Of a stretch of DNA of 64,000 nt, positions 1 through 64,000 are shown in pieces. The position numbers and the translations under genes are program-made. Below the pieces are notes generated by a model, which ran no database searches, was not told the DNA's origin, and worked only from the letters and a program-made list of their open reading frames with translations. The stretch is from NCBI GenBank assembly GCA_040879965.1, contig JBBDJI010000007.1:29393-93392 (forward strand). The letters are read 5' to 3'. Positions within the stretch are counted from its first letter, which is position 1. The number at the start of each line of letters is the position of its first letter. This stretch comes from Candidatus Babeliales bacterium. GTDB lineage: Bacteria > Babelota > Babeliae > Babelales > JACPOV01.

Positions 1-198
1 TTTTCTAATTTTTATACTGATTTTTTTGATAACCCGGCATGGGATTATGTCAGGTTAAAAGCACAAAAAAAAGCGATAGAAATACGCAGTCAAGGATGGT
101 CTGGCCCTGCCATGTTGCCTTATCAAGAATTAGAATACAGTGGTTTTAAAGATACACTTCAAATGCTTTTGAAAGAATTCAAAATAATCAAATCAAAA
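1..198 (+). CDS. 3' end of an upstream gene (partial; C-terminal 65 aa ...NPAWDYVRLKAQKKAIEIRSQGWSGPAMLPYQELEYSGFKDTLQMLLKEFKIIKSKG*). Function unknown.
   Basis: Open frame 1 runs from the window edge to a TAA at 196-198. No start is visible inside the window. Confidence 0.3.
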
Positions 199-206
199 GG
201 ATAATA

Positions 207-2228
207 ATGACTCGATTATTTGTCCTTGGAAATCGTTCAATTCTTATTGATCTTGATCGCCATGGGCAAGTGCGTGACTTTTATTATCCATTTGTGGGAC
301 AAGAAAATCATGTGAATAGTCAAATTCACCGGATAGGCTTTTGGATAGAAGGTCAATTTAGTTGGCTTTCATCTACTTCTTGGCAAAAAGAGTTAAGTTA
401 TAAAAAAGATACATTAACAACTAATATTGTTGCAGAAAATAAAGAGCTAAATATTTTAGTCCAATTTAATGATATTGTTGTTCATGATTGTGATATTTTT
501 ATTCGTAAGTTAACTATTTTAAATAAAGCAGATTATGAGCGAGAAATACGTGTATTTTTTCATCAGAAATTTGATATTTTTGAATCAAATATAGGTGATA
601 CGGTTTTTTATAATCCATTCATAAAAGCGATTGTACATTATAAAGGTAAACGCTATTTTTTAGCAAGCGGTCTTTTTGAAGAAAATGGTATTAAACGCGG
701 CATAATGCATTATGCCACCGGTTTGGCTGGAGAATATGGGCGAGAAGGTACTTATGTTGATGCACGGGATGGTCAGTTAAGTGAAAATCCTATTGAGCAT
801 GGCGCAGTCGATTCTACTATTGAATTTTGTATTCCACTTAAGGCAAAAAAAAGTCATGTAATGCATTACTGGCTTTGTGCTGGGAAAGATTTAGGAGAAG
901 TTTCTCAGCTTAATGGCTATATTGAAAAAAGCGGCCCAAGTTTTTTTTGTGAGCGTACTGAAAAATATTGGATAGAATGGGCAAATCGTACACCGTTTAA
1001 ATTTTTTCAATTAAGTGATGATATAATTAACTTATTTAAAAGATCATTACTTGTTATTTCTTCTCATGTTGATCAACATGGCTCTATAATTGCTTCAAGT
1101 GATTCAGATGTATTATTTTATAAGCGGGATACATATAGCTATATGTGGCCGCGCGATGGTGCATTAATTGTTCGTTCATTAGATCGTTCTGGCTATCCAG
1201 AAATAACTGAAAAGTTTTTTCGCTTTTGTTTAAAAGCATTAACACCTTTTGGATATTTGTTTCATAAATATCGTCCTGATGGTTCTTGGGGAAGCTCTTG
1301 GCATTCTTGGGTTGAAGAAGGACACATTCAATTACCAATTCAAGAAGATCAGATTGGCCTTGTGATTGATGCATTGTGGAAACATTGTATCGACAATAAT
1401 AAACCAGAATACATGAAAGATCTTTGCGCTGAATTCGTGCAAAAAGTAGCTGATTTCATGCTTGAGTTTATTGATGAAAAAACTGGTTTGCCTAAAGAAA
1501 GTTATGATGTTTGGGAAGAAAAATTAGGAATTCATACATATACCTGTTGTGCCGTATATGCAGGATTAAAAGCAGCAGCACAGTTCGAAGCATTGTGGGG
1601 CACGCATGAACGAGCTAAGGCATGTGAAGAGCGCGCGGAGATTATTCGTAATACAATCATTAAAGAATTATATGATGAAGAAAAGGGTTATTTTATAAAA
1701 GGTTTATATTATCAAAAAGGGCAATTAAAAAAAAATATGACGAACGATGCAAGTAGTTTTTATGGGGTATTTGAGTTTCATATTTTGCCCGTGGATGATG
1801 AGCGTGTGCGTTCAAGTTATGAATACATGAAAAAAGGATTGAAAAATCAATTTCCTATTGGCGGTTATGCTCGGTATGAAGGTGATAATTATTTCCGAGA
1901 AGAATGTACCGGTGCCGGTAACCCGTGGTTCATTACTACTATGTGGTTAGCAGAATATTATATTGCAAAAGCAAAAAGTCTTGGCGATTTAAAACCGGCA
2001 GTGGAATTATTTGAATGGGTAGTAAAGCGATCATTATCGACGGGTATTCTTCCTGAACAGCTTGAGCCGTGCTCGGGGTTACCATTATCGGTAGCACCAC
2101 TCACCTGGAGCCATGCTGGTTATATTATCGCAATTGTTAAATATTTAGAAAAGTTAGACGATCTTGGTATTTGTGCTATGTGTAGCCCTCCTGGATTAAA
2201 ACGAAAAAAAGGAAATTCAAACCAATGA
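207..2228 (+). CDS. Glycoside hydrolase family 15 protein (glucoamylase/glucodextranase/trehalase-like), cytoplasmic
   Basis: 673-aa ORF with no signal peptide. N-terminal beta-sandwich plus C-terminal (alpha/alpha)6-like region, with GH15-type motifs (YMWPRDGA, WEE..G.H.YT). Its stop overlaps the next start (ATGA at 2225). Confidence 0.6.
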   Translation: MTRLFVLGNRSILIDLDRHGQVRDFYYPFVGQENHVNSQIHRIGFWIEGQFSWLSSTSWQKELSYKKDTLTTNIVAENKELNILVQFNDIVVHDCDIFIRKLTILNKADYEREIRVFFHQKFDIFESNIGDTVFYNPFIKAIVHYKGKRYFLASGLFEENGIKRGIMHYATGLAGEYGREGTYVDARDGQLSENPIEHGAVDSTIEFCIPLKAKKSHVMHYWLCAGKDLGEVSQLNGYIEKSGPSFFCERTEKYWIEWANRTPFKFFQLSDDIINLFKRSLLVISSHVDQHGSIIASSDSDVLFYKRDTYSYMWPRDGALIVRSLDRSGYPEITEKFFRFCLKALTPFGYLFHKYRPDGSWGSSWHSWVEEGHIQLPIQEDQIGLVIDALWKHCIDNNKPEYMKDLCAEFVQKVADFMLEFIDEKTGLPKESYDVWEEKLGIHTYTCCAVYAGLKAAAQFEALWGTHERAKACEERAEIIRNTIIKELYDEEKGYFIKGLYYQKGQLKKNMTNDASSFYGVFEFHILPVDDERVRSSYEYMKKGLKNQFPIGGYARYEGDNYFREECTGAGNPWFITTMWLAEYYIAKAKSLGDLKPAVELFEWVVKRSLSTGILPEQLEPCSGLPLSVAPLTWSHAGYIIAIVKYLEKLDDLGICAMCSPPGLKRKKGNSNQ

Positions 2229-3439
2229 ATATAACGGTATTAAAATTTGGTTGGGAATTTCCGCCACATAATTATGGCGGATTGGGTGTTGCATGCCAAG
2301 GTTTAGTACATGGATTAGTTGAGCAAGGAGTACGCATTTTATTAGTTTTGCCATATCGATTTGAAGGTGAGCAAACTGATTATGATGTACTTTATCCGTA
2401 TGATAATAATTTATTACAAATTAAACGAGTAAAATGTAATTTAATACCATATTTAATAACACGATCGGTATTTGATCAAAAATTGTATGCAGAAAGTAAT
2501 ATTCATTTGTATGGCGCGGATATTTTTGCTGAAGTATATCGTTATGAGCAAGCAGCACGAGACATTGCACGTAATTATGATTTTGATATTATTCATGCAC
2601 ATGACTGGCTTTCAATATTAGCAGGTATCGAAGCAAAACGGGTAAAAAACAAACCACTTATTGTGCATATTCATGCGACTGAATTTGATCGGACGGGTGG
2701 CAATAATTATCATCCAGAAGTCTATGAAATTGAAAAACGTGGCATGATATTGGCCGATCAAGTGATTACGGTAAGCAATAAAACAAAACAGAACATTATT
2801 ACTCATTATGGTATTGATGCAAATAAAATTGAAGTAATTCATCATGGTGTGCCAATTCATGCAGAACGCATTAATGAAATTACGATAGAAAAAAAATCGG
2901 GCCCGATTGTCTTATTTCTTGGACGATTAACATTACAAAAAGGTCCAGATTATTTTGTAGCAGCAGCAAAAAAAGTATTAGAGCATCGCAATGATGTTAC
3001 TTTTGTTATTGCGGGCTCTGGTGATATGGAAAAACGATTAATTGAACAAGTGGCAGCCCTTGGTATAGCTGATAATGTTTTATTTACCGGATTTTTAAAA
3101 GGTAATGAAGCATTAAGAATGTTAAAAATGGCAGATGTTTTTGTAATGCCATCAGTATCAGAGCCATTTGGTTTAGTGGCACTTGAAGCAATAAAAGCAA
3201 GAGCACCAGTTATAGTCTCAAAAAATGCTGGTGTGTGTGAAGTGCTTTCACATTGTTTAACGGTGGATTTTTGGGATATTAATGAATTGGCCAATAAAAT
3301 ATTAGGCGTTTTAGAACATAAGGAATTGCAGAACGAGTTAAATAATAATGCGCAACACAATATTGCGGCATTAACATGGGATAAAGCTGCAAAAAAATGT
3401 ATCAATGTGTATGAACGTGCATTGGCCATTGGGAGGTAA
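2225..3439 (+). CDS. GT4-family retaining glycosyltransferase (alpha-glucan or trehalose synthase-like, TreT/glycogen-synthase-like)
   Basis: 404 aa with the GT-B/GT4 signature EPFGLVALEA near the C-terminus and an HAHDW motif. Translationally coupled to the GH15 gene. Confidence 0.65.
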   Translation: MNITVLKFGWEFPPHNYGGLGVACQGLVHGLVEQGVRILLVLPYRFEGEQTDYDVLYPYDNNLLQIKRVKCNLIPYLITRSVFDQKLYAESNIHLYGADIFAEVYRYEQAARDIARNYDFDIIHAHDWLSILAGIEAKRVKNKPLIVHIHATEFDRTGGNNYHPEVYEIEKRGMILADQVITVSNKTKQNIITHYGIDANKIEVIHHGVPIHAERINEITIEKKSGPIVLFLGRLTLQKGPDYFVAAAKKVLEHRNDVTFVIAGSGDMEKRLIEQVAALGIADNVLFTGFLKGNEALRMLKMADVFVMPSVSEPFGLVALEAIKARAPVIVSKNAGVCEVLSHCLTVDFWDINELANKILGVLEHKELQNELNNNAQHNIAALTWDKAAKKCINVYERALAIGR

Positions 3440-3459
3440 AAAAAAAGGGGAAAAAGAAA

Positions 3460-4629
3460 ATGCTCAGCATATGTTTTTATTTTCAAGTGCATCAGCCATA
3501 TCGTTTACGACGATTTCAAGTTTTTGATGTACGAAATACCAATAATTATTTTGATGAAGAAAAAAATAAAGCAATACTCAATAAAGTAGCGGGTAAATGT
3601 TACCTACCAACAAATCAATTGTTATTAGATTTATGTAAGCACTATCCCGAATTTAAAATTAGTTTTAGTTTTTCAGGTGTTTTATTAGATCAATTACAAG
3701 AATATGCGCCGCAGGTTTTAGAAAGTTTTCAAAAATTGGTTAATACCGGGCAAGTGGAAATATTAGCAGAAACTTATTATCATTCATTATCTTTATTATA
3801 TTCTAAGCAAGAATTCCAGGAACAAATAAAAAAACAACAGCAAAAAATCAAATCATTATTTGATATAAAATCAACTATATTACGCAATACCGAGTTAATT
3901 TATAATAATGAATTAGCATGTATTGCCGAGCAGATGGGTTTTAAAGGAGTATTAATTGAAGGTGCCGATAAAATTTTAGGTTGGCGCTCGCCCAATTTTT
4001 TATACAAAGCAATCGATACAGAAATGCCATTGCTACTTAAAAACTATCGGCTTTCAGATGATATTGCTTTTCGTTTTTCTGACCGCGGTTGGCAAGAGCA
4101 TCCTTTAATGGTTGAAAAGTATGCGCAATGGATTAATGCAACGCACGGCAATGGTAATACCATTAATTTATTTATGGATTACGAAACATTTGGCGAGCAT
4201 CAATGGGAAGATTCTGGCATTTTCAATTTTTTTAGACTCTTGCCAGAAGAAATATTAAAGCATTCTGATAATGAATTTGTATGGCCTTCAGAGTTGGTAC
4301 AAAAATATCAGCCAGTTGATGCGCTCGACATTCCTGATTATGTTTCTTGGGCCGATATCGAGCGTGATGTGAGTGCATGGCTTGGTAATGATTTGCAACA
4401 ATCAGCGATTACGCAGCTTTATGAGCTTGAAAATATTATTAAGCAAAAGGGTGATGAGAATTTACTTAATAATTGGCGTAAGCTGCAAACCTCTGATCAT
4501 TTTTATTATATGTGCACCAAATGGTTTAATGATGGTGATGTACACAAATATTTTAATCCTTATGATAGTCCGTATGAAGGCTTTATCTATTATATGAATG
4601 TGCTTAAAGATCTAAAATCTCGCTTGTAA
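3460..4629 (+). CDS. Glycoside hydrolase family 57 protein (alpha-amylase/branching-enzyme-like catalytic domain)
   Basis: N-terminal FQVHQPYR (GH57 region I HQP motif), a DYETFGEHQWE acid/base-like region, 389 aa. Begins 20 nt after the GT4 gene, with a GGGG RBS. Confidence 0.55.
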   Translation: MLSICFYFQVHQPYRLRRFQVFDVRNTNNYFDEEKNKAILNKVAGKCYLPTNQLLLDLCKHYPEFKISFSFSGVLLDQLQEYAPQVLESFQKLVNTGQVEILAETYYHSLSLLYSKQEFQEQIKKQQQKIKSLFDIKSTILRNTELIYNNELACIAEQMGFKGVLIEGADKILGWRSPNFLYKAIDTEMPLLLKNYRLSDDIAFRFSDRGWQEHPLMVEKYAQWINATHGNGNTINLFMDYETFGEHQWEDSGIFNFFRLLPEEILKHSDNEFVWPSELVQKYQPVDALDIPDYVSWADIERDVSAWLGNDLQQSAITQLYELENIIKQKGDENLLNNWRKLQTSDHFYYMCTKWFNDGDVHKYFNPYDSPYEGFIYYMNVLKDLKSRL

Positions 4630-4707
4630 AAGTAAAATATAAAATCAAATTTATTGCCACTCGATTTTTTCAATTTGTATATTATATAAGATTGGGAGGG
4701 AGAGGCT

Positions 4708-5295
4708 ATGAAAAAATTTTGTATTTATTTTTATTTATTCAATATTCTTTTTGTACAAACTATTTTTCCACTTAAAATTGATCGAGTAATTTTATCTACT
4801 AATGATAATCCGCTTTATATTCAATTCTGGCCGCTTGCAGCGCGTGCATGGCAAGAGATAGTTGGCGTGCGACCAACACTTGCATTAATTGGCAATAATG
4901 AAATTCCTATTGATGAGCAATACGGTGATGTAATTCGATTTACACCAATTGAAGGAGTGCCAACATCTTTGTATGCGCAATGTGTTCGTTTGCTTTTGCC
5001 TTGCTTATTTCCTGCAGATGGCTGTATACTTGCCGATATCGATTTGATTCCATTACAGAAAAAATTTTTCATCGATAAAGTAACCAAAATATCTGATGAT
5101 CGATTTGTTATTTACAAAAGTAGAGCATATTGGTTTTATAAGCCAAGAATTTATATGTGTTATAATGCGGCAAAAGGATCAACTTTTCAAGATATTTTTG
5201 GAGTGACTTCTTATGAAGAAATTCCAGAAATGATAAAGCAATGGGCACAATTAAATATTGGTTGGGCAACCGATGAAATTATGGGGCTGTCCTAG
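4708..5295 (+). CDS. Hypothetical GT-A-like (DXD motif) nucleotide-sugar transferase-like protein. The native C-terminus is replaced by IS insertion.
   Basis: The ORF has a hydrophobic N-terminus and an ILADIDLIPL DXD-like motif. The stop codon TAG lies inside the left inverted repeat of the IS1595-family element. Joining the flanks predicts the original end ...TDEIIVLLFKKVVEV*. Confidence 0.4.
   Translation: MKKFCIYFYLFNILFVQTIFPLKIDRVILSTNDNPLYIQFWPLAARAWQEIVGVRPTLALIGNNEIPIDEQYGDVIRFTPIEGVPTSLYAQCVRLLLPCLFPADGCILADIDLIPLQKKFFIDKVTKISDDRFVIYKSRAYWFYKPRIYMCYNAAKGSTFQDIFGVTSYEEIPEMIKQWAQLNIGWATDEIMGLS
5283..5295. repeat. IS1595-family left terminal inverted repeat GGGGCTGTCCTAG
   Basis: Exact reverse complement is present at 6548-6560. 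Confidence 0.8.
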
Positions 5296-5490
5296 ATAAC
5301 TAAAAAGGTTATACTAGGAAACATGAATATTCGACGTTCAAAATTAAGTAAAAATAAAAGAAGAAAATTATTAGAACATTTTGTTGCAGGAACAACAGCG
5401 AGAACGGCGGCTTCTATTATTGGTGTAAATAAAAATACTGCACAATTATTTTTTCATAAATTACGAGAAATTATAGGTAAAGAACAACTC

Positions 5491-6038
5491 GGCTGCAAGC
5501 AACCGAGCTTTCAAACTACTTTGAGTTGCTTTCCCCATATTTCTTGAGCGTCCATTTTCTTTAGTTGATTTCTAACATATTTCCGAATTACTTCATCATT
5601 CGCGTTACCAATCGTTTCTACAAAAAAACTTTGAGTCCAAAGTTTTCCACCCCAAAAATATTTTTTCCTTATTTCGGGATATAATTTGAAAAAATTTCTT
5701 GCAGATATGCTTTTTATAATCTGCATAATTTTTGATGGACATTGCTTTGGCTCAGATTTTACTATCATATGTATATGATCCGTTGGCACTTCTAATTCTA
5801 CAATCTCAATATTGTAATCATATCCTATTTTGTATATTATTTCCTTCAAATTTGATCTGTATGGTTCTCTAAAAATTTTATGTCTGTATTTTGGAATCCA
5901 TACAAAATGATACATTATACGAAATACGTGATGCGAATTCCTAGTTAGTTCCCTAGCCGGATCCTTCATAATGAGCTTTCGCTCATTATAACGCTATCCA
6001 GCTAGGGAGCAAGCTCCCTAGATTTCCGCTACGCGGTT
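5491..6038 (-). mobile_element. IS200/IS605-family element (IS200 subgroup, tnpA only) inserted inside the IS1595 transposase gene
   Basis: Contains an intact 152-aa Y1/HUH transposase gene on the minus strand. GCAAGC-apex subterminal hairpins lie at both ends (CTCGG-CTGCAAGCAA-CCGAG 5495-5514; AATGAGC-TTTCG-GCTCATT 5976-5993; CTAGGGA-GCAAGC-TCCCTAG 6003-6022). Boundaries are inferred from restoring the IS1595 transposase reading frame (…GKEQL|KKQKSGIVFEG…) and are approximate. Confidence 0.7.
5511..5969 (-). CDS. tnpA: IS200/IS605 family transposase TnpA (Y1 HUH transposase)
   Basis: 152 aa. YHFVWIPKYR N-terminus, HUH motif DHIHMIV, and a C-terminal catalytic-Tyr helix RKYVRNQ. Confidence 0.85.
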   Translation of the reverse strand: MKDPARELTRNSHHVFRIMYHFVWIPKYRHKIFREPYRSNLKEIIYKIGYDYNIEIVELEVPTDHIHMIVKSEPKQCPSKIMQIIKSISARNFFKLYPEIRKKYFWGGKLWTQSFFVETIGNANDEVIRKYVRNQLKKMDAQEIWGKQLKVV

Positions 6039-6547
6039 AAAAAACAAAAATCAGGAATTGTTTTTGAAGGAGAAGTTGAAGCGGATGAAAGCTATTTTGG
6101 AGGAAAAAGAAAAGGAAAACGAGGAAGAGGTTCAGCGGGAAAAGTCCCTGTTTTTGGCCTTTTAAAGCGTGGAGGAAAAGTTTTTGCTGAAATAATACCA
6201 GATGCAAAAAGTAAGACTTTGATTCCTATAATCAAAGAAAAAGTGAGACCCGACTCTATCGTATATACTGACTCATTACCCAGTTACAATGCTCTTGATG
6301 TTTCTGAATTTAAACATCTTCGAATAAATCATAGTAAATTATTTGCTGAAAATCGTAACCATATCAATGGAATTGAAAATTTTTGGAATCAAGCAAAACG
6401 ACACATGCGAAAGTTCAATGGTATACCAAAAAAAAATTTTTATTTATTCTTAAAGGAGTGTGAATGGCGGTTCAATTTTTCATCACCAAAAAAACAAATT
6501 GATATGCTGACTCAGTGGATAAAATCAATAAAATAATTACTTAAAAC

Positions 6548-6560
6548 CTAGGACAGCCCC
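6548..6560. repeat. IS1595-family right terminal inverted repeat
   Basis: CTAGGACAGCCCC, the reverse complement of 5283-5295. Confidence 0.8.
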
Positions 6561-6805
6561 AAAATTATTGTATTGTTATTTAAAAAAGTGGTCGAAGTGT
6601 AAAACGCATATCAAAAAACTTGGATATACTAAATATAAGCATCGACGCATAGATCGAGATAACCAATTAAAATACAAAAAAAAGAAATTATTAAAGCAGT
6701 ATTATGTTGAAATGAATTGTCCAAAGCCATATAATATGCACAAAAATCAAATTGATCCTATTTTTCATTTGGCGTTATTTGCAGCTATACAACGAAGAAA
6801 ATAAG

Positions 6806-6846
6806 TAAAGGAAGGCTTTGCAAACAAGGCTTTCCTTTACTTACTA
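6806..6846. terminator. Putative hairpin terminator for the minus-strand gene 6859-7434
   Basis: 9-bp stem AGTAAAGGA/TCCTTTACT, followed on the minus strand by a T-rich tract. Confidence 0.35.
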
Positions 6847-6858
6847 AGATTAATAATC

Positions 6859-7434
6859 TTAACGTTTTTCCCAACTCATAATTTTTTTGAAAAACCTTAA
6901 TTTTTTCCTAGTATGCCTATCCTTAACTTGCAATTTTGGATAATCAGTTGTAGTTTGACGTTCTTTATCAAAAATATGTATATCATTGGTTCCAAAAATA
7001 AAAGCTGGTTTTATAGAGGGGTAGCTTGTGCGTCCACTTTCAACATCAGAAAAATCTGTATAGCGAGGGTTATAGATCCATTTTGACCAATTGATTTCTT
7101 GTTCAGATAGGTCTTGAAATGTTTTTTCCAAATTTATTAATTTGCCAGTTTCAGAATTATATTTAAAGCAAGGCACATTGCAGGTTGATCTATATAAATA
7201 ATGTAATAAGTATAGCTCTTCTTCTATACATTTTAAGCCATACACTTCAGAGATTAAAAAAACATTATCTTTGCTGGTAATTATTTGATTTATATTATTA
7301 ATAAGCTTACCATTTCTAGGTGTTGTTTTTATCTCTATTTTTTTAGGTATTTCCATAGGAAAAATAGGGAAAGTTATGCTAGTTAAGAATAATAATTTTA
7401 TAAAAGTTAGTTTGCGCATATTTAATAAAATCAC
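6859..7434 (-). CDS. Hypothetical secreted protein
   Basis: 191-aa ORF with a hydrophobic N-terminal signal-like segment (MRKLTFIKLLFLTSITFPIFP). No recognisable domain. Confidence 0.45.
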   Translation of the reverse strand: MILLNMRKLTFIKLLFLTSITFPIFPMEIPKKIEIKTTPRNGKLINNINQIITSKDNVFLISEVYGLKCIEEELYLLHYLYRSTCNVPCFKYNSETGKLINLEKTFQDLSEQEINWSKWIYNPRYTDFSDVESGRTSYPSIKPAFIFGTNDIHIFDKERQTTTDYPKLQVKDRHTRKKLRFFKKIMSWEKR

Positions 7435-7866
7435 TTAATTCCTTTAAGTGGTAAAATAGTTTAAATAAATTTCTATATGATAATAATATGACTATTGAAC
7501 CATGTCAAATATGATTTTTAACTGAATAAATTAAGAATTGTTTTTAAAGTATCAAGTATCGATTTTATTATAGTATTCATAAGAGAATAATGATTGTAAT
7601 TTAAAAGAAGCTGTTTTTTGTATTTTAATTACTCAGTCAATGTTAATAAAAAAACCGGATCATTCAAATTAGATTTGAGAGTGTATAACAATCAATTAAT
7701 ATAACCGAAGAAATACAAGAATGATTTGGTTAGAGTAAAAATTTATAATAAAAGATTGATAGCTTGCATTATATTATTGACGATTTTTATTTATTGTTTG
7801 ATTGTCTTTTTTTTGAGATTATAAAAAATTGCTATTTAGTTTTGTAAAAAATGTTTTTTTTAATAC

Positions 7867-7896
7867 TTGACATTAATTTGATGAATCTGTTACCTT
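7867..7896 (+). promoter_or_regulatory. Sigma70-like promoter (TTGACA-N17/18-TACCTT) aimed at the structured element at 7903
   Basis: -35 TTGACA at 7867-7872 and a -10-like TTACCT/TACCTT at 7890-7896. The -10 is weak. Confidence 0.35.
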
Positions 7897-7902
7897 GAAA
7901 TT

Positions 7903-7998
7903 AAGAGATGGGAGGGTAGTTGAAAGCTTGCTCTCTCATGTGCGCAAGTACATGCGAGGGATATAGGGTTAAACCTATAAGCTTCCATCTCGTTTTTA
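7903..7998 (+). ncRNA. Candidate small structured RNA (~95 nt, unclassified) with its own promoter and an intrinsic terminator-like 3' end
   Basis: GC-rich island in a 600-bp AT-rich intergenic region. A 10-bp closing helix pairs GAGATGGGAG (7905-7914) with CTTCCATCTC (7982-7991). Inside is a 13-bp hairpin capped by a GCAA (GNRA) tetraloop (CTCTCTCATGTGC-GCAA-GTACATGCGAGGG). A second TATAGG/CCTATA hairpin follows, then GTTTTTAT. No plus-strand CDS lies downstream. Confidence 0.4.
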
Positions 7999-8038
7999 TA
8001 GATTAGGGAAGTTTTCTATAAAATTCTTTTTTATTACT

Positions 8039-9025
8039 CTATCTTTGAGTAAAATATTTCCATCCAAACCAGCCCGCGTAAATTGCTAATCCAGTTAAGC
8101 CAATTCCTACACTAATTTTATAGAAATTTTTTATAGAAAATGATTTATTTGATTGGGTTTTAGAAATGTTTTCAATACTTGATTTTTCATTAGGATGGTT
8201 TACATGGTTTAATAAAGCTTCTTCTTCTCCTTCTGAATCATTTAGTTCATTTTTTTTATTGTTTGCCGTAAGATATTCTTTTTTTTCTTCTTCAGTTTCT
8301 GATAACACAGAGGAGCTGAAGCTTTCACTTTCTGTAGAAGACATATCAGATGTATTAAGGCTATATTCGCTATCACTTTTTTTTGTGATTGAATCTATCT
8401 TATTATCTTCTTCACTAGAACCTATATCCAAATCGGTACTGCTTTCACTCTCAGTTGTTTTATCTTTTTCGTCGTCATTGCTACTAGAAAGTTCGATTGA
8501 AGAATAATCATTTTTATTTGGTATTACCATCTGGTGTGTTTTTTGTAGAAATTTTTCTCCTGGAGTTATTCGGTTGCTTTTGTTTTGTATAGTAAACTTT
8601 TTTACTTTATTTCTATCCGTTGTCCCTAGAATGAGTGCGCCAAGCTTTTCTCCATAACCGCCTCGCTCGTAAAAGTTGACATATACCCAATTGCCTTGCC
8701 GAATCTTTATCCAATCTGCTGTTGATAGAGAAGCAAGTTGTCCTTGATGAATAAAATTATCTTTATCCGATTCATATTGAAAATAAGAAGTTGTAGCTAA
8801 AAAATATGAATTTGGGGATTGAGAATCAAGCATCTCTGATAATGTTTTTACTTCATAATTATCAAAATTGATTCTTATATTCTGATATTTTTTTCCGCTA
8901 AATATACGTATTTTTTCATTATTAATATTGTTATTCTTATCTAAAATTGAATTGCATAATTCCATTGATAATGTTTGATTAAATATACTGATTAATATAA
9001 TAAAGGTTATTATCTTATTTTTCAT
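8039..9025 (-). CDS. Hypothetical secreted/tail-anchored protein with an acidic Ser/Glu/Asp-rich low-complexity region
   Basis: 328 aa. N-terminal signal peptide, a ~150-aa globular region, ~100 aa of S/E/D-rich disorder, and a C-terminal TM helix (ISVGIGLTGLAIYAGWFGW). Confidence 0.5.
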   Translation of the reverse strand: MKNKIITFIILISIFNQTLSMELCNSILDKNNNINNEKIRIFSGKKYQNIRINFDNYEVKTLSEMLDSQSPNSYFLATTSYFQYESDKDNFIHQGQLASLSTADWIKIRQGNWVYVNFYERGGYGEKLGALILGTTDRNKVKKFTIQNKSNRITPGEKFLQKTHQMVIPNKNDYSSIELSSSNDDEKDKTTESESSTDLDIGSSEEDNKIDSITKKSDSEYSLNTSDMSSTESESFSSSVLSETEEEKKEYLTANNKKNELNDSEGEEEALLNHVNHPNEKSSIENISKTQSNKSFSIKNFYKISVGIGLTGLAIYAGWFGWKYFTQR

Positions 9026-9140
9026 ATTGATACCTTAATAAAATACTAGAAGAAAATAGAATTTAATTTATGATTTATTTTAAGATTTAAAAATAATAAA
9101 ATCAATTTTACTATTAAAAACTAACTTCCAAAGAAAATAC

Positions 9141-10493
9141 TTATAAAATATGCTCACCAACCGCATAACCAATTAAAGAAAGAGCCAAAGTAGGAAGTTC
9201 TGGTGGAATTGGCAGCGGCATTAAATTGAAAAGAACAAAGCCTAAAACTCCTGCAATAACACTGCAAATGCCAGCTTCTCGTGATACTTCTTTTTTAAAG
9301 TAGGCAAAAAGTAATGGGACTAATAAGCAACTGACCGGCACGCCATAACTGGTTACCAAAATCTTTATAATATCTGGCGGCATAAAATAAGAAAGTCCTA
9401 AAATAGTTAATCCAGAAGCAATAATCGTTGTTTTTGATTCAACCACCGGCGATAAGCCTAAAAAAGATAAATTTAAATCTTGGCAAATATTGCCGCTAAT
9501 TGCGCACAATAATGCATCGGCAGTGGAAGCAATGGCTGCCAAAATACCAACCGCTACTAAAATGACGATAAAATCGTTCGTTAAATGAGCGATCATTGGA
9601 ATAAGTGGGCTTGCGTTTGCAGCAACCGAAATACCAATTAATTGCGATTGTATGCCAAAATAAATTGGTATGATACCAAATATCAAAATAAAAGCGGTTG
9701 TCGCAAATGCAGCAAATGTGGCAACTTGTTTTGTACGAGCGGCAAAAAAAACTTGAGCAAGATCTTGTTCAAATAAAGCAAATAAGGCCGGCATTAATAA
9801 TGTGCGGAGCATAATAATTATTGATGGTGGATGTTGTGCAAAATGCTGTTGCATCATTTTTAAATTCGCTAGATCAAAAAATGAGGGATTTTTAAAAATA
9901 CTGTAAAAAAATAATGGAACAAATACAGCAATAATGAATAAAACTTGAAAAACATCAGTAAGTACAACTGCTTTTAAGCCACCGATCATCGTGTAAATAA
10001 TTAGAAACAACCAAAAAGTTAAAAAGAAAATTTCATTTTTAATGCCAAGTCCAAGTAATAATGTTTTTGATGCAACAATATTACCAATTAATATACCACC
10101 TAAAGTAATAGTAACAATAAATGAAGCGATACGGCGTAGCATGGGTGAGTTATATTTTGTTTCAAAAATTTCAGTGGTAGTAACAATATTAAGTGCGCGT
10201 AAACGGCTTGCAATACCACAACCTAACAAAATAAGGCCGAGTGTGATGCCAACTGTAAAAATAAGTGCATAAAATCCAAGATGATACGCTTGTTGAGAAG
10301 TTCCTAATAATAAGCCGGCGCCTAACTGTGTTGCAATTAAAGTGACAGTTGCTTTTAAACGGCCTAAATTACGACCGGCCAAAAAGTAATCTTTTTTATC
10401 TTTAATTTGTCGCGAAGGAATGATGGCTAACAGAATGTAAATAATACCAAAACCGAATAGTACACTAAAAAATAATAGTTCATTCATATTCAC
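9141..10493 (-). CDS. Sodium:solute symporter (SSF) family transporter (PutP/PanF-like)
   Basis: 450 aa and polytopic. Has an SSF-type N-terminus (FLAGRNLG...ATQLGAGLLLG). Confidence 0.65.
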   Translation of the reverse strand: MNMNELLFFSVLFGFGIIYILLAIIPSRQIKDKKDYFLAGRNLGRLKATVTLIATQLGAGLLLGTSQQAYHLGFYALIFTVGITLGLILLGCGIASRLRALNIVTTTEIFETKYNSPMLRRIASFIVTITLGGILIGNIVASKTLLLGLGIKNEIFFLTFWLFLIIYTMIGGLKAVVLTDVFQVLFIIAVFVPLFFYSIFKNPSFFDLANLKMMQQHFAQHPPSIIIMLRTLLMPALFALFEQDLAQVFFAARTKQVATFAAFATTAFILIFGIIPIYFGIQSQLIGISVAANASPLIPMIAHLTNDFIVILVAVGILAAIASTADALLCAISGNICQDLNLSFLGLSPVVESKTTIIASGLTILGLSYFMPPDIIKILVTSYGVPVSCLLVPLLFAYFKKEVSREAGICSVIAGVLGFVLFNLMPLPIPPELPTLALSLIGYAVGEHIL

Positions 10494-10682
10494 TAACCTT
10501 TTTTATAAATTATGGTTTTTATTTTTGCATAGCATATTGAGTAGAATGGAGACAATTTTTTAAGAAATTATTTTATAAACCGAATATCTTTTTTAATAGA
10601 TTACTTTGAATTGCAATTCTTATAACGCTATGCGCACAGTACCAACCTTTTTGCTTGTACAAAAAAATTGGTTAAAAATACC

Positions 10683-10696
10683 CCAACAGCTGTTGG
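10683..10696. repeat. Perfect 14-bp palindrome CCAACAGCTGTTGG
   Basis: Read directly from the sequence. A similar CCAACG-TTC-CGTTGG hairpin occurs at 14471-14485. Confidence 0.5.
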
Positions 10697-10711
10697 AACA
10701 TTCTTCCGCTC

Positions 10712-10790
10712 ATATAGAAGACCACTCATACTTCAGGTTTTCAACCTTTGTCTTCAGGTCTACGATGAGCTACCGGATTGATTATAAAAG
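10712..10790 (-). repeat. Copy A of a GC-rich intergenic repeat (core CCGGTAGCTCATCG...GAAGAC.AAGGTTG), 25 nt downstream of the stop of gene 10815-11522
   Basis: On the minus strand it reads ttttataatcaatCCGGTAGCTCATCGtagaCCTGAAGACaAAGGTTGaaaAACCT...GTCTTC. It can fold as a GAAGAC/GTCTTC stem enclosing an AGGTT-GAAA-AACCT hairpin. About 75% identical over ~55 nt to 14576-14632. Confidence 0.5.
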
Positions 10791-10814
10791 TTAATTTTGA
10801 GATTTATATTTTTT

Positions 10815-11522
10815 TTATTTTTTAAATGGCCAAATAGTTTGCACCCAACTGGAAATACTTTGACCATAGTTTGTTAAGCTATAATAAGTTAATGCGCCAA
10901 GCAATCCAAAAGTGAGCGTATTTTTTAGAGTAAATTTGTTGGATAACCAAGTAAATTTAGAAAATTCCTCAAATTTATAACCATTTGGTCCATGTATAAT
11001 CTTATCTGAAGATGTTGCAATTATTCCTTTTTGTAATAAGTCTTCTTTGTCACAATAAAAATAATTAGGATCGTTCTTGAAATCTTGGAAATAATAATCT
11101 CTAATTATTTCAAAAAGACCATTTGTATATTGGTTATAGTTGCATCCTTTTTGCTTCGCGGTTAAAATGATAGGTTGACCATAGACTGTTAAAAACAATT
11201 GACCACCTTCTTTTAGGTCTTTAATTAAATAATAAGGTAAAGAGTTAGGGAATTCTATTGTTTTCTCGTTATCTATATTCTTAACTTTAACATCAAATAA
11301 TGGCTCATTTGGGTCCAATTTTACACCTAATGCTTTCTCGACATTTTTTGGTTTTATATTAGCATCTAAACCGCTGCCTGCATACATGGGTGCCGTAGGT
11401 ATTAAAAATAATTCACCCTGCAAAGGCGTTATTTCTTTTGGAGTTTTCATACCTAAACACGAAACACTTAAGGATGATAAAATGATAATAAGTAATAATT
11501 TTTTCATAATGAAACCTACCAA
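10815..11522 (-). CDS. Hypothetical lipoprotein/secreted protein
   Basis: 235 aa. Signal peptide with Cys (LSVSCLG). No recognisable domain. Confidence 0.5.
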   Translation of the reverse strand: MVGFIMKKLLLIIILSSLSVSCLGMKTPKEITPLQGELFLIPTAPMYAGSGLDANIKPKNVEKALGVKLDPNEPLFDVKVKNIDNEKTIEFPNSLPYYLIKDLKEGGQLFLTVYGQPIILTAKQKGCNYNQYTNGLFEIIRDYYFQDFKNDPNYFYCDKEDLLQKGIIATSSDKIIHGPNGYKFEEFSKFTWLSNKFTLKNTLTFGLLGALTYYSLTNYGQSISSWVQTIWPFKK

Positions 11523-11554
11523 TTCTAAAACCTAAACATATTCAATAATAATAA

Positions 11555-11571
11555 TTGTAATACAATTACAA
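11555..11571. promoter_or_regulatory. Palindromic operator-like site TTGTAAT-ACA-ATTACAA upstream of the P-type ATPase gene. A third TTGTAAT half-site sits at 11658-11664.
   Basis: Perfect 7-bp inverted arms with a 3-bp spacer, ~110 bp upstream of the ATG at 11679. An additional half-site lies just before the RBS. Confidence 0.35.
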
Positions 11572-11678
11572 AACAAGTCAATATTTTCTATCTGAAAAGA
11601 ATTATAAGGGTCTTTATTTTTATCACTCAAATAATCTAAATTATCGGTGAGTAAAACTTGTAATTATGGAAAAAATAA

Positions 11679-14390
11679 ATGAAAGAAAATGAAAATAAAA
11701 AATGGTGGACATTATCAGTTGATCAAGTTATTAATGAATTGCAAACAAATCAGCAAGAAGGCTTATCATCGCAAGAAGCTACTCAGCGATTAAAAAAATT
11801 TGGTGAAAATACGCTGCCAAAACAAGAAGGCCCTTCGATTTTTTATTTAATTTTACGGCAATTTTCAAGTTTAATTATATGGGTGCTTATTGCGGTAATG
11901 ATTATAAATATGATTCTATTTCATCATATAGATGCTTTGGCAATTGCAATTATCATTTTATTGAATGCTGCTATTGGTTTTTTCCAAGAATATAGTGCTG
12001 AGCGAACGATGGAAGCATTACGTGAATTAACACAACCTGAAGCAATAGTTGTGCGTGATGGTGAAGTTAGACAAATTCCAGCAGTAGAGTTAGTGCCTGG
12101 TGATATTGTGCAAATTGAGGCGGGCAATAAAGTGCCTGCTGATGGAAGGATAATACAAGAAGATCGATTGTCGACCCAAGAGGCAGCTTTGACGGGTGAA
12201 TCCGCGCCTATTTCAAAAAATGCTGACGCCTTATCCGATGCAACGTTATCTGTAGCAGATCAAGAAAATATGTTCTTTATGGGAACTGTTGTGGTACGTG
12301 GGAATGGTGTAATGGTGGTAACAAAAACAGGTATGAAAACTGAATTAGGATCCATTGCAACCATGATTAAAGCGCAACCAGAAGAAAAAACGCCACTTGA
12401 ATTACAAATAAAACAACTGAGTCGTCATTTATTATTATTATCATGTGGTGTGATTATAATTATTTTTTTTCTTGGATTATGGCAAGAAATTAATTGGTTA
12501 ACAATGTTACTGACTGCGTTAAGTTTAGCCGTTGCCGCAATTCCTGAAGGATTGCCAGCCGTACTTACTATAACACTTGCGATTGGTGTGAGAAAAATGG
12601 CTGAACATAATGCACTGATCAGACGATTATCTTCAGTAGAAACATTGGGATCCACTTCGGTTATTTGTGTCGATAAAACAGGTACTTTAACTAAAAATGA
12701 AATGATGGTACAAAAAATTTGGGTAAATCAAAAAGGAATTGAAGTCACTGGAAGTGGTTATGAGCCGGAAGGTGATTTTTTAGAAAATGAGCAAAAAATA
12801 GATGTGCAAAATTATGAAGAATTAATGCAACTTATGCGTATTGGTGTTTTGTGTAATAACGCTGAGTTGCAATATGAAGATGAACAAAAAGGTTGGGAAA
12901 TTATTGGTGATCCAACTGAAGGAGCATTATTAGTTCTAGCCCAAAAAGTAGGATTAGAAAAAAACCCATTAGAAGAAGAAAATGCATTAATTAAAGAAAT
13001 TCCTTTTGAATCAGAACGGCAGCGTATGAGTATAGTTCGTAAAAAAGACGATCAGCAGATATTATATATCAAAGGTGCACCAGGTATTATTGTTGAACGG
13101 TCAAAATCAATTTTAATTGATGGCAAAGAAGAATCATTAACCGAAGAATTAAAAGCGACTATTAAAGAAACATATAATGATTTTGCAGATCAAGCATTAC
13201 GAGTATTGGCGCTCGCATATGCGCTAATATCAACAGACAATATTTCTGCTGATTTAGAGCAAGATTTAATATTTGTTGGGTTGGTGGGCATGATTGATCC
13301 ACCACGTGAGGAAGCAAAAAAATCAATTGCATTATGTAGTAAAGCTGGTATTCGCACTATAATGATTACCGGTGACCATAAAAGAACCGCAATAGCAATT
13401 GCAAAACAATTAGGTTTAATCGATAGTCATTTTATTGCAGTTACTGGTCGGGAATTAAATGAAATGAGTGATGAGCAATTAAAAGAAAAAATTGAGGATA
13501 TTGTAGTTTATGCACGTGTTTCTGTTAAGCATAAAATACGTATTATCCAAGCATGGAAAGAACGGGGCAATATTGTGGCAATGACTGGAGATGGTGTTAA
13601 CGATGCACCAGCAATTAAAGCTGCTGATATTGGTATTGCAATGGGGATTACCGGTACTGAGGTGACAAAAGAAGCTTCTGATATGATTATTTTGGATGAT
13701 AATTTTGCTTCAATTGTCTATGCGGTTAAAGAAGGGCGTGGTATTTACGATAATATTATTAAAGTGGTGAATTACTTAATTTCAACAAATCTTGGAGAAA
13801 TATTATTTATTTTTTTTAGTATTTTGATTGGTATTATAGTGCCGGGAGGTAAATATTACGTATTATTAACTCCAATACAAATACTCTGGATAAATTTAAT
13901 TAGTGATGGCTTGCCCGCACTTGCGCTCGCCGCTGACCCATTGACTCCTAAAGTTATGGAACAAAAACCACGTGATCCAGCAAAACCAATTTTAACATTA
14001 TATTTTATAGTTAGATTAATTATAACCGGAATGATTGTTGCTTTTATTACATTGATTGCGAGTTATTATGGATTAACAAAAAATATTAAAACTGCCCATA
14101 CTATGGCACTTACCAGTTTAATATTATTGGAATTTGTTCGTATACAAATGATTCGTGCTGAATATAATCTTTCTATTTTTTCTAATTGGTGGTTAATAGC
14201 TGCCTTAATTGGATCTTTTACTTTGCAGCTTTTATTAATTTATATTCCAATATTTCAATATATTTTTGGCTTAACAACTTTAGGGTTTATTGAATGGGGA
14301 GTAATTTTAGCTTGCGTGCTTAGCGGGTGGATTTTATCTATTTTTGCAAATAAAGTTTTAGAGAAATTTGTACGTAACAAATTTAATTAA
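11679..14390 (+). CDS. Cation-transporting P-type ATPase (type II, Ca2+/Mg2+-ATPase-like)
   Basis: 903 aa. Phosphorylation motif ICVDKTGTLT, hinge TGDGVNDAPAIKAADIGIAMG, and N-terminal cation-ATPase-N-like region and 10 TM topology. Confidence 0.85.
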   Translation: MKENENKKWWTLSVDQVINELQTNQQEGLSSQEATQRLKKFGENTLPKQEGPSIFYLILRQFSSLIIWVLIAVMIINMILFHHIDALAIAIIILLNAAIGFFQEYSAERTMEALRELTQPEAIVVRDGEVRQIPAVELVPGDIVQIEAGNKVPADGRIIQEDRLSTQEAALTGESAPISKNADALSDATLSVADQENMFFMGTVVVRGNGVMVVTKTGMKTELGSIATMIKAQPEEKTPLELQIKQLSRHLLLLSCGVIIIIFFLGLWQEINWLTMLLTALSLAVAAIPEGLPAVLTITLAIGVRKMAEHNALIRRLSSVETLGSTSVICVDKTGTLTKNEMMVQKIWVNQKGIEVTGSGYEPEGDFLENEQKIDVQNYEELMQLMRIGVLCNNAELQYEDEQKGWEIIGDPTEGALLVLAQKVGLEKNPLEEENALIKEIPFESERQRMSIVRKKDDQQILYIKGAPGIIVERSKSILIDGKEESLTEELKATIKETYNDFADQALRVLALAYALISTDNISADLEQDLIFVGLVGMIDPPREEAKKSIALCSKAGIRTIMITGDHKRTAIAIAKQLGLIDSHFIAVTGRELNEMSDEQLKEKIEDIVVYARVSVKHKIRIIQAWKERGNIVAMTGDGVNDAPAIKAADIGIAMGITGTEVTKEASDMIILDDNFASIVYAVKEGRGIYDNIIKVVNYLISTNLGEILFIFFSILIGIIVPGGKYYVLLTPIQILWINLISDGLPALALAADPLTPKVMEQKPRDPAKPILTLYFIVRLIITGMIVAFITLIASYYGLTKNIKTAHTMALTSLILLEFVRIQMIRAEYNLSIFSNWWLIAALIGSFTLQLLLIYIPIFQYIFGLTTLGFIEWGVILACVLSGWILSIFANKVLEKFVRNKFN

Positions 14391-14432
14391 AACGCATATT
14401 TTAATGAATTGGTCTCATGCCGGTTAAAGTAT

Positions 14433-14458
14433 AAGGGTATTGCATGCCCAATACCCTT
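14433..14458. repeat. Perfect 10-bp inverted repeat hairpin AAGGGTATTG-catgcc-CAATACCCTT
   Basis: Read directly from the sequence. Lies in the GC-rich intergenic island between the convergent P-type ATPase and rseP genes. Confidence 0.5.
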
Positions 14459-14575
14459 AACACAAGGGCACCAACGTTCCGTTGGATCGTTTATCGCGAA
14501 AAACTCAGACCATTCATACTGCGGATTAAAATCCTCGTTTTCAGATCTTCAAACAGGTTCGCTTCATGGTATAAA

Positions 14576-14632
14576 TTTTTATAAAATGATTCCGGTAGCT
14601 CATCGGGGATCGGAAGACGAAGGTTGTAAAAA
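14576..14632 (+). repeat. Copy B of the GC-rich intergenic repeat (tttttataaaatgattCCGGTAGCTCATCGgggatcgGAAGACgAAGGTTGtaaaaa)
   Basis: Shares the CCGGTAGCTCATCG and GAAGAC-AAGGTTG blocks with 10737-10790 (reverse complement). It lies 3' of the P-type ATPase in the same orientation relative to the upstream gene as copy A. Confidence 0.5.
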
Positions 14633-14710
14633 GTTGATGCAGCGCATACAGCGTTCGAGTGATTTATAGTTACAAATAATCTATCATGGAAAGGAAATTA
14701 AATTATAAAG

Positions 14711-15727
14711 TTATGATTTTTGTATTTTGCTTTTTGGAACTCTACGATTTAAAATAAGAATAAAAACAATAAAGAGGAGTAGGTAAACGAAATGTATGAT
14801 CATTTCTTTATGTTCTTTAAAAAGAGTTCCTAACCCAGCATCAAGTGTATAATAAAGAGCTTGCCCGCCATCTAATAATGGAATGGGCATTATATTGAAT
14901 AGGCCAAGTTCAATATTAATTGCAGCAATAAAAAATAGAATAAAATTCAATCCATGTTGCAAAGCATAAGGTGAAACACTGCCCGAAATACTAACAATAG
15001 ATGAATTTTGTTTAGGTTTTAATAGTGTTGTTAAAAAATAAAAACTTCGCCGTATCATTGCGATAAAAGTTTTCCATGCATGATACAAAGATGAAAAGAA
15101 TGATTCCTGATGAGCATAGTTTTGATTTAAGGTTATGCCTAAATAACCAATTTTTTCACCAAATAATGTATGTACATCAAGTTCAATATCAAATTCTTCA
15201 ATAGTTCCGGAACGATCAATAACGAATGATATTGTTTTTTCAGGATTTTGTTGTACTTTTTTAAAAAATTTTTCAATATCATTTTCTATTAAGACGTTAT
15301 TTACTCTAATAATTCTATCACCCGTCTTTAGCCCTACTTTTTGAGCAGGAGAATCGGGGGCTACAGTTTTGATTGTTGGTTTTAAATTTGTACGATTAAT
15401 CAAAAAAAGTATAAATAAAATTATGAGTGCTAATAAAAAATTATTAAAAATTCCCGCAAAAATAATAACCATTTTCTGCCAATATGGTGCTTTTTCTAAG
15501 TCTTCCATATCCATGCTTACATAGCCACCTAATGGTAACAACGCAATTTGAAAGGTTGTGCCATTTAATTTTTTTTCAAATAATGCCGGACCAAAACCGA
15601 TAGAAAATGTTGGCGTATCAATATTAAAGAGCTGACAAGTTGCAAAATGGCCAAATTCATGTATTACAATGATAAAACCAAGGATAAAAATAAAACCAAC
15701 AATATATGCGATTTTTTTAATATTCAA
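14711..15727 (-). CDS. rseP: RIP metalloprotease RseP (site-2 protease, M50 family) with a PDZ domain
   Basis: 338 aa. HEFGHF zinc motif near the N-terminus, a central PDZ-like segment (GLKTGDRIIRVNN), and a C-terminal LDGG motif. Confidence 0.8.
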   Translation of the reverse strand: MNIKKIAYIVGFIFILGFIIVIHEFGHFATCQLFNIDTPTFSIGFGPALFEKKLNGTTFQIALLPLGGYVSMDMEDLEKAPYWQKMVIIFAGIFNNFLLALIILFILFLINRTNLKPTIKTVAPDSPAQKVGLKTGDRIIRVNNVLIENDIEKFFKKVQQNPEKTISFVIDRSGTIEEFDIELDVHTLFGEKIGYLGITLNQNYAHQESFFSSLYHAWKTFIAMIRRSFYFLTTLLKPKQNSSIVSISGSVSPYALQHGLNFILFFIAAINIELGLFNIMPIPLLDGGQALYYTLDAGLGTLFKEHKEMIIHFVYLLLFIVFILILNRRVPKSKIQKS

Positions 15728-15850
15728 ATTTGATCCTTTTTAAAATATATTAATTTTCTATTAATCATAATAATGCAAACAATATTTACAAATCAATTAA
15801 ACCTTTGTTACGGTATGATTGCATCCTAAAAAAAGCTTAAGTTAAAAAGG

Positions 15851-16909
15851 ATGAATATGGGATTATTACGAGAAGTTGCCTATGTTAATGTATTGCCGCG
15901 CAATATTCAATTTGTTTTAGCAGGCGATATTGGGGGAACGAACAGTAATTTTGGTGTGTGCCAAATTGAAAAAAATAAAATTAATTTATTGCTTTCGATC
16001 CATATAAAAAGCAAAGAAATAACCGATTTTCCATTGATAGTAAATCAAGTTATCCATCATTTAAAAAGTAATTATGAAATTCATATATCTCGTGCATGTT
16101 TTGCTGCAGCCGGCGTAGTTTCTGAAGATAATTTGTATAGTAAGCCAACGAACTTGCCATTTATAATCGATGCGCGAGAAATAATTGCGCGCACCGATTT
16201 AGAATATGCCATAATTATTAATGATTTTGAGGCCGTTGGTTATGGGGTTGATTATATAAGCCCTGAATCATTAATAACTATTAATGAAGGAAGTTCTTAT
16301 GATCATGCCAATCGTGCAATAATTGGAGCGGGCACAGGATTAGGTAAAGGAGTTTTAGGATGGAATGATTACTCAAAAAAATATATTCCGATACCCTCAG
16401 AAGGGGGCCATGCAGATTTTCCAGTATATACGCAGCAAGAGTTTGATCTTATGAGTTTTATAAAAAATAATATTGATCCAAATTTTCCGGTTTCTTGGGA
16501 AAATGTACTTTCTGGTGGTGGTATTATTCGACTTTACAATTATTTAGGTACAAAAAATCAATACCAAGAAACGGAATATACCAGAAAAATTAAAGAAAGT
16601 GGTGCTAATCCAGATCAAATCTTTAAATATTGGCAAGAAGACCAACGAAGTGCAGAGACCTATAACTGCTATAGTCGTTTTTATGCACGCTGTGCAAAAA
16701 ATTTTGCATTAGAATCACTAGCGCTTAATGGATTATATATAGCAGGCGGGATCGCCGCGAAAAATTTACCTCTTTTTCAAAGACCTGAATTTATGGCCGA
16801 ATTTATTAACTGTAAAAAACAACAAGGTGTTTTAGAGAATATTCCAGTAAAGGTAATTGCTGATTATAATGTAAGTCTTTTTGGTGCTGCAGCATTTTTA
16901 AAAAGATGA
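15851..16909 (+). CDS. glk: Glucokinase (Glk family)
   Basis: 352 aa. AGDIGGTNSNFGV ATP-binding motif of Glk-type glucokinases. Confidence 0.7.
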   Translation: MNMGLLREVAYVNVLPRNIQFVLAGDIGGTNSNFGVCQIEKNKINLLLSIHIKSKEITDFPLIVNQVIHHLKSNYEIHISRACFAAAGVVSEDNLYSKPTNLPFIIDAREIIARTDLEYAIIINDFEAVGYGVDYISPESLITINEGSSYDHANRAIIGAGTGLGKGVLGWNDYSKKYIPIPSEGGHADFPVYTQQEFDLMSFIKNNIDPNFPVSWENVLSGGGIIRLYNYLGTKNQYQETEYTRKIKESGANPDQIFKYWQEDQRSAETYNCYSRFYARCAKNFALESLALNGLYIAGGIAAKNLPLFQRPEFMAEFINCKKQQGVLENIPVKVIADYNVSLFGAAAFLKR

Positions 16910-17020
16910 AATAATTGATAATTTTCTAAATTATATCTAAGACAAATAATTCTTTTTTTGTTCATAGCTTTTTAATTAAACTATTTCAATTTTTAGTTAT
17001 TTTCAAAAAGGAGCATAGTA

Positions 17021-18334
17021 ATGAAAGAAATAAAAATCAATTTTAAAAATACGCTTTTAAATAAAGAATTGATTGAAAAAGAAGGGGAGAGGCTGGATGC
17101 AGAAATACAAACAGTTAGAGATCTTCATGCCGGCTATGAAACACCTTATAGTTTTATTAATCTGCCTTTCGATGAACAATATCAAGCAATAATAGAGCAA
17201 TTAGTATCAGAAAAAAAACAACTAAAGCCAACGCTAATAGTAGTGATTGGTATTGGTGGTTCTAACTTAGGTACTATCGCAATTATCGAAAGTGTTTTAG
17301 GAAAATTCTATAATGAAGATCAAAAAAGACCAAAGATTTATTTTGCGGATACGGTAGATACTAATTATATCAATGCCATATATCAATTGTGTGAGCGTGA
17401 GCTTGAAAATGATAATACCATTTTAATTAATGCGGTTACTAAATCTGGCACAACAACCGAAACAATAGCTAATTTTGAAGTTTTTCTTAATTTACTTATA
17501 AAATATCGCCCGGCTGATTATCAGCAATACGTTGTAGTAACAACCGATCAAGGTTCTTGTCTTGAAGCAATTGCGCAAGAAAAAAAGTTTGCAATATTAT
17601 CAATACCAAAACAAGTGGGAGGTCGTTATTCTGTTTTTTCTGCTGTAGGATTGTTTGCATTTGTTATGCTTGATATCGATATAAGAAGCTTACTTGCCGG
17701 AGCTCGAGATATAACTACGATTTGTATTTCAAAAGAAATAGAAAATAATTATGCCGCTAAAAGTGCCATAATCAAATATCTCCATTATAAAAATGATATT
17801 ATAATTAATGACTTATTTGTTTTTTCGGTGCAATTAGAATCAATCGGTAAATGGTATCGCCAACTAATGGGTGAAAGTATTGGTAAAGAATTTGATACGG
17901 AAAATCAGCGAGTGAATACTGGTATAACACCGACTGTTTCGGTAGGTAGTATCGATTTACACTCAGTAGGACAATTGTATTTAGGTGGTCCGCGCGATAA
18001 GTTTATTACTTTTTTAACAATAGAAAAACTCAAGAATGAATTGACATTGCCTACTTTCAAAGAATTTGATAATTGTGTTGCCAACATTCAAGGTAAATCG
18101 TTATCATATATACTGGATGCAATAGTTAAGGGGGTCAAAATTGCATATCAAAACGATAATCGTCCTTTTTATTCAATTGAGCTACCTGAATTATCAGCCT
18201 ATTATGTTGGACAATTATTACAAATGTATATGATTGAAATGGTTTATCTTGGTTATTTACTAAAAGTAAATCCATTTGATCAGCCTAATGTTGAATTGTA
18301 TAAAAAAGAGACCCGAAAGATTTTGGCGCAATGA
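17021..18334 (+). CDS. pgi: Glucose-6-phosphate isomerase
   Basis: 437 aa. PGI motifs IGIGGSNLGT and G.RYSV.SAVG. Strong AAAGGAG RBS. Its stop overlaps the zwf start. Confidence 0.75.
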   Translation: MKEIKINFKNTLLNKELIEKEGERLDAEIQTVRDLHAGYETPYSFINLPFDEQYQAIIEQLVSEKKQLKPTLIVVIGIGGSNLGTIAIIESVLGKFYNEDQKRPKIYFADTVDTNYINAIYQLCERELENDNTILINAVTKSGTTTETIANFEVFLNLLIKYRPADYQQYVVVTTDQGSCLEAIAQEKKFAILSIPKQVGGRYSVFSAVGLFAFVMLDIDIRSLLAGARDITTICISKEIENNYAAKSAIIKYLHYKNDIIINDLFVFSVQLESIGKWYRQLMGESIGKEFDTENQRVNTGITPTVSVGSIDLHSVGQLYLGGPRDKFITFLTIEKLKNELTLPTFKEFDNCVANIQGKSLSYILDAIVKGVKIAYQNDNRPFYSIELPELSAYYVGQLLQMYMIEMVYLGYLLKVNPFDQPNVELYKKETRKILAQ

Positions 18335-19734
18335 AAAATTGTACATTTGTTATCTTAGGTGCTACCGGTGATCTGACAAAAAGAAAACTGATTCCGGCAC
18401 TTTATAGATTAATTCAAGATAAAAAAATTGATAATTTTTTAATTGTAGGTGCCGCGATTGATCAAGTTGCGGCTGATGAATTTATTGAGCGAGGGCGAGA
18501 TTTTATTTCAACTATCGATGAGAACATTTGGGCGCAATTAAAAAAAGCTTCTTATTATCAAAAACTTGATTTTAATAAGCCATCGGATTTTATACATTTA
18601 ACAAAATTTGTTAATCAATTAGAAAAAGAACACAATTTGCCAGGAAATCGTATTGTGTATTTAGCAGTTCCAGCACATTTTTTTTGTGATATTACTGAAC
18701 AAATTGGCAAATCTGGTTTGGTTAAAACTGCAGGTGAAGATGGTTTAGTTAATGGTGTTTGGCAACGCATTGTATATGAAAAACCATTTGGTGTAAGTCT
18801 TCAATCTGCGTGTAAAACTAATGAGTGCATAGTAGATTATTTTAACGAAAACCAAATTTATCGTATTGATCATTACCTAACCAAAGAATTAGTAAGTAGT
18901 ATTGTTTTAGTGCGTTTTACCAATATGATTTTTGAACCACTTTGGAACAAAAAATATATCGATAATATCCAAATTATTTTAAGTGAGACGCTGGGCGTAG
19001 AAGGGCGCGGTCGTTATTATGATAAATATGGTGCTTTAAAAGATGTAGTACAAAATCATATGATGCAATTATTAGCTTTAGTAGCCATGGAACTTCCAGA
19101 AGAGATCATTGCTAAGCATGTTCGGGATCAAAAAGCGGCAGTGCTTCAACAAACAAGTTGCGTAGATGGTATTTTAGGTCAATATGAAGGATACCGAAGT
19201 GAAAAAGATGTTGCGCGCGATTCAGATACACCAACTTTTGCTGCGCTTAAAATGATGGTTGATACGCCGCGATGGCAAGGAGTTCCTTTTTATTTGAAGA
19301 CTGGAAAAGCATTATATAAAAAAGATACTTCAATTCATATTAAATTCAAAGAAGTGCCATGCAGTTTGCGCAACCATTGTATTTATACTTCTAACTACCT
19401 CACTATTCAAATTTCGCCTGATGCGAGTTTTTCAATACAATTAAATACTAAAAAACCTGGCGCAACTCATGAGGTTACCCCAATCAATTTATATTTCAGT
19501 CATAATTACGTTTTTGGTACAACAACACCAGAAGCTTACGAAGTGTTATTTGAGCAAATTATGAATGGTGAACAATCAGTTTCTGTACGGTTTGATGAAA
19601 TTGAGTATTCTTGGGAGGTTGTAGATAACATAGAAAAAATGAATCTTCCACAATATCAATATAAGCAAGGAAGCAAAGGACCAGAGGAACTGCAAGAATT
19701 TGATAAGAAAAATAAGATAGGATGGCGTGCATGA
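18331..19734 (+). CDS. zwf: Glucose-6-phosphate 1-dehydrogenase
   Basis: 467 aa. N-terminal ILGATGDLTKRKLIPAL NADP-binding motif and the YRIDHYLTKE active-site motif. ATGA overlap with pgi. Confidence 0.85.
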   Translation: MKNCTFVILGATGDLTKRKLIPALYRLIQDKKIDNFLIVGAAIDQVAADEFIERGRDFISTIDENIWAQLKKASYYQKLDFNKPSDFIHLTKFVNQLEKEHNLPGNRIVYLAVPAHFFCDITEQIGKSGLVKTAGEDGLVNGVWQRIVYEKPFGVSLQSACKTNECIVDYFNENQIYRIDHYLTKELVSSIVLVRFTNMIFEPLWNKKYIDNIQIILSETLGVEGRGRYYDKYGALKDVVQNHMMQLLALVAMELPEEIIAKHVRDQKAAVLQQTSCVDGILGQYEGYRSEKDVARDSDTPTFAALKMMVDTPRWQGVPFYLKTGKALYKKDTSIHIKFKEVPCSLRNHCIYTSNYLTIQISPDASFSIQLNTKKPGATHEVTPINLYFSHNYVFGTTTPEAYEVLFEQIMNGEQSVSVRFDEIEYSWEVVDNIEKMNLPQYQYKQGSKGPEELQEFDKKNKIGWRA

Positions 19735-20624
19735 AATTGGGTATTATTGGGCTCGGCAAAATGGGCAAGGCGATTGCATATCGTGTTTTGCAAGCAAATC
19801 ATGAAGTTATTGGCTACGATCGTGATGAAACAGTTTTGCGTGATGCAGAAAAAATTGGTGTAAGCCCAGCAAAAAACATAGAAGAAATAACAAAACAAAC
19901 GAATATAATTTGGATAATGGTTCCACCCGGTGATACCGTCGATGCGGTTTTAACTAAATTACATAAATTATTACCCGCTGGTTCAATAATTATTGATGGC
20001 GGTAATAGTAAATTTACGCAATCAATTGAAAGAGCTGAAATATGTAAAAAATTAAGCATTCGTTTTTTAGATTGTGGTACTTCCGGTGGGTTACGTGGAC
20101 AAACAACCGGATTTTCGTTAATGATTGGTGGTGATCATAATGCATATGAAGAAATTAAATCTTTGCTGCAAGCAATTGCGGCACCGAATGGTTATGGATA
20201 TATGGGTGAATCTGGCACAGGGCATTATGTAAAAATGGTACATAATGGTATTGAATACGCATTAATGCAAGCATACGCTGATGGCTTTAACTTATTAAAA
20301 AATGGTCATTTTAAAAATTTAGATTTAGCAAATATCGCTTCAGTTTGGCGAAATGGCTCAGTTATCCGTTCTTGGCTTTTAGAATTAATTCATGAAATTT
20401 TAATGAATGATCAAGACTTGAAAGATATTTCTGGAGAGGTTGCTGAAAGTGGCATGGGACGTTGGACGGTTGAAGATGCGCAAGAACATAACATCCCGAT
20501 ACCGCTTATAGAAGATGCACTTGCAATTCGATATTGGTCACAAAAAACGGGAGGCAATTACAGTACAAAAATTGTGGCTTTGTTACGCCATAAATTTGGT
20601 GGACATGCGGTAAAAAAGCTTTAA
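19731..20624 (+). CDS. gnd: 6-phosphogluconate dehydrogenase, decarboxylating (short ~300-aa Gnd/YqeC-like form)
   Basis: MKLGIIGLGKMGKAIA Rossmann motif. The ATG at 19731 overlaps the zwf TGA (ATGA). An upstream in-frame ATG at 19722 is an alternative start. Confidence 0.75.
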   Translation: MKLGIIGLGKMGKAIAYRVLQANHEVIGYDRDETVLRDAEKIGVSPAKNIEEITKQTNIIWIMVPPGDTVDAVLTKLHKLLPAGSIIIDGGNSKFTQSIERAEICKKLSIRFLDCGTSGGLRGQTTGFSLMIGGDHNAYEEIKSLLQAIAAPNGYGYMGESGTGHYVKMVHNGIEYALMQAYADGFNLLKNGHFKNLDLANIASVWRNGSVIRSWLLELIHEILMNDQDLKDISGEVAESGMGRWTVEDAQEHNIPIPLIEDALAIRYWSQKTGGNYSTKIVALLRHKFGGHAVKKL

Positions 20625-20663
20625 GATAGTCATATTGAATATTAATTATTTTATAGGATTATA

Positions 20664-21173
20664 ATGAAAAAATTTTCTTTACTTGTAGTTTTATTGTTTT
20701 TAACTTTATCGTTGCAAAGTTTTGATAGTAAAATAACTTTTGATTTCGAAGCATCGAAAAAAGATATTTTTGAAGAAAAAAAATCAGATGAAGAGCAAGC
20801 TGTAGCAGAAAAAATAAAAAATGCTCAAAGAGGAATGTTAAAGCTTATTTTTGAAAAATTTAGAATAAGTGAAAAAGCTAAAAAAAATGGAAATGGTGAA
20901 CAAGTAGATATTGCTATTGGAGCAGCCCAAAGGATATTTGAAGAAAGTGATGGTCTTTTTAAAGATTTGTGGATCAGGTTTCTTTCAGGAAATATATCAT
21001 CAGAAAAATTTAATTTAGAACGATTGAAAATACTAGAAAAATTGCCAAGAAATGAAGATTACAAATATACTGACTATGATATGAAAATTTATTTTGGCAA
21101 AGGATTGGGTGTTGGTATCGCCGGTGGGGTTTTTGCTTCGCTTATTATTAAGTTGGTTTTATTGTCTTCTTAG
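20664..21173 (+). CDS. Hypothetical secreted protein with a C-terminal hydrophobic anchor
   Basis: 169 aa with a signal peptide. Lys/Glu-rich. Confidence 0.45.
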   Translation: MKKFSLLVVLLFLTLSLQSFDSKITFDFEASKKDIFEEKKSDEEQAVAEKIKNAQRGMLKLIFEKFRISEKAKKNGNGEQVDIAIGAAQRIFEESDGLFKDLWIRFLSGNISSEKFNLERLKILEKLPRNEDYKYTDYDMKIYFGKGLGVGIAGGVFASLIIKLVLLSS

Positions 21174-21351
21174 TTATTAACTGAATCTTTGAGATAGCCT
21201 TTTTTTTGTTTTTTTATATATTGAATTTTTTTTCTTGGCCCATAATAGACTTATAATTCAGAATAATTTTACTGACAAAATCATTAATTAGTGTAGTAAA
21301 AAAAGGTTTTAGAGTGTTTTTATTCATGCAAGAAGTTTGATAGAATAAGAT

Positions 21352-21368
21352 AATTGATTATCAATTAA
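21352..21368. promoter_or_regulatory. Perfect 17-bp palindrome TAATTGAT-T-ATCAATTA immediately upstream of the cyclase gene
   Basis: 8-bp perfect arms, 18 bp upstream of the ATG at 21386. A TTGATA -35-like hexamer sits ~20 bp further upstream. Confidence 0.35.
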
Positions 21369-21385
21369 AAATAGGAAGATTATTA

Positions 21386-22012
21386 ATGAAAGTTATTGAT
21401 ATAAGTTGGCCTATTAGTGAGAAAATGACTGAATACAAAGACGGTAAAACAGTAAAGTTAACCCCCGTAAAGAGTATGGAAAATAATGGAGCGCGTGAAT
21501 ATAATTTAAGTATGAGTAATCATACAGGTACGCATGTTGATGCAGCCGCGCATTTTTTAGCCACTGGTCAAACTATTGACCGCATTGAACTTTCTTTGCT
21601 TGTGGGCCCATGCCGTGTATTAGATTTAACTTCTGTGGTTGATAAAATTACGCCGCAAGATTTAGAAGGATTTAATATTTCTCAGCATGAGATTATTTTA
21701 TTAAAAACCACTAATAGTTTTCGAGAAGCTACCGATCGTTTTACTTATAGTTTTGTTTATATTGATAAAGAAGCAGCTGAATATTTAGTTGCTCAAAATA
21801 TAAAAGCCATAGGCTTCGATTATTTAGGAATCGAACGTAATCAACCAGAGCATGAAACGCATAAAGCCTTTATGCAATTCAATATTCCTATTGTGGAAGG
21901 ATTACGTTTGGGTGCTGTATCATCAGGAAATTATTTTTTTTGTTGTTTACCGCTTAATTGTACCGGTATCGATTCAGCACCAGCTCGCGCGATATTAATA
22001 GAAGATTTATAG
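21386..22012 (+). CDS. Cyclase family protein (kynurenine formamidase/arylformamidase-like)
   Basis: 208 aa. HTGTHVDAAAHF metal-binding signature of the putative cyclase family. Confidence 0.7.
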   Translation: MKVIDISWPISEKMTEYKDGKTVKLTPVKSMENNGAREYNLSMSNHTGTHVDAAAHFLATGQTIDRIELSLLVGPCRVLDLTSVVDKITPQDLEGFNISQHEIILLKTTNSFREATDRFTYSFVYIDKEAAEYLVAQNIKAIGFDYLGIERNQPEHETHKAFMQFNIPIVEGLRLGAVSSGNYFFCCLPLNCTGIDSAPARAILIEDL

Positions 22013-22017
22013 TAATT

Positions 22018-22578
22018 TTATTTTTCTTGCCCAAGCATTTTTTTAGTTAATACCCGCATAATACCAAAAGCAAATTGTTCAGCAGCTTTTGGTCCGGTTG
22101 CAGTAACTACTAAATCATCAGTTACAATATCATGATTTTTTTCATAAATAGCGCCATTTCCAACTAAAATTGTTTCGAGTGCATTATCACCATCCCAACC
22201 AGTGGCCTTTAATCCTCGTAATGCATCAGCTTTTGCTAAAATGCGGGTTGAGATACAAATAGCGCCATAAGGAATTTTATGCTTTTTTGCTTGCGCAGCG
22301 ATATGATAGCTTGTTGGGTTATCAAGGCAATCCATTGCACCAGGGCCACCGATAAAAAATACGCCATCATAATCAGTTACATCAAGTTTATCAATAGTTA
22401 GATCGACTGGCGTTGTTGATTTATCTTTGGCTATGGCTCCACCTGGTTTATCACTTGCGGTGAAAACACGAATTTTTGATTCTTCTAAAATTCTTTTTGG
22501 AACGCCATATTCTATGGGATGATAACCCTCGCTTGCCACAATAAACACCACTTTTTTTCCAGATAAATTAATCGACAT
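22018..22578 (-). CDS. DJ-1/PfpI family protein (class I glutamine amidotransferase-like)
   Basis: 186 aa. Nucleophile elbow GAICIS and the overall DJ-1 fold pattern. Confidence 0.6.
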   Translation of the reverse strand: MSINLSGKKVVFIVASEGYHPIEYGVPKRILEESKIRVFTASDKPGGAIAKDKSTTPVDLTIDKLDVTDYDGVFFIGGPGAMDCLDNPTSYHIAAQAKKHKIPYGAICISTRILAKADALRGLKATGWDGDNALETILVGNGAIYEKNHDIVTDDLVVTATGPKAAEQFAFGIMRVLTKKMLGQEK

Positions 22579-22626
22579 TATTTTCCTTTTAAATCAATTT
22601 ATTATTAATCTGGAGTTTAAGGATTT

Positions 22627-23613
22627 TTAGGTATGAGTGTCAACATTCTTATATTTTGCCGAATATATTTTTAAATCCTGATTCGATATATTACTTACCA
22701 TGTTTAATGCATTAAAAAATATATCTTTATAGGGGATTTTTTGATCTATTGATTCAAGGTATATTGATGCGCTAATTGACTGCTTATATTTACCTATTCG
22801 TTTAATCGTTGTTTTGTCTGATAAGTTTTTGCGCATTCTGCCAAATGCGGTAAGAAATCTTTTATCTGCAGTACCGCTCCAATATGGGAAATATAAGTTT
22901 TTAATTTCAGTAAGTTCGGATAACCTACTAATACAATCAAAAATACGAATCGATGGTTGCATTACAATAAAATGATCAATAGTGCTTTTTCCATACAGTT
23001 TATTTAATGTTGGCATTAGAATATATTCAAGCCAAGTTTCTCCAGAAGGCCGTTGTGCCAGATAACCAGGGTCAATAACAATAACATTATTATTTTCATA
23101 CATAACGGTAACAACACCATTATTGCATTTTAGAGGAACAACATCATTTTTTGGCTTATAGAGCTGTTTTAAAGATATGACAATCATTATAAATAATAGG
23201 ATCCAATATAAGGTTTTACTGATTTGATTAAATTTATTTTTATGGATGAGTGCAAAAGCAGATAAAAGAATAAAAAAAATGATAAAAAAAGGTGGAATTG
23301 CAAAGCTTATAAGCCAAGAAGATGAGCCTTTACAAAGAACAGAAAAAATAAAATTAGATAATGTATTAAGAGCGATAACAATCCATTGATTTGGCAAATA
23401 AAAAACTTGAGTGAAAAATAATAAGGAAGCCAAGAATAAAAAAAGCATTAAAAAGGGTCCAAAAAAAATATTACTCATAAGGCCAATAAAAGAAAAAGCC
23501 TGTCCCCAATAGATTAAAATCGGTAATGAAATAATGCTTATACAAAGCTGTATTTCAAGAGCACGGATAATCCAGGAAAAATATTTTGATGTATATTGCG
23601 TTAATATTTTCAT
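22627..23613 (-). CDS. Hypothetical polytopic membrane protein
   Basis: 328 aa. Multiple hydrophobic segments at the N-terminus and a soluble C-terminal half. Confidence 0.45.
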   Translation of the reverse strand: MKILTQYTSKYFSWIIRALEIQLCISIISLPILIYWGQAFSFIGLMSNIFFGPFLMLFLFLASLLFFTQVFYLPNQWIVIALNTLSNFIFSVLCKGSSSWLISFAIPPFFIIFFILLSAFALIHKNKFNQISKTLYWILLFIMIVISLKQLYKPKNDVVPLKCNNGVVTVMYENNNVIVIDPGYLAQRPSGETWLEYILMPTLNKLYGKSTIDHFIVMQPSIRIFDCISRLSELTEIKNLYFPYWSGTADKRFLTAFGRMRKNLSDKTTIKRIGKYKQSISASIYLESIDQKIPYKDIFFNALNMVSNISNQDLKIYSAKYKNVDTHT

Positions 23614-24036
23614 AAAAGAATAAACCTAAAAAAATCCTCAACTATTGCCTTTTTGGTTGAAAGTATACTACGATAACTAATGAGGACGATGCTCATGTAG
23701 AGCCCCAAAGGATACGGTGAAACCAATTTGGGATTGTGGGTATTGTCCTCTTCTTCTTAATAAATATAAATAATCTTGTAGGTTTCATAAAAATTTATTC
23801 TCAGTTTACTGAAAATAAGAATAAATAGATACCTTTGCCCTATATTCTATTGGAAATTTTAAAATGAATAATGTGGTATTTGCGGCAACCATTGATTTTT
23901 TGTTTCAGTTCAAATTAGAATATATGGTAGAGGGCGGATGTTTTTTGATTAGTAAAAGCAGGTCTTTGAATATCATTTTGTAGAAACGTCTGTCCTCGGG
24001 TTTAAAGTAAATTTAGGGTAAAAAAAGGAAAAAGTT

Positions 24037-24651
24037 ATGAAAAGTATAAAAAAAAATTTAATTATTTTTACTATTTTTTTCAGTGTTTTTAATATTTCAA
24101 ATCTTGTATCTTCTCAAAAGCCGACTCGTTTTATGAGAACTAATGGTACGCAATATAGCCCGGGTCCTATTATAGAAAAAGTATCTACAAATGGTGAACA
24201 AAATCTCATAGAGCATGCAACCATGATTAAGGGAAATTTGGAAGATGGGAATATTGAAGGTGCTTTAGCTACATTGTCTGAACATAAGGTTACGACTGGT
24301 AATGCAAAACTTAACAAAACTTATGATAATATAAAAAAACGTATAGGCATTGTTTTACAAGGTGGCACATTAACTGAAAAACAAATTTCTGATTTGCATA
24401 AAGATTTTACTATTTTAGCTGATGCGCATCCTGCTTTTGAAGAGATTCACAATTTAACAAATGCTGCAATATTTAAAAAAGCACATGAATTACACAAAAA
24501 AGGCTTGGCTATGTTAAAGACTGGTAATAATAAAGCTGCCATGGAAGTCTTAAATCAAACAAATTCATGGCTTAAATTACTAAGCCCGTATTTTGATAAG
24601 CTAGGTGAATCTGAGTTAACTGTTCAAAAAATAATTGAATTAAAAGAATAA
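24037..24651 (+). CDS. Hypothetical secreted protein
   Basis: 204 aa with a signal peptide. Helical, Lys-rich. Confidence 0.45.
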   Translation: MKSIKKNLIIFTIFFSVFNISNLVSSQKPTRFMRTNGTQYSPGPIIEKVSTNGEQNLIEHATMIKGNLEDGNIEGALATLSEHKVTTGNAKLNKTYDNIKKRIGIVLQGGTLTEKQISDLHKDFTILADAHPAFEEIHNLTNAAIFKKAHELHKKGLAMLKTGNNKAAMEVLNQTNSWLKLLSPYFDKLGESELTVQKIIELKE

Positions 24652-25015
24652 ATATTCATATTAATAGTGATAAAAAAATATGAAGTTACAAAATACGTTA
24701 CAAACAATTAAAAATTATTTAAAAAACTTGGGGAAAAGTCCTATGTTGCCTTCAGTTTTAATAAGAAGTGGTGTGCCGATGCGTTCTGATGTCAAATATA
24801 TAAAAGAAAAGAAAAAAGGTATAATTGGAAAATTTTGGGATCGTATATGGTCCTTTTTTTCCTAAAAAGATATTGGGTTTTTAAAAAAGAGAAAAATGTA
24901 TAAAAAGCAAAAAAACCCTTGAAACTAAGCGTTATTTTCTATTATGATTAACTATGAAGAGGTAGTTTACACAAATGCATCAAAAATAGAGATTAAGTAA
25001 TCATAAGGAGATAAA

Positions 25016-25201
25016 ATGAAAAATCTTAAAAAGGCAATTTTACTCGTTGGTCTTGTTAGCATGATGTCAAACTTAAGTTTAGCAGCTGCTATTAGAGCCG
25101 GAAATTATAATAATAACGACGATATAGAGATGGATGATGATTTGGATGATGAAGAAGTTGAACTTGAAGAGGAAGTTGAGCTTGAAACAGACACAGATTA
25201 A
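25016..25201 (+). CDS. Small secreted acidic protein (signal peptide plus a D/E-rich tail)
   Basis: 61 aa. MKNLKKAILLVGLVSMMSNLSLAAA, then NDDIEMDDDLDDEEVELEEEVELETDTD. GGAG RBS. Followed by the hairpin TCTGGGAC-attaattt-GTCCCAGA (25217-25240). Confidence 0.4.
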   Translation: MKNLKKAILLVGLVSMMSNLSLAAAIRAGNYNNNDDIEMDDDLDDEEVELEEEVELETDTD

Positions 25202-25258
25202 GATGTGTACGCTTTATCTGGGACATTAATTTGTCCCAGAGCTAAATTTTAAAAGGGG

Positions 25259-25975
25259 TTGGTATATATGAAGATCATGAATTTGATTTTTTTCTTTAGT
25301 ATATCAATCTCTTTTTTTATTTATCCAATGGCAGAAAATGTAATGATGGGTATGAAATATGAAGCGATGGTTACTCCTCAAGTTTTGTATAATATTGATG
25401 CAAACCATCGTGACTTACTAGAGCAAATTATTAGAGAAGCGTATCGAAGAGATACGGGGGAAGGGCGGTTAATCGCCTTAGGAAGAATAGGAATGTTAAA
25501 TAGTGGTAATCGTGAACTTAATGCTGTTTTCATGAATATGGGTATAAGTTTAACTTTAATTAATAAAGATTCGGTTGGTATTTATCAGCAATTAGTACCC
25601 ACCGTTAGTCTTATGCAGCAATATTTTAATACCTTGATTAGGCATTCATCAGGTTTGACTCATAAAATTTTTACTCGAATGAATAGGTTATTTCGATCTA
25701 CTTTGTTTCTTAGAGCATGGGAGCTTTATCAAGAAGCATTATCGCTATTAAGAGTTCCGCAACAGGAACAAACATTGTATATGGAAATGTCTGTACCGCA
25801 ACAAGCTTTACAATTAATTACTAGAGCACAAGCGCTCTTATTTCACTTAAAAGATACCAGCATTGAAGCGCGTGCACTTTATGACCAGTTAGACACCTAT
25901 CAACCAGTACCATTTGCACGAGAAGCGCAAGCCATGGCAACAATGATGACAGGTGGTATGATGGAGGGTGGCTAA
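25259..25975 (+). CDS. Hypothetical secreted protein
   Basis: 238 aa with a hydrophobic N-terminus. The alternative start at 25268 (MKIMNL) is equally plausible. Confidence 0.4.
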   Translation: MVYMKIMNLIFFFSISISFFIYPMAENVMMGMKYEAMVTPQVLYNIDANHRDLLEQIIREAYRRDTGEGRLIALGRIGMLNSGNRELNAVFMNMGISLTLINKDSVGIYQQLVPTVSLMQQYFNTLIRHSSGLTHKIFTRMNRLFRSTLFLRAWELYQEALSLLRVPQQEQTLYMEMSVPQQALQLITRAQALLFHLKDTSIEARALYDQLDTYQPVPFAREAQAMATMMTGGMMEGG

Positions 25976-26006
25976 TAAAATAAAAATCATTTTTAATTCC
26001 TGAATA

Positions 26007-26285
26007 TTGCGTTATTATTTGAAAACTTTTATGGTAAAACAAAAAGTATGGATGATAATGTTAAGATATATTATTTGTTTACCACTATTTTTTGTCTTTC
26101 AATGGATAATTTCTACTGGTCAAACTGATTTGTTGCACCAAAAAGTCCGAAATAATTTTTTTCAAAAACTACCTCCAAATAAGCAAGTATATAATATTGC
26201 GCAGCTCATGTTGCGCAAGCAAAAAATGCAACGTTTGCAAAAACGTATAGTTAATATATTTCAGAAAGCTAAACAAGCGGAGTAA
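26007..26285 (+). CDS. Hypothetical small membrane protein
   Basis: 92 aa. One TM segment and a basic C-terminus. Ends 1 nt before the tkt start. Confidence 0.3.
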   Translation: MRYYLKTFMVKQKVWMIMLRYIICLPLFFVFQWIISTGQTDLLHQKVRNNFFQKLPPNKQVYNIAQLMLRKQKMQRLQKRIVNIFQKAKQAE

Positions 26286-26286
26286 G

Positions 26287-28149
26287 ATGAACAATCAACA
26301 ATTACAAAAATTTTTAGAATATATAGCTTATAATGTACGAGTTTCTTCTATAAAAATGACGACCAAAGCAGGATCAGGACATCCAACTTCAGCACTTTCT
26401 GCTGCCGATATTGTGGCAGCATTATTTTTTTATGCAATGCGCTTTGACCCTAAAAATCCAAATAATCCAAATAATGACCGATTTATTCTTTCAAAAGGGC
26501 ACGCTGCGCCAGTTTTATATGCAATATGGAAAGAATTGGGCTTATTGAGCGAAGAAGATTTAATGACTTATCGGGAAATTGAATCAGTTCTTGAAGGCCA
26601 TCCCACGCTACGTTTTTCACGTACTGAGGCGGCAACTGGTTCCTTGGGGCAGGGGCTTTCTATTGCTGCTGGTATGGCTTATGTAGCAAAAATGGATAAA
26701 AAAGATTTTTATACTTATTGTTTAATTGGTGATATGGAAAGCATGGAAGGTTCTATTTGGGAAGCAACTGAAATAGCAGCCTTTTATAAATTAAATCAAC
26801 TCATTGGAATTCTTGATTGTAATCGTTTAGGACAAAGTGCACCAACAATTCATGAACATAATGTAAATCGGTATGCCAATAAATTTGATGCATTTGGTTG
26901 GCATGTGCTGATTGTGGATGGCCATAATATGCAAGAATTAATGCAAGCTTTAGATCAAGCGAAAACAGTTAAAAATAAACCATCAATTATCATAGCAAAA
27001 ACTATTAAAGGATATGGCGTTACAAAAGCAGAAGATGAAGAAGGGTTTCATGGCAAGCCATTCAAAAAGGAAAACTTAGATAAGGTTTTAAATAGTTTAG
27101 AACAACACTTTAAAGAGGCTGCACATTACACCGGTGGATTTGAATGGAAACCAACATTGCCTGAAATGGATTCAATACCAAAACATAAGCCAATTACTTT
27201 ACCAGTATCCGATTACAAAAAAGATGATAAACAGCCGACACGTAAGGCTTATGGGCAAGCAATTGCAGCAGTGGGTGATGTAAGCAAGCAAGCTGTAAGT
27301 TTGGATGCGGAAGTTAAAAATTCTACTTATGCGGAAATTTTTGAAGAAAAACACCCCGATCGATTTGTGCAGTGTTTTATTGCAGAACAAAATATGATTG
27401 GTATGGCAGTTGGCATGGCTAGACTTGGCAAAATTCCATTTGCTTCAACGTTTGGTGCATTTTTCACGCGTGCTTTTGATCAAATAAGAATGGCTGCTAT
27501 TGGCCAATCACCTTTACGATTAACTGGTTCACATGCCGGTGTTTCGATAGGACAAGATGGCCCTTCTCAGATGGCCCTTGAAGATATTGCCATCATGCGT
27601 ACGCTACCAGATTCTGTAGTACTTTATCCTAGTGATGCGGTAAGTACTTATAAATTGGTTGAGCTTATGGCAAATCGTAATGATGGGATTACCTATTTAC
27701 GGACTACTCGAATGGCAACTCCGATTTTATATAAAAATGACGAGCAATTTTCAATAGGCAGTTGTAAAGTGTTGCATCAGAGCGATCATGATGCTGCCTG
27801 TGTTATAGGTGCTGGTGTCACCTTGCATGAAGCGTTAAAAGCATATAATCAGTTAAAAATGGAAAATATTTATATTGCAGTGATCGATTTATATTCGATT
27901 AAACCACTCGCGCATGAAGTGCTTTTACGGGTTGGAAAACAGGCAAAAAAAAGGATTATTACCGTAGAGGATCATTATCTAGAAGGGGGCATTGGTCAAG
28001 CCGTAACCTATGATTTACGGAATGATAACTTAGATATTCAGTGCTTAGCGGTAGAAAAGCTCCCACGGTCTGGTTTGCCAGAAATATTGATGCACTGGGA
28101 AAAAATTGATTCAGCTGCTATAATAGAAGCAGTAAAGAAAAAACTATAA
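26287..28149 (+). CDS. tkt: Transketolase
   Basis: 620 aa. The N-terminal GSGHPTSALSAADI thiamine-diphosphate motif is characteristic. Confidence 0.85.
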   Translation: MNNQQLQKFLEYIAYNVRVSSIKMTTKAGSGHPTSALSAADIVAALFFYAMRFDPKNPNNPNNDRFILSKGHAAPVLYAIWKELGLLSEEDLMTYREIESVLEGHPTLRFSRTEAATGSLGQGLSIAAGMAYVAKMDKKDFYTYCLIGDMESMEGSIWEATEIAAFYKLNQLIGILDCNRLGQSAPTIHEHNVNRYANKFDAFGWHVLIVDGHNMQELMQALDQAKTVKNKPSIIIAKTIKGYGVTKAEDEEGFHGKPFKKENLDKVLNSLEQHFKEAAHYTGGFEWKPTLPEMDSIPKHKPITLPVSDYKKDDKQPTRKAYGQAIAAVGDVSKQAVSLDAEVKNSTYAEIFEEKHPDRFVQCFIAEQNMIGMAVGMARLGKIPFASTFGAFFTRAFDQIRMAAIGQSPLRLTGSHAGVSIGQDGPSQMALEDIAIMRTLPDSVVLYPSDAVSTYKLVELMANRNDGITYLRTTRMATPILYKNDEQFSIGSCKVLHQSDHDAACVIGAGVTLHEALKAYNQLKMENIYIAVIDLYSIKPLAHEVLLRVGKQAKKRIITVEDHYLEGGIGQAVTYDLRNDNLDIQCLAVEKLPRSGLPEILMHWEKIDSAAIIEAVKKKL

Positions 28150-28155
28150 ATATGG

Positions 28156-28758
28156 ATGGTTTCTATGGGTTATTTTCAAATTGTATCAATTTTTATTCTT
28201 TTGTGTTCAATTGGGCTCCATGGCCGAAGTAGTAATGTAATAGAGCATATTCGTGCTACTGAGCATTATTTTAAAAAACAGTTAGGTAAATATAAACGTG
28301 AAATTAGTGCTAATATTGGGTTAGTGCTTTCAAAGAATCAAAAACATATTGCTCATGAGGGCGTTCGGGTTGATCAGCTTAATATGAGACATATTGCTTT
28401 GGGTAATTTGAATAAAAAACAATTAAAATTAACTGGTTTGCATACTGATCAATTTTGCCCAGAAAAAATTAAAAAAGTTATTATTCCGCCCAATGAAAAA
28501 GGTATTTGGTTGGGTCAATGGAAAGATGAAAGATCTAATTTAGCTAAAATTTCAAGTTTTTTCCCTTCATTATGGTCTGCATCAGTAATTGTTGATAACA
28601 TTATTGAATCATTAGCTCACATTAAAGGGATAAAATTAGTTAGAAATGGTGTACGCATTTTAGGTAAAACAAGCAATGACATTAATATAGAATTGTTTAT
28701 TAAGCCTGATGGTACTATTCAAACTGCGTTTCCAAGAATTAATCCCAAAAAAATTTAG
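28156..28758 (+). CDS. Hypothetical protein with an N-terminal signal/anchor
   Basis: 200 aa. No recognisable motif. Lies 6 nt after tkt. Confidence 0.4.
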   Translation: MVSMGYFQIVSIFILLCSIGLHGRSSNVIEHIRATEHYFKKQLGKYKREISANIGLVLSKNQKHIAHEGVRVDQLNMRHIALGNLNKKQLKLTGLHTDQFCPEKIKKVIIPPNEKGIWLGQWKDERSNLAKISSFFPSLWSASVIVDNIIESLAHIKGIKLVRNGVRILGKTSNDINIELFIKPDGTIQTAFPRINPKKI

Positions 28759-30436
28759 TGTTAACTGGTAATTTGCCCAATGCCTGTTGATTACCAAGAA
28801 TTACATGCGCTGCCGTGCGTTGTGCTTCAGGATCATTTTCATAGGCTAAAAGAAGTATGTTTTCTTTCTCAAATAACCGTAAGCTATAAGGGCTTCCAAA
28901 AATAGTTATTATTATTTTTTTCCCTTTGTTTTTTAAATCATTAATAAATTGGTGCGTTTTTTCATGAATGCCAAAATTAGTTTTAATATTTTGATTCATA
29001 CCTAATAGCGCAATAATAATTGTTTTTTTATTATTAATTTTTTGCATAACATAATCGATAGTTTGCTGCGGCATGTCGGTAGAAATATGAAATGAAGGGA
29101 TATTCATTGCTGATTTTAATATTTTTTCAAATTCGCTCGGAATAGTACCACCAATTTGAATAAGAACCGAATCATCATATTTTTTACTAGCTAGAGGGAT
29201 CAAATTTTGTTCGTCAGTAACTACGCTGGTAGCATTATTAAAAAGAGCTTGTTTTAATTGATGCGCATAAAATGTGTTAATTACAAGGGTATTTTTGTTA
29301 TCAACAAAACGCGATGTATGTACATTCATTCTTTCTTTTGCTTTTAATATTTTTAATACCCGTTGATTTAATTCTTCTTCAGATATGACTTTGTCTTCAA
29401 TGGCTTGTTCTATTAATGCAACTGTTTTTGGTACATCAAGCGGACACAATATAATATCTGCACCAGCCAAAAAAGCCTTAAATTCAGCATAACCGGGTTT
29501 GTGATATTTGGTGATTCCCTTCATGCCCATACCATCGGTAACAACAAGGCCTGAAAAGCCAAGTTCTTTTTTGAGTAAATCAGTAACAATTGGATAAGAT
29601 AAACTTGATGGCAAATAAGGTGTGCTATCTAATGCGGGGATTTTTAAATGAGCAGTCATTATGGCAGCAATACCTGCGTTAATAAGTTGTTTAAATGGAT
29701 AGAATTCATTTTCATATAATTCTTCACGTGTTTGTAAAACCAGCGGTAATTTTGCATGAGAATCAGTATAAGTATTGCCATGACCTGTAAAATGTTTTCC
29801 ACATGCTAAAATACCAGCGTCTTGCATACCTTGCATTAAAAGTATGCCATATTGAGCGACACGTTTTTTATCGTCACCAAAAGAACGCATATGGATAATT
29901 GGATTTTCAGGATTAGTATTAATATCTATTACGGGCGCAAAATTAATATGCACACCTATTTTTTTACATTGCCGACCAATTTCATAACCAAGATCATATA
30001 TCAGTGATTCATCTTGAATGGCACCGAGCGTCATATTTCGAGGAAAAGAAATGCCATCATATAATCGCATGCCAAGCCCCCACTCAGCATCTTGTCCAAT
30101 CAATAAGGGAATGGTACTTATTTTTTGGAAAAGATTCGTTAGCATGATTTGTTGATTAATATTTTGTTTGTATAAAAAAATAAGACCACCAATGTGATAT
30201 TCTTTAATGAGTTTTTCAATGTAATCATGATTCATTAAATAAGGCGATTCAAGGATTGCTTTTGCAATAGTTTCTTCATGCATATGTAAATTGGCACATG
30301 TTGCGACCATAAATAATTGTCCGATTTTTTCACGCAGGCTCATGGTTGTGAGTGTTTTTTCTGCCCATGATTGATTTTGTGCACAAAGCATTGAAGATAT
30401 AAGAATATTTAAAATAAGAAACCAATAATACTGCAT
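28739..30436 (-). CDS. Glycoside hydrolase family 3 protein (beta-N-acetylhexosaminidase/beta-glucosidase-like), secreted
   Basis: 565 aa. Signal peptide and the GH3 N-terminal domain pattern (LLIGQDAEWG, KHFTGHG, VVTDGMGMKG). Confidence 0.65.
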   Translation of the reverse strand: MQYYWFLILNILISSMLCAQNQSWAEKTLTTMSLREKIGQLFMVATCANLHMHEETIAKAILESPYLMNHDYIEKLIKEYHIGGLIFLYKQNINQQIMLTNLFQKISTIPLLIGQDAEWGLGMRLYDGISFPRNMTLGAIQDESLIYDLGYEIGRQCKKIGVHINFAPVIDINTNPENPIIHMRSFGDDKKRVAQYGILLMQGMQDAGILACGKHFTGHGNTYTDSHAKLPLVLQTREELYENEFYPFKQLINAGIAAIMTAHLKIPALDSTPYLPSSLSYPIVTDLLKKELGFSGLVVTDGMGMKGITKYHKPGYAEFKAFLAGADIILCPLDVPKTVALIEQAIEDKVISEEELNQRVLKILKAKERMNVHTSRFVDNKNTLVINTFYAHQLKQALFNNATSVVTDEQNLIPLASKKYDDSVLIQIGGTIPSEFEKILKSAMNIPSFHISTDMPQQTIDYVMQKINNKKTIIIALLGMNQNIKTNFGIHEKTHQFINDLKNKGKKIIITIFGSPYSLRLFEKENILLLAYENDPEAQRTAAHVILGNQQALGKLPVNTKFFWD

Positions 30437-30464
30437 ATATACTATCCTTTTTTTTTAAAAGCAA

Positions 30465-31358
30465 TTATCGACTTTTTAAAGATAGCGAATATGGTTTTTC
30501 TTGAATAGTTTTTTTATTTTGTCTTTTCTCCAATTGATCAAGAATAGTTGGTAATAAAGATAAAAATTTCTGAAGCATAAACTCGATATGAAAAATATTA
30601 CGCCCATCAATTTTAATTTGCGCTTGAATAAGTCGTTTAGTTGGCGCAAAAATTCGTTCAGAAAACCAAGGAATATTTTTTTGTTTATCATAAGCATCTT
30701 GCATGTCATGAATATCTTTAGAATAAAGACCCTGAGGGTCTAAAACTTGTATGGTATCAAAAGCAGAATATAGAGAAATAATTTGCTGAAATATTGGATC
30801 TTCTAAATATTGCTTAGTGCGTTCTTGCACAGGGCATGCAAGCAAAATAAGTTCGCAAATAGTTAAATCATTTTTATTGTTAATTTTAGAAAGAGTTAAT
30901 GCAACATTTCCTCCGTGGCTATGCGCAATAATTCGGATGAAAGGTTCAAAACCATATTTTTTTTTATAGTTTGTTATTAATTTTTTCAAATCCGCATAAA
31001 GATCTTCAGCTGCTTTTTTGCGTGCCTGAAAACTTAATTTGCCTGACCAACCAAAAAGATAGAAAGTTTTTAGCGGGAATCGTTTAGGGTCTGCCTTTGC
31101 GAGTATTTGTGCAATTTGATTATGATGATAGCTTTCATCAAGTTCAGTTGCCAAATTCAAACCAGGCTTACAATAAAAAAATTTAGGCAAAAAATAATCC
31201 GGAAAAAAGAGTGTACCATGTATCCATACGGTAACAGGTAAAGCTTGTTGCTTTTTTATCTGTTTTTTTTGAATATCGGAATATATGTAAATACCTGCTA
31301 TAAATAGTAGAGCAAATAGTAATAAGAGGCAATACAACCAATACATTGTTCTTTCCAT
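30465..31358 (-). CDS. Alpha/beta-hydrolase (lipase/esterase-like, DUF676/PGAP1-like) with an N-terminal TM anchor
   Basis: 297 aa. WIHGT oxyanion-like motif and an AHSHGG nucleophile elbow. Confidence 0.5.
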   Translation of the reverse strand: MERTMYWLYCLLLLFALLFIAGIYIYSDIQKKQIKKQQALPVTVWIHGTLFFPDYFLPKFFYCKPGLNLATELDESYHHNQIAQILAKADPKRFPLKTFYLFGWSGKLSFQARKKAAEDLYADLKKLITNYKKKYGFEPFIRIIAHSHGGNVALTLSKINNKNDLTICELILLACPVQERTKQYLEDPIFQQIISLYSAFDTIQVLDPQGLYSKDIHDMQDAYDKQKNIPWFSERIFAPTKRLIQAQIKIDGRNIFHIEFMLQKFLSLLPTILDQLEKRQNKKTIQEKPYSLSLKSR

Positions 31359-31435
31359 TAATTTCCCCCTAATGTTTTCTCTAAATATAATTTAATGAAA
31401 CTTTAAAATTTAGTCAAAATAAAGTAATTATGCTG

Positions 31436-31463
31436 TTGACAATTGAAAAATATATTCTATTAT
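31436..31463 (+). promoter_or_regulatory. Sigma70-like promoter TTGACA-N16-TATTAT for the SPFH gene
   Basis: -35 TTGACA 31436-31441 and -10 TATTAT 31458-31463, ~60 nt upstream of the ATG at 31523. Confidence 0.45.
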
Positions 31464-31522
31464 TTAAACAAATAATTACATTTTGTGGCTCAGCTATTTA
31501 ATAACAAAGAGAAAGATTTACT

Positions 31523-32476
31523 GTGATGGAAATAATAATAGGAATAATAATTTTTACGGTATTAAGTATATCGCTATTACTGTTCAAATCTATTTATTTG
31601 GTTACGCAAGCAGAAGTTGTGGTTATTGAACGTTTTGGTAAATATAATCGTACACTTGTCCCTGGATTTAATTTAGTTGTGCCATTTGTGGATAACCCTT
31701 GCCGTGTTATTTGGACATATCTTATCTCAGATGATAACGGAAAACATTATATCCGTTACTCAAAAGTTATTGAGAAAATAGATTTGCGAGAATCGGTATA
31801 TGATTTTCCTAAGCAGAATGTGATTACACGTGATAATGTAACCATGGAAATTAATGCGTTGCTTTATTATCAAATTACTGATCCAAAAGCAGCCGTTTAT
31901 GAAGTATCTAATTTGCCTGAAGCAATTGAAAAGCTAACACAAACGACATTACGTAATGTTATCGGTTCAATGGATTTGGATGAAAGTCTTGTTTCTCGTG
32001 ATAGTATTAATGAAAAATTACGTGTGATTTTAGATGAGGCAACCGATAAATGGGGCGTAAAAGTTAATCGTGTAGAATTACAAGAAGTTAAGCCACCAGC
32101 GGACATCCGTCAAGCTATGGAAAAGCAGATGCGCGCCGAGCGTGATCGACGTGCCATAATTTTAGCGGCAGAAGGAAGTAAGCGCGCTGCAATTTTAGAA
32201 GCTGAAGGCATGCAAGAATCTAGTGTTTTGCGAGCTAAAGGTGAAGCGGAAGCACGCATAGTTATTGCGCAAGCGGAAACAAAGGCGGTTGAAATAATTA
32301 AAGCAATAATGCCAGAGCAAGATCCATTACCATATTTAATTGCGATGCAATATATTAAAGCATTACCAGAAATGGCTAAAGGTAAGAATGATAAACTCAT
32401 TGTTGTGCCATATGAGGCTACTTCATTAATTGGATCTTTATCTTCGATTAAAACGATATTTGATAAAATACAATAG
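31523..32476 (+). CDS. SPFH/band-7 domain protein (stomatin/prohibitin-like)
   Basis: 317 aa. N-terminal TM, the SPFH core, and a C-terminal coiled-coil with an AEG/EAE repeat pattern. Confidence 0.7.
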   Translation: MMEIIIGIIIFTVLSISLLLFKSIYLVTQAEVVVIERFGKYNRTLVPGFNLVVPFVDNPCRVIWTYLISDDNGKHYIRYSKVIEKIDLRESVYDFPKQNVITRDNVTMEINALLYYQITDPKAAVYEVSNLPEAIEKLTQTTLRNVIGSMDLDESLVSRDSINEKLRVILDEATDKWGVKVNRVELQEVKPPADIRQAMEKQMRAERDRRAIILAAEGSKRAAILEAEGMQESSVLRAKGEAEARIVIAQAETKAVEIIKAIMPEQDPLPYLIAMQYIKALPEMAKGKNDKLIVVPYEATSLIGSLSSIKTIFDKIQ

Positions 32477-32505
32477 AAAAAGGCGCCAATTATGGTGCCT
32501 TTTTC
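32476..32505. terminator. Bidirectional rho-independent terminator between the SPFH and USP-like genes
   Basis: AAAAA-GGCGCCA-ATTA-TGGTGCC-TTTTT (7-bp stem with one G.U, A-run and T-run flanks), located between convergent genes. Confidence 0.6.
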
Positions 32506-32517
32506 TAAATTTGGCTA

Positions 32518-33681
32518 TTATTTTAAAAGATTTGTAAGTGATCTTAAACTGCCAGTAAGTTTTTCTAACTCATTTGATAACGCTTTGAATGCTATCTGTT
32601 CGGCTTCTTTGCGCTTGCGTTCTTTTTCTAGTTTTTGCCATAATTCATATTCTGATCTTGTTATCGTTGTTTTTTGGTAAATAAAAAGATAGCCTGTTCC
32701 TTCGGTGGCTGATCCAGTAATGTCATTTGGTATATTTTCTCTAGAAATGTTTACCGGAGTTATTACGCTATCATTACACTTATACCATTGTTCATTAGTT
32801 TTTACATAGGCCCAATAATGTCCTCCTTTCGCGGTTCCTCCTTGTATAATTACTCCGATAAGTTCATAGTGTTTGTTTTCTGGATCTTTTGGTCTAGTAA
32901 ACAGAAATTCTGATATATTAATTTTTAAAGGGATATCAATTTTATGAGTTAATTTTTGTGTTTGTGTAGAAGAAATATATTGATATCTTTTTAAGGTAAT
33001 CTGTAAAATTTCTGGTGAATTGAGTAGTTTGAATTGTTTAGTACAATCAAGTCTGTTTTTGTTTGTAAAAGTATCACGGTAGGGGTCTTGAGGATCAGAG
33101 AATTTCTCTTTTTTAAAAAAACTTTCAAGACAAGCCATAAGAGAGGTTAAGGGAATTTCGTCATCGATTACTTCTACTTTTATTGATAAATCTGATTCAG
33201 GAGGAAGTCCTTTGGTTGAAGCTGAAAAGCCTTCAATTGCAGGGCACTCAATAATTGGTTTCAGATAAAGTTTAAATAATACTCTAATCGATCTTTGTAG
33301 CGCAGTATTTGCCAGAAGATCATTTAAAAGATAAAAGAAAAATTCAGTTGCATCTTCTTGAGCACCACACTTAAATCCTGGAATTTTTTCTGGTGCTTCC
33401 TTATCCAATTCGCCTAAAACGGTGTCACACGAAAAAATATGTGGTCTATTTTCTTTTTCAAATTCTTTTATCAATTCTGTGTAAAGATAACTCAGTGATC
33501 TGGTACTTGATGAATAAGGATTCGGATTTGCTGTTAAAATGTTTGTAAGAGGGTTAATATTATAAAGAGCTTGAATTGAAGCATTTAAAAAGCAAGTATT
33601 GCCACAATTTGCTAAACCAGGAGGCTGTGGTTTTAATTGAATAAAGCTAATTATAAAAATAATAAATAATATTTTTTTCAT
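32518..33681 (-). CDS. Ubiquitin-specific protease (USP/UBP, peptidase C19)-like protein with an N-terminal hydrophobic signal/anchor. A eukaryotic-type deubiquitinase and candidate secreted effector.
   Basis: 387 aa. Canonical Cys box GLANCGNTCFLNASIQALYN at residues ~22-41 and His box GGHYWAYVK...WYKCNDSVITPV near the C-terminus. Confidence 0.8.
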   Translation of the reverse strand: MKKILFIIFIISFIQLKPQPPGLANCGNTCFLNASIQALYNINPLTNILTANPNPYSSSTRSLSYLYTELIKEFEKENRPHIFSCDTVLGELDKEAPEKIPGFKCGAQEDATEFFFYLLNDLLANTALQRSIRVLFKLYLKPIIECPAIEGFSASTKGLPPESDLSIKVEVIDDEIPLTSLMACLESFFKKEKFSDPQDPYRDTFTNKNRLDCTKQFKLLNSPEILQITLKRYQYISSTQTQKLTHKIDIPLKINISEFLFTRPKDPENKHYELIGVIIQGGTAKGGHYWAYVKTNEQWYKCNDSVITPVNISRENIPNDITGSATEGTGYLFIYQKTTITRSEYELWQKLEKERKRKEAEQIAFKALSNELEKLTGSLRSLTNLLK

Positions 33682-33908
33682 TGTACTATTTCCTTTTTTT
33701 TATTTCATCTGTTCTTTTCCAAGCAAAAGCATATAAAAAATAAATCTTTGAAAGCAATTATTGTGATGTCTCTGTTTTATTTCTTTGTATATTTAATCAA
33801 GAAAGTTGTTAATATTTTAAATAAAAAGAATTTTGGCAGAGATTAAAAAGCGTAATTTATCGAAAAAGACTCAGTTTAACTATGAGAAGAAAAATTTGAC
33901 TATTTTTT

Positions 33909-33962
33909 TGGAGGCTGCCTTAATTGAATGGAGGAAAATATGGAGGTTTCTAGAACTGGAGG
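33909..33962 (+). repeat. Four direct TGGAGG repeats (33909, 33929, 33941, 33957) bracketed by the inverted repeat GGCTGCCTTAA / TTAAAGCAGCC
   Basis: Read directly from the sequence. GC-rich patch ~230 bp upstream of the USP-like gene start. Confidence 0.5.
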
Positions 33963-33992
33963 TTCTTAGAAGTTTAAAGCAGCCCCCCTTCT

Positions 33993-34008
33993 TCCTAGCA
34001 AGCTAGGA
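33993..34008. repeat. GCAAGC-apex hairpin TCCTAG-CAAG-CTAGGA resembling the IS200/IS605 subterminal hairpins at 5491-6038
   Basis: Palindrome TCCTAGCAAGCTAGGA. Compare CTAGGGAGCAAGCTCCCTAG at 6003-6022. Confidence 0.4.
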
Positions 34009-34064
34009 TCTATATCTAAGATACCATAAAAGTTTCAAATTGCAAATATTTCCTCCTGTCAAAA

Positions 34065-34496
34065 TTAATTATTTTTCTGATCTGGTATTAGGCTGATTAT
34101 AAGGCCAGATGAGTTTTCAGGGTTTGCTTCATGTTTAACATGATATCCAGCAAAACCGCTTAATGGATATGTTTGGATAGAAAGTAAGCCAATTGCTTGC
34201 TGCCAAGTCCAGGTTTTATCTTTTTTGGTAATAGGGGTAGGGGTAGCTATTTGTTTCGTTCCAGGTTCAAGTATCACCGGCCCATATTTTAGGGGAATTC
34301 TTCCACGTCTTATGAGAGTTCCTAGTTTTTTAATTTTTCCGGAAGGACAATTAAATTCAATAACAATTTTGATTGGTTTATCAGTCTTATTTTTAATAAG
34401 AGGTCGCATAAAGGATCCTGGCTCCTCCGCAATGAGCGGTATAACATTTAAGAAAGAAAAAAAAGTGAAAATTAAGAATATTATCAGCATTATCAT
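34065..34496 (-). CDS. Hypothetical secreted protein
   Basis: 143 aa with a signal peptide. Confidence 0.45.
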   Translation of the reverse strand: MIMLIIFLIFTFFSFLNVIPLIAEEPGSFMRPLIKNKTDKPIKIVIEFNCPSGKIKKLGTLIRRGRIPLKYGPVILEPGTKQIATPTPITKKDKTWTWQQAIGLLSIQTYPLSGFAGYHVKHEANPENSSGLIISLIPDQKNN

Positions 34497-34564
34497 GTCC
34501 TTTTGAGTTAGGTTTTTTTCTAGGGACTATAATATGATTTGGTAATTGAGTAAATATTTTTTTA

Positions 34565-36637
34565 TTATTCGTATAATTCTTTTCGAGTTAATTGAATTGC
34601 ATTGTTCATTAATTTAATCACGTCTTTAGTTTCTAATGGCGTTGTTTCCAACGAAAAATCCCATTGTTCATTGCTCGTTTTTTGGGGTTCTTCCAATCGA
34701 GAATAGCGATTAAACCAGATACCATCATGATGCTGCCATAGGTTTTTTATTTTTGAAAAATCAGTATCTTTTTGTAGTTTTGAAAAAAGTAAAACCGGCA
34801 TGTGATAAAGATAGATTTGATTTTTTTTAAGCCATTGATAATGGGCATAAAAATTATTATTAAAAGTGGCTAAAATAAGCGGTTCTTGTGCCGAGCTAAG
34901 CCCAGCCATGATGCCTTTATACAACCATGAGTGGGGTAGTGTAATATTATAAGCAGCAATAAGTGCAGTAGGTAGTTTGTTATTAATATGATTTTTAATT
35001 TTTTTGCCGATATTTTTTGCTTCTTGTTTTAAAACTCCAAAATAATTTTGCAATTGATTATGCTCAATTAAATACTTAACCCGATCGTTAACTTTGTTAA
35101 GTTTAGCCAAGTTTGGATTATTGTCTGCTATATAAAATTTTTGCCAAGCAAGATCAGAAAAATCCATTAAATTAGTATATTGGCCAGTTTGATTTTGCGC
35201 ATGATACATTTCAAAGTCTAAGAAAATGCCAGCAAGCGGCAGATTATTACTGATGTTATGTTGCCATTCTTCGTAAAAACGATCAAAAACTTCAATAACC
35301 TCTTTTTGCCAGTAATTTTCAAAATCTAATGGACTTGGGACTTTAGTATAATTTTTACCATACATATCTTTTGTGCTTTCTACAGGAGCCTTGGTGCCAA
35401 AATTACCTGAGATTTCCATGCCAATAAAAACATGAGGAAGTGGTAATTTTAATTCAATCGATTTTTGTTTGAGTGCAGCAGTAAATCGAAAAATACTTTC
35501 AAGAAATTCTTTTTTTTGTTCAGAGGTTTTAAAAGCATTATCGCTGAAATATATTTCCGGGTTAAGTTGTAGCCAGAGCATGTTTAATCCCGATTTTAAC
35601 AATCTTTCAGCTACTTCATTCTCTTTGCCATTAAATGGGTCTATTGCCATCCAACCGCATGCAATACCTTCTTTTTCAATCCAATAATATTTTGGGAATA
35701 CTGTTTGTTTTCGTTCTTGTTGAGCACGTTTTTTTTCTGCCAGACTGAATTCTGGAGTCAATTTTTTTGGGAATACTGTTTTATTTTTATGTGATCCAGT
35801 AAGAGTATGAAATATTGCAAAAACTTCTTGCAAACCAGAAAGTAATGCTAGTCTTAATTGAAAATCTACCGGGTTAAGAGTAAAGTTTTCGGCAATATCG
35901 GCGAAGGTTAGGTATTGTGCGCTCGTAATAATAAAATCATTACCAGTAGCAAGATTTTTAGTATGAAAACCAAGTGGATATAAAGGTGAAATTTTTGGAT
36001 ATGCTTCAAAAATACTACGATCTGGCAATGGTTTAATTATATTGTTTTTAACTTTTTTATTGTGAAGAATATTGAGCAGTGTGTTTTTATTTTCTCGTTC
36101 CATTAATAAGGCTGTATCATAGCGATAACTTTTGCTTGCACCAGAATAAAGTAGGTGTGTGAGTAATTCTTTGGTAGATTGATCTAAAGGAGAAGTACTA
36201 AATACGCCCATTTTCTTTAAAATTTTCTGTACATACGAAAGTCCAATAGCAACATGATTGCCAACTGATGGTAATGCAATCATAATAACTTTATTCTTTT
36301 GATTTTTGATTATTTCAAAAACTTGATATATCTGTTTTAACAATGGACTTCTTATTTTATGTTTTTGTGCAAGTTCTCGTGATGTAGCACTTAAAAAAGC
36401 CGGATCAAGAATTAAAAGTATTGCTTGAGCATGTTCAATATCGTCTTTTGATACTGCAGTGATATGACGAAAATCGGGCAAAAAACCTACTGACTGCGCT
36501 AAAACATGAGTATTGCGATAAACATAAGGATGATTAAGTGCAGAATCAATAATGAGAAGTTTTTCATCCGCAGATAAGCAATGATAATTAAATAAAGAGC
36601 CAATAAAGCTAATAACTAATATTTTTGAAAAATTCAT
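34565..36637 (-). CDS. Large hypothetical secreted protein (possible TIM-barrel glycoside-hydrolase-like fold)
   Basis: 690 aa with a signal peptide. Motifs such as GIFLDFEMYH and WLQLNPE are suggestive but not diagnostic. Confidence 0.4.
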   Translation of the reverse strand: MNFSKILVISFIGSLFNYHCLSADEKLLIIDSALNHPYVYRNTHVLAQSVGFLPDFRHITAVSKDDIEHAQAILLILDPAFLSATSRELAQKHKIRSPLLKQIYQVFEIIKNQKNKVIMIALPSVGNHVAIGLSYVQKILKKMGVFSTSPLDQSTKELLTHLLYSGASKSYRYDTALLMERENKNTLLNILHNKKVKNNIIKPLPDRSIFEAYPKISPLYPLGFHTKNLATGNDFIITSAQYLTFADIAENFTLNPVDFQLRLALLSGLQEVFAIFHTLTGSHKNKTVFPKKLTPEFSLAEKKRAQQERKQTVFPKYYWIEKEGIACGWMAIDPFNGKENEVAERLLKSGLNMLWLQLNPEIYFSDNAFKTSEQKKEFLESIFRFTAALKQKSIELKLPLPHVFIGMEISGNFGTKAPVESTKDMYGKNYTKVPSPLDFENYWQKEVIEVFDRFYEEWQHNISNNLPLAGIFLDFEMYHAQNQTGQYTNLMDFSDLAWQKFYIADNNPNLAKLNKVNDRVKYLIEHNQLQNYFGVLKQEAKNIGKKIKNHINNKLPTALIAAYNITLPHSWLYKGIMAGLSSAQEPLILATFNNNFYAHYQWLKKNQIYLYHMPVLLFSKLQKDTDFSKIKNLWQHHDGIWFNRYSRLEEPQKTSNEQWDFSLETTPLETKDVIKLMNNAIQLTRKELYE

Positions 36638-36758
36638 AACAACCGACTAAAAGAATTATAAACAATTTACTATTTAGATAATAAATGATTTGGATGGATG
36701 TTGCAATGATATAAATAAATTCAAATTTAAAATATATATTTAAAAGTTAAACCAGGAG

Positions 36759-36787
36759 TTGATAGAAATTCAAAAAAAACGTATAAT
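36759..36787 (+). promoter_or_regulatory. Canonical sigma70 promoter TTGATA-N17-TATAAT for gene 36825
   Basis: -35 36759-36764 and -10 TATAAT 36782-36787. The ATG lies ~38 nt downstream. Confidence 0.5.
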
Positions 36788-36824
36788 TTAAGATGATTTA
36801 TAGGTTAATGTAATAAAGGGATTT

Positions 36825-37745
36825 TTGATGAAAAGATATTTAGCTTTTTTAATGATTTTTTGTTTTAGTTTTAATTGCTTTGGGATGGAAGAGATTCGAG
36901 TAAAAGAGCAATCTTCAAAAGAGTCTAAAAAAGAGAATGAAGAATATAATAATCCTACTAGAGTTGTAGAACCAGATGATGATAATAATACTCAATATGA
37001 TGCAAAAAAGTATAAAATTAATTTTGGTGGAAATCCTGTAGATAATGTTAATATCGGTCTTAATATTGACATTGATCAAAAAAAACCAGCAAAACCAGAA
37101 CATCCTTTAATGAAACAAATTATAAGTCATACTCTAAACGGAATTGCTGCTGGCGCAAGTCAGACAACTGGACAATTATTAGTTCAACTTGTAGTTCAAC
37201 ACGGTTCAGACTTTTATAAATATATATCTCCAAATCCGCAAGAAGTAGTTGTAAAAGAGCAAGAACTTGGCAGTATTAAACAAGCTGCTCTTACACAGTT
37301 AAAAAATCTATTTGATAAAAATAAGCAATTTATAGGAACACTACCGATTGATCAAAAAATAAAAAATCAATTATTGGCAGAAAACCAGCAAAAATTGGCA
37401 GAAATTCTTTCAAGTGATTATCAAGCGCAAAAAAATGAAAAAGCTACTTGTGAAGATTTGCGAAAAGCAAATAATATTCTAAGTAATAATATTATAGTGA
37501 TAAGTAATATTATGGATGAATGTAATAAAGCAAAAACAAAAGAAGAAAAAGAGTTTTGGCAAAAACGTTTTATCCAAGAGCAATTATCTTTTCATGAGCA
37601 ACTTGTTAAATCAGCTAAACAAGAAGAAAATCAATTTAAAAAAGTATTATCAAAAAGTACCCCATACGTTGCGTGTGTAGCCGGTGGCGTTGCTACTGGT
37701 GTTGCTGGAACAGTAGGGTTGCTAGCAATGCTTGCCCCAAAGTAA
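36825..37745 (+). CDS. Hypothetical secreted coiled-coil protein with a C-terminal hydrophobic anchor
   Basis: 306 aa. Signal peptide, Q/K/E-rich helices, and a C-terminal VACVAGGVATGVAGTVGLLAMLA tail. Confidence 0.5.
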   Translation: MMKRYLAFLMIFCFSFNCFGMEEIRVKEQSSKESKKENEEYNNPTRVVEPDDDNNTQYDAKKYKINFGGNPVDNVNIGLNIDIDQKKPAKPEHPLMKQIISHTLNGIAAGASQTTGQLLVQLVVQHGSDFYKYISPNPQEVVVKEQELGSIKQAALTQLKNLFDKNKQFIGTLPIDQKIKNQLLAENQQKLAEILSSDYQAQKNEKATCEDLRKANNILSNNIIVISNIMDECNKAKTKEEKEFWQKRFIQEQLSFHEQLVKSAKQEENQFKKVLSKSTPYVACVAGGVATGVAGTVGLLAMLAPK

Positions 37746-37773
37746 TTAAATAAAAATATTAAAAAAAAGAAAT

Positions 37774-37807
37774 AAAAAGGCCCTCAAATGAGGGCCTTTT
37801 TTTATGA
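37774..37807. terminator. Bidirectional rho-independent terminator
   Basis: AAAAA-GGCCCTCA-AA-TGAGGGCC-TTTTTTT between convergent genes 36825-37745 (+) and 37802-38503 (-). Confidence 0.7.
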
Positions 37808-38503
37808 TTCATTTTGTACATAATAACGGTATGTTTTAGAAATCCAATATGCTAAAGTATCAATTAATCGTGCGATATCCCAAGTTACGACTGTATGGAA
37901 AAAATTATACGATTGTGTTTGTGATTTAATATTGAGCTTATCTTGGTATTTTTCAGGAAAATGTTTATAGATTGCTTGATGAATTAAATTAATCATTTCT
38001 GGTGCTATTTTATTAAATTTTTTAGTAGCGCCATGCTTGCTATAAATGCCATATAAAGTTTCAAACGATGGTTGTAGTGTAGCCGGAGTAAATGGCTTAT
38101 TAGTTGACCAATGTTTTATAAATTTTTTAAGAATTTTATAGTTAATGCGATATTCTATAGCATGGTTTACTATGCGGTATACACCGTAACCAGAAAGTAT
38201 TGTTGAAAGTGGGACGCCAAATGTACGCGCAAGTAATTGATATTGCACATCATCCTTTTGCTTTGGAATATAATTTAAACTAAGCATATCAGTGGCATAG
38301 CCAGCAGTAATGCCAACGCTCAATGTAGGTAGATATCTTTTAAAATAATTTAGGATAGTCGTTGATTCCTTTTGCGCATTGATTATAAACGTGTATTCCA
38401 TGAAGTCCCATGGCTGATTAATAAATAATTCTTTGATTGGATCTACGGTGTAGCTTTGATGAAAAGTACCTATTATTATACTTATTAACAATAATTTTTT
38501 CAT
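37802..38503 (-). CDS. Hypothetical secreted protein
   Basis: 233 aa with a signal peptide. Confidence 0.45.
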   Translation of the reverse strand: MKKLLLISIIIGTFHQSYTVDPIKELFINQPWDFMEYTFIINAQKESTTILNYFKRYLPTLSVGITAGYATDMLSLNYIPKQKDDVQYQLLARTFGVPLSTILSGYGVYRIVNHAIEYRINYKILKKFIKHWSTNKPFTPATLQPSFETLYGIYSKHGATKKFNKIAPEMINLIHQAIYKHFPEKYQDKLNIKSQTQSYNFFHTVVTWDIARLIDTLAYWISKTYRYYVQNES

Positions 38504-38511
38504 ATTTTTTC

Positions 38512-39267
38512 CTACAAATAATGTTTTTCAAAAACCCAGGTAGTGAGTAATAACACGAACATGCACCAAACAAGCAAATAAAGTATACCAAAAAATAACG
38601 GTAATATAGGTATCGGAAGTTGATATATTATTATACTTTTAATATCCAATAGTTGTAAATCAGGCAAAAAATAATATAGCATTGAGCCAAACATACTGAG
38701 CGATGTTTTTGATATTGCAAGATACCATGTTTGTATCGAATAGCATACAATATATGTAGCACTGGTTGCAAAATAAGCAAGTGTCGAAGAAAATAATAAA
38801 GAATATAAGAAGCCAAAGATACTTATGAAGATACCTTCTAAGGCGATTAAAATATAAGCAGGAAGTAAGTATAAAAACCATTGATTGGTTAAATAAAAAC
38901 CTAATAAAACTGAACTTCCATAAAAAATAATTGCGCTCATGATAAAAATAATAAAAAAACCTAATACAGAACTAATAATGAAAGTTGCCCGAGAAATATT
39001 TTTAGTTAGAAAAAAAGCAAAAGTATTATAATTTTGCTGCCTTTTTAAAAAAGGTATCGCAAATAAAATTATAAATGAAAAACTAAATAATTGATATGCG
39101 AACAGTGCGCTATCAAGATAAATTTTATGATAACTTCCAATAAGAGATTGTCCAATTACATGTGCAACCCCATGAATTCCGCAAAATATTGCCAAAGCAA
39201 ATGATATAATGCGATGATGAAGACAATCTTTAATGGTATATTCAGCTATAATTAGCAATGGCGACAT
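38512..39267 (-). CDS. Hypothetical polytopic membrane protein
   Basis: 251 aa with at least 6 hydrophobic helices. Overlaps the upstream gene by 16 nt. Confidence 0.45.
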   Translation of the reverse strand: MSPLLIIAEYTIKDCLHHRIISFALAIFCGIHGVAHVIGQSLIGSYHKIYLDSALFAYQLFSFSFIILFAIPFLKRQQNYNTFAFFLTKNISRATFIISSVLGFFIIFIMSAIIFYGSSVLLGFYLTNQWFLYLLPAYILIALEGIFISIFGFLYSLLFSSTLAYFATSATYIVCYSIQTWYLAISKTSLSMFGSMLYYFLPDLQLLDIKSIIIYQLPIPILPLFFGILYLLVWCMFVLLLTTWVFEKHYL

Positions 39268-39704
39268 GAACGAGCACGCAGCGCGTGTTTTTTAGTGTGG
39301 CGTTGTCGTGCTAGGCTTATCATGAGTGCTAAAGCAATTCGTTTAAGAACTAATGGCGTTTCGGCCTGCATACGGCTTCTTGTTACAGTTTGTGCAACAG
39401 AGACAATGCCGTCGATCATATTTGCCACATGTGTTGTAACATTTTCTTTATTGTGAGGATCTAAAAGAACTTTGCCAAAATTTCCTAAAATTGAAACAAA
39501 ATGAGCAAATAAAGCTTGATCCATTAGCTTATCTCGTTCAAGAGGATTTATAGGAACTGAGGTATTAGAAGGAGGCGTTGGTACAGGAACATATACTACT
39601 TGTTCTGATTGAGAACGAATTTTTTGGCGTGGTGCAGCGAGATTATTTTGAATTATTCCTAGAAACAACAATAAAAAAAATAGTCCATACTTCATAAAAA
39701 ACAT
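39252..39704 (-). CDS. Hypothetical secreted protein
   Basis: 150 aa with a signal peptide. Likely co-transcribed with the membrane protein 38512-39267. Confidence 0.4.
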   Translation of the reverse strand: MFFMKYGLFFLLLFLGIIQNNLAAPRQKIRSQSEQVVYVPVPTPPSNTSVPINPLERDKLMDQALFAHFVSILGNFGKVLLDPHNKENVTTHVANMIDGIVSVAQTVTRSRMQAETPLVLKRIALALMISLARQRHTKKHALRARSCRHC

Positions 39705-39823
39705 CTCCTTTTTTCTGTATTCTATTGAGGAGAGTTTTTTAAAGTCAATGTTCTATGAAAAGTAAGATGTTTTTACTACAAAAAAAATAGAAATTCCCAT
39801 GACTTTAAATCATGGGAATAATT

Positions 39824-41125
39824 TTATGTTTCTTGATCATTTTTTTCTTGAAAAATGCGAACTTGTAAAACGCGTTTAGGGCTAGCCTGTTGCACATGAA
39901 AATAGTATCCCTTATATAAAATGCGTTCTCCGGTTTTTGGTAAATGTTGCAATTGTTCAGTTAAAAATCCACCGATCGTAACTGCTGTTTCTACATCAAA
40001 TGTAATATCAAGAACACGTGCTAAAGAATCTAAATCAACACTACCATCAACAAGCCAATCGCTTTCCTTCAATGGAATTATTTTTTCTGGTACTGCTTCA
40101 TATTCATCACGGATTTCACCTACAATTTCTTCTAAAATATCTTCCAGCGTAGCAAGACCAGTGATGCTACCATATTCATTAAGTACGAGCGCGATATGCA
40201 TACGATTTTGTCTGAATTCTCGCAAAAGTTGATTGATTTTCATACTTTCTGGTACAAAAAGAATTGGTCGAATTAAGTCTTCAAGCGGTTTTTCTTGATC
40301 TTTAGTCATGCATACAAAAATATCTTTTTGTAAAACCATACCGATAATATTATCTTTTGATTCACGATATACCGGTAGTCGTGAAAATTGATATTCTGAA
40401 AATACATCGAATGATTGTTTGATAGTGGAATCTACATCAAGCATTACAATATCAATTGCTGGTACCATTATTTCTTTAGCTTGTTTACTGCCAAGTTTAA
40501 AAATGCTTTGAAGCATTGCAGTTTTTTCGCGTTCCATTAATCCTTTTTCATTGATGTAATCAATTAGAAAACGAATTTCACGTTCAGAAACTACCGATTC
40601 AGTTGGTATAGTAGATCCGCCAACAAAACTTACTAATAAAGAGGAAAAACGAATTAATAACGTTACGAATGGATACAAAATATAAAAAATTATATTGGTA
40701 AACCACAGGGTTGATTTAAAAAGTCTTTCGCCATATATTTTTGCAAAGTTTTTTGGAATTACTTCACCAAAAATCAAAATAGAACTGGTAGCAATACCAA
40801 TCCCAAGAGAAAAACCAAGCCCACCCGATAATTGTAATCGAGTAAAAATATTTTCCATGATATTAGTTATTAATGCTGCGGCGGTCACATTTGCTAAACT
40901 ACTTGCAATTAGAATAGATATCAGCACTTGTTGAGGACGTTCTTCTAATGTTTTAAATAATGCTTGATAACGTGGTGTAGTTGTTGCAAGTTCTTTCAAT
41001 TTAAATAACCGTAAAGCAGTTACTGTAGTTTCCAAAAAGGAAAATAGAGCACATGCCATAAGCGAAATAACAAATGCAATAAATTCTGTATACATAAAGT
41101 TATTTACATACGAATCTGGCTGCAT
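39824..41125 (-). CDS. HlyC/CorC (CNNM/TlyC) family transporter: DUF21 membrane domain, CBS pair, CorC_HlyC C-terminal domain
   Basis: 433 aa. Four N-terminal TM helices, tandem CBS-like segments, and the C-terminal transporter-associated domain. Confidence 0.7.
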   Translation of the reverse strand: MQPDSYVNNFMYTEFIAFVISLMACALFSFLETTVTALRLFKLKELATTTPRYQALFKTLEERPQQVLISILIASSLANVTAAALITNIMENIFTRLQLSGGLGFSLGIGIATSSILIFGEVIPKNFAKIYGERLFKSTLWFTNIIFYILYPFVTLLIRFSSLLVSFVGGSTIPTESVVSEREIRFLIDYINEKGLMEREKTAMLQSIFKLGSKQAKEIMVPAIDIVMLDVDSTIKQSFDVFSEYQFSRLPVYRESKDNIIGMVLQKDIFVCMTKDQEKPLEDLIRPILFVPESMKINQLLREFRQNRMHIALVLNEYGSITGLATLEDILEEIVGEIRDEYEAVPEKIIPLKESDWLVDGSVDLDSLARVLDITFDVETAVTIGGFLTEQLQHLPKTGERILYKGYYFHVQQASPKRVLQVRIFQEKNDQET

Positions 41126-41160
41126 AGATTATATATATCCTTTTCTTAATTTAATATTCA

Positions 41161-43134
41161 TTATTCTATGGAATCACCCGAAATATTATCATATTCTTTA
41201 TCAAAAAACGATTGCAACTTTTTGCTGCGCGATGGATGACGTAGTTTACGCAATGCCTTTACTTCAATTTGACGAATACGTTCACGGGTTACTGAAAAAT
41301 CCTTACCTACTTCTTCAAGTGTATGCTCTGAAGCAACATCAATGCCAAAACGCATCTTGAGCACTTTTTCTTCCCGAGGAGTTAATGTTTTAAGCACTTC
41401 TCGTACTCGTTCCTTAAGATCATTACTGGTTACAGTATCAGCAGGAGAGAAATCATTTTCATTTTCAATAAAGTCTTTTATAAACGCATCTTCACTATCA
41501 CCAACTGGTGTTTCAAGTGATACAGGTTCTTTAGAAATTTTGATAATATTCTTAATTTTCTTTTCATCAATATTAAGTTCTTTTGCAAGTTCAGTATGTG
41601 TTGGTTCTCGACCATTTTCTTGCACGAATACCCGCTTAATTTTGTTAATTTTATTAAGTGTTTCCACCATATGAACCGGTACGCGAATAGTTCTTGATTG
41701 ATCGGCAATCGCACGAGTAATTGCTTGTCTGATCCACCAAGTTGCATAAGTTGAAAATTTATATCCACGTTCAAATTCGAACTTCTCAACCGCCTTCATT
41801 AAGCCGATATTACCTTCTTGAATCAAATCAAGAAAATGAAGGCCTTTATTGATATATTTTTTGGCAATATTTACCACTAAACGAAGATTTGCTTTTGCCA
41901 AATCATCTTTTGCTTGTTTATCTTTTTGAAGTCCGATTTGAAGTTGTTGAAAATAAGTACGAACTAATTCAAGCGGTAAGCCAATTTCATTTTCAATTTT
42001 TTTAATTAATTTTTGAGCGGCACGAATATTTCGTTCAATTGCTTCTTTTTCTTGCAATTGTTCTTCGGTAGGATCTTTTATTAATTGCAAGTTTTTTAAA
42101 CGAATTTCGTCACGCTTAATTTCTTGTTGACGTTCTTCTATTTTGTTGACGTTCTTTTCAAGTCGTTTGGCAAATTTACGAATCAATTTATTCGATAATT
42201 TAATCGATTGAATTGTTTTGCTAATTTCTTCTTTATTTTGCCGAACTTTTTCAAGCATTTCCTGCTTTTTTTCTTCACTATCAAGCTTGCCACGATAACT
42301 TAAGTAGATTTTTTCTTCGTTAGCAATTAAGTCTTTAATAACATTGATAGTTTGCAGTAATGTGTGCTTTTCCTCTTCAATTTTTGGTAAATTTTCAGGA
42401 CCGAATTCTGAAAATTGGATAATATCTTTAAGAGGAACCGTATCTTTTTGTAATTTTTCACCAATTGAAATAAATTCTTTGTGGATGAAAGGGAAGCGAG
42501 AGAGTGATTCTATTGATTCACGTTTTCCTGATGCTATTTGATCAGCAATAATTTTTTCAGTTTTTTTGTTCAATAATGGAATTTTACCAATTTCTCGTAA
42601 ATATACTTTTACGCCATCAGTAAGTTGAGCTACACCGGCTGGTTCACGAACGGTAATAACTTCCTCTTCTTCTTCAGCTTCTGCTTCTTCAGAAGGTTCA
42701 TCTGTATCTTCATCAGATTCGCCTTCAAAATCGAGTTCTTCAAATTTTGGCTTTACGCCTTTTTCTTCATCTTTTTGAAAATCATCGAGCGTGAGAGTAC
42801 TTTCAAGCTCATCATGAGCAATAATATCAATACCTTCTTTATCAAGAAGGCGGAGTAATTCATGAGCATCTTTCTCAGAAAGTTGGTAGCGTTGACCAAA
42901 TTCAACTAGTTCTTCGTAAGTGAGTGCACCACTTCGCTGTCCTTTTTCCAGAACAACTTTAAAAATACCAGTTTTAACATCGGTTTCTTTATCTTCCATT
43001 TTTATTGGAACATCTTTTTTTGCAGGCATATCTTTTTTTGCAGGCATATCTTTTTTTGGCTGTGCTAATTTTTTTGTTTTTTTAGTATCAATTTCTTTTT
43101 TTTCTATTTTTTTTGAGATTACTTTTTTTATCAT
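41161..43134 (-). CDS. rpoD: RNA polymerase sigma-70 factor RpoD
   Basis: 657 aa. Regions 2-4 are conserved ([54 protein letters not shown]; [27 protein letters not shown]). The N-terminus carries a [17 protein letters not shown] repeat. Overlaps the dnaG stop. Confidence 0.9.
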
Positions 43135-44927
43135 ACGAGTCCCTTATGCAATAACTTTTTTTTCAATTCTTGAAATTGATGCAAAATTTGCCGCATTGTT
43201 TTTTCATCTTGTGCTTGTTTAGCTCGTGCAAGTTTTATTTTGGTATCCATGACAAATGATTTCCAATTTTTTTTTTGAAATTGCTCAAGTAAATACTCAA
43301 AGTTTTCTGGTCCTTCATACTCCTGACATTCAAGTAGGAGATGACTAATTAATATTTTTTCTTTTTCATTGAGCACATCAAAAAATTGAACGAAATCAAA
43401 TTGATTGGTACCTCCTTTTTTTTCTGTTTTTATTTTTTTAAAAAATACCTGCAAGGGCTGACTTAAATATGTTTCTACATACGTTTCATCTTCTGGCTGC
43501 ATCAAATCCACATTATTTATTATAACAGAAAATAATTTTTTTTCCAAGATTGGTATTTCTTGCAATATGGTCTTTAGGGTAATATTTTCAGAGTTTTCAA
43601 CTTCTTTATCTGGTTCTTGATAAGAGTTAAGGGGTTTTTGGGTTTGTTTTGCCAGCAGAATAAGTTCTTTTTTTAATGATAGCAGGGGAATATCAAAGGC
43701 TTTAGAAGCCCGCTGTAAGAGCATTTCTTTTTTTAATGCATCAGGTATAGTTACAATAATATTCATTAAATGACGAATGGTTGTCACTTTTTCGTTAATT
43801 GTTTTTTCAAAAAAGCCTTCAGTACTTGATTGAAGGCAAAATAGAAAAATATCCTCTGATTGAGCGATTAATGAAGGCAAGTCAGCACCTTTTTGCAAAA
43901 AAGAGGCAGGATCTTCTCCTTGAGGGAGCTTGATTATATTGAGCTCTAAATTAGTTTGCCAACTGAGTTCAGTAAGGCGAAGTGCCGCCTTTTGACCAGC
44001 TTTATCGCCATCATATAATACAAACAAGGTATCGGCATAACGAGAAATTCGTTTTAGATGTTCCAGGGTGCAGGCAGTGCCAAGTGTTGCTACAGTGTTT
44101 AAAAATCCATGTTGAGCCATTGCCAGACAGTCAGTATATCCTTCTACTAAAAATACTGCTTCTTTTTGCTGAATTGCTTTTTTTGCTTGATCAAGGCCAA
44201 AAAGTAATGACCCCTTTAAAAAGTATTTATTTTCTCGTGAATTATAATATTTAGGGCGATCATCATCTTTTTTATAGACACGCCCACCAAACCCACATAT
44301 TCGCCCCAGATTATCTTTTATCGGGAATATTATGCGCTCTTCAAAGGGAGAATATAAAATGTTTTTCCCTTCGCATATTAGATTTGCAACGATGAGGTCT
44401 TCAATTAAAAAATTGTTTTTTTGTGCGTAAGTGGTGATACGATCAATTGATTTAAAACCGCCAGGAAAATAACCGATTTGGTAATTTTCGATAACATTTT
44501 TTTCAAAGCCACGGCTTTTTAAATAGCGCAAAAGAGCAGGTGATTTTATAAGCTGTTCGTGAAACCAAGAAGCAATTAGCTGACAAAGATTATGGTAACG
44601 ATTTTTTTCATCTAATCGATCATCTTGATCAGAATCAATAGAAATATTTTTAGGAATTATTAATCGATAGCGCTCAATTAAGAATTGTGCTGCTTGTAAA
44701 GGGGTGCAATGTTCAGTTTTGCTAATGAAATTAATAACATCACCACCGATATGGCAGCCAAAGCAATAAAATATTTCTTTGTGAGGGCTGACCGTAAAAG
44801 AAGCTGTTTTTTCATGATGAAATGGGCAAACTCCTTTATAATAGAGGCCCGCTTTTTTAAGGGTAGCATATTCGCTTATTACTTCGAGTATGGAAACATT
44901 ATTTTTTATGTAATTAAAGAGGTTCAT
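43131..44927 (-). CDS. dnaG: DNA primase DnaG
   Basis: 598 aa. CHC2 zinc finger [13 protein letters not shown]...CFGCHIGGD and the TOPRIM region (EGYTDCL, DGDKAG). Confidence 0.9.
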
Positions 44928-45681
44928 ATGATTTATTGTAGTATCTTATGCAAAAGAAACAAGTTGCGCCGCAAAAAATAAATAAAGAAAGCCATTGGTT
45001 TATTGAAAATAATGGCAAAGAATTAGAAAATTGCTGATCTCCTCTAAAAAAATCAACAAAAAAGCGTTCTAAGCTAGCGCAGACTAGATAGATATACAAG
45101 AATGATCCATCAAAGAAATTATTTTTCCGGTAGATATATAAAAAAAGAAAAATACTAAAAAGGATAATAGAGCTATAAAGCTGAGTAGGATGAATTTTTA
45201 TCAATGCTGGTGCAATTTCAAAAGGAGTAGAATACATAATACCAAAAAAAGAATTGGTAGGTTTTCCAAAGCAACAGCCGGCAAAAAAACAACCAATCCG
45301 GGAAATACTTTGTAAAAGTGGTGCATAGGTTGCGCATAAATCAAGCGTTGAAAATAGTGGTATACCATGTTTGTTAAGAAAAAAAGGAATGGTTGCAATA
45401 ACTGCAATTATGCTTCCTAAAACGGAAAAACCACCATGCCAGATTTCAAATATATTAATTGAATGTAAATATGAAAACTCCGTAAGAATATATAAAACAC
45501 GTCCACCAATTATTGCAGCGGCAATACCAATGGTGATAAGCGAAATAAATTGATCATAAGTAAGCAAGACCGCTCTTCGAGCATCACGATACATGAGATT
45601 CATAAAGGCAAGAAGCCCGAGAGCGATACAGATGCCATAACTTTGTATATAAATAGGGCCAAATAAATGTAAGATTTTCAT
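44914..45681 (-). CDS. lgt: Prolipoprotein diacylglyceryl transferase
   Basis: 255 aa membrane protein. WHGG motif, an RIGCFFAGCCFG signature-like segment, and HPTQLY. Confidence 0.75.
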   Translation of the reverse strand: MKILHLFGPIYIQSYGICIALGLLAFMNLMYRDARRAVLLTYDQFISLITIGIAAAIIGGRVLYILTEFSYLHSINIFEIWHGGFSVLGSIIAVIATIPFFLNKHGIPLFSTLDLCATYAPLLQSISRIGCFFAGCCFGKPTNSFFGIMYSTPFEIAPALIKIHPTQLYSSIILFSIFLFLYIYRKNNFFDGSFLYIYLVCASLERFFVDFFRGDQQFSNSLPLFSINQWLSLFIFCGATCFFCIRYYNKSYEPL

Positions 45682-46337
45682 CGTTTTTTTGTTTTAAGGG
45701 TATCAAGGTTTACAAAATTTATTGGTGAAGCATTTTTAATATCAAGGCGGAAATCAGATTCCCAAGTAAATTCTAAATCGAAATCAGTTTCTTTTTTTGA
45801 TAGATTAAATTCAACAGCATGATTTTCGCGATGATATAAAATTCCCCATTTTTTAAATTCACATTCATAACAAATTTGAAGGTTATTTTCAGTTAATTCG
45901 AAAGTTTTTTTTGTATTTAAATCGATTTCTTTATTTTGTATTGAAACAATGAATTTTTCTGGAATAACTGGCCATGGTGCGGGAGGTTTTCGGTAAGTAA
46001 CCATATCCTTTGTTATTTTATTATGTATTGTGATAATGCGAGTTTTTTTTTCATCTTTTTTTAAAATAGAAGTGCTATTTTCTTTTTTCGTTGATTTTAT
46101 GGGCTTCTCCAATATTAAGTTTTTACTCTTGTCGGATTCTTTTTCTTTTGAAGAATCTAATGAAATTTTTTCTTGATTATTAAAACAGAGAGAAGTTTGC
46201 TTTATTGAATCATTATGTTGTTGATTACTTTCTAAACTTTTCTGCTGTTTTTTTGTAGAATAATGACCTTTTTGAGAAAAAATAAATAGAGAAAAAAAAG
46301 TACAAAAAATAATAAATATATACACTGTTTTTTTCAT
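45678..46337 (-). CDS. Hypothetical secreted protein
   Basis: 219 aa with a signal peptide and a Lys/Ser-rich middle. Confidence 0.45.
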   Translation of the reverse strand: MKKTVYIFIIFCTFFSLFIFSQKGHYSTKKQQKSLESNQQHNDSIKQTSLCFNNQEKISLDSSKEKESDKSKNLILEKPIKSTKKENSTSILKKDEKKTRIITIHNKITKDMVTYRKPPAPWPVIPEKFIVSIQNKEIDLNTKKTFELTENNLQICYECEFKKWGILYHRENHAVEFNLSKKETDFDLEFTWESDFRLDIKNASPINFVNLDTLKTKKR

Positions 46338-46387
46338 TAAAATCCTGCTAAGTATAGATCCTTTTGTTTGATCTCAGTTAGGTTAAG

Positions 46388-48229
46388 TTAATGAATTTTA
46401 TGTTTTTTTTCAAATTCTTGTATTTTGAATATTAATACGGAAATAGCAGCCGGTGTTATTCCTTGAATCAATGCAGCTTGAGCAATAGAGGTAGGCTTAT
46501 GTTTTTTAAGCTTTTCTTGAAGCTCTTTTGATAATCCGGGTAAGTCAGTATAATCAAAAGCAGCCGGTATAATGAGTGTTTGATATTTTTTTGCTTTTTC
46601 TATTTCACGTTGCTCACGTTTTAAATATGGTTCATAACGAATCTCAGCCCATAGAGATTGAATGCTGCGTTCATTAAGGGTATTATTAGTCATTTGGTGA
46701 AGTTGTGCTATATTTTGTTCGTCTTTGCCCAATAAAGCAAGTAGTTTTTCATTGTTTTTACCATTTTTTAAATCACGAATTGCATCTTGAATAATATGTT
46801 GTTCTTTTTGAATAGTTTCATAAAAGGACTTATCTATAAGGCCAAGATTATAGCTTTTATCAGCAAGCCGGTAAAAAACATTATCTTGACGTAAAGTTAA
46901 ACGTGATTCTGCACGAGAAGTAAACATGCGATATGGTTCATCAATGCCGAGCGAGACTAAATCATCGATCATAACACCGATATATCCTTCATGACGGGAA
47001 AGAATAAACGACGGTTGTTTATGTGCTTTTAAATGTGCGTTAATACCGGCAATAATTCCTTGTCCTGCTGCTTCTTCATAACCAGTTGTACCATTAATTT
47101 GTCCTGCTAAAAAAAGACCATTAACATGACGAACTTCAAGTGTATGATTCAGTTGATGTGGGTATACAAAATCATATTCAATTGCATAGCCCGGATATAT
47201 AATTTCGGCGTTTTCGAAGCCTTTAATAGAATTAATAAATTGTTTTTGAGTTTCGAGCGGTAATGAAGTTGAAATACCACTCGGATAAACAACCTCCGTG
47301 GAAGCGCTTTCTGGTTCAACAAAAATATGATGGCCAGTTTTATCAGGAAAACGTGCTATTTTATCTTCAATTGACGGGCAATAGCGAGGGCCTTTCCCAG
47401 AGATATTACCACTATACATTGCGGATAAATGGAGGCTTTGCCTAATAATTTCATGAGTTTTTTCATTAGTATACGTGATGTAACAATCTCGAGTGTGTTT
47501 TGCCTCATGGGGTGTAAATTCAAACAAAAACTTTAAGTTATCAGGTTGTTGCAAAGTAAGCTTAGAAAAATCAATACTTTCTCTTGATAAACGTGGGGGT
47601 GTACCTGTTTTAAGGCGCCCCATTTGAAGACCGAGCTTAGTGAGGCTTTTTGAGAGACCAGTTACCGCATTTTCACCACGCCGTCCTGCTGCAAAATTTT
47701 CTAAACCGATATGAACGCGGCCATTTAAAAAAGTACCAGTAGTAAAAATAACACAAGGAGCACGAAATATCTGGTTTTGAGCGGTTTTTACCCCTTCAAT
47801 AATATTATTATTAACGATAATATCTTCGACAGTATCGCCCAAAATAGTTAAATTATTGATTGATTCAAGATATGTTTTGCTAAGTTTACTATAAGATTCT
47901 TTATCAATTTGTAATCGTAGCCCTTGAACGGCAGGTCCTTTTTTAGTATTTAGCATACGAGCTTGTAAATACGTTTGAGTACAAAGCTTAGGCATAAGAC
48001 CACCTAAGGCACTCACTTCAAACACAATATGCCCTTTGCCAATACCACCGATAGCAGGATTGCAAGGCATAGTACCTATTTTATTGGGATCAAGAGTAAT
48101 GAGAAGGGTTCTGGAACCCATCTGAGCAGCAATATGAGCTGCTTCAATGCCGGCATGCCCACCGCCGACTACAATAACATCAAAATCAGTTAGCAATTTC
48201 TTCATAAAATCTTTTAAAGTAAAAATCAA
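46388..48229 (-). CDS. mnmG: tRNA uridine-5-carboxymethylaminomethyl(34) synthesis enzyme MnmG (GidA)
   Basis: 613 aa. FAD-binding FDVIVVGGGHAGIEAA plus conserved MnmG core motifs. The true start may be the internal Met at ~48205. Confidence 0.9.
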   Translation of the reverse strand: MIFTLKDFMKKLLTDFDVIVVGGGHAGIEAAHIAAQMGSRTLLITLDPNKIGTMPCNPAIGGIGKGHIVFEVSALGGLMPKLCTQTYLQARMLNTKKGPAVQGLRLQIDKESYSKLSKTYLESINNLTILGDTVEDIIVNNNIIEGVKTAQNQIFRAPCVIFTTGTFLNGRVHIGLENFAAGRRGENAVTGLSKSLTKLGLQMGRLKTGTPPRLSRESIDFSKLTLQQPDNLKFLFEFTPHEAKHTRDCYITYTNEKTHEIIRQSLHLSAMYSGNISGKGPRYCPSIEDKIARFPDKTGHHIFVEPESASTEVVYPSGISTSLPLETQKQFINSIKGFENAEIIYPGYAIEYDFVYPHQLNHTLEVRHVNGLFLAGQINGTTGYEEAAGQGIIAGINAHLKAHKQPSFILSRHEGYIGVMIDDLVSLGIDEPYRMFTSRAESRLTLRQDNVFYRLADKSYNLGLIDKSFYETIQKEQHIIQDAIRDLKNGKNNEKLLALLGKDEQNIAQLHQMTNNTLNERSIQSLWAEIRYEPYLKREQREIEKAKKYQTLIIPAAFDYTDLPGLSKELQEKLKKHKPTSIAQAALIQGITPAAISVLIFKIQEFEKKHKIH

Positions 48230-48351
48230 TTAAAAAATCGTAGGGTATATACTCACTGAGAGCAATATCCTACGATTTAAGTATATCCTAACTGGTTTCT
48301 GATAGCAATTAACACCCATTCGTTAACCGAATGAATGTACCTCCATTTCCC

Positions 48352-48960
48352 TTATGATTTTGCAAATGGGTTATACATTTTTGCATATTCAAGTGCAAGT
48401 GCTAAATAACCCACAATTTGATTTATTTTTGATTGGCTTGTTTCATCAATATCATTATTAATTGCAACTTGTTCTGCTTCAGTTCCAGCAGGAGTTGCAG
48501 TATTTTGAACAGCAACAGGTTTAATTTGCAGACGCTTTTTAAGACCAGCAATGCCACCATTATTGATAAGACGTTTACGAGTGTCTTTGGATAATAAGTC
48601 GCGATATTTGACAAAAGTTTTTGATACAACACTAAAAATACGATTATTGCGAATTGATTTTAAAGCAGTAACAAATTCTCTAAGTTTTGCGTTGCCTTTT
48701 ACTTGAGGATGTTCTTTATTTGCTTCAAGCAAAGAAAGAAGCTCATCTATGAATTCATAAAGTGGTTTATTTTTAAATGCACCTTCAAAGTTAAATAAAC
48801 ATGCATTAATGATGCGTTCGATTTCTGCATTTACATTAACTGTAACCACATTGCTTTGATGTGTTGCAGCAATTGTGCGTTCTGTCATTGATGTTGCGAG
48901 TGCACAACCGATCAATAAACTCAGTGATAACGACTTTCTTTTCAATGATAATAATTTCAT
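48352..48960 (-). CDS. Hypothetical secreted protein
   Basis: 202 aa with a signal peptide. Confidence 0.45.
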   Translation of the reverse strand: MKLLSLKRKSLSLSLLIGCALATSMTERTIAATHQSNVVTVNVNAEIERIINACLFNFEGAFKNKPLYEFIDELLSLLEANKEHPQVKGNAKLREFVTALKSIRNNRIFSVVSKTFVKYRDLLSKDTRKRLINNGGIAGLKKRLQIKPVAVQNTATPAGTEAEQVAINNDIDETSQSKINQIVGYLALALEYAKMYNPFAKS

Positions 48961-49268
48961 ATTATTTCCTCCTATAATTTCTAGGATGTAGAATAATCTG
49001 TAAAATTCCAGTTAGCATACTCTAATTCTTAATCAAAAAGAATGCTTTGTCAAAAGGCTTATCAAGAGAAATGGTTAGTTTGCGTATGCCATAGTCTTTG
49101 TTTTATGCATCAAAATGCCTTATGGGTAATATTATCGCCATATTATTGTTTTTTGTATGACGTAGGCAACGACCAGATTTTAATTCTTTATTTGAATAAA
49201 TCTTGGCAATAGCTAATTGATTTAGTTTTCTATTTAGATAATTCCTTTGGATAAAAAGTAAGTTTTAT

Positions 49269-49296
49269 TGTCACTTTTTTTGTTAATTCTATTATG
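49269..49296 (+). promoter_or_regulatory. Sigma70-like promoter TTGTCA-N16-TATTAT upstream of mraY
   Basis: -35 49269-49274 and -10 49291-49296. The ATG lies 29 nt downstream. Confidence 0.4.
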
Positions 49297-49324
49297 ATGC
49301 TAATTATAAATAAATTAATTAGGA

Positions 49325-50395
49325 ATGAAAATCATGATTTATCATATAGCTTATTATTTAAAATCCATTTGGTCTTTTTTTAATGTAGTGCATTATGTTA
49401 GTTTTCGTGCAATGGCTGCTTTATTGAGTTCAATTTTTTTTTCTTTTCTCTTTGGGCAACAATTTATCGAGACTTCAAAGCGATTTTTTAGATCAAAAGC
49501 ACGAGAATGGACACCTTCTTCTCATCGAGCTAAAGATAACATGCCGACAATGGGTGGATTGTTTATTTTAGCAATTGTTACCTTGAATATTTTATTATGG
49601 TGTAATTGGTATAAAACAGATATATGGATTTTTTTAGGTTGTTTGATTGGTTTTGGTGCAATCGGTTTTTACGATGATTGGGCCAAGATCAAGCATGGTA
49701 AAGGAATGAGTGCTGGTTTAAAATTTAAATTACAAGTATTTATAAGTGCAGTTACTATTTTTCTTTTTATTATGAATGGCTTATCAACGACGGTAAGTTT
49801 CCCTTTTGTTAAATGGTTAATGCCTGATATTAGTTGGTTTTATTTAGTTTGGGCAGTTTTTATTATTGTAGGTTGTAGTAATGCAGTTAATCTAACTGAT
49901 GGGCTTGATGGCTTGGCAATTACTTCACTAATACCGAATTTTGTAATATTTTCCATACTCTGTTATTTGGCTGGTCACTATAAAATTGCGCATTATTTGC
50001 ATATTCCATTTGCTGGCAGTGCAGAAATTACCGTTATTGGTGCAACACTTGTGGGCGCTTCGATAGGATTTTTGTGGTATAACGCATATCCGGCACAAAT
50101 TTTTATGGGAGATGTTGGTTCTTTAGCGCTTGGCAGTGGTTTGGCATTAATGGCACTTTTGTCAAAACAAGAAATCTTATTGTCTGTTTCTGGAGGGTTA
50201 TTTGTAATCGAGGCACTTTCAGTAATAACGCAAGTTGGCTCATATAAATTATTTGGAAAAAAAATATTCAGAATGGCGCCAATTCATCATCATTTTGAGC
50301 TGCTTGGTTGGCCAGAATCAAAAATTACCGCACGATTTGGAATTATTTCTCTTATTTTGTGTTTGCTTGCTTTAATGACGATAAAAATGCGTTAA
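49325..50395 (+). CDS. mraY: Phospho-N-acetylmuramoyl-pentapeptide transferase
   Basis: 356 aa. PTMGG, NAVNLTDGLDGLA and MGDVGSLALG motifs. Confidence 0.9.
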   Translation: MKIMIYHIAYYLKSIWSFFNVVHYVSFRAMAALLSSIFFSFLFGQQFIETSKRFFRSKAREWTPSSHRAKDNMPTMGGLFILAIVTLNILLWCNWYKTDIWIFLGCLIGFGAIGFYDDWAKIKHGKGMSAGLKFKLQVFISAVTIFLFIMNGLSTTVSFPFVKWLMPDISWFYLVWAVFIIVGCSNAVNLTDGLDGLAITSLIPNFVIFSILCYLAGHYKIAHYLHIPFAGSAEITVIGATLVGASIGFLWYNAYPAQIFMGDVGSLALGSGLALMALLSKQEILLSVSGGLFVIEALSVITQVGSYKLFGKKIFRMAPIHHHFELLGWPESKITARFGIISLILCLLALMTIKMR

Positions 50396-50396
50396 A

Positions 50397-52055
50397 TTAA
50401 TATTTAAAAAAATATGTGTTCAAGAGGTTTTTTGAATATGAAGAATAAGAAAATAAGAAAGCCTTAATAGTTTTATTTAAAAATAATTTAGAAAATAATG
50501 AATAAGCAAAATGAAAACTAATAAGACCCAATATTATTTTAAAACTTTTAAGTCTTGTTTTTTCTTTTTTGATTTCTAACTTTTTTTGCTCAATTTTTTG
50601 ATTTACAATTGGAATATGTTTTTTAAATATATTTTCCAGAGGTTCAATATCAAAGTGTGTGTCATAAGCTGAACTATGTTTAAAAAGCATCCAGGGGGTA
50701 TTAATTATCATTGATAATAATTCATGGATATATTCATTTACATTATTTATTTTTGAAAGAGTTGTTATTTTGATTAATTTATTTTCATAAGAAACAATAG
50801 CTTCTTCAGCTAAAGAAACAAAATGTGGGTCGATTAGTTGCATAAATTCTTTTTCGATTGGTGTTAAATCGATAATGGAGGATTCATTTTCATTATATGG
50901 ATAATATTGATGTAAAGTTAAAATAGCTTCTGCTGTCGTTTTCATATAGTTTTTGATAATAGAAAAATCTTCAGTAGGTATTAAAGAATTAGAATAAGAA
51001 TTAATATTATTTAATATTGCTAATTTATCTATTTCATTTAATTGAGCGCCATATTGCAACAGTAAAAAAAATATTTTCCAGTCATGGTGTTTTTTATTTA
51101 TTTTTTTTAGTGCATATAAATATGCTGTTTTATCTTGGGAATCTAATATGTTGAGTGATGCACCTTTCTTTAATAAATTTTCAGCTAATTTATAATCGCC
51201 TTTCTCCACTGCTATATGTAAAAGAGTTGATCCATAAAGGTTTTTTTTGTTTATATTTACTAAATTTTTCGTCACTAAGCACTTAAACAAAGAAAAATCA
51301 TTAAGCATTGCTAGCTGATCAGGGGTAATAATGTTGTACTTTAATAATAGATCATACTCATTACCGGTATTATTAGGTTTTTTTGTTAATATACCAATCT
51401 GTTGTATAGACGGTTTAGCCCCTTTTGCAAGTAGCTCATTTAAAAATTTATTATTTTTTGTAGTTAAAGCGATTTCTATTAATTTTTTATTATTTATAAT
51501 CCATTTTGGGTCTACTAAAGCTAAAATTTTAGTAAATCTATTTATATCTTCATTTAATATTAAATGATGCAAAGCTGTTGTTGGATTTATTCTATGATCT
51601 GAAAATAATGTTTTAATTAGTTGCCAATTAAAGCAATAGCAATCTATAGCCGTATTGATATTGGCTTTGCAATACTCATTTAAAATATTTGGGTAGGTAG
51701 TTATTAATGCCCTGAGTTCATAAATTTTTGTATGATGTGTTTTATATAAACGATAGCAAAGTAAATCATCTAAAAAACTACTTATAAAAAAATATTCTTT
51801 TTCTGTCAGTGATTGGGAAATTAAAGATTCTATTATCTTAAATTCAATTTCTACAGGAAGTTTTATGTTTTTATATTGTTTTTTTTCATCGATTAATAAA
51901 TTCTGAGGTTGTTTTTTAGAAACTTTTTGTTGCAAAGCTTTTTTGTAATTATCTAAACCCGAAGAATGCGATAATGACCTAACTAAGACTTTTTGTTTCA
52001 TTGAGTAAGATAATGGAAAAAAAGTGAATGAAATGAGACAAATTATTTTATGCAT
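50397..52055 (-). CDS. F-box-like plus ankyrin-repeat protein with a C-terminal hydrophobic tail (eukaryote-like candidate effector)
   Basis: 552 aa. F-box-like segment IKLPVEIEFKIIESLI near the N-terminus. Ankyrin repeats (e.g. GSTLLHIAVEKGDYKLAENLLKKGASLN, KTAYLYALKK...LLQYGAQLN). C-terminal TM. Confidence 0.6.
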   Translation of the reverse strand: MHKIICLISFTFFPLSYSMKQKVLVRSLSHSSGLDNYKKALQQKVSKKQPQNLLIDEKKQYKNIKLPVEIEFKIIESLISQSLTEKEYFFISSFLDDLLCYRLYKTHHTKIYELRALITTYPNILNEYCKANINTAIDCYCFNWQLIKTLFSDHRINPTTALHHLILNEDINRFTKILALVDPKWIINNKKLIEIALTTKNNKFLNELLAKGAKPSIQQIGILTKKPNNTGNEYDLLLKYNIITPDQLAMLNDFSLFKCLVTKNLVNINKKNLYGSTLLHIAVEKGDYKLAENLLKKGASLNILDSQDKTAYLYALKKINKKHHDWKIFFLLLQYGAQLNEIDKLAILNNINSYSNSLIPTEDFSIIKNYMKTTAEAILTLHQYYPYNENESSIIDLTPIEKEFMQLIDPHFVSLAEEAIVSYENKLIKITTLSKINNVNEYIHELLSMIINTPWMLFKHSSAYDTHFDIEPLENIFKKHIPIVNQKIEQKKLEIKKEKTRLKSFKIILGLISFHFAYSLFSKLFLNKTIKAFLFSYSSYSKNLLNTYFFKY

Positions 52056-52071
52056 TTTAAAAACTCAGTAT

Positions 52072-53373
52072 TTAGATGTTTTTAGATTTATAATTTTTAA
52101 ATAAGTACATGATTACACCAAATACAATATAAAACAAAAAAAATATGAGATGTTCTGTTTTTGCTACAGTAAAGTTTCTAATACTCATCGTTAATAAAAT
52201 TAAGCAGCTGCCAAGACCAAGCCAGGCAATAGGCGGAAAGTAGTTGCCTTGATTAAACGATAACCTTAAAAGAGCGATAATACTTAAAGTAAAAGCAATG
52301 ATTACACCTAAAACGCTTATTTGTTGAAGAGTGGTTTGATGCCCTAATGTTGTTAATAAATACATTATACAAACTAATCCTTCAAATAAAACGCAAAAAA
52401 AAGGGATGCCATATTGATTTTTGCGCCTAAATAAAGAGGCAAAAAAAATATGCTTTTGTTCAGCTAATATATACAAATTCCATGCATTACTAAAAATCAT
52501 ACCATAAGCACCACCCAATGCTGATGATGCACCAGCAATATGTAATATATTAATAATATGTTGAACTAATACTTTATTATTTATGATAAAAGTTTTGAAA
52601 AGAGAAGGGAAAATATCAAGAAAAGAATTACTTTCAAATAAAAGTGTCCCTAAAACTAAAAAAATAATCAATTGATAAATTATGGTAATAGTAATAGTAA
52701 AAATAAAAGAATAAAAAATAGCACGAACTGCATTTTTCTGTGGATTTTCGATCGTTTGACTCAATGCACAGGCGGCCTCAAAGCCAAGAAAAGCATATAA
52801 TACAAGCGGTATAGTACTTGGAATGGCAGCCCATTTTAATGTTTGAGCAGGAATAGTCCAATGATTAAATAAATATATACCGGCGAGAATTACAAAAATA
52901 ATCGGCACTAATTTTAAAAAAATAAATAAATAGGTAATTCGTGTGCTTGTTTTTAAGCCATAATGATTAATCCACATAAATAGTGCAAGAGTAAAAATAT
53001 CTAGAATAAAGGGATTAATAGTTGCAAGAGTAAAAATAATGGTTTGCATAAGCAACGAAAAAACATGAATAAGTAATGCTGCAGAAGCAAGCTTACCAAT
53101 AAAATAAGCCCAAGTGCTTAAAAACCCCCAAAAAGGACTTAATTCATACGCGGCATACGCATAAAAACCACCTTCAGGGTATTTTTGTATAAGCTGAGTG
53201 ATTGCAATAATCAATGGCAACAAGATTAAGGCAACTAAACAATAGCTTACAAAACCAAAAAAACCAGCAATTTTAATGAGGTTAATGGTATTAATAAATA
53301 CGCCAGTACCAAACATAATATTAATATTTATTAAAGTGGCTGACCGTAAAGACAATTTGCCAGTTTCTGCCAT
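52072..53373 (-). CDS. Amino acid permease (APC superfamily)
   Basis: 433 aa, 12 TM, with an APC-type N-terminus (SLRSATLININIMFGTGVF). Confidence 0.65.
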   Translation of the reverse strand: MAETGKLSLRSATLININIMFGTGVFINTINLIKIAGFFGFVSYCLVALILLPLIIAITQLIQKYPEGGFYAYAAYELSPFWGFLSTWAYFIGKLASAALLIHVFSLLMQTIIFTLATINPFILDIFTLALFMWINHYGLKTSTRITYLFIFLKLVPIIFVILAGIYLFNHWTIPAQTLKWAAIPSTIPLVLYAFLGFEAACALSQTIENPQKNAVRAIFYSFIFTITITIIYQLIIFLVLGTLLFESNSFLDIFPSLFKTFIINNKVLVQHIINILHIAGASSALGGAYGMIFSNAWNLYILAEQKHIFFASLFRRKNQYGIPFFCVLFEGLVCIMYLLTTLGHQTTLQQISVLGVIIAFTLSIIALLRLSFNQGNYFPPIAWLGLGSCLILLTMSIRNFTVAKTEHLIFFLFYIVFGVIMYLFKNYKSKNI

Positions 53374-53451
53374 TAAAAAATCCTTGTATGTAAATTTATT
53401 ATTTAAACTATAACTTTATTTACATAACTAATAAAATAATTCATCAAAAAA

Positions 53452-54198
53452 TTATTGATTGGCCCACGCTAAATACATGGCTATGGAACCAGCTACTGCA
53501 GCATTCAAACTTTCAATGCCGCCTGGCATTGCTAAAGTGGCAAATTGATCACAATCAGAAAGCCATTCAGTGGGAATTCCTTGTGCTTCACTACCAATAA
53601 CAAGTAATGCGTTTTTAGTATTGATTTCATGCATAGATTTACCGCCATGTACAATTAAGCCGATAAGATTCAAATTTTTTTTATAATGTAATAATTCTTG
53701 CCATGTCCATTGAAAAATATCAATTTGTGCAATAGCACCAGCACTTGCTTGAATAACTTTTGCATTCCAAGGATCGACACCATCAATGATAACAACTGAT
53801 TTTTTATCCATAGCAGCGCACGTACGAATGAGAGTGCCCATATTTCCAGGATCAGTGATCTGAGCAAGAACTATGCCCTCAGAAAGTTTTGAAGGCTGTG
53901 GTTGTGGTTTGATAGGAAAAACGCCAATTATACCACTTGGCGTTTTTGTTTGACTAATTTTATCAAGAACTTCAGATGTGGTTTCAGTTATATAATCTAT
54001 TGATACTAAAGATCTCACATGATCAATATTTGGTTCCGTCACATAAATCTGTAGAGGATTTAATCCAGCTTTTACTAAAGCACTACAGGTTCGCAATCCT
54101 TCAGCAATAAATCTATTTTGTTGAGAACGTCCTTTAGCATTTTTTAGTTTACTAACGGCTATAATTTCAGGATTTTGCCTTGAAGTTATTTGTTTCAT
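53452..54198 (-). CDS. TrmH/SpoU-family RNA 2'-O-methyltransferase (RlmB-like, with N-terminal substrate-binding domain)
   Basis: 248 aa. SPOUT motifs (LAQITDPGNMGTLIRTCAA, VIGSEAQGI, ESLNAAVAGSIAMY). Confidence 0.75.
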   Translation of the reverse strand: MKQITSRQNPEIIAVSKLKNAKGRSQQNRFIAEGLRTCSALVKAGLNPLQIYVTEPNIDHVRSLVSIDYITETTSEVLDKISQTKTPSGIIGVFPIKPQPQPSKLSEGIVLAQITDPGNMGTLIRTCAAMDKKSVVIIDGVDPWNAKVIQASAGAIAQIDIFQWTWQELLHYKKNLNLIGLIVHGGKSMHEINTKNALLVIGSEAQGIPTEWLSDCDQFATLAMPGGIESLNAAVAGSIAMYLAWANQ

Positions 54199-54200
54199 TA

Positions 54201-55331
54201 TTAAATTTCATCATTTAATATTTGTTTTCGATAGTTTTGCATAAGTTGTACCATAAAGTGAAGATTATGAATAGATGCCAACTGATATGCCGTCATTTCT
54301 TTAGCTTTGAATAAATGATGCAAATAAGCACGGGTATATGTTCTGCAGGTCATACAAGTACAATGCTTATCAATAGGTTCAAAAGAAGTTTTATTTGCAC
54401 TATTAAGAATCTTTAGATTGCCATTATTAGTAAATAAGAGTCCGTGGCGTGCACAACGAGTTGGATGAGAGCTGTCGAAGGTATCCACCCCAAGAGAAAT
54501 TCCTGCCTCTAAAGATGGTAAATCGCCAATGCCGAGTAAATGATTAGGCTTATCAATTGGTAAAGTTGGCATGAGATGAGTAAGCATTTCGATCATTTCT
54601 TGTTTATTTTTTCCGACGCTTCCTCCAATGGCGAATCCATCAAATGGAAGACTGGTTAGGTATTGAGCACTTTCTATGCGTAATTTTTTATCAATACCAC
54701 CATGAATAACTGCATACATCGCCTGATTATTTGGATTTTTTAAATGTTCATCGAGCGATCTTTTTTCCCATCGATGTGTGCGATCGAGTGAACGTTTTAA
54801 TGCGTTAGGATCAATATGATAGGGTGGCAATTCATCAAAAGGAATAATAATATCGGCACCCAAATCTTTTTGTGCTTGTACTGAAGTTTCGGGTGTAAGT
54901 AAAACTGGAGAGCCATCGCGATAAGAACGAAAGAGCACTCCCTCTTCATCAATTTTTATTACAGAATTATCATATTTTTTCTTACCTTTACTTTTAAGCT
55001 CATCTTTAACGGTGCCGTAAGCAAGACTGAATACTTGAAAGCCACCAGAATCGGTTATAATAGGACTTTTTCGGTTAATAAAAGTATGCAAACCACCTGC
55101 TTTTTTTACCACATCCGTACCAGGTTGAAGTAGAAGATGATAGGTATTGCAAAACATTAATTGCAAGCCAATATCTTCGATAGTTTTTGAATCGAGAGCC
55201 TTCAGCGTAGCATTAGTGCCAACGGCGACAAAATTAGGCGTATCAATGATGCCATGTGGTGTATGAATTTTTCCTGCCCGTGCACGAGATTTTTTTGATT
55301 GATGAATTACTTCAAATTTAAAGGTATTCAT
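54201..55331 (-). CDS. tgt: Queuine tRNA-ribosyltransferase
   Basis: 376 aa. Catalytic DSGGFQ and the C-terminal zinc motif CTCMTCRTYTRAYLHHL. Confidence 0.9.
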   Translation of the reverse strand: MNTFKFEVIHQSKKSRARAGKIHTPHGIIDTPNFVAVGTNATLKALDSKTIEDIGLQLMFCNTYHLLLQPGTDVVKKAGGLHTFINRKSPIITDSGGFQVFSLAYGTVKDELKSKGKKKYDNSVIKIDEEGVLFRSYRDGSPVLLTPETSVQAQKDLGADIIIPFDELPPYHIDPNALKRSLDRTHRWEKRSLDEHLKNPNNQAMYAVIHGGIDKKLRIESAQYLTSLPFDGFAIGGSVGKNKQEMIEMLTHLMPTLPIDKPNHLLGIGDLPSLEAGISLGVDTFDSSHPTRCARHGLLFTNNGNLKILNSANKTSFEPIDKHCTCMTCRTYTRAYLHHLFKAKEMTAYQLASIHNLHFMVQLMQNYRKQILNDEI

Positions 55332-55999
55332 GAGGCGATTTTTTCTTTTGGAATATATTTAGAGAGCCAAATAAAGGGGCTCATGCTGGTTATCGTTATA
55401 ATTTTAATAGCATAACCAAACAGAATAACGTCAAAAATATTGCCCACTATACCGTATAAAGCTAAAAAGCTGAAAAGTATTGTATCAATGCCTTGTGACA
55501 CTGTCATGGTTATTATATTTCTTAAAACCAGATACCGCCCATTTGTTGCTGTTTTAAGCAGTGAATATAACCGGTATTCTATGCTTTGGGAAGTAAAATA
55601 CGAAAATAATGAAGCTATTACAATACGTGGCGTATTGCCCAGTATTGCATTAAAATGCAAATGGCTCGTATCGCACCAATTAGGCTGATAGCATAGATGG
55701 ATAGTACTAAAAATAGTAAAGACTACCGTAGCGCCAAATGCAATATAAAGTGCTTTGCGAGTAGATAGGCGTCCATAATATTCATTTAATAGATTCAGAC
55801 CGGTTACCGCACCAATAGCAAAAGCATCACTTGCCGTTACCTGTAGATTAAATAGAGTAATCTGTTTAACGACAAAAAGATTGGCCAAAATGCCTGATAG
55901 TGCAACGAAGGTTATGAGCGCTTCTTTGCCCAACCAGAGAGCCAGAAGGGCTATGCCGATCAAAAATGTACTTTGAAAAACGAAAATTAATTCATTCAT
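55328..55999 (-). CDS. yhhQ: Queuosine-precursor transporter (YhhQ/DUF165 family)
   Basis: 223 aa, 6 TM. Overlaps the tgt start (operon). Confidence 0.6.
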   Translation of the reverse strand: MNELIFVFQSTFLIGIALLALWLGKEALITFVALSGILANLFVVKQITLFNLQVTASDAFAIGAVTGLNLLNEYYGRLSTRKALYIAFGATVVFTIFSTIHLCYQPNWCDTSHLHFNAILGNTPRIVIASLFSYFTSQSIEYRLYSLLKTATNGRYLVLRNIITMTVSQGIDTILFSFLALYGIVGNIFDVILFGYAIKIITITSMSPFIWLSKYIPKEKIAS

Positions 56000-56148
56000 A
56001 ATATCAAGATTATCCTTTGTGTTTATTACTAATTATAAATAAAATTCAGAAAATTACCATTTTAAAGAGCTAAAATTCTTTATTGAGTATTATGATTTTC
56101 TGGTATAGATTCACAAAAAAAGACCATATTAAAAAATAAAGGAGGGAT

Positions 56149-64000: not shown

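Follow-up and report, generated by a model that had tools for sequence, protein, structure and literature searches.

The 64 kb stretch of DNA analysed here (the window) belongs to a MAG of Candidatus Babeliales, phylum Dependentiae (TM6), and is AT-rich, with a GC content of 0.32. Two minus-strand genes, at 6859-7434 (191 aa) and 8039-9025 (328 aa), flank an intergenic region of 604 bp (7435-8038; GC 0.24) that holds the candidate RNA. Both encode secreted-type proteins with a signal peptide, and the product of the 328-aa gene, which is convergent with the candidate, has in addition an acidic Ser/Glu-rich region and a C-terminal hydrophobic helix, together with a sub-threshold match to DUF5728. 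A search of 5.8 billion proteins returned no homologues of either protein besides themselves; these orphans may serve this intracellular lineage in interactions with its host.

In the wider neighbourhood, an SSF transporter gene lies on one side and a glycogen/sugar-metabolism cluster (GH15, GT4, GH57) on the other, and the stretch between them also carries an IS200-type transposase gene, an IS1595 fragment and two orphan genes. The IS200-type gene encodes a Y1 transposase (5511-5969, minus strand; Pfam Y1_Tnp, E 3e-40), while the truncated IS1595 (ISXO2-like) transposase (6219-6536 and 6568-6804, plus strand) retains only the C-terminal half of its DDE domain, and the adjoining positions of this remnant and the IS200 copy suggest nested or decayed insertions. 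The closest relatives of the SSF transporter are just 62% identical to it, the gene order at the relatives' SSF loci is different, and the glycosyltransferase beside the SSF gene is not orthologous. The stretch around the element looks like lineage-specific, possibly acquired DNA.

The GC content of the candidate RNA island is 0.47, versus ~0.20 in the DNA on either side, and the GC-rich island in an AT-rich intergenic region of ~600 bp from which the original prediction set out is therefore real (0.47 within 604 bp of GC 0.24). Pipelines for ncRNA discovery use such GC-rich islands, in long intergenic regions of AT-rich genomes, as a criterion (PMC6429828, PMC11109978). On the plus strand, the structured core (7905-7991) forms a three-way junction with 28 base pairs, supported by its minimum free energy (MFE), comparison with shuffled sequences, its rank among windows and its pairing probabilities. 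The closing helix P1 (GAGATGGGAG/CTTCCATCTC) pairs a 5' strand, GAGAUGGGAG (7905-7914), with a 3' strand, CUUCCAUCUC (7982-7991), in 10 bp, one of which is a G-U pair (G7912-U7984). The junction strand J1/2 that follows, GGUAGUUGAAAGCUUG (7915-7930), is 16 nt long and mostly unpaired, as in the centroid structure; an alternative helix, in which it pairs with 7979-7990, is also possible. Hairpin P2 (7931-7960) consists of 5+7 bp on either side of a U7936/C7955 mismatch, includes two G-U pairs (U7932-G7959 and G7942-U7949) and is capped by a GCAA tetraloop at 7944-7947. A single A at 7961 separates P2 from P3 (7962-7979), a 6-bp UAUAGG/CCUAUA hairpin with the loop GUUAAA, after which AG leads into the 3' strand of P1. 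Both the 10-bp closing helix and the TATAGG/CCTATA hairpin had been correctly predicted, as had the GCAA-capped hairpin, except that the latter has 12 pairs around a U/C mismatch instead of the 13 clean pairs originally described.

The MFE of the 87-nt core on the plus strand is -37.4 kcal/mol (z -5.44), a value that none of 200 dinucleotide shuffles equalled (mean -20.7 +/- 3.1 kcal/mol) and that is little altered in significance when the core is folded with its flanks (z -5.3). In the ensemble, P1, P2 and P3 each have a pairing probability near 1. When MFE was regressed on GC for 5,114 windows (100 nt, step 25) on both strands of the 64 kb, the element ranked second. The fold of the element exceeds chance.

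The sole structure to rank higher is the leader of the IS200-type transposase gene (~5926-6050, minus strand), a type of structured element already known and the most structured stretch of the window, reaching -57 kcal/mol over 151 nt (5920-6070, minus strand). Its stem-loop (~5947-6008, minus strand) has a CCCUAGC/GCUAGGG closing helix around a GAAA-capped hairpin, within which the start codon lies, and it matched no Rfam family. The leader resembles the element in having a closing helix around a GNRA-capped hairpin, and it gives a weak match (14.6 bits, E 0.58) to R1, a covariance model of the element. The two share no sequence similarity, however, and the leader holds the start codon of the transposase gene, whereas the element precedes no gene.

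Read as the minus strand, the core folds to -23.3 kcal/mol (z -2.9), 14 kcal/mol weaker than the plus strand. Its three non-Watson-Crick pairs, G-U in the plus-strand fold, all become A-C mismatches if the minus strand is read. Because the minus-strand fold is weaker and the wobbles are G-U pairs on the plus strand only, folding assigns the element, at the RNA level, to the plus strand.

Upstream of the core lies a promoter-like site with a perfect consensus -35 hexamer, TTGACA (7867-7872, plus strand), and a -10-like TACCTT (7891-7896, plus strand) that fits TAnnnT with an 18-nt spacer; TTACCT at 7890-7895, with a 17-nt spacer, is an alternative. The candidate -10 hexamer is weak, matching at 3 of 6 positions, and the site was not called by a generic sigma-70 scan, which misses it because of this poor -10. 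The original proposal of a promoter thus holds for a TTGACA at the right distance and is less secure for the -10. The predicted transcription start, ~7903-7905, coincides with the base of P1.

TTGACA is avoided in the window, since it occurs only 15 times on the two strands, compared with 43 +/- 6.6 expected, and all 100 dinucleotide shuffles contained at least 15 copies. Seven of the 15 sites are intergenic, though intergenic DNA makes up 10.7% of bases. The fuller pattern TTGACA-N16-18-TAnnnT is found at four sites, three of which lie 36-61 nt upstream of a start codon on the same strand: at 7508-7480 (minus) before the 191-aa gene, at 22643-22614 (minus) before the DJ-1 gene at 22578, and at 31436-31463 (plus) before the gene at 31523. 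The candidate itself is the fourth site and ends at 7896, 8 nt ahead of P1. This loose pattern is equally frequent in shuffled sequence, and the argument concerns the placement of the real sites, not their number. Judged by that placement, the promoter of the candidate RNA appears better supported than the generic scan implies. The depletion of TTGACA and the placement of the fuller sites suggest selection against spurious promoters and provide a usable promoter rule for this MAG.

The proposed 3' end is the U-tract GUUUUUAU immediately 3' of P1 (7992-7999, plus strand), where GTTTTTAT gives U5 right after the helix. A terminator scan called the 3' end of the element on neither strand; it omits P1 and the U-tract because of the branched structure. 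A possible alternative 3' end (7994-8032, plus strand) is formed by a weak all-A/U hairpin, 7994-8002/8015-8023, followed by U6 at 8027-8032, which at -6.1 kcal/mol (z -0.46) is not significant alone. Textbook intrinsic terminators, bidirectional and with A-/U-tract flanks, lie in the window at 6802-6843, 32474-32507, 37774-37801, 63841-63874 and 48230-48275 (minus strand); each is a perfect hairpin of 12-19 bp, and z ranges between -4 and -8. A simple terminator scan of the first 20 kb found 10 sites, compared with 10.4 in shuffled sequence, and missed the hairpin at 6802-6843. The A-/U-rich flanks of P1 are shared with these terminators and the simple shape is not, so that a terminator role for P1 and its U-tract is plausible on sequence grounds. 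Of the 'terminator-like' 3' end originally described, the U-tract after P1 stands; the branched 87 nt are unlike the window's simple hairpins.

On the other side of the intergenic region, a 13-bp long-range helix, AACCGGAUCAUUC/GAAUGAUUUGGUU, spans 7653-7731, with two G-U pairs on the plus strand and a U7 run after it on the minus strand. Its folding is not significant (z -1.6 and -2.1), although a role as minus-strand terminator, before the promoter of the 191-aa gene, is conceivable.

The surroundings of the core also bear on what its transcript could do. The genes on either side lie on the minus strand, and the first plus-strand ORF of at least 100 aa downstream begins at 11679, in agreement with the original observation that no plus-strand CDS follows. 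The stop codon of the 328-aa gene is at 8039-8041 and the element starts 47 nt beyond it, with no minus-strand terminator of the simple A-tract/hairpin/U-tract form between this stop codon and 7991.

Known identities were examined for the element. At the gathering threshold, cmscan with Rfam 15 found no match in the whole 64 kb, and between 7700 and 8100 the only match at E <= 10 was an unrelated, weak one to STnc420 (7700-7731). ARAGORN found no tRNA or tmRNA. The earlier remark that the element matches none of SRP, 6S, RNase P and tmRNA agrees with the Infernal/Rfam scan, which also covered riboswitches, ribozymes, Y RNA and IS-associated RNAs and gave no family at gathering threshold. A riboswitch or cis-regulatory leader of a downstream gene was rejected, given that no plus-strand ORF of 100 aa or more starts between the element and 11679 and that no Rfam family matched. 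An IS200/IS605 end, or a miniature element derived from one, was rejected as well, the element being a single copy in the window with no similarity to 5296-6218. Direct reading likewise argued against an integron attC site: the ends, GAGATGG and CATCTCGTTTTTA, lack RYYYAAC/GTTRRRY core sites. No second attC-like copy lies beyond the neighbouring gene, where the island at 6537-6858 has a maximum GC of 0.36. Nor is the element half of a tandem duplication, as 7700-7865 and 7866-8040 are ~50% identical, which is the chance level, and the 12-mer they share (TTGAWAGCTTGC) is not significant.

The intergenic region also contains a 32-aa hydrophobic ORF, MVRVKIYNKRLIACIILLTIFIYCLIVFFLRL (7726-7824, plus strand), that starts with TTG and lacks a Shine-Dalgarno sequence. 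A type I toxin-antitoxin pair was rejected, because this sole hydrophobic small ORF shares its strand with the RNA and does not overlap it. Most likely the ORF arises simply from T-rich sequence and is not a type I toxin.

Finding homologues of the element has proven equally unrewarding. No similarity to it was detected elsewhere in the window, where it is present in single copy, and sensitive blastn searches of phage and plasmid records gave no real match. Model R1, built from the single sequence and its structure, recovered only the element itself in the window and nothing in ~160 kb from nine Babeliales loci (L002-L006 and L046-L049), with filters on or off; these loci were chosen through the SSF transporter from the six nearest relatives. 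Apart from the NCBI MAG, a single Logan assembly (SRR27977663) contained sequence of this organism, the two being identical over 6.5 kb. Large collections (GTDB genomes, JGI metagenomes and IMG/VR) were probed with exact 16-22-mers. The J1/2 18-mer matched seven times among GTDB species genomes, in unrelated phyla and never with the structure (0/7), and 12 times in JGI metagenomes, never with the fold (0/12); the P2/P3 22-mer had no match in JGI metagenomes, and a 16-mer and a 17-mer gave only chance matches among IMG/VR viral contigs. One JGI match, GGGAGGUAGGGUAGUUGAAAGCUUGCUC... (Ga03075xx; L039 2173-2253, L040 and L042), recurs in several contigs of one project, with surroundings unlike a Dependentiae intergenic region, and was rejected as a homologue in favour of a chance match in GC-richer sequence. 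By sequence comparison, then, the element is a singleton, with no known family or homologue in the collections searched. It resembles the candidates of GC-IGR pipelines, which are likewise islands of high GC content and strong folding within long intergenic regions of AT-rich genomes. Those candidates, however, need covariation among homologues to be accepted, whereas the present element is a singleton (PMC6429828, PMC11109978). A full-text search of the literature gave no paper that, by its title or abstract, concerns a regulatory RNA in Dependentiae (TM6).

We consider it about an even chance (probability roughly 0.5) that the element is a lineage-specific, independently transcribed sRNA of ~90-95 nt on the plus strand, and one that probably acts in antisense to the convergent gene at its 3' end. 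Transcription would start at ~7903-7905, at the base of P1, from the sigma-70-type promoter (TTGACA, 18 nt, TACCTT), and would end near 7997, where U5 follows P1, giving an RNA of ~90-95 nt. Since the 328-aa gene has no simple terminator of its own before 7991, its mRNA probably extends into, or through, the complement of the candidate RNA. With perfect complementarity over as many as 87 nt, the two transcripts could form a long duplex at the 3' end of the mRNA, so that the candidate RNA may act as a cis-encoded antisense regulator of the stability of the 328-aa mRNA or of its 3'-end formation or processing. Judged from this geometry, cis-antisense control of the 3' end of the 328-aa mRNA is most likely, being the most economical mechanism. 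A trans-acting role through the unpaired 16-nt J1/2 is possible as a second option; duplexes of J1/2 with the 5' regions of 55 window genes did not surpass chance in energy, the best scoring -17.1, versus -16.9 +/- 2.0 for a null of shuffled seeds.

Such cis-encoded antisense sRNAs at the 3' end of a convergent gene are known from E. coli, in GadY/gadX, and from the Bacillus type I antitoxins RatA/txpA and SR4/bsrG. The candidate is like these pairs in layout only, as a small structured RNA with a putative promoter of its own, tail-to-tail with a protein gene and with predicted 3' complementarity to its transcript, and has no sequence or structural homology to them. Its partner, moreover, is a secreted or membrane-type orphan of 328 aa and not a small toxin or a regulator, and the overlap of the two transcripts is deduced here from the absence of an intervening terminator.

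In favour of an sRNA gene, we count the fold, its strand asymmetry, the GC island, the placement of the promoter, the U-tract and the absence of a following plus-strand CDS; counted against it are the lack of a homologue and of an Rfam match, the weak -10 and a site among IS remnants and orphans. The IS remnants, the orphan genes and the non-synteny around the element fit passenger DNA equally well. The independent sRNA gene of the original prediction is therefore partly supported, by its anatomy, strand asymmetry, promoter placement and U-tract, while the exclusion of a leader and the terminator label hold only partly.

It is possible, if unlikely, that the element instead serves the minus-strand 328-aa gene as a branched bidirectional terminator or a 3'-UTR stability structure, in which case the promoter-like site on the plus strand would be incidental. 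The element does lie 47 nt past the stop codon of that gene with no other terminator between, and its minus strand still folds (z -2.9). P1 has A-rich sequence upstream (GAAAUUAA) and U-rich sequence downstream, the minus strand continuing as UUAAUUUC, and this A-tract/stem/U-tract layout is that of the window's bidirectional terminators, which likewise have A-/U-rich flanks around a stable helix at a gene end. Those terminators, however, are simple perfect hairpins of 12-19 bp, whereas the element is an 87-nt three-way junction with wobbles and a 16-nt unpaired strand. Folded as the minus strand, it loses 14 kcal/mol and has A-C mismatches in P1 and P2, and a terminator would leave unexplained a perfect TTGACA at promoter distance in a window where this hexamer is avoided. 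A simple intrinsic terminator of the minus-strand gene was rejected on account of the length (87 nt) and branching of the structure, its weaker minus-strand fold with A-C mismatches, and the failure of the scan to call it.

A doubtful alternative takes the element for a functionless remnant of foreign or mobile DNA, such as a decayed RNA gene or a miniature element, in a lineage-specific, IS-ridden island, with a GC content and helices that have not yet decayed. The setting would suit such a fragment, with the IS200-type transposase gene (5511-5969) and the IS1595 fragment (6219-6536) 1.4-2.4 kb away, orphan genes on both flanks and an SSF neighbourhood that is non-syntenic with the six nearest relatives, as would the lack of a homologue or an Rfam match. 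Yet the element resembles neither IS200 ends nor the rest of the window, nor phage or plasmid records, and the direct repeat that flanks it, whose copies at 7838-7860 and 8010-8032 share 83% identity, is what chance would produce in AT-rich DNA. Its helices, furthermore, are intact, and their imperfections are plus-strand wobbles only, which argues for maintenance at the RNA level.

The original dismissal of a leader or riboswitch disposes of a leader for a downstream gene; as an inference it was too strong, because it leaves standing a leader that gates antisense transcription. As such an attenuator or riboswitch-like leader, the element would use P1 and the U-tract to let plus-strand transcription proceed conditionally, as antisense RNA, over the 328-aa gene, a reading that we regard as improbable. 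Its promoter would be immediately upstream and its terminator helix would enclose the junction; AUGGGAG/CUCUCAU pairing would form an early hairpin of -15.3 kcal/mol, and J1/2 can pair with the 3' strand of P1. The final fold is, however, 11 kcal/mol more stable than the best one with the 5' strand of P1 unpaired, no Rfam riboswitch or leader matched even at E <= 10, and there is no conservation that would define a ligand pocket. Terminator-embedded aptamers are known, and the HMP-PP (thiS) riboswitch has a structured domain enclosed by its terminator helix, as the element would have (PMC6478431), but the element differs from it in having no Rfam 15 riboswitch match, no downstream plus-strand gene and no definable conserved pocket. 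We regard as slightly more improbable still an extended version of this scheme, in which a ligand- or protein-binding three-way junction would be the first member of a new class of structured RNAs in the Dependentiae, its closing helix doubling as a terminator that gates antisense transcription into an effector-like secreted-protein gene of this obligate intracellular bacterium.

A small protein gene, encoding the 28-aa Cys-rich peptide MKACSLMCASTCEGYRVKPISFHLVFID from TTG 7920 to TAG 8006, would cover nearly the whole transcript and has a strong Shine-Dalgarno-like GGGAGGG (7910-7916) 3 nt ahead of the TTG, similar to that before the gene at 4708, but it is very improbable, given that its start is TTG, that the Shine-Dalgarno sequence is buried in P1, that its GC3 is 0.39 versus 0.216 in the window's genes, that its synonymous codon usage falls at the 2.4th percentile of 28-codon gene segments, and that coding does not account for the extreme RNA structure.

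GC-rich islands occur in five other long intergenic regions of the window, at 14391-14710, 10494-10814, 23614-24036, 33682-34064 and 24652-25258, with 80-nt GC maxima of 0.41-0.49 and no match to Rfam families. The first contains an 86-aa ORF with a TTG start, and the last has two minus-strand TTGACA sites far from any called gene. These five regions may contain unannotated small genes or RNAs.

In conclusion, an sRNA gene with a possible antisense role is the reading that we favour for the intergenic region beside the 328-aa gene, and at present the element is a candidate rather than a discovery. For the annotation of such MAGs, the -35 hexamer offers a practical guide: it is strongly avoided in genes and, where it is retained, marks real promoters. 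The Dependentiae live inside protists as parasites, are uncultured and have reduced, AT-rich genomes. If validated, an sRNA paired with a lineage-specific secreted-protein gene would provide a first handle on post-transcriptional control in this phylum.

Follow-up and report, generated by a model that had tools for sequence, protein, structure and literature searches.

The window, a 64-kb stretch of DNA that is plainly the bacterial chromosome of a member of Candidatus Babeliales (Dependentiae/TM6), a group of obligate intracellular parasites of protists, carries a gene for a canonical USP-type deubiquitinase (MEROPS C19) that appears catalytically competent, judging from its intact active-site residues. 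It is likely, in our assessment, that this is an old Babeliales gene whose product is secreted and removes ubiquitin from targets that belong to the host or are associated with the bacterium. In this model, an N-terminal Sec signal would carry the USP across the inner membrane, from where it could leave the cell via the type II secretion system (T2SS), in outer-membrane vesicles or upon lysis, and would then meet host ubiquitin conjugates. Residues C30, H288 and N303/D304 would cut the bond following the C-terminal Gly-Gly of ubiquitin, or of a ubiquitin-like protein, with the QEDATEF box and the gatekeeper Y289 keeping the ubiquitin tail in place as they do in other USPs. As an outcome, host or bacterium-associated targets would be de-ubiquitinated and ubiquitin-dependent defence or degradation would be blunted.

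The gene occupies exactly positions 32518..33681 on the minus strand, where a preliminary description of this DNA had placed it, and consists of 387 codons plus the stop; the assignment is based on the ORF list, the Pfam UCH profile and an identical Babeliales protein at NCBI. The 387-aa product starts with MKKILFIIFIISFIQLKPQPPGLANCGNTCFLNASIQAL and includes GGHYWAYVKTNEQWYKCNDSVITPV. Its attribution to C19, for which a Pfam search had been put forward as a check, is borne out by a match to UCH (PF00443) with E 7.7e-43 and 147.4 bits (cut-off 23.9), extending over positions 2-254 of the 254 of the profile. In addition, phmmer against PDB sequences retrieved 99 USP chains, headed by USP2 at 2.7e-20, and an NCBIfam search of the protein gave nothing relevant. 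The novelty implied at first does not hold, as the identical NCBI entry, located on a 129,863-bp contig, is already annotated 'MAG: ubiquitin carboxyl-terminal hydrolase family protein [Candidatus Babeliales bacterium]', and secreted proteases of this class have been reported in the phylum.

Both boxes characteristic of USPs are present and in the expected order, as originally described. The Cys box GLANCGNTCFLNASIQAL corresponds to residues 22-39 (in the longer form PGLANCGNTCFLNASIQALY, to residues 20-39, 33565..33624, minus strand), and the His box GGHYWAYVK...WYKCNDSVITPV to residues 286-310 (in the longer form GGTAKGGHYWAYVKTNEQWYKCNDSVITPV, to residues 282-310, 32752..32838, minus strand); alignment with USP2 and conservation in 80 sequences support both. 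The Cys box had been recognised correctly, but its first cysteine, C26, is not the nucleophile. Specifically, GNTC30F pairs in the alignment with the USP2 nucleophile, C276, and the catalytic Cys is therefore C30 (codon 33592-33594), C26 being an additional cysteine at position -4 relative to it (codon 33604-33606). Five residues before C30, in the context N25-x-G-N-T-C30, the oxyanion-hole Asn N25 pairs with USP2 N271. In the His box, H288 of GGH288Y (codon 32818-32820) pairs with USP2 H557 and is followed by the aromatic gatekeeper Y289, while C-N303-D304 pairs with USP2 N574/D575 (codon of D304, 32770-32772). The codons of C26, C30, H288, N303 and D304 were confirmed by reading the DNA sequence directly. 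A third element, the QEDATEF motif at residues 108-114 (33340..33360, minus strand), is recognised by its conservation in relatives as the 'QDE box' of USPs and probably includes the acidic residue holding the ubiquitin tail, a role taken from the established structures of USP7 and USP2 and from the work on TssM (PMC10719079).

Structure prediction, likewise envisaged as a check, led to the same family. The AlphaFold2 model, obtained with a 22-sequence alignment, has a mean pLDDT of 90.8 and a pTM of 0.86, and its top Foldseek matches in the PDB are exclusively USP catalytic domains (USP2, USP12, USP46, USP18, USP7, USP4 and Ubp8), with E from 2.8e-26 to 1e-22, target-normalised TM of 0.74-0.85 and, for canonical USPs, structural alignments spanning 286-302 residues. 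Divergent relatives score far lower, namely 19.5 for CYLD, 17.9 for USPL1 and 14.8 for the fingerless bacterial TssM. The beta-strand 'fingers' subdomain lies at residues ~138-219 (33025..33270, minus strand), where DSSP on the model assigns strands to residues 138-146, 155-158, 162-164, 167-170, 201-203, 208-210 and 214-219. The CxxC...CxxC zinc ligands of the USP2 fingers are not conserved in the window protein, the alignment leaving only the single cysteines C146 and C213. In general, a zinc ribbon is a common but not universal component of USP fingers, and USP7 is without one; as the ribbon is not a defining feature, its lack leaves membership in C19 unaffected. The features by which a USP of MEROPS C19 is recognised, that is, a full-length profile match, the Cys box, the His box and the fingers-palm-thumb architecture of USP2/USP7-type catalytic domains, are all found, within a catalytic core of about 320 residues with no accessory domains.

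A protein with this fold might nonetheless have a main target other than the ubiquitin isopeptide bond, such as NEDD8, a ubiquitin-like protein peculiar to protists, or ubiquitin joined by an ester bond to substrates other than proteins. USP18, which is ISG15-specific, is indeed among the best structural matches. ISG15 is vertebrate-specific, and is therefore excluded as a target in protists. Bacterial USPs offer further precedents, since the Simkania enzymes include SnUSP2, which shows reactivity towards an ISG15 probe as well, and SnUSP3, which cleaves no chains (PMC10643670), and TssM reacts with NEDD8 and has esterase activity (PMC10719079). On the other hand, the profile fits many ubiquitin-specific USPs about equally, namely USP15, USP2, USP8, USP12, USP36 and USP7 (E 1e-42 to 1e-33), and both the QEDATEF tail-binding box and the GHY gatekeeper are of the standard kind. 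We regard a main target of this other type as improbable, and keep ubiquitin as the presumed substrate.

The only addition to the core at the C-terminal side is a long helix (residues 342-387, 32521..32658, minus strand), modelled as helical over residues 342-386 with pLDDT of 88-97. Its first half, residues 342-364, is charged and rich in Glu, Lys and Arg, and residues 365-387 display a leucine heptad pattern (L368, L372, L375, L379, L382, L386). The helix is amphipathic, with polar faces, and resembles a coiled coil rather than a membrane span. As the last element of the proposed mechanism, this helix, placed on a variable linker, would probably act in oligomerisation or tethering, a role that is speculation on our part.

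At the opposite end of the protein, hydrophobicity and family layout suggest a Sec-type signal sequence at residues 1-19 (33625..33681, minus strand), composed of the n-region MKK (residues 1-3), the h-region ILFIIFIISFI (residues 4-14) and the c-region QLKPQ. A hydrophobic segment shortly before the catalytic Cys had already been pointed out, and it is found here with a mean Kyte-Doolittle value of 3.39 over residues 4-14 and with C30 16 residues past its end. The n- and h-regions are typical of a Sec signal peptide and the c-region is atypical: it reads LKP|Q, with small residues absent at -1 and -3. Since P18 occupies the position of an Ala or Ser, cleavage of this signal is uncertain, and the protein may stay membrane-attached, as LKP|Q is devoid of the residues preferred by signal peptidase I. 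A hydrophobic stretch of 11-13 residues is short for a stable anchor.

Concerning the route out of the cell, no secretion-system genes were found in the 64-kb window, and a link of this USP with type II secretion would come from the literature on the phylum. In particular, the T2SS is part of the core of TM6 genomes (PMC4776705), and in the cultured relative Chromulinavorax 44% of the CDS have signal peptides, Sec has been proposed as the route and vesicles have been seen (PMC6561590). Moreover, TssM, a USP-type enzyme exported by a T2SS, can act in the host cytosol (PMC10719079). A point against an exported USP is that a cysteine protease carrying eight cysteines has to survive the passage through the periplasm.

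These observations on the two ends of the protein also bear on a different possibility, namely that the USP is never released and, kept at the envelope by a signal anchor that escapes cleavage or by the heptad helix at its C-terminus, removes ubiquitin from the bacterial surface or from the enclosing membrane. It would then act as an anti-xenophagy shield, for which TssM acting on ubiquitylated LPS provides a precedent (PMC10719079). At the N-terminus, the non-canonical c-region, with Pro where 37 of 80 relatives have Ala or Ser just before x-P-P-G-L-x-N, speaks for such retention, but the cleavage sites of most relatives are canonical (AFA|Q in the orthologue from the Babeliales locus L001, and for instance VDA|L, IQA|I and MHA|L in others), and an N-terminal anchor is therefore not a feature of the family. 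At the C-terminus, a conserved heptad motif behind variable, often Pro-rich or charged linkers is a layout typical of tethers, and the hydrophobic regions of the Simkania USPs are thought to mediate membrane attachment (PMC10643670); against this, the helix is coiled-coil-like and not membrane-spanning, and the Pfam search showed no surface-anchoring motif. Taken together, a purely envelope-bound enzyme seems unlikely to us, and release of the USP from the cell is the reading that we follow.

The N-terminal and C-terminal elements are not peculiar to the window protein. A HMMER scan of 1.84 billion representatives returned 14,169 USP-like proteins at E <= 1e-3, 34 of them at E <= 1e-30, and from the best 150 of the 14,169 we took 80 family representatives of fewer than 700 aa that have a hydrophobic segment at the N-terminus and their Cys box in the first 60 residues. 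All 80 have a K/R-containing n-region and an h-region of 10-15 residues, and in all 80 the Sec-type N-terminus directly abuts xPPGLxN, with the catalytic Cys at a median position of 33. Residues C30, N33, Q37, H288, W299 and D304 are invariant among these representatives, which argues for maintained catalysis, and N25 (at least 90%; N in 77/80 by motif tally), Q108, D110, Y289, Y331 and Y335 are nearly so. The window protein contains every element of the family, that is, a putative signal peptide, xPPGLxN-x-G-N-T-C, a USP core of ~310 residues, the variable linker and the heptad helix.

In a profile search the members of the family score at least 328 bits, while the best eukaryotic proteins, which are USPs containing DUSP or zf-UBP domains, reach at most 231 bits, and the few members that carry a name all belong to Candidatus Babeliales. 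UPGMA distance clustering of 170 unlabelled sequences gathered 96 of the 104 signal-bearing ones in one cluster of 107, which supports the view that the signal-peptide USPs form one coherent cluster; no donor can be named from clustering of this type. A further locus, L004, is syntenic with positions 54-63 kb of the window (TGT 72%, MurB 57%, PheT 44%) and its UPF0176 and pheT genes are separated by a tandem pair of signal-peptide USPs, the corresponding spacer of the window, 177 nt long, being empty; no further USP paralogues were found in the 64-kb window. On the whole, the family appears to be large and specific to Babeliales, growing through tandem duplication and changing its place in the genome.

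The layout of these proteins, with a signal peptide abutting the Cys box, an enrichment of Cys at -4 and a heptad tail, may be the only part of the picture that has escaped description. A Cys at -4 of the nucleophile occurs in 37/87 signal-peptide USPs (43%) as opposed to 10/175 other USPs (6%), and the heptad L-x3-L-x2-L-x3-L-x2-L-x3-L is found within the last 45 residues in 58/80 family members compared with 14/52 other proteins, behind a linker that is variable and often Pro-rich or charged. Conceivably, the signal-peptide USPs are an effector class of their own, found throughout the lineage, in which the -4 Cys and the heptad helix would be two export adaptations with no described counterpart in other deubiquitinases. 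The C26-x3-C30 pair could form a reversible disulfide that shields or latches the catalytic Cys in oxidising compartments, with reduction in the host cytosol activating the enzyme, and the heptad helix on its flexible linker could oligomerise the USP or dock it onto a partner on the bacterial surface or on a host membrane. We put this forward as a tentative proposal of low probability. The idea that the heptad motif is a sorting signal of general use, common to other proteins, was also considered and set aside, given that an HMM built from 58 heptad tails matched only USPs among the 185 ORFs of the window and of the three loci L001-L003; because the HMM is weak, giving the window protein itself an E of only 0.006, this is a soft negative.

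As to the origin of the gene, the preliminary description had spoken of a eukaryote-type USP in a bacterial genome, and its surroundings agree with this. In addition to the convergent SPFH gene at 31523-32476 (plus strand), the window encodes transketolase, GH3, an EndoU-like nuclease, a CNNM/CorC transporter, RpoD, DnaG, Lgt, MnmG, a glycosyl transferase family 4 protein, an ankyrin protein, a P-type ATPase, an M50 protease, glucokinase, PGI, G6PD, 6PGD, SpoU, TGT, MurB, PheT, glycogen-related enzymes and an IS200 transposase. The neighbours p143, p690 and p306 have no Pfam or PHROG match, and p690 has no match among PDB sequences either. GC is ~0.32 throughout the window, and the USP gene, with GC 0.314 and GC3 0.191, lies close to the nine neighbouring genes (GC 0.317-0.375, GC3 0.196-0.252).

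A genome-contig scan with a single peptide pattern returned three loci, L001-L003. The Babeliales locus L001 keeps the slot p690 - USP - SPFH - GH3, with identities of 43% between its 684-aa protein and p690 (34565-36637), 37% for the USP, 68.5% for the convergent SPFH and 47% for GH3. Synteny is partial in L002, where a USP (34%) is followed by an alpha/beta-hydrolase (45%) that matches window positions 30465-31358. Since its composition fits that of the neighbours and its syntenic slot is kept in L001, the USP gene is considered an old resident of the lineage. In L001 its divergence is somewhat above that of the three neighbours compared (37% identity versus 43-68.5%), and the gene appears to be vertically inherited and fast-evolving, not a recent import. 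A recent horizontal acquisition or a genomic island was rejected on the grounds of the matching composition, the conserved synteny and the lack of an adjacent mobile-element gene, the only transposase of the window being an IS200-like one at 5511-5969, 27 kb away from the USP gene. The statement that the locus is consistent with acquisition therefore finds no support, and the repeat and terminators on which it relied are uninformative in this respect.

The same data bear on the idea that the ORF is no working bacterial gene and represents instead contamination from a eukaryote or a giant virus, an island transferred recently, or a pseudo-enzyme in decay. Such an origin would accord with the fact that USPs are overwhelmingly eukaryotic and are encoded by giant viruses of protists too, but it is contradicted by bacterial housekeeping genes on either side in a compact bacterial organisation, by the synteny with L001 and, in part, L002, by a base composition like that of the genome, and by an intact ORF with catalytic residues conserved in 80 relatives. 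In addition, the window protein shares no more than 16-27% identity with viral and eukaryotic USPs, which fall on the far side of the gap between at least 328 bits inside the family and at most 231 bits outside it. We consider this explanation extremely improbable and effectively refuted already.

When compared with known systems, the closest case is that of Babela massiliensis (Dependentiae/TM6), for which the passages on ubiquitin in the genome paper report secreted C19 ubiquitin C-terminal hydrolases (Pagnier et al. 2015, PMC4378268). They belong to the same phylum and protease family as the window USP, and are known from genome annotation only. No mention of a C-terminal heptad motif or of a Cys at -4 was found in the ubiquitin passages of that paper. 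TssM of Burkholderia pseudomallei and B. mallei (PDB 8pz3) is a USP-class deubiquitinase that uses the general secretory pathway plus type II secretion, and not T3SS, T4SS or T6SS (PMC10719079). Its core is fingerless and comes with a 'Littlefinger' loop and, at the N-terminus, an Ig-like domain, and none of these features is found in the window USP; the latter has fingers and is a C19 member outside the fingerless TssM family. In Simkania negevensis (Chlamydiae), SnUSP1-3 are experimentally active deubiquitinases (PMC10643670). They share with the window USP a full USP domain, conserved active-site residues and aromatic gatekeeper, and an amoeba-associated intracellular bacterium as bearer, yet they come from another phylum, are large and comprise several regions, with hydrophobic segments in their interior, whereas the window USP is a minimal core whose Cys box directly follows a putative signal peptide and whose sole addition is the C-terminal helix.

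Eukaryotic USP cores (USP12/46, USP36, USP2, USP15/4/11 and USP7) show 21-27% identity to the window USP, which differs from them in having no zinc-ribbon ligands, no DUSP, UBL or zf-UBP domains, and in possessing a putative Sec signal peptide and the family-specific PP before GLxN. USP genes are also present in other organisms and viruses that live in protists or arthropods, including giant viruses and the Bacteroidetes symbionts Amoebophilus asiaticus and Cardinium hertigii (PMC3486910). In L003, from a 'Bacteroidetes' MAG of 23% GC, the USP belongs to a lipoprotein-like protein of 798 aa with several regions, which is 32% identical along part of the domain, and the USPs of giant viruses (Mimivirus-like) are 16-24% identical to the window protein. 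The arrangement of signal peptide, core and heptad tail is absent from the L003 protein and from the viral USPs.

What is known of the distribution or working of USPs is not changed by this gene, which illustrates well a kind already known. Dependentiae are widespread parasites of protists, none of the phylum's deubiquitinases is known to have been characterised biochemically, and the manipulation of host ubiquitin is highlighted as a prominent feature in the ubiquitin passages of the Babela genome paper (PMC4378268). Owing to its compact core and to the apparently large Babeliales-specific family to which it belongs, the window USP would be a convenient entry point to the question of how Sec-exported effectors of the phylum might gain access to host ubiquitin and edit it.

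The DNA flanking the gene was also analysed. The upstream intergenic region (33682..34064, 383 nt) had been credited with an unusual repeat array at 33909-34008. Four GGAGG motifs do occur at 33910-33971, two of them within a 16-nt tandem (TRF score 48), and they are enclosed by a 14-nt inverted repeat (33910-33923 / 33974-33987); however, a 15-nt pattern with 2 matches against 0.73 expected is reached in 14 of 100 shuffles, so that the repetition is not beyond chance and does not amount to an array. Within the 64-kb window the motif is confined to this spot. In comparison with shuffled sequences the region folds moderately better on the minus strand (z -2.97) and no better on the plus strand (z +0.91). 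A known RNA or the end of a mobile element was rejected as an explanation, as Rfam gave no match even at E up to 1, no tRNA or tmRNA was present in the region, and the orthologous spacer of L001 is unrelated in sequence. The region is treated here as unexplained and as unconnected to the origin of the USP gene.

The locus had further been called terminator-delimited, which is true of its 3′ side only: no canonical intrinsic terminator was found 5′ of the USP gene. On the 3′ side, between the convergent SPFH gene and the USP gene, folding reveals a strong bidirectional terminator hairpin at ~32474..32507, bordered by runs of A and T. Its folding energy is -22.6 kcal/mol on the plus strand (z -5.69) and -19.9 kcal/mol on the minus strand (z -6.05), with 0 of 200 shuffles being as good. 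This bidirectional hairpin was overlooked by a consensus terminator scanner.

Babeliales genomes differ in where they carry USP genes whose products bear an N-terminal Sec-type segment abutting the Cys box (signal-peptide USPs). In particular, at L004, a locus of a Babeliales relative, two signal-peptide USP paralogues of 431 and 430 aa are arranged in tandem between UPF0176/rhodanese and pheT (L004 6694-9293), whereas the syntenic site of the window (58516-58692) is an empty spacer of 177 nt. Copies of this family are therefore gained, lost or relocated among genomes. A Macro-domain gene is also found near the L004 pair (L004 3610-4473).

At the protein level, two features of the window USP recur in the family. 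The first is an additional cysteine, C26 (window 33604-33606), located four residues ahead of the catalytic Cys in a C-x3-C arrangement. In the retrieved set, a Cys at position -4 from the catalytic one is present in 37 of 87 signal-peptide USPs, compared with just 10 among 175 other USPs; C26 could act as a redox latch that serves a cysteine protease during export. The second is a conserved leucine-heptad motif of pattern L-x3-L-x2-L-x3-L-x2-L-x3-L (residues 365-387, window 32521-32589), which occupies the extreme C-terminus of 58 of 80 signal-peptide USPs and is preceded by a linker that differs among them, being Pro-rich at one extreme and Lys/Glu-rich at the other. The motif in the USP tail lies outside any Pfam domain, and an HMM of the USP tails found no match in the other ORFs of the window or of loci L001-L003.

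The genes surrounding the USP are partly maintained among Babeliales. Specifically, a protein whose N-terminus resembles a signal segment, 690 aa long in the window (34565-36637, minus strand), is encoded beside the USP both there and in L001 (3225-5279), the locus of the orthologous USP, and the two versions are 43% identical; searches of Pfam, PHROG and PDB sequences gave no match for the window protein. An alpha/beta-hydrolase (window 30465-31358, minus strand; L002 7283-8176), which has a membrane segment at its N-terminus and AHSHGG as its nucleophile elbow, lies immediately downstream of the USP in L002, a further Babeliales locus, and one gene farther in the window, past the convergent SPFH gene. 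Its matches to PGAP1/Hydrolase_4 are weak, and it could be an effector of the lipase type or else an enzyme of the envelope.

Upstream of the window USP, four GGAGG motifs are bracketed by a 14-nt inverted repeat (33910-33987, plus strand), reading CCUCC on the strand of the USP gene. Minus-strand folding of this stretch yields a z of -2.97; an Rfam search of it returned no match, and it is not conserved in the L001 spacer upstream of the orthologous USP. Within that spacer, about 550 nt (L001 5330-5900) are GC-rich and non-coding, with no ORF of at least 90 aa, and contain CCGTTCGTGCTGA twice, the copies being about 57 nt apart; Rfam gave only weak sub-threshold matches (AaHKsRNA41, 21.8 bits versus a gathering score of 97).

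USP domains are also found in proteins outside the family. On L003, a contig of a 23% GC 'Bacteroidetes' MAG, a 798-aa protein (3659-6055) starts like a lipoprotein (LFNC), continues with a long low-complexity region rich in Asn, Asp and Lys, and ends in a USP domain that includes GGHYWAYV; its source is probably a symbiont of the Amoebophilus/Cardinium type. In addition, the USP query matched very long database 'proteins', P0028 (3205 aa), P0046 (3989 aa), P0031 and P0037, in 12 to 27 separate stretches, and the N-terminal sequence of P0028 is similar to mammalian USP17-like genes. These four entries are probably fused gene models spanning tandem USP arrays in eukaryotic assemblies, and their summed scores, albeit high, are no evidence of close kinship.

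Elsewhere, the window encodes a bacterial EndoU-nuclease-domain protein (28156-28758, plus strand; E 4.2e-09), an IS200-like Y1 transposase (5511-5969, minus strand; E 3.4e-40) and an ankyrin-repeat protein of 552 aa (50397-52055, minus strand), the last being in keeping with the abundance of ankyrins reported in Dependentiae.

Follow-up and report, generated by a model that had tools for sequence, protein, structure and literature searches.

The window analysed here, a stretch of 64,000 nucleotides, comes from a MAG of the Babeliales (Dependentiae), in line with the intracellular setting that an earlier sequence-only reading had assigned to it. Babeliales and other Dependentiae are obligate intracellular parasites of protists. 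On the minus strand at 50397..52055 we verified an open reading frame (ORF) of 552 aa with exact coordinates. Its parts, together with a second gene of the window that bears on the same question, are as follows.

50397..52055, minus strand: whole ORF, 552 aa; coordinates include the stop codon
52002..52055, minus strand: aa 1-18, putative leader MHKIICLISFTFFPLSYS, Sec-type signal-like
51864..52001, minus strand: aa 19-64, linker, K/Q/S-rich and of low complexity, without a family match, pLDDT 30-38
51819..51863, minus strand: aa 65-79, helix-1-type motif KLPVEIEFKIIESLI, pattern 'LPxEIxxxIIxxL', taken for an F-box core in the earlier reading
51588..51818, minus strand: aa 80-156, helical region without relatives, pLDDT 35-51, without the signature of F-box helices 2/3
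51318..51587, minus strand: aa 157-246, about 3-4 probable degenerate ankyrin-like repeats, from helix pairs and sequence inspection
51030..51317, minus strand: aa 247-342, ankyrin repeats that exceed the gathering scores of Pfam
50544..51029, minus strand: aa 343-504, helical C-terminal region without relatives, ending in the strongly basic helix KIEQKKLEIKKEKTRLKSFK
50475..50543, minus strand: aa 505-527, moderately hydrophobic, aromatic-rich segment FKIILGLISFHFAYSLFSKLFLN, a marginal candidate for a transmembrane or membrane-associating segment
50400..50474, minus strand: aa 528-552, C-terminal tail KTIKAFLFSYSSYSKNLLNTYFFKY, rich in aromatics, Ser and Lys
32518..33681, minus strand: USP/UCH (C19) deubiquitinase, 387 aa, with the N-terminal leader MKKILFIIFIISFIQLKPQ

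The deubiquitinase, which had been noticed as a USP-like enzyme about 17 kb away, was confirmed by a match to PF00443 (E = 7.7e-43, 147.4 bits) that is above the gathering score and spans profile positions 2-254 of 254. The NCBI entry MEX0939904.1 is 100% identical to the protein of the 50397..52055 ORF; it belongs to a Babeliales MAG, carries no annotation beyond its ankyrin repeats and starts at M19, giving 534 aa. The 18-residue N-terminal leader MHKIICLISFTFFPLSYS, overlooked in the earlier reading, is thus omitted by the NCBI start and is retained by a second gene caller used independently (P0008, 552 aa). By inspection it consists of a basic MHK, a hydrophobic core of 12 residues (IICLISFTFFPL) and SYS, with small residues at -3 and -1 (S-Y-S). 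This layout would fit a Sec-type signal peptide, and in the public annotation a secretion leader has probably been cut off. Leader-type N-termini were found on approximately one third of the ORFs in the window (about 19 others), including the USP deubiquitinase and a GH3 glycosidase. No clear ribosome-binding site was seen at either candidate start, M1 or M19. Both the heuristic nature of the signal-peptide call and the choice of M19 by NCBI were counted against the view of an exported protein. Signal peptides have been reported for 78% of the ankyrin proteins of C. destructans (PMC6561590).

The ankyrin repeats proposed earlier are well supported at aa 247-342. We scored this region with the models of the Pfam clan Ank (PF00023, PF12796, PF13606, PF13637 and PF13857), taking the curated gathering scores as the criterion, and the cutoffs were exceeded by Ank_2 (PF12796; 40.5 bits vs 27.3), Ank_5 (33.3 vs 27), Ank (PF00023; 31.1 vs 21.1), Ank_4 (27.2 vs 22.7) and Ank_3 (24.9 vs 22.3). 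In the PDB, the ankyrin region matched DARPins and ankyrin-1 down to 5.6e-25. The NCBIfam model AnkY, whose cutoff is 600, gave 25.7 bits, reflecting ankyrin similarity only. Only two to three repeats are detectable by sequence, and a single canonical repeat, GSTLLHIAVEKGDYKLAENLLKKGASLN (aa 275-302), fits the 33-residue consensus cleanly; degenerate examples below Pfam detection, such as TALHHLILNEDINRFTKIL and KLIEIALTTKNNKFLNELLAKGAKP, occur at aa 157-246. The single-sequence AlphaFold model has regular helix pairs at about aa 158-336 (pLDDT 55-88), with the best values (71-88) at aa 161-220. Judging from this model, the ankyrin solenoid would total about six repeats.

The remainder of the protein has no detectable family. 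An exhaustive phmmer search, with the ankyrin repeats deleted from the query, covered 1.84 billion representatives, other Dependentiae included, and returned no relatives of the non-ankyrin N- and C-terminal parts; it recovered the protein itself and one low-complexity match, a repetitive surface-type protein (P0007), which was rejected as spurious. Sequence search of aa 343-504 gave no PDB match, and in Pfam only Swm2 below threshold. The Pfam matches to GST_C_6, DUF6718 and Swm2 were all sub-threshold and unstable. The GC content of the gene is the lowest among the 46 long ORFs of the window (24.4% vs 32.5 ± 2.9%), and I, K, N, F and Y together make up 42% of its residues. It is also a lone gene amid housekeeping genes, outside any paralog array. 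The slot between MraY and an amino-acid permease contains unrelated small leader-bearing ORFs in the two closest syntenic genomes (L001 and L002), the only ones from a search for synteny around MraY that were close enough for this comparison, the other 78 loci being from unrelated phyla.

Taken together, the extreme base and amino acid composition, the flanks without relatives, the degeneracy of most repeats and the low AlphaFold confidence outside the repeats could describe a decaying, non-functional ankyrin ORF that drifts under AT mutational pressure and whose flanks no longer encode folded domains. However, low pLDDT is normal for single-sequence prediction, and the frame is intact over 552 codons at 24% GC, where stops arise easily, which speaks for its maintenance by selection. 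We regard decay as very improbable.

A hydrophobic segment near the C-terminus, described earlier as a membrane anchor, does exist at aa 505-527, but its anchoring function is marginal since its values overlap those of soluble enzymes. Its best 19-aa hydropathy (KD) is 1.61 with ΔGapp of +3.5 kcal/mol, whereas the true membrane helices of the window have KD of 2.1-2.75 and ΔG <= 0, and the soluble MnmG in the window has KD of 1.76 and ΔGapp of +5.1. The segment is followed by 25 residues and lies within about 30 residues of the C-terminus, as the position of a tail anchor requires. The strongly basic segment preceding it is a poor match to the layout of a simple stop-transfer anchor after Sec export. 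These features bear on the possibility that the product is a bacterial envelope protein, exported by Sec, retained through its C-terminal helix in the inner membrane or periplasm and never present in the host, with repeats that bind a bacterial partner. A leader combined with a C-terminal hydrophobic helix is also found in the ORFs at 8039..9025, 20664..21173 and 36825..37745; the gene starts 16 nt downstream of the same-strand amino-acid permease, with which it may be co-transcribed; and the window shows no evident secretion system dedicated to effectors. The product might, for instance, serve in self-protection or immunity, a role reported for a Bdellovibrio ankyrin protein, as cited in PMC6561590 (its reference 30). 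On the other hand, the hydrophobicity of the tail is marginal, its flanking charges are unlike those of a stop-transfer anchor, ankyrin expansions in the phylum are generally read as host-directed, and the gene is not conserved even in close relatives, as would be unusual for an envelope protein with a housekeeping function. An envelope role appears rather improbable.

The most consequential claim of the sequence-only reading, an F-box at the N-terminus, was not supported. The check that it had itself proposed, a profile search for F-box families (PF00646/PF12937), gave no match, which on the computational side is the outcome it had named as counting against the claim. Neither the full protein nor five N-terminal fragments matched the Pfam models F-box, F-box-like or F-box_5 at E <= 10. 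Positive controls of only 42 aa each were recognized by the F-box-like model (Skp2, 6e-17; Fbxw7, 9e-17) as well as by the F-box model (Skp2, 2e-11; Fbxw7, 1.6e-10). A PDB sequence search with the N-terminal part of the protein found nothing relevant and no F-box. A profile HMM that we assembled as a rough stand-in for Pfam and not as an independent standard, from two PDB-verified sequences and 15 canonical F-box segments, gave 1.3 bits when run unfiltered, a score tied with the GH3 glycosidase of the window and reached by 7% of shuffles; hhalign gave a probability of 12.8% over 18 columns. One 92-aa fragment matched PRANC (PF09372) at 13.6 bits against a cutoff of 25.8 (E = 0.086, profile positions 73-92). 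This match disappeared with fragments of 51, 76, 142 and 247 aa and with the full protein, so that it depends on fragment boundaries.

What does align is helix 1. The pattern LPxE(I/L)xxxI(F/L)xxL, including the conserved L-P dipeptide, is matched by KLPVEIEFKIIESL (aa 65-78), which aligns to positions 2-15 of the home-made HMM and to hhalign columns 2-19, and the helix-1 spacing L1-P2-E4-I5-I9-I10-L13-L18 is kept in the aa 65-79 segment. The three-helix F-box relies on helices 2 and 3, with their hydrophobic and aromatic signature, for a complete Skp1-binding fold. Here the signature of these helices (V-C-K-x-W ... L-W) is absent: the HMM and hhalign alignments both end after helix 1, and by sequence inspection the region contains no W, the corresponding positions being S93, D96 and R102. 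The candidate accordingly does not match the full F-box profile span of about 40-48 residues and three helices. AlphaFold gave pLDDT of 30-51 for aa 1-160 in both runs (full protein; aa 58-350), low values of this kind being expected from any single-sequence prediction, and Foldseek against the PDB with this low-confidence model returned generic alpha-solenoids only, none at E <= 0.001.

The short helix-1 pattern was found in 1.2% of shuffles, corresponding to about 0.45 expected occurrences in the approximately 20,000 ORF residues of the window, while the extended pattern was found in 0.08% of shuffles of the protein, or about 0.03 expected among the same residues. The rarity of the extended motif, together with its placement N-terminal to the repeats like the F-box of AnkB, was counted against the view of the protein preferred below. 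The most likely view, as far as can be judged from sequence, is that LPVEIEFKIIESL resembles helix 1 by chance, within a drifting sequence rich in I, L, K and E, or that it is a remnant; the aa 65-79 region may also be a truncated or degenerate F-box-like element. F-box-like domains of the poxvirus type are truncated and hard for profiles to detect.

These results weigh directly on the ubiquitin-ligase-adaptor mimicry suggested earlier, which is left unsupported together with its F-box. As an AnkB-like SCF adaptor, the protein would bind host Skp1 through a divergent or truncated F-box-like LPVEI segment, recruit substrates of the host through its repeats so that they become ubiquitinated, and use the tail in place of the farnesyl anchor to keep the complex on a membrane. 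In favor of this, the motif agrees exactly with the helix-1 consensus, down to an LP dipeptide essential to AnkB (PMC2790608); in its extended form it is rare (0.08% of shuffles), and it lies exactly where the weak PRANC match (E = 0.086) was placed; the order of motif, ankyrin repeats and C-terminal hydrophobic end parallels AnkB; and the phylum encodes both F-box proteins and secreted USPs (PMC4378268), one USP being present in the window. Against this, the Pfam F-box models are silent where 42-aa controls score 1e-17 and 1e-11, the PRANC match is sub-threshold and lost with three other fragment boundaries, and helices 2 and 3 are unaligned, with an HMM score that equals that of the GH3 glycosidase and is attained by 7% of shuffles, and a low hhalign probability. 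Moreover, there are no homologs to show conservation of the motif and no usable structure of the region, and the motif was chosen post hoc from an I/L/K/E-rich sequence. We consider an SCF adaptor unlikely. Still more doubtful is the narrower proposal that, in an ankyrin protein exported by Sec and associated with a membrane, LPVEIEFKIIESL would act as a minimal Skp1-binding element consisting of helix 1 only. Since an F-box is not demonstrable, present evidence does not justify listing the protein among ubiquitin-ligase adaptors.

We favor, as the probable explanation, an exported, fast-evolving, lineage-specific ankyrin protein for host interaction, encoded by an intracellular parasite of the Babeliales (Dependentiae/TM6). 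Translation from the first ATG would yield the 18-residue Sec-type leader, which would direct export across the inner membrane. The solenoid of about six repeats would then form a surface for binding another protein, probably one of the host, as suggested by the known roles of ankyrin repeats and by the lifestyle of the organism. The basic helix and the moderately hydrophobic aromatic tail might conceivably keep the protein on a membrane. To our knowledge, no effector injection system is known for the Dependentiae.

The contribution of this locus is modest, adding one more lineage-specific ankyrin protein of the Dependentiae. Ankyrin-repeat proteins, F-box proteins and secreted USP hydrolases are already known in this phylum (PMC4378268, PMC4776705, PMC6561590), and for Babela massiliensis an F-box protein combined with secreted C19/USP hydrolases is already in print (PMC4378268). 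The case illustrates that a 15-residue LPxEI motif is insufficient for an F-box call in AT-rich, I/L/K/E-rich proteomes. The variable slot that the gene occupies between conserved housekeeping genes, filled with differing leader-bearing ORFs in related genomes, may serve as a simple finder of host-interaction genes in MAGs of this kind. If the motif bound Skp1, this would demonstrate that reduced F-box mimics can go unseen by profiles. Were the helix-1-only reading true, the protein would represent a novel bacterial mimic of the F-box in highly reduced form, which the profiles now in use fail to detect, and many relative-less ankyrin proteins of Dependentiae and other amoeba symbionts would hide cryptic SCF adaptors.

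Among known systems, AnkB of Legionella pneumophila is a substrate of Dot/Icm type IV secretion and carries a CaaX box for farnesylation. It shares with the candidate the order of an N-terminal-side LP motif, ankyrin repeats and a C-terminal element that possibly associates with membranes. However, the F-box of AnkB (PDB 5k35, with Skp1) is found by a plain consensus in the PDB at E = 0.008, whereas no F-box is recognizable in the candidate. The crystallized AnkB chain has 182 aa compared to 552 aa in the candidate, which carries a Sec-like leader and, instead of a CaaX box, ends in ...FFKY with only a marginal hydrophobic helix. Ankyrin proteins of the PRANC/poxvirus type with F-box-like elements occur also in Orientia, Rickettsia and Wolbachia. 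They combine ankyrin repeats with an F-box-like motif so short and truncated that standard models have difficulty finding it, an arrangement that the candidate may share; in contrast, their F-box-like element is C-terminal to the repeats and the motif of the candidate is N-terminal.

The closest parallels are found within the phylum. Babela massiliensis has one F-box protein, a RING protein and three secreted C19 ubiquitin hydrolases (PMC4378268). The window likewise has a leader-bearing C19/USP hydrolase; the candidate is not demonstrable as a counterpart of the F-box protein. Ankyrin expansion is typical of the Dependentiae (PMC4776705, PMC4378268), as in Babela massiliensis and in Chromulinavorax destructans with 98 copies, and the candidate comes from the same order, Babeliales. 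It differs from these ankyrin proteins in that its flanks lack relatives and in being a single gene rather than part of a paralog array. It most likely belongs to this large, fast-evolving ankyrin-protein class, whose Pfam-grade repeats, signal-like leader, lineage specificity and fast evolution it shares.

The reading frame proposed from the sequence as an F-box and ankyrin protein was recovered exactly at 50397..52055 on the minus strand, with a length of 552 aa. An independent gene call from a Logan assembly (P0008) has this full 552-aa form, and the shorter NCBI form MEX0939904.1 (534 aa, encoded on a 129,863-bp contig) is 100% identical to it from M19 on. This identity places the source of the window in the Dependentiae (TM6), a phylum of obligate intracellular parasites whose hosts are amoebae and other protists; the mean GC content of the window is ~32%. 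The neighbours of the gene are ordinary housekeeping genes, including a SpoU methylase, MnmG and the two immediately flanking genes:

49325..50395, plus strand, MraY, convergent with the ankyrin gene across a 1-nt gap
52072..53373, minus strand, amino-acid permease, 16 nt upstream of the ankyrin gene on the same strand

The ankyrin repeats seen in the sequence are real: at aa 247–342, five Pfam ankyrin models clear their gathering thresholds, and a PDB sequence search matched DARPins and ankyrin-1, the best E-value being 5.6e-25. The 33-residue consensus fits cleanly in one repeat only (aa 275–302) and partially in a second. Sequence reading and the AlphaFold model suggest three to four further degenerate repeats at aa ~157–246, where the model has regular helix pairs and its best confidence (pLDDT 71–88). 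For aa 1–160, single-sequence AlphaFold gave pLDDT values of 30–51 in the full protein and in an aa 58–350 construct alike, and Foldseek against PDB with this low-confidence model returned generic α-solenoids only, none at E ≤ 0.001; at such confidence these outcomes do not count against an F-box fold. An exhaustive phmmer search of 1.84 billion representatives with the ankyrin-deleted protein retrieved nothing but the protein and a single spurious low-complexity match; the non-ankyrin parts are thus without relatives from which an alignment could be built. We regard it as fairly probable that the gene encodes a Sec-exported, possibly membrane-associated ankyrin-repeat protein, whose repeat surface would bind a host protein.

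In the first 18 residues, MHKIICLISFTFFPLSYS, a basic n-region is joined to a hydrophobic core of 12 residues, and positions −3 and −1 are small. This leader, missed in the sequence-only reading, looks like a Sec signal peptide and would direct export of the protein. The same type of leader occurs in about 19 of ~55 real ORFs of the window, those of the USP hydrolase and GH3 glycosidase among them, a frequency that agrees with the signal peptides reported on 44% of all proteins and 78% of ankyrin proteins of C. destructans (PMC6561590). Since the NCBI start is M19, the leader is omitted from that form: MEX0939904.1, starting at 52001, drops the 18 residues, and P0008, starting at 52055, keeps them. 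Inspection of the ribosome-binding sites favoured neither start codon. Should such late starts be systematic, the annotation of MAGs of this kind may miss secretion signals.

The C-terminal membrane anchor that had been proposed appears marginal. A hydrophobic tail does exist, and aa 507–526 are the sole segment of the protein at classical transmembrane hydropathy (KD 1.61), with a summed ΔGapp of +3.5 kcal/mol on the Hessa biological scale. Soluble enzymes of the window have comparable values, among them MnmG (1.76 / +5.1) and the ORF 58693..61026 product (1.80 / +4.1), whereas the real membrane proteins of the window (MraY, two permeases and others) show KD 2.1–2.75 and ΔG ≤ 0. On the N-terminal side of the segment lies a strongly basic helix and on its C-terminal side an aromatic, Ser-/Lys-rich stretch of 25 residues; the protein has no CaaX box. 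The segment may plausibly associate with a membrane peripherally or weakly, and is at most a marginal candidate for a firm transmembrane anchor.

Several otherwise soluble ORFs of the window share an architecture, with a signal-like leader at the N-terminus and, at the very C-terminal end, a hydrophobic Gly-rich helix with K/R after it:

8039..9025, minus strand, leader and C-terminal Gly-rich helix
20664..21173, plus strand, leader and C-terminal Gly-rich helix
36825..37745, plus strand, leader and C-terminal Gly-rich helix
10815..11522, minus strand, the same architecture, weakly so

Examples of such ends are ...KGLGVGIAGGVFASLIIKLVLLSS, ...YVACVAGGVATGVAGTVGLLAMLAPK and ...KISVGIGLTGLAIYAGWFGWKYFTQR; they resemble a C-terminal sorting or anchoring signal, and none of the four ORFs has a significant Pfam match. 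The recurrence of leader and C-terminal helix would suit an ankyrin protein that stays in the bacterial envelope, a reading we consider quite unlikely.

The F-box claim was not borne out beyond a single helix. Residues 65–79, KLPVEIEFKIIESLI, match the helix-1 pattern LPxE(I/L)xxxI(F/L)xxL, which is uncommon by itself: the extended and short patterns arise in 0.08% and 1.2% of shuffles of the protein, with ~0.03 and ~0.45 occurrences expected by chance over the ~20,000 ORF residues of the window, figures that apply to a pattern chosen post hoc in a protein whose residues are 42% I/K/N/F/Y. The profile search matched ankyrin models but no Pfam F-box-type family (F-box, F-box-like, F-box_5 and others) at E ≤ 10, either with the full protein or with N-terminal fragments of 51, 76, 92, 142 and 247 aa. 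In the same search, two genuine 42-aa F-boxes cut from PDB alignments, those of Skp2 and Fbxw7, gave E-values of 6e-17 and 9e-17 with the F-box-like model and of 2e-11 and 1.6e-10 with the F-box model. The sole related Pfam signal was PRANC, the poxvirus-type F-box-like domain associated with ankyrin repeats (E = 0.086, 20 residues, 13.6 bits vs a gathering score of 25.8); it was confined to the 92-aa fragment and lost with every other fragment boundary.

Because HMMER filters hide weak matches, a home-made F-box HMM was run with all filters off; it combined two PDB-verified sequences with 15 canonical F-box segments and is only a rough proxy. Only positions 2–15 of its 43 aligned, at a whole-sequence score of 1.3 bits (E ≈ 1.1 across 62 window ORFs) that was equalled by a GH3 glycosidase (ORF 28739..30436) and attained by 7% of shuffles. 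Alignment to F-box by hhalign covered 18 columns at a probability of 12.8%, the helix 2/3 signature (V-C-K-x-W and L-W) has no counterpart in the protein, and a PDB sequence search with the N-terminal part found no F-box protein. As in Legionella AnkB, which requires its LP dipeptide to bind Skp1 (PMC2790608), the motif lies N-terminal to the ankyrin repeats. Motif and domain order are all that speaks for an AnkB-like SCF adaptor, which we judge unlikely. Overall, the original observation is confirmed in part, and its interpretation only partly supported.

The order MraY → slot ← permease is kept in the two closest syntenic genomes found, whose MraY proteins are 65% and 55% identical to the window copy. 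Their slots (8080..8490 and 2269..2700) hold unrelated leader-bearing ORFs of 136 and 143 aa in place of the 552-aa ankyrin gene of the window; the slot keeps its position while its content varies. Its GC content is the lowest among 46 long window ORFs (24.4% vs 32.5 ± 2.9%), and no paralog was found within the window. The variable slot content, low GC and lack of a window paralog point to a lineage-specific gene that is young or evolves fast; that it is a gene in decay seems very improbable. The second-lowest GC (25.6%) belongs to ORF 45678..46337(−), whose 219-aa product has a leader and no Pfam family and may be another fast-evolving exported protein. The window also carries mobile-element remnants of a small parasite genome:

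5511..5969, minus strand, and 6219..6536, plus strand, IS200-like Y1 transposase (PF01797, E = 3.4e-40) and adjoining ISXO2/IS1595-type DDE transposase fragment (PF12762, C-terminal half only, profile positions 68-153 of 153)

The USP-like deubiquitinase noted 17 kb away was verified: ORF 32518..33681(−) aligns with the whole PF00443 profile (E = 7.7e-43). This USP/UCH (C19) enzyme bears an N-terminal signal-like leader, MKKILFIIFIISFIQLKPQ. The adjoining ORF 34565..36637(−), of 690 aa, begins with the N-terminal leader MNFSKILVISFIGSLFNYHCLS and matches no Pfam family at E <= 0.001; its product is a further candidate exported protein. [quoted passage not shown] A pairing of F-box and USP is thus not new for Dependentiae, and the protein studied here is a new member of their known ankyrin-repeat proteins.
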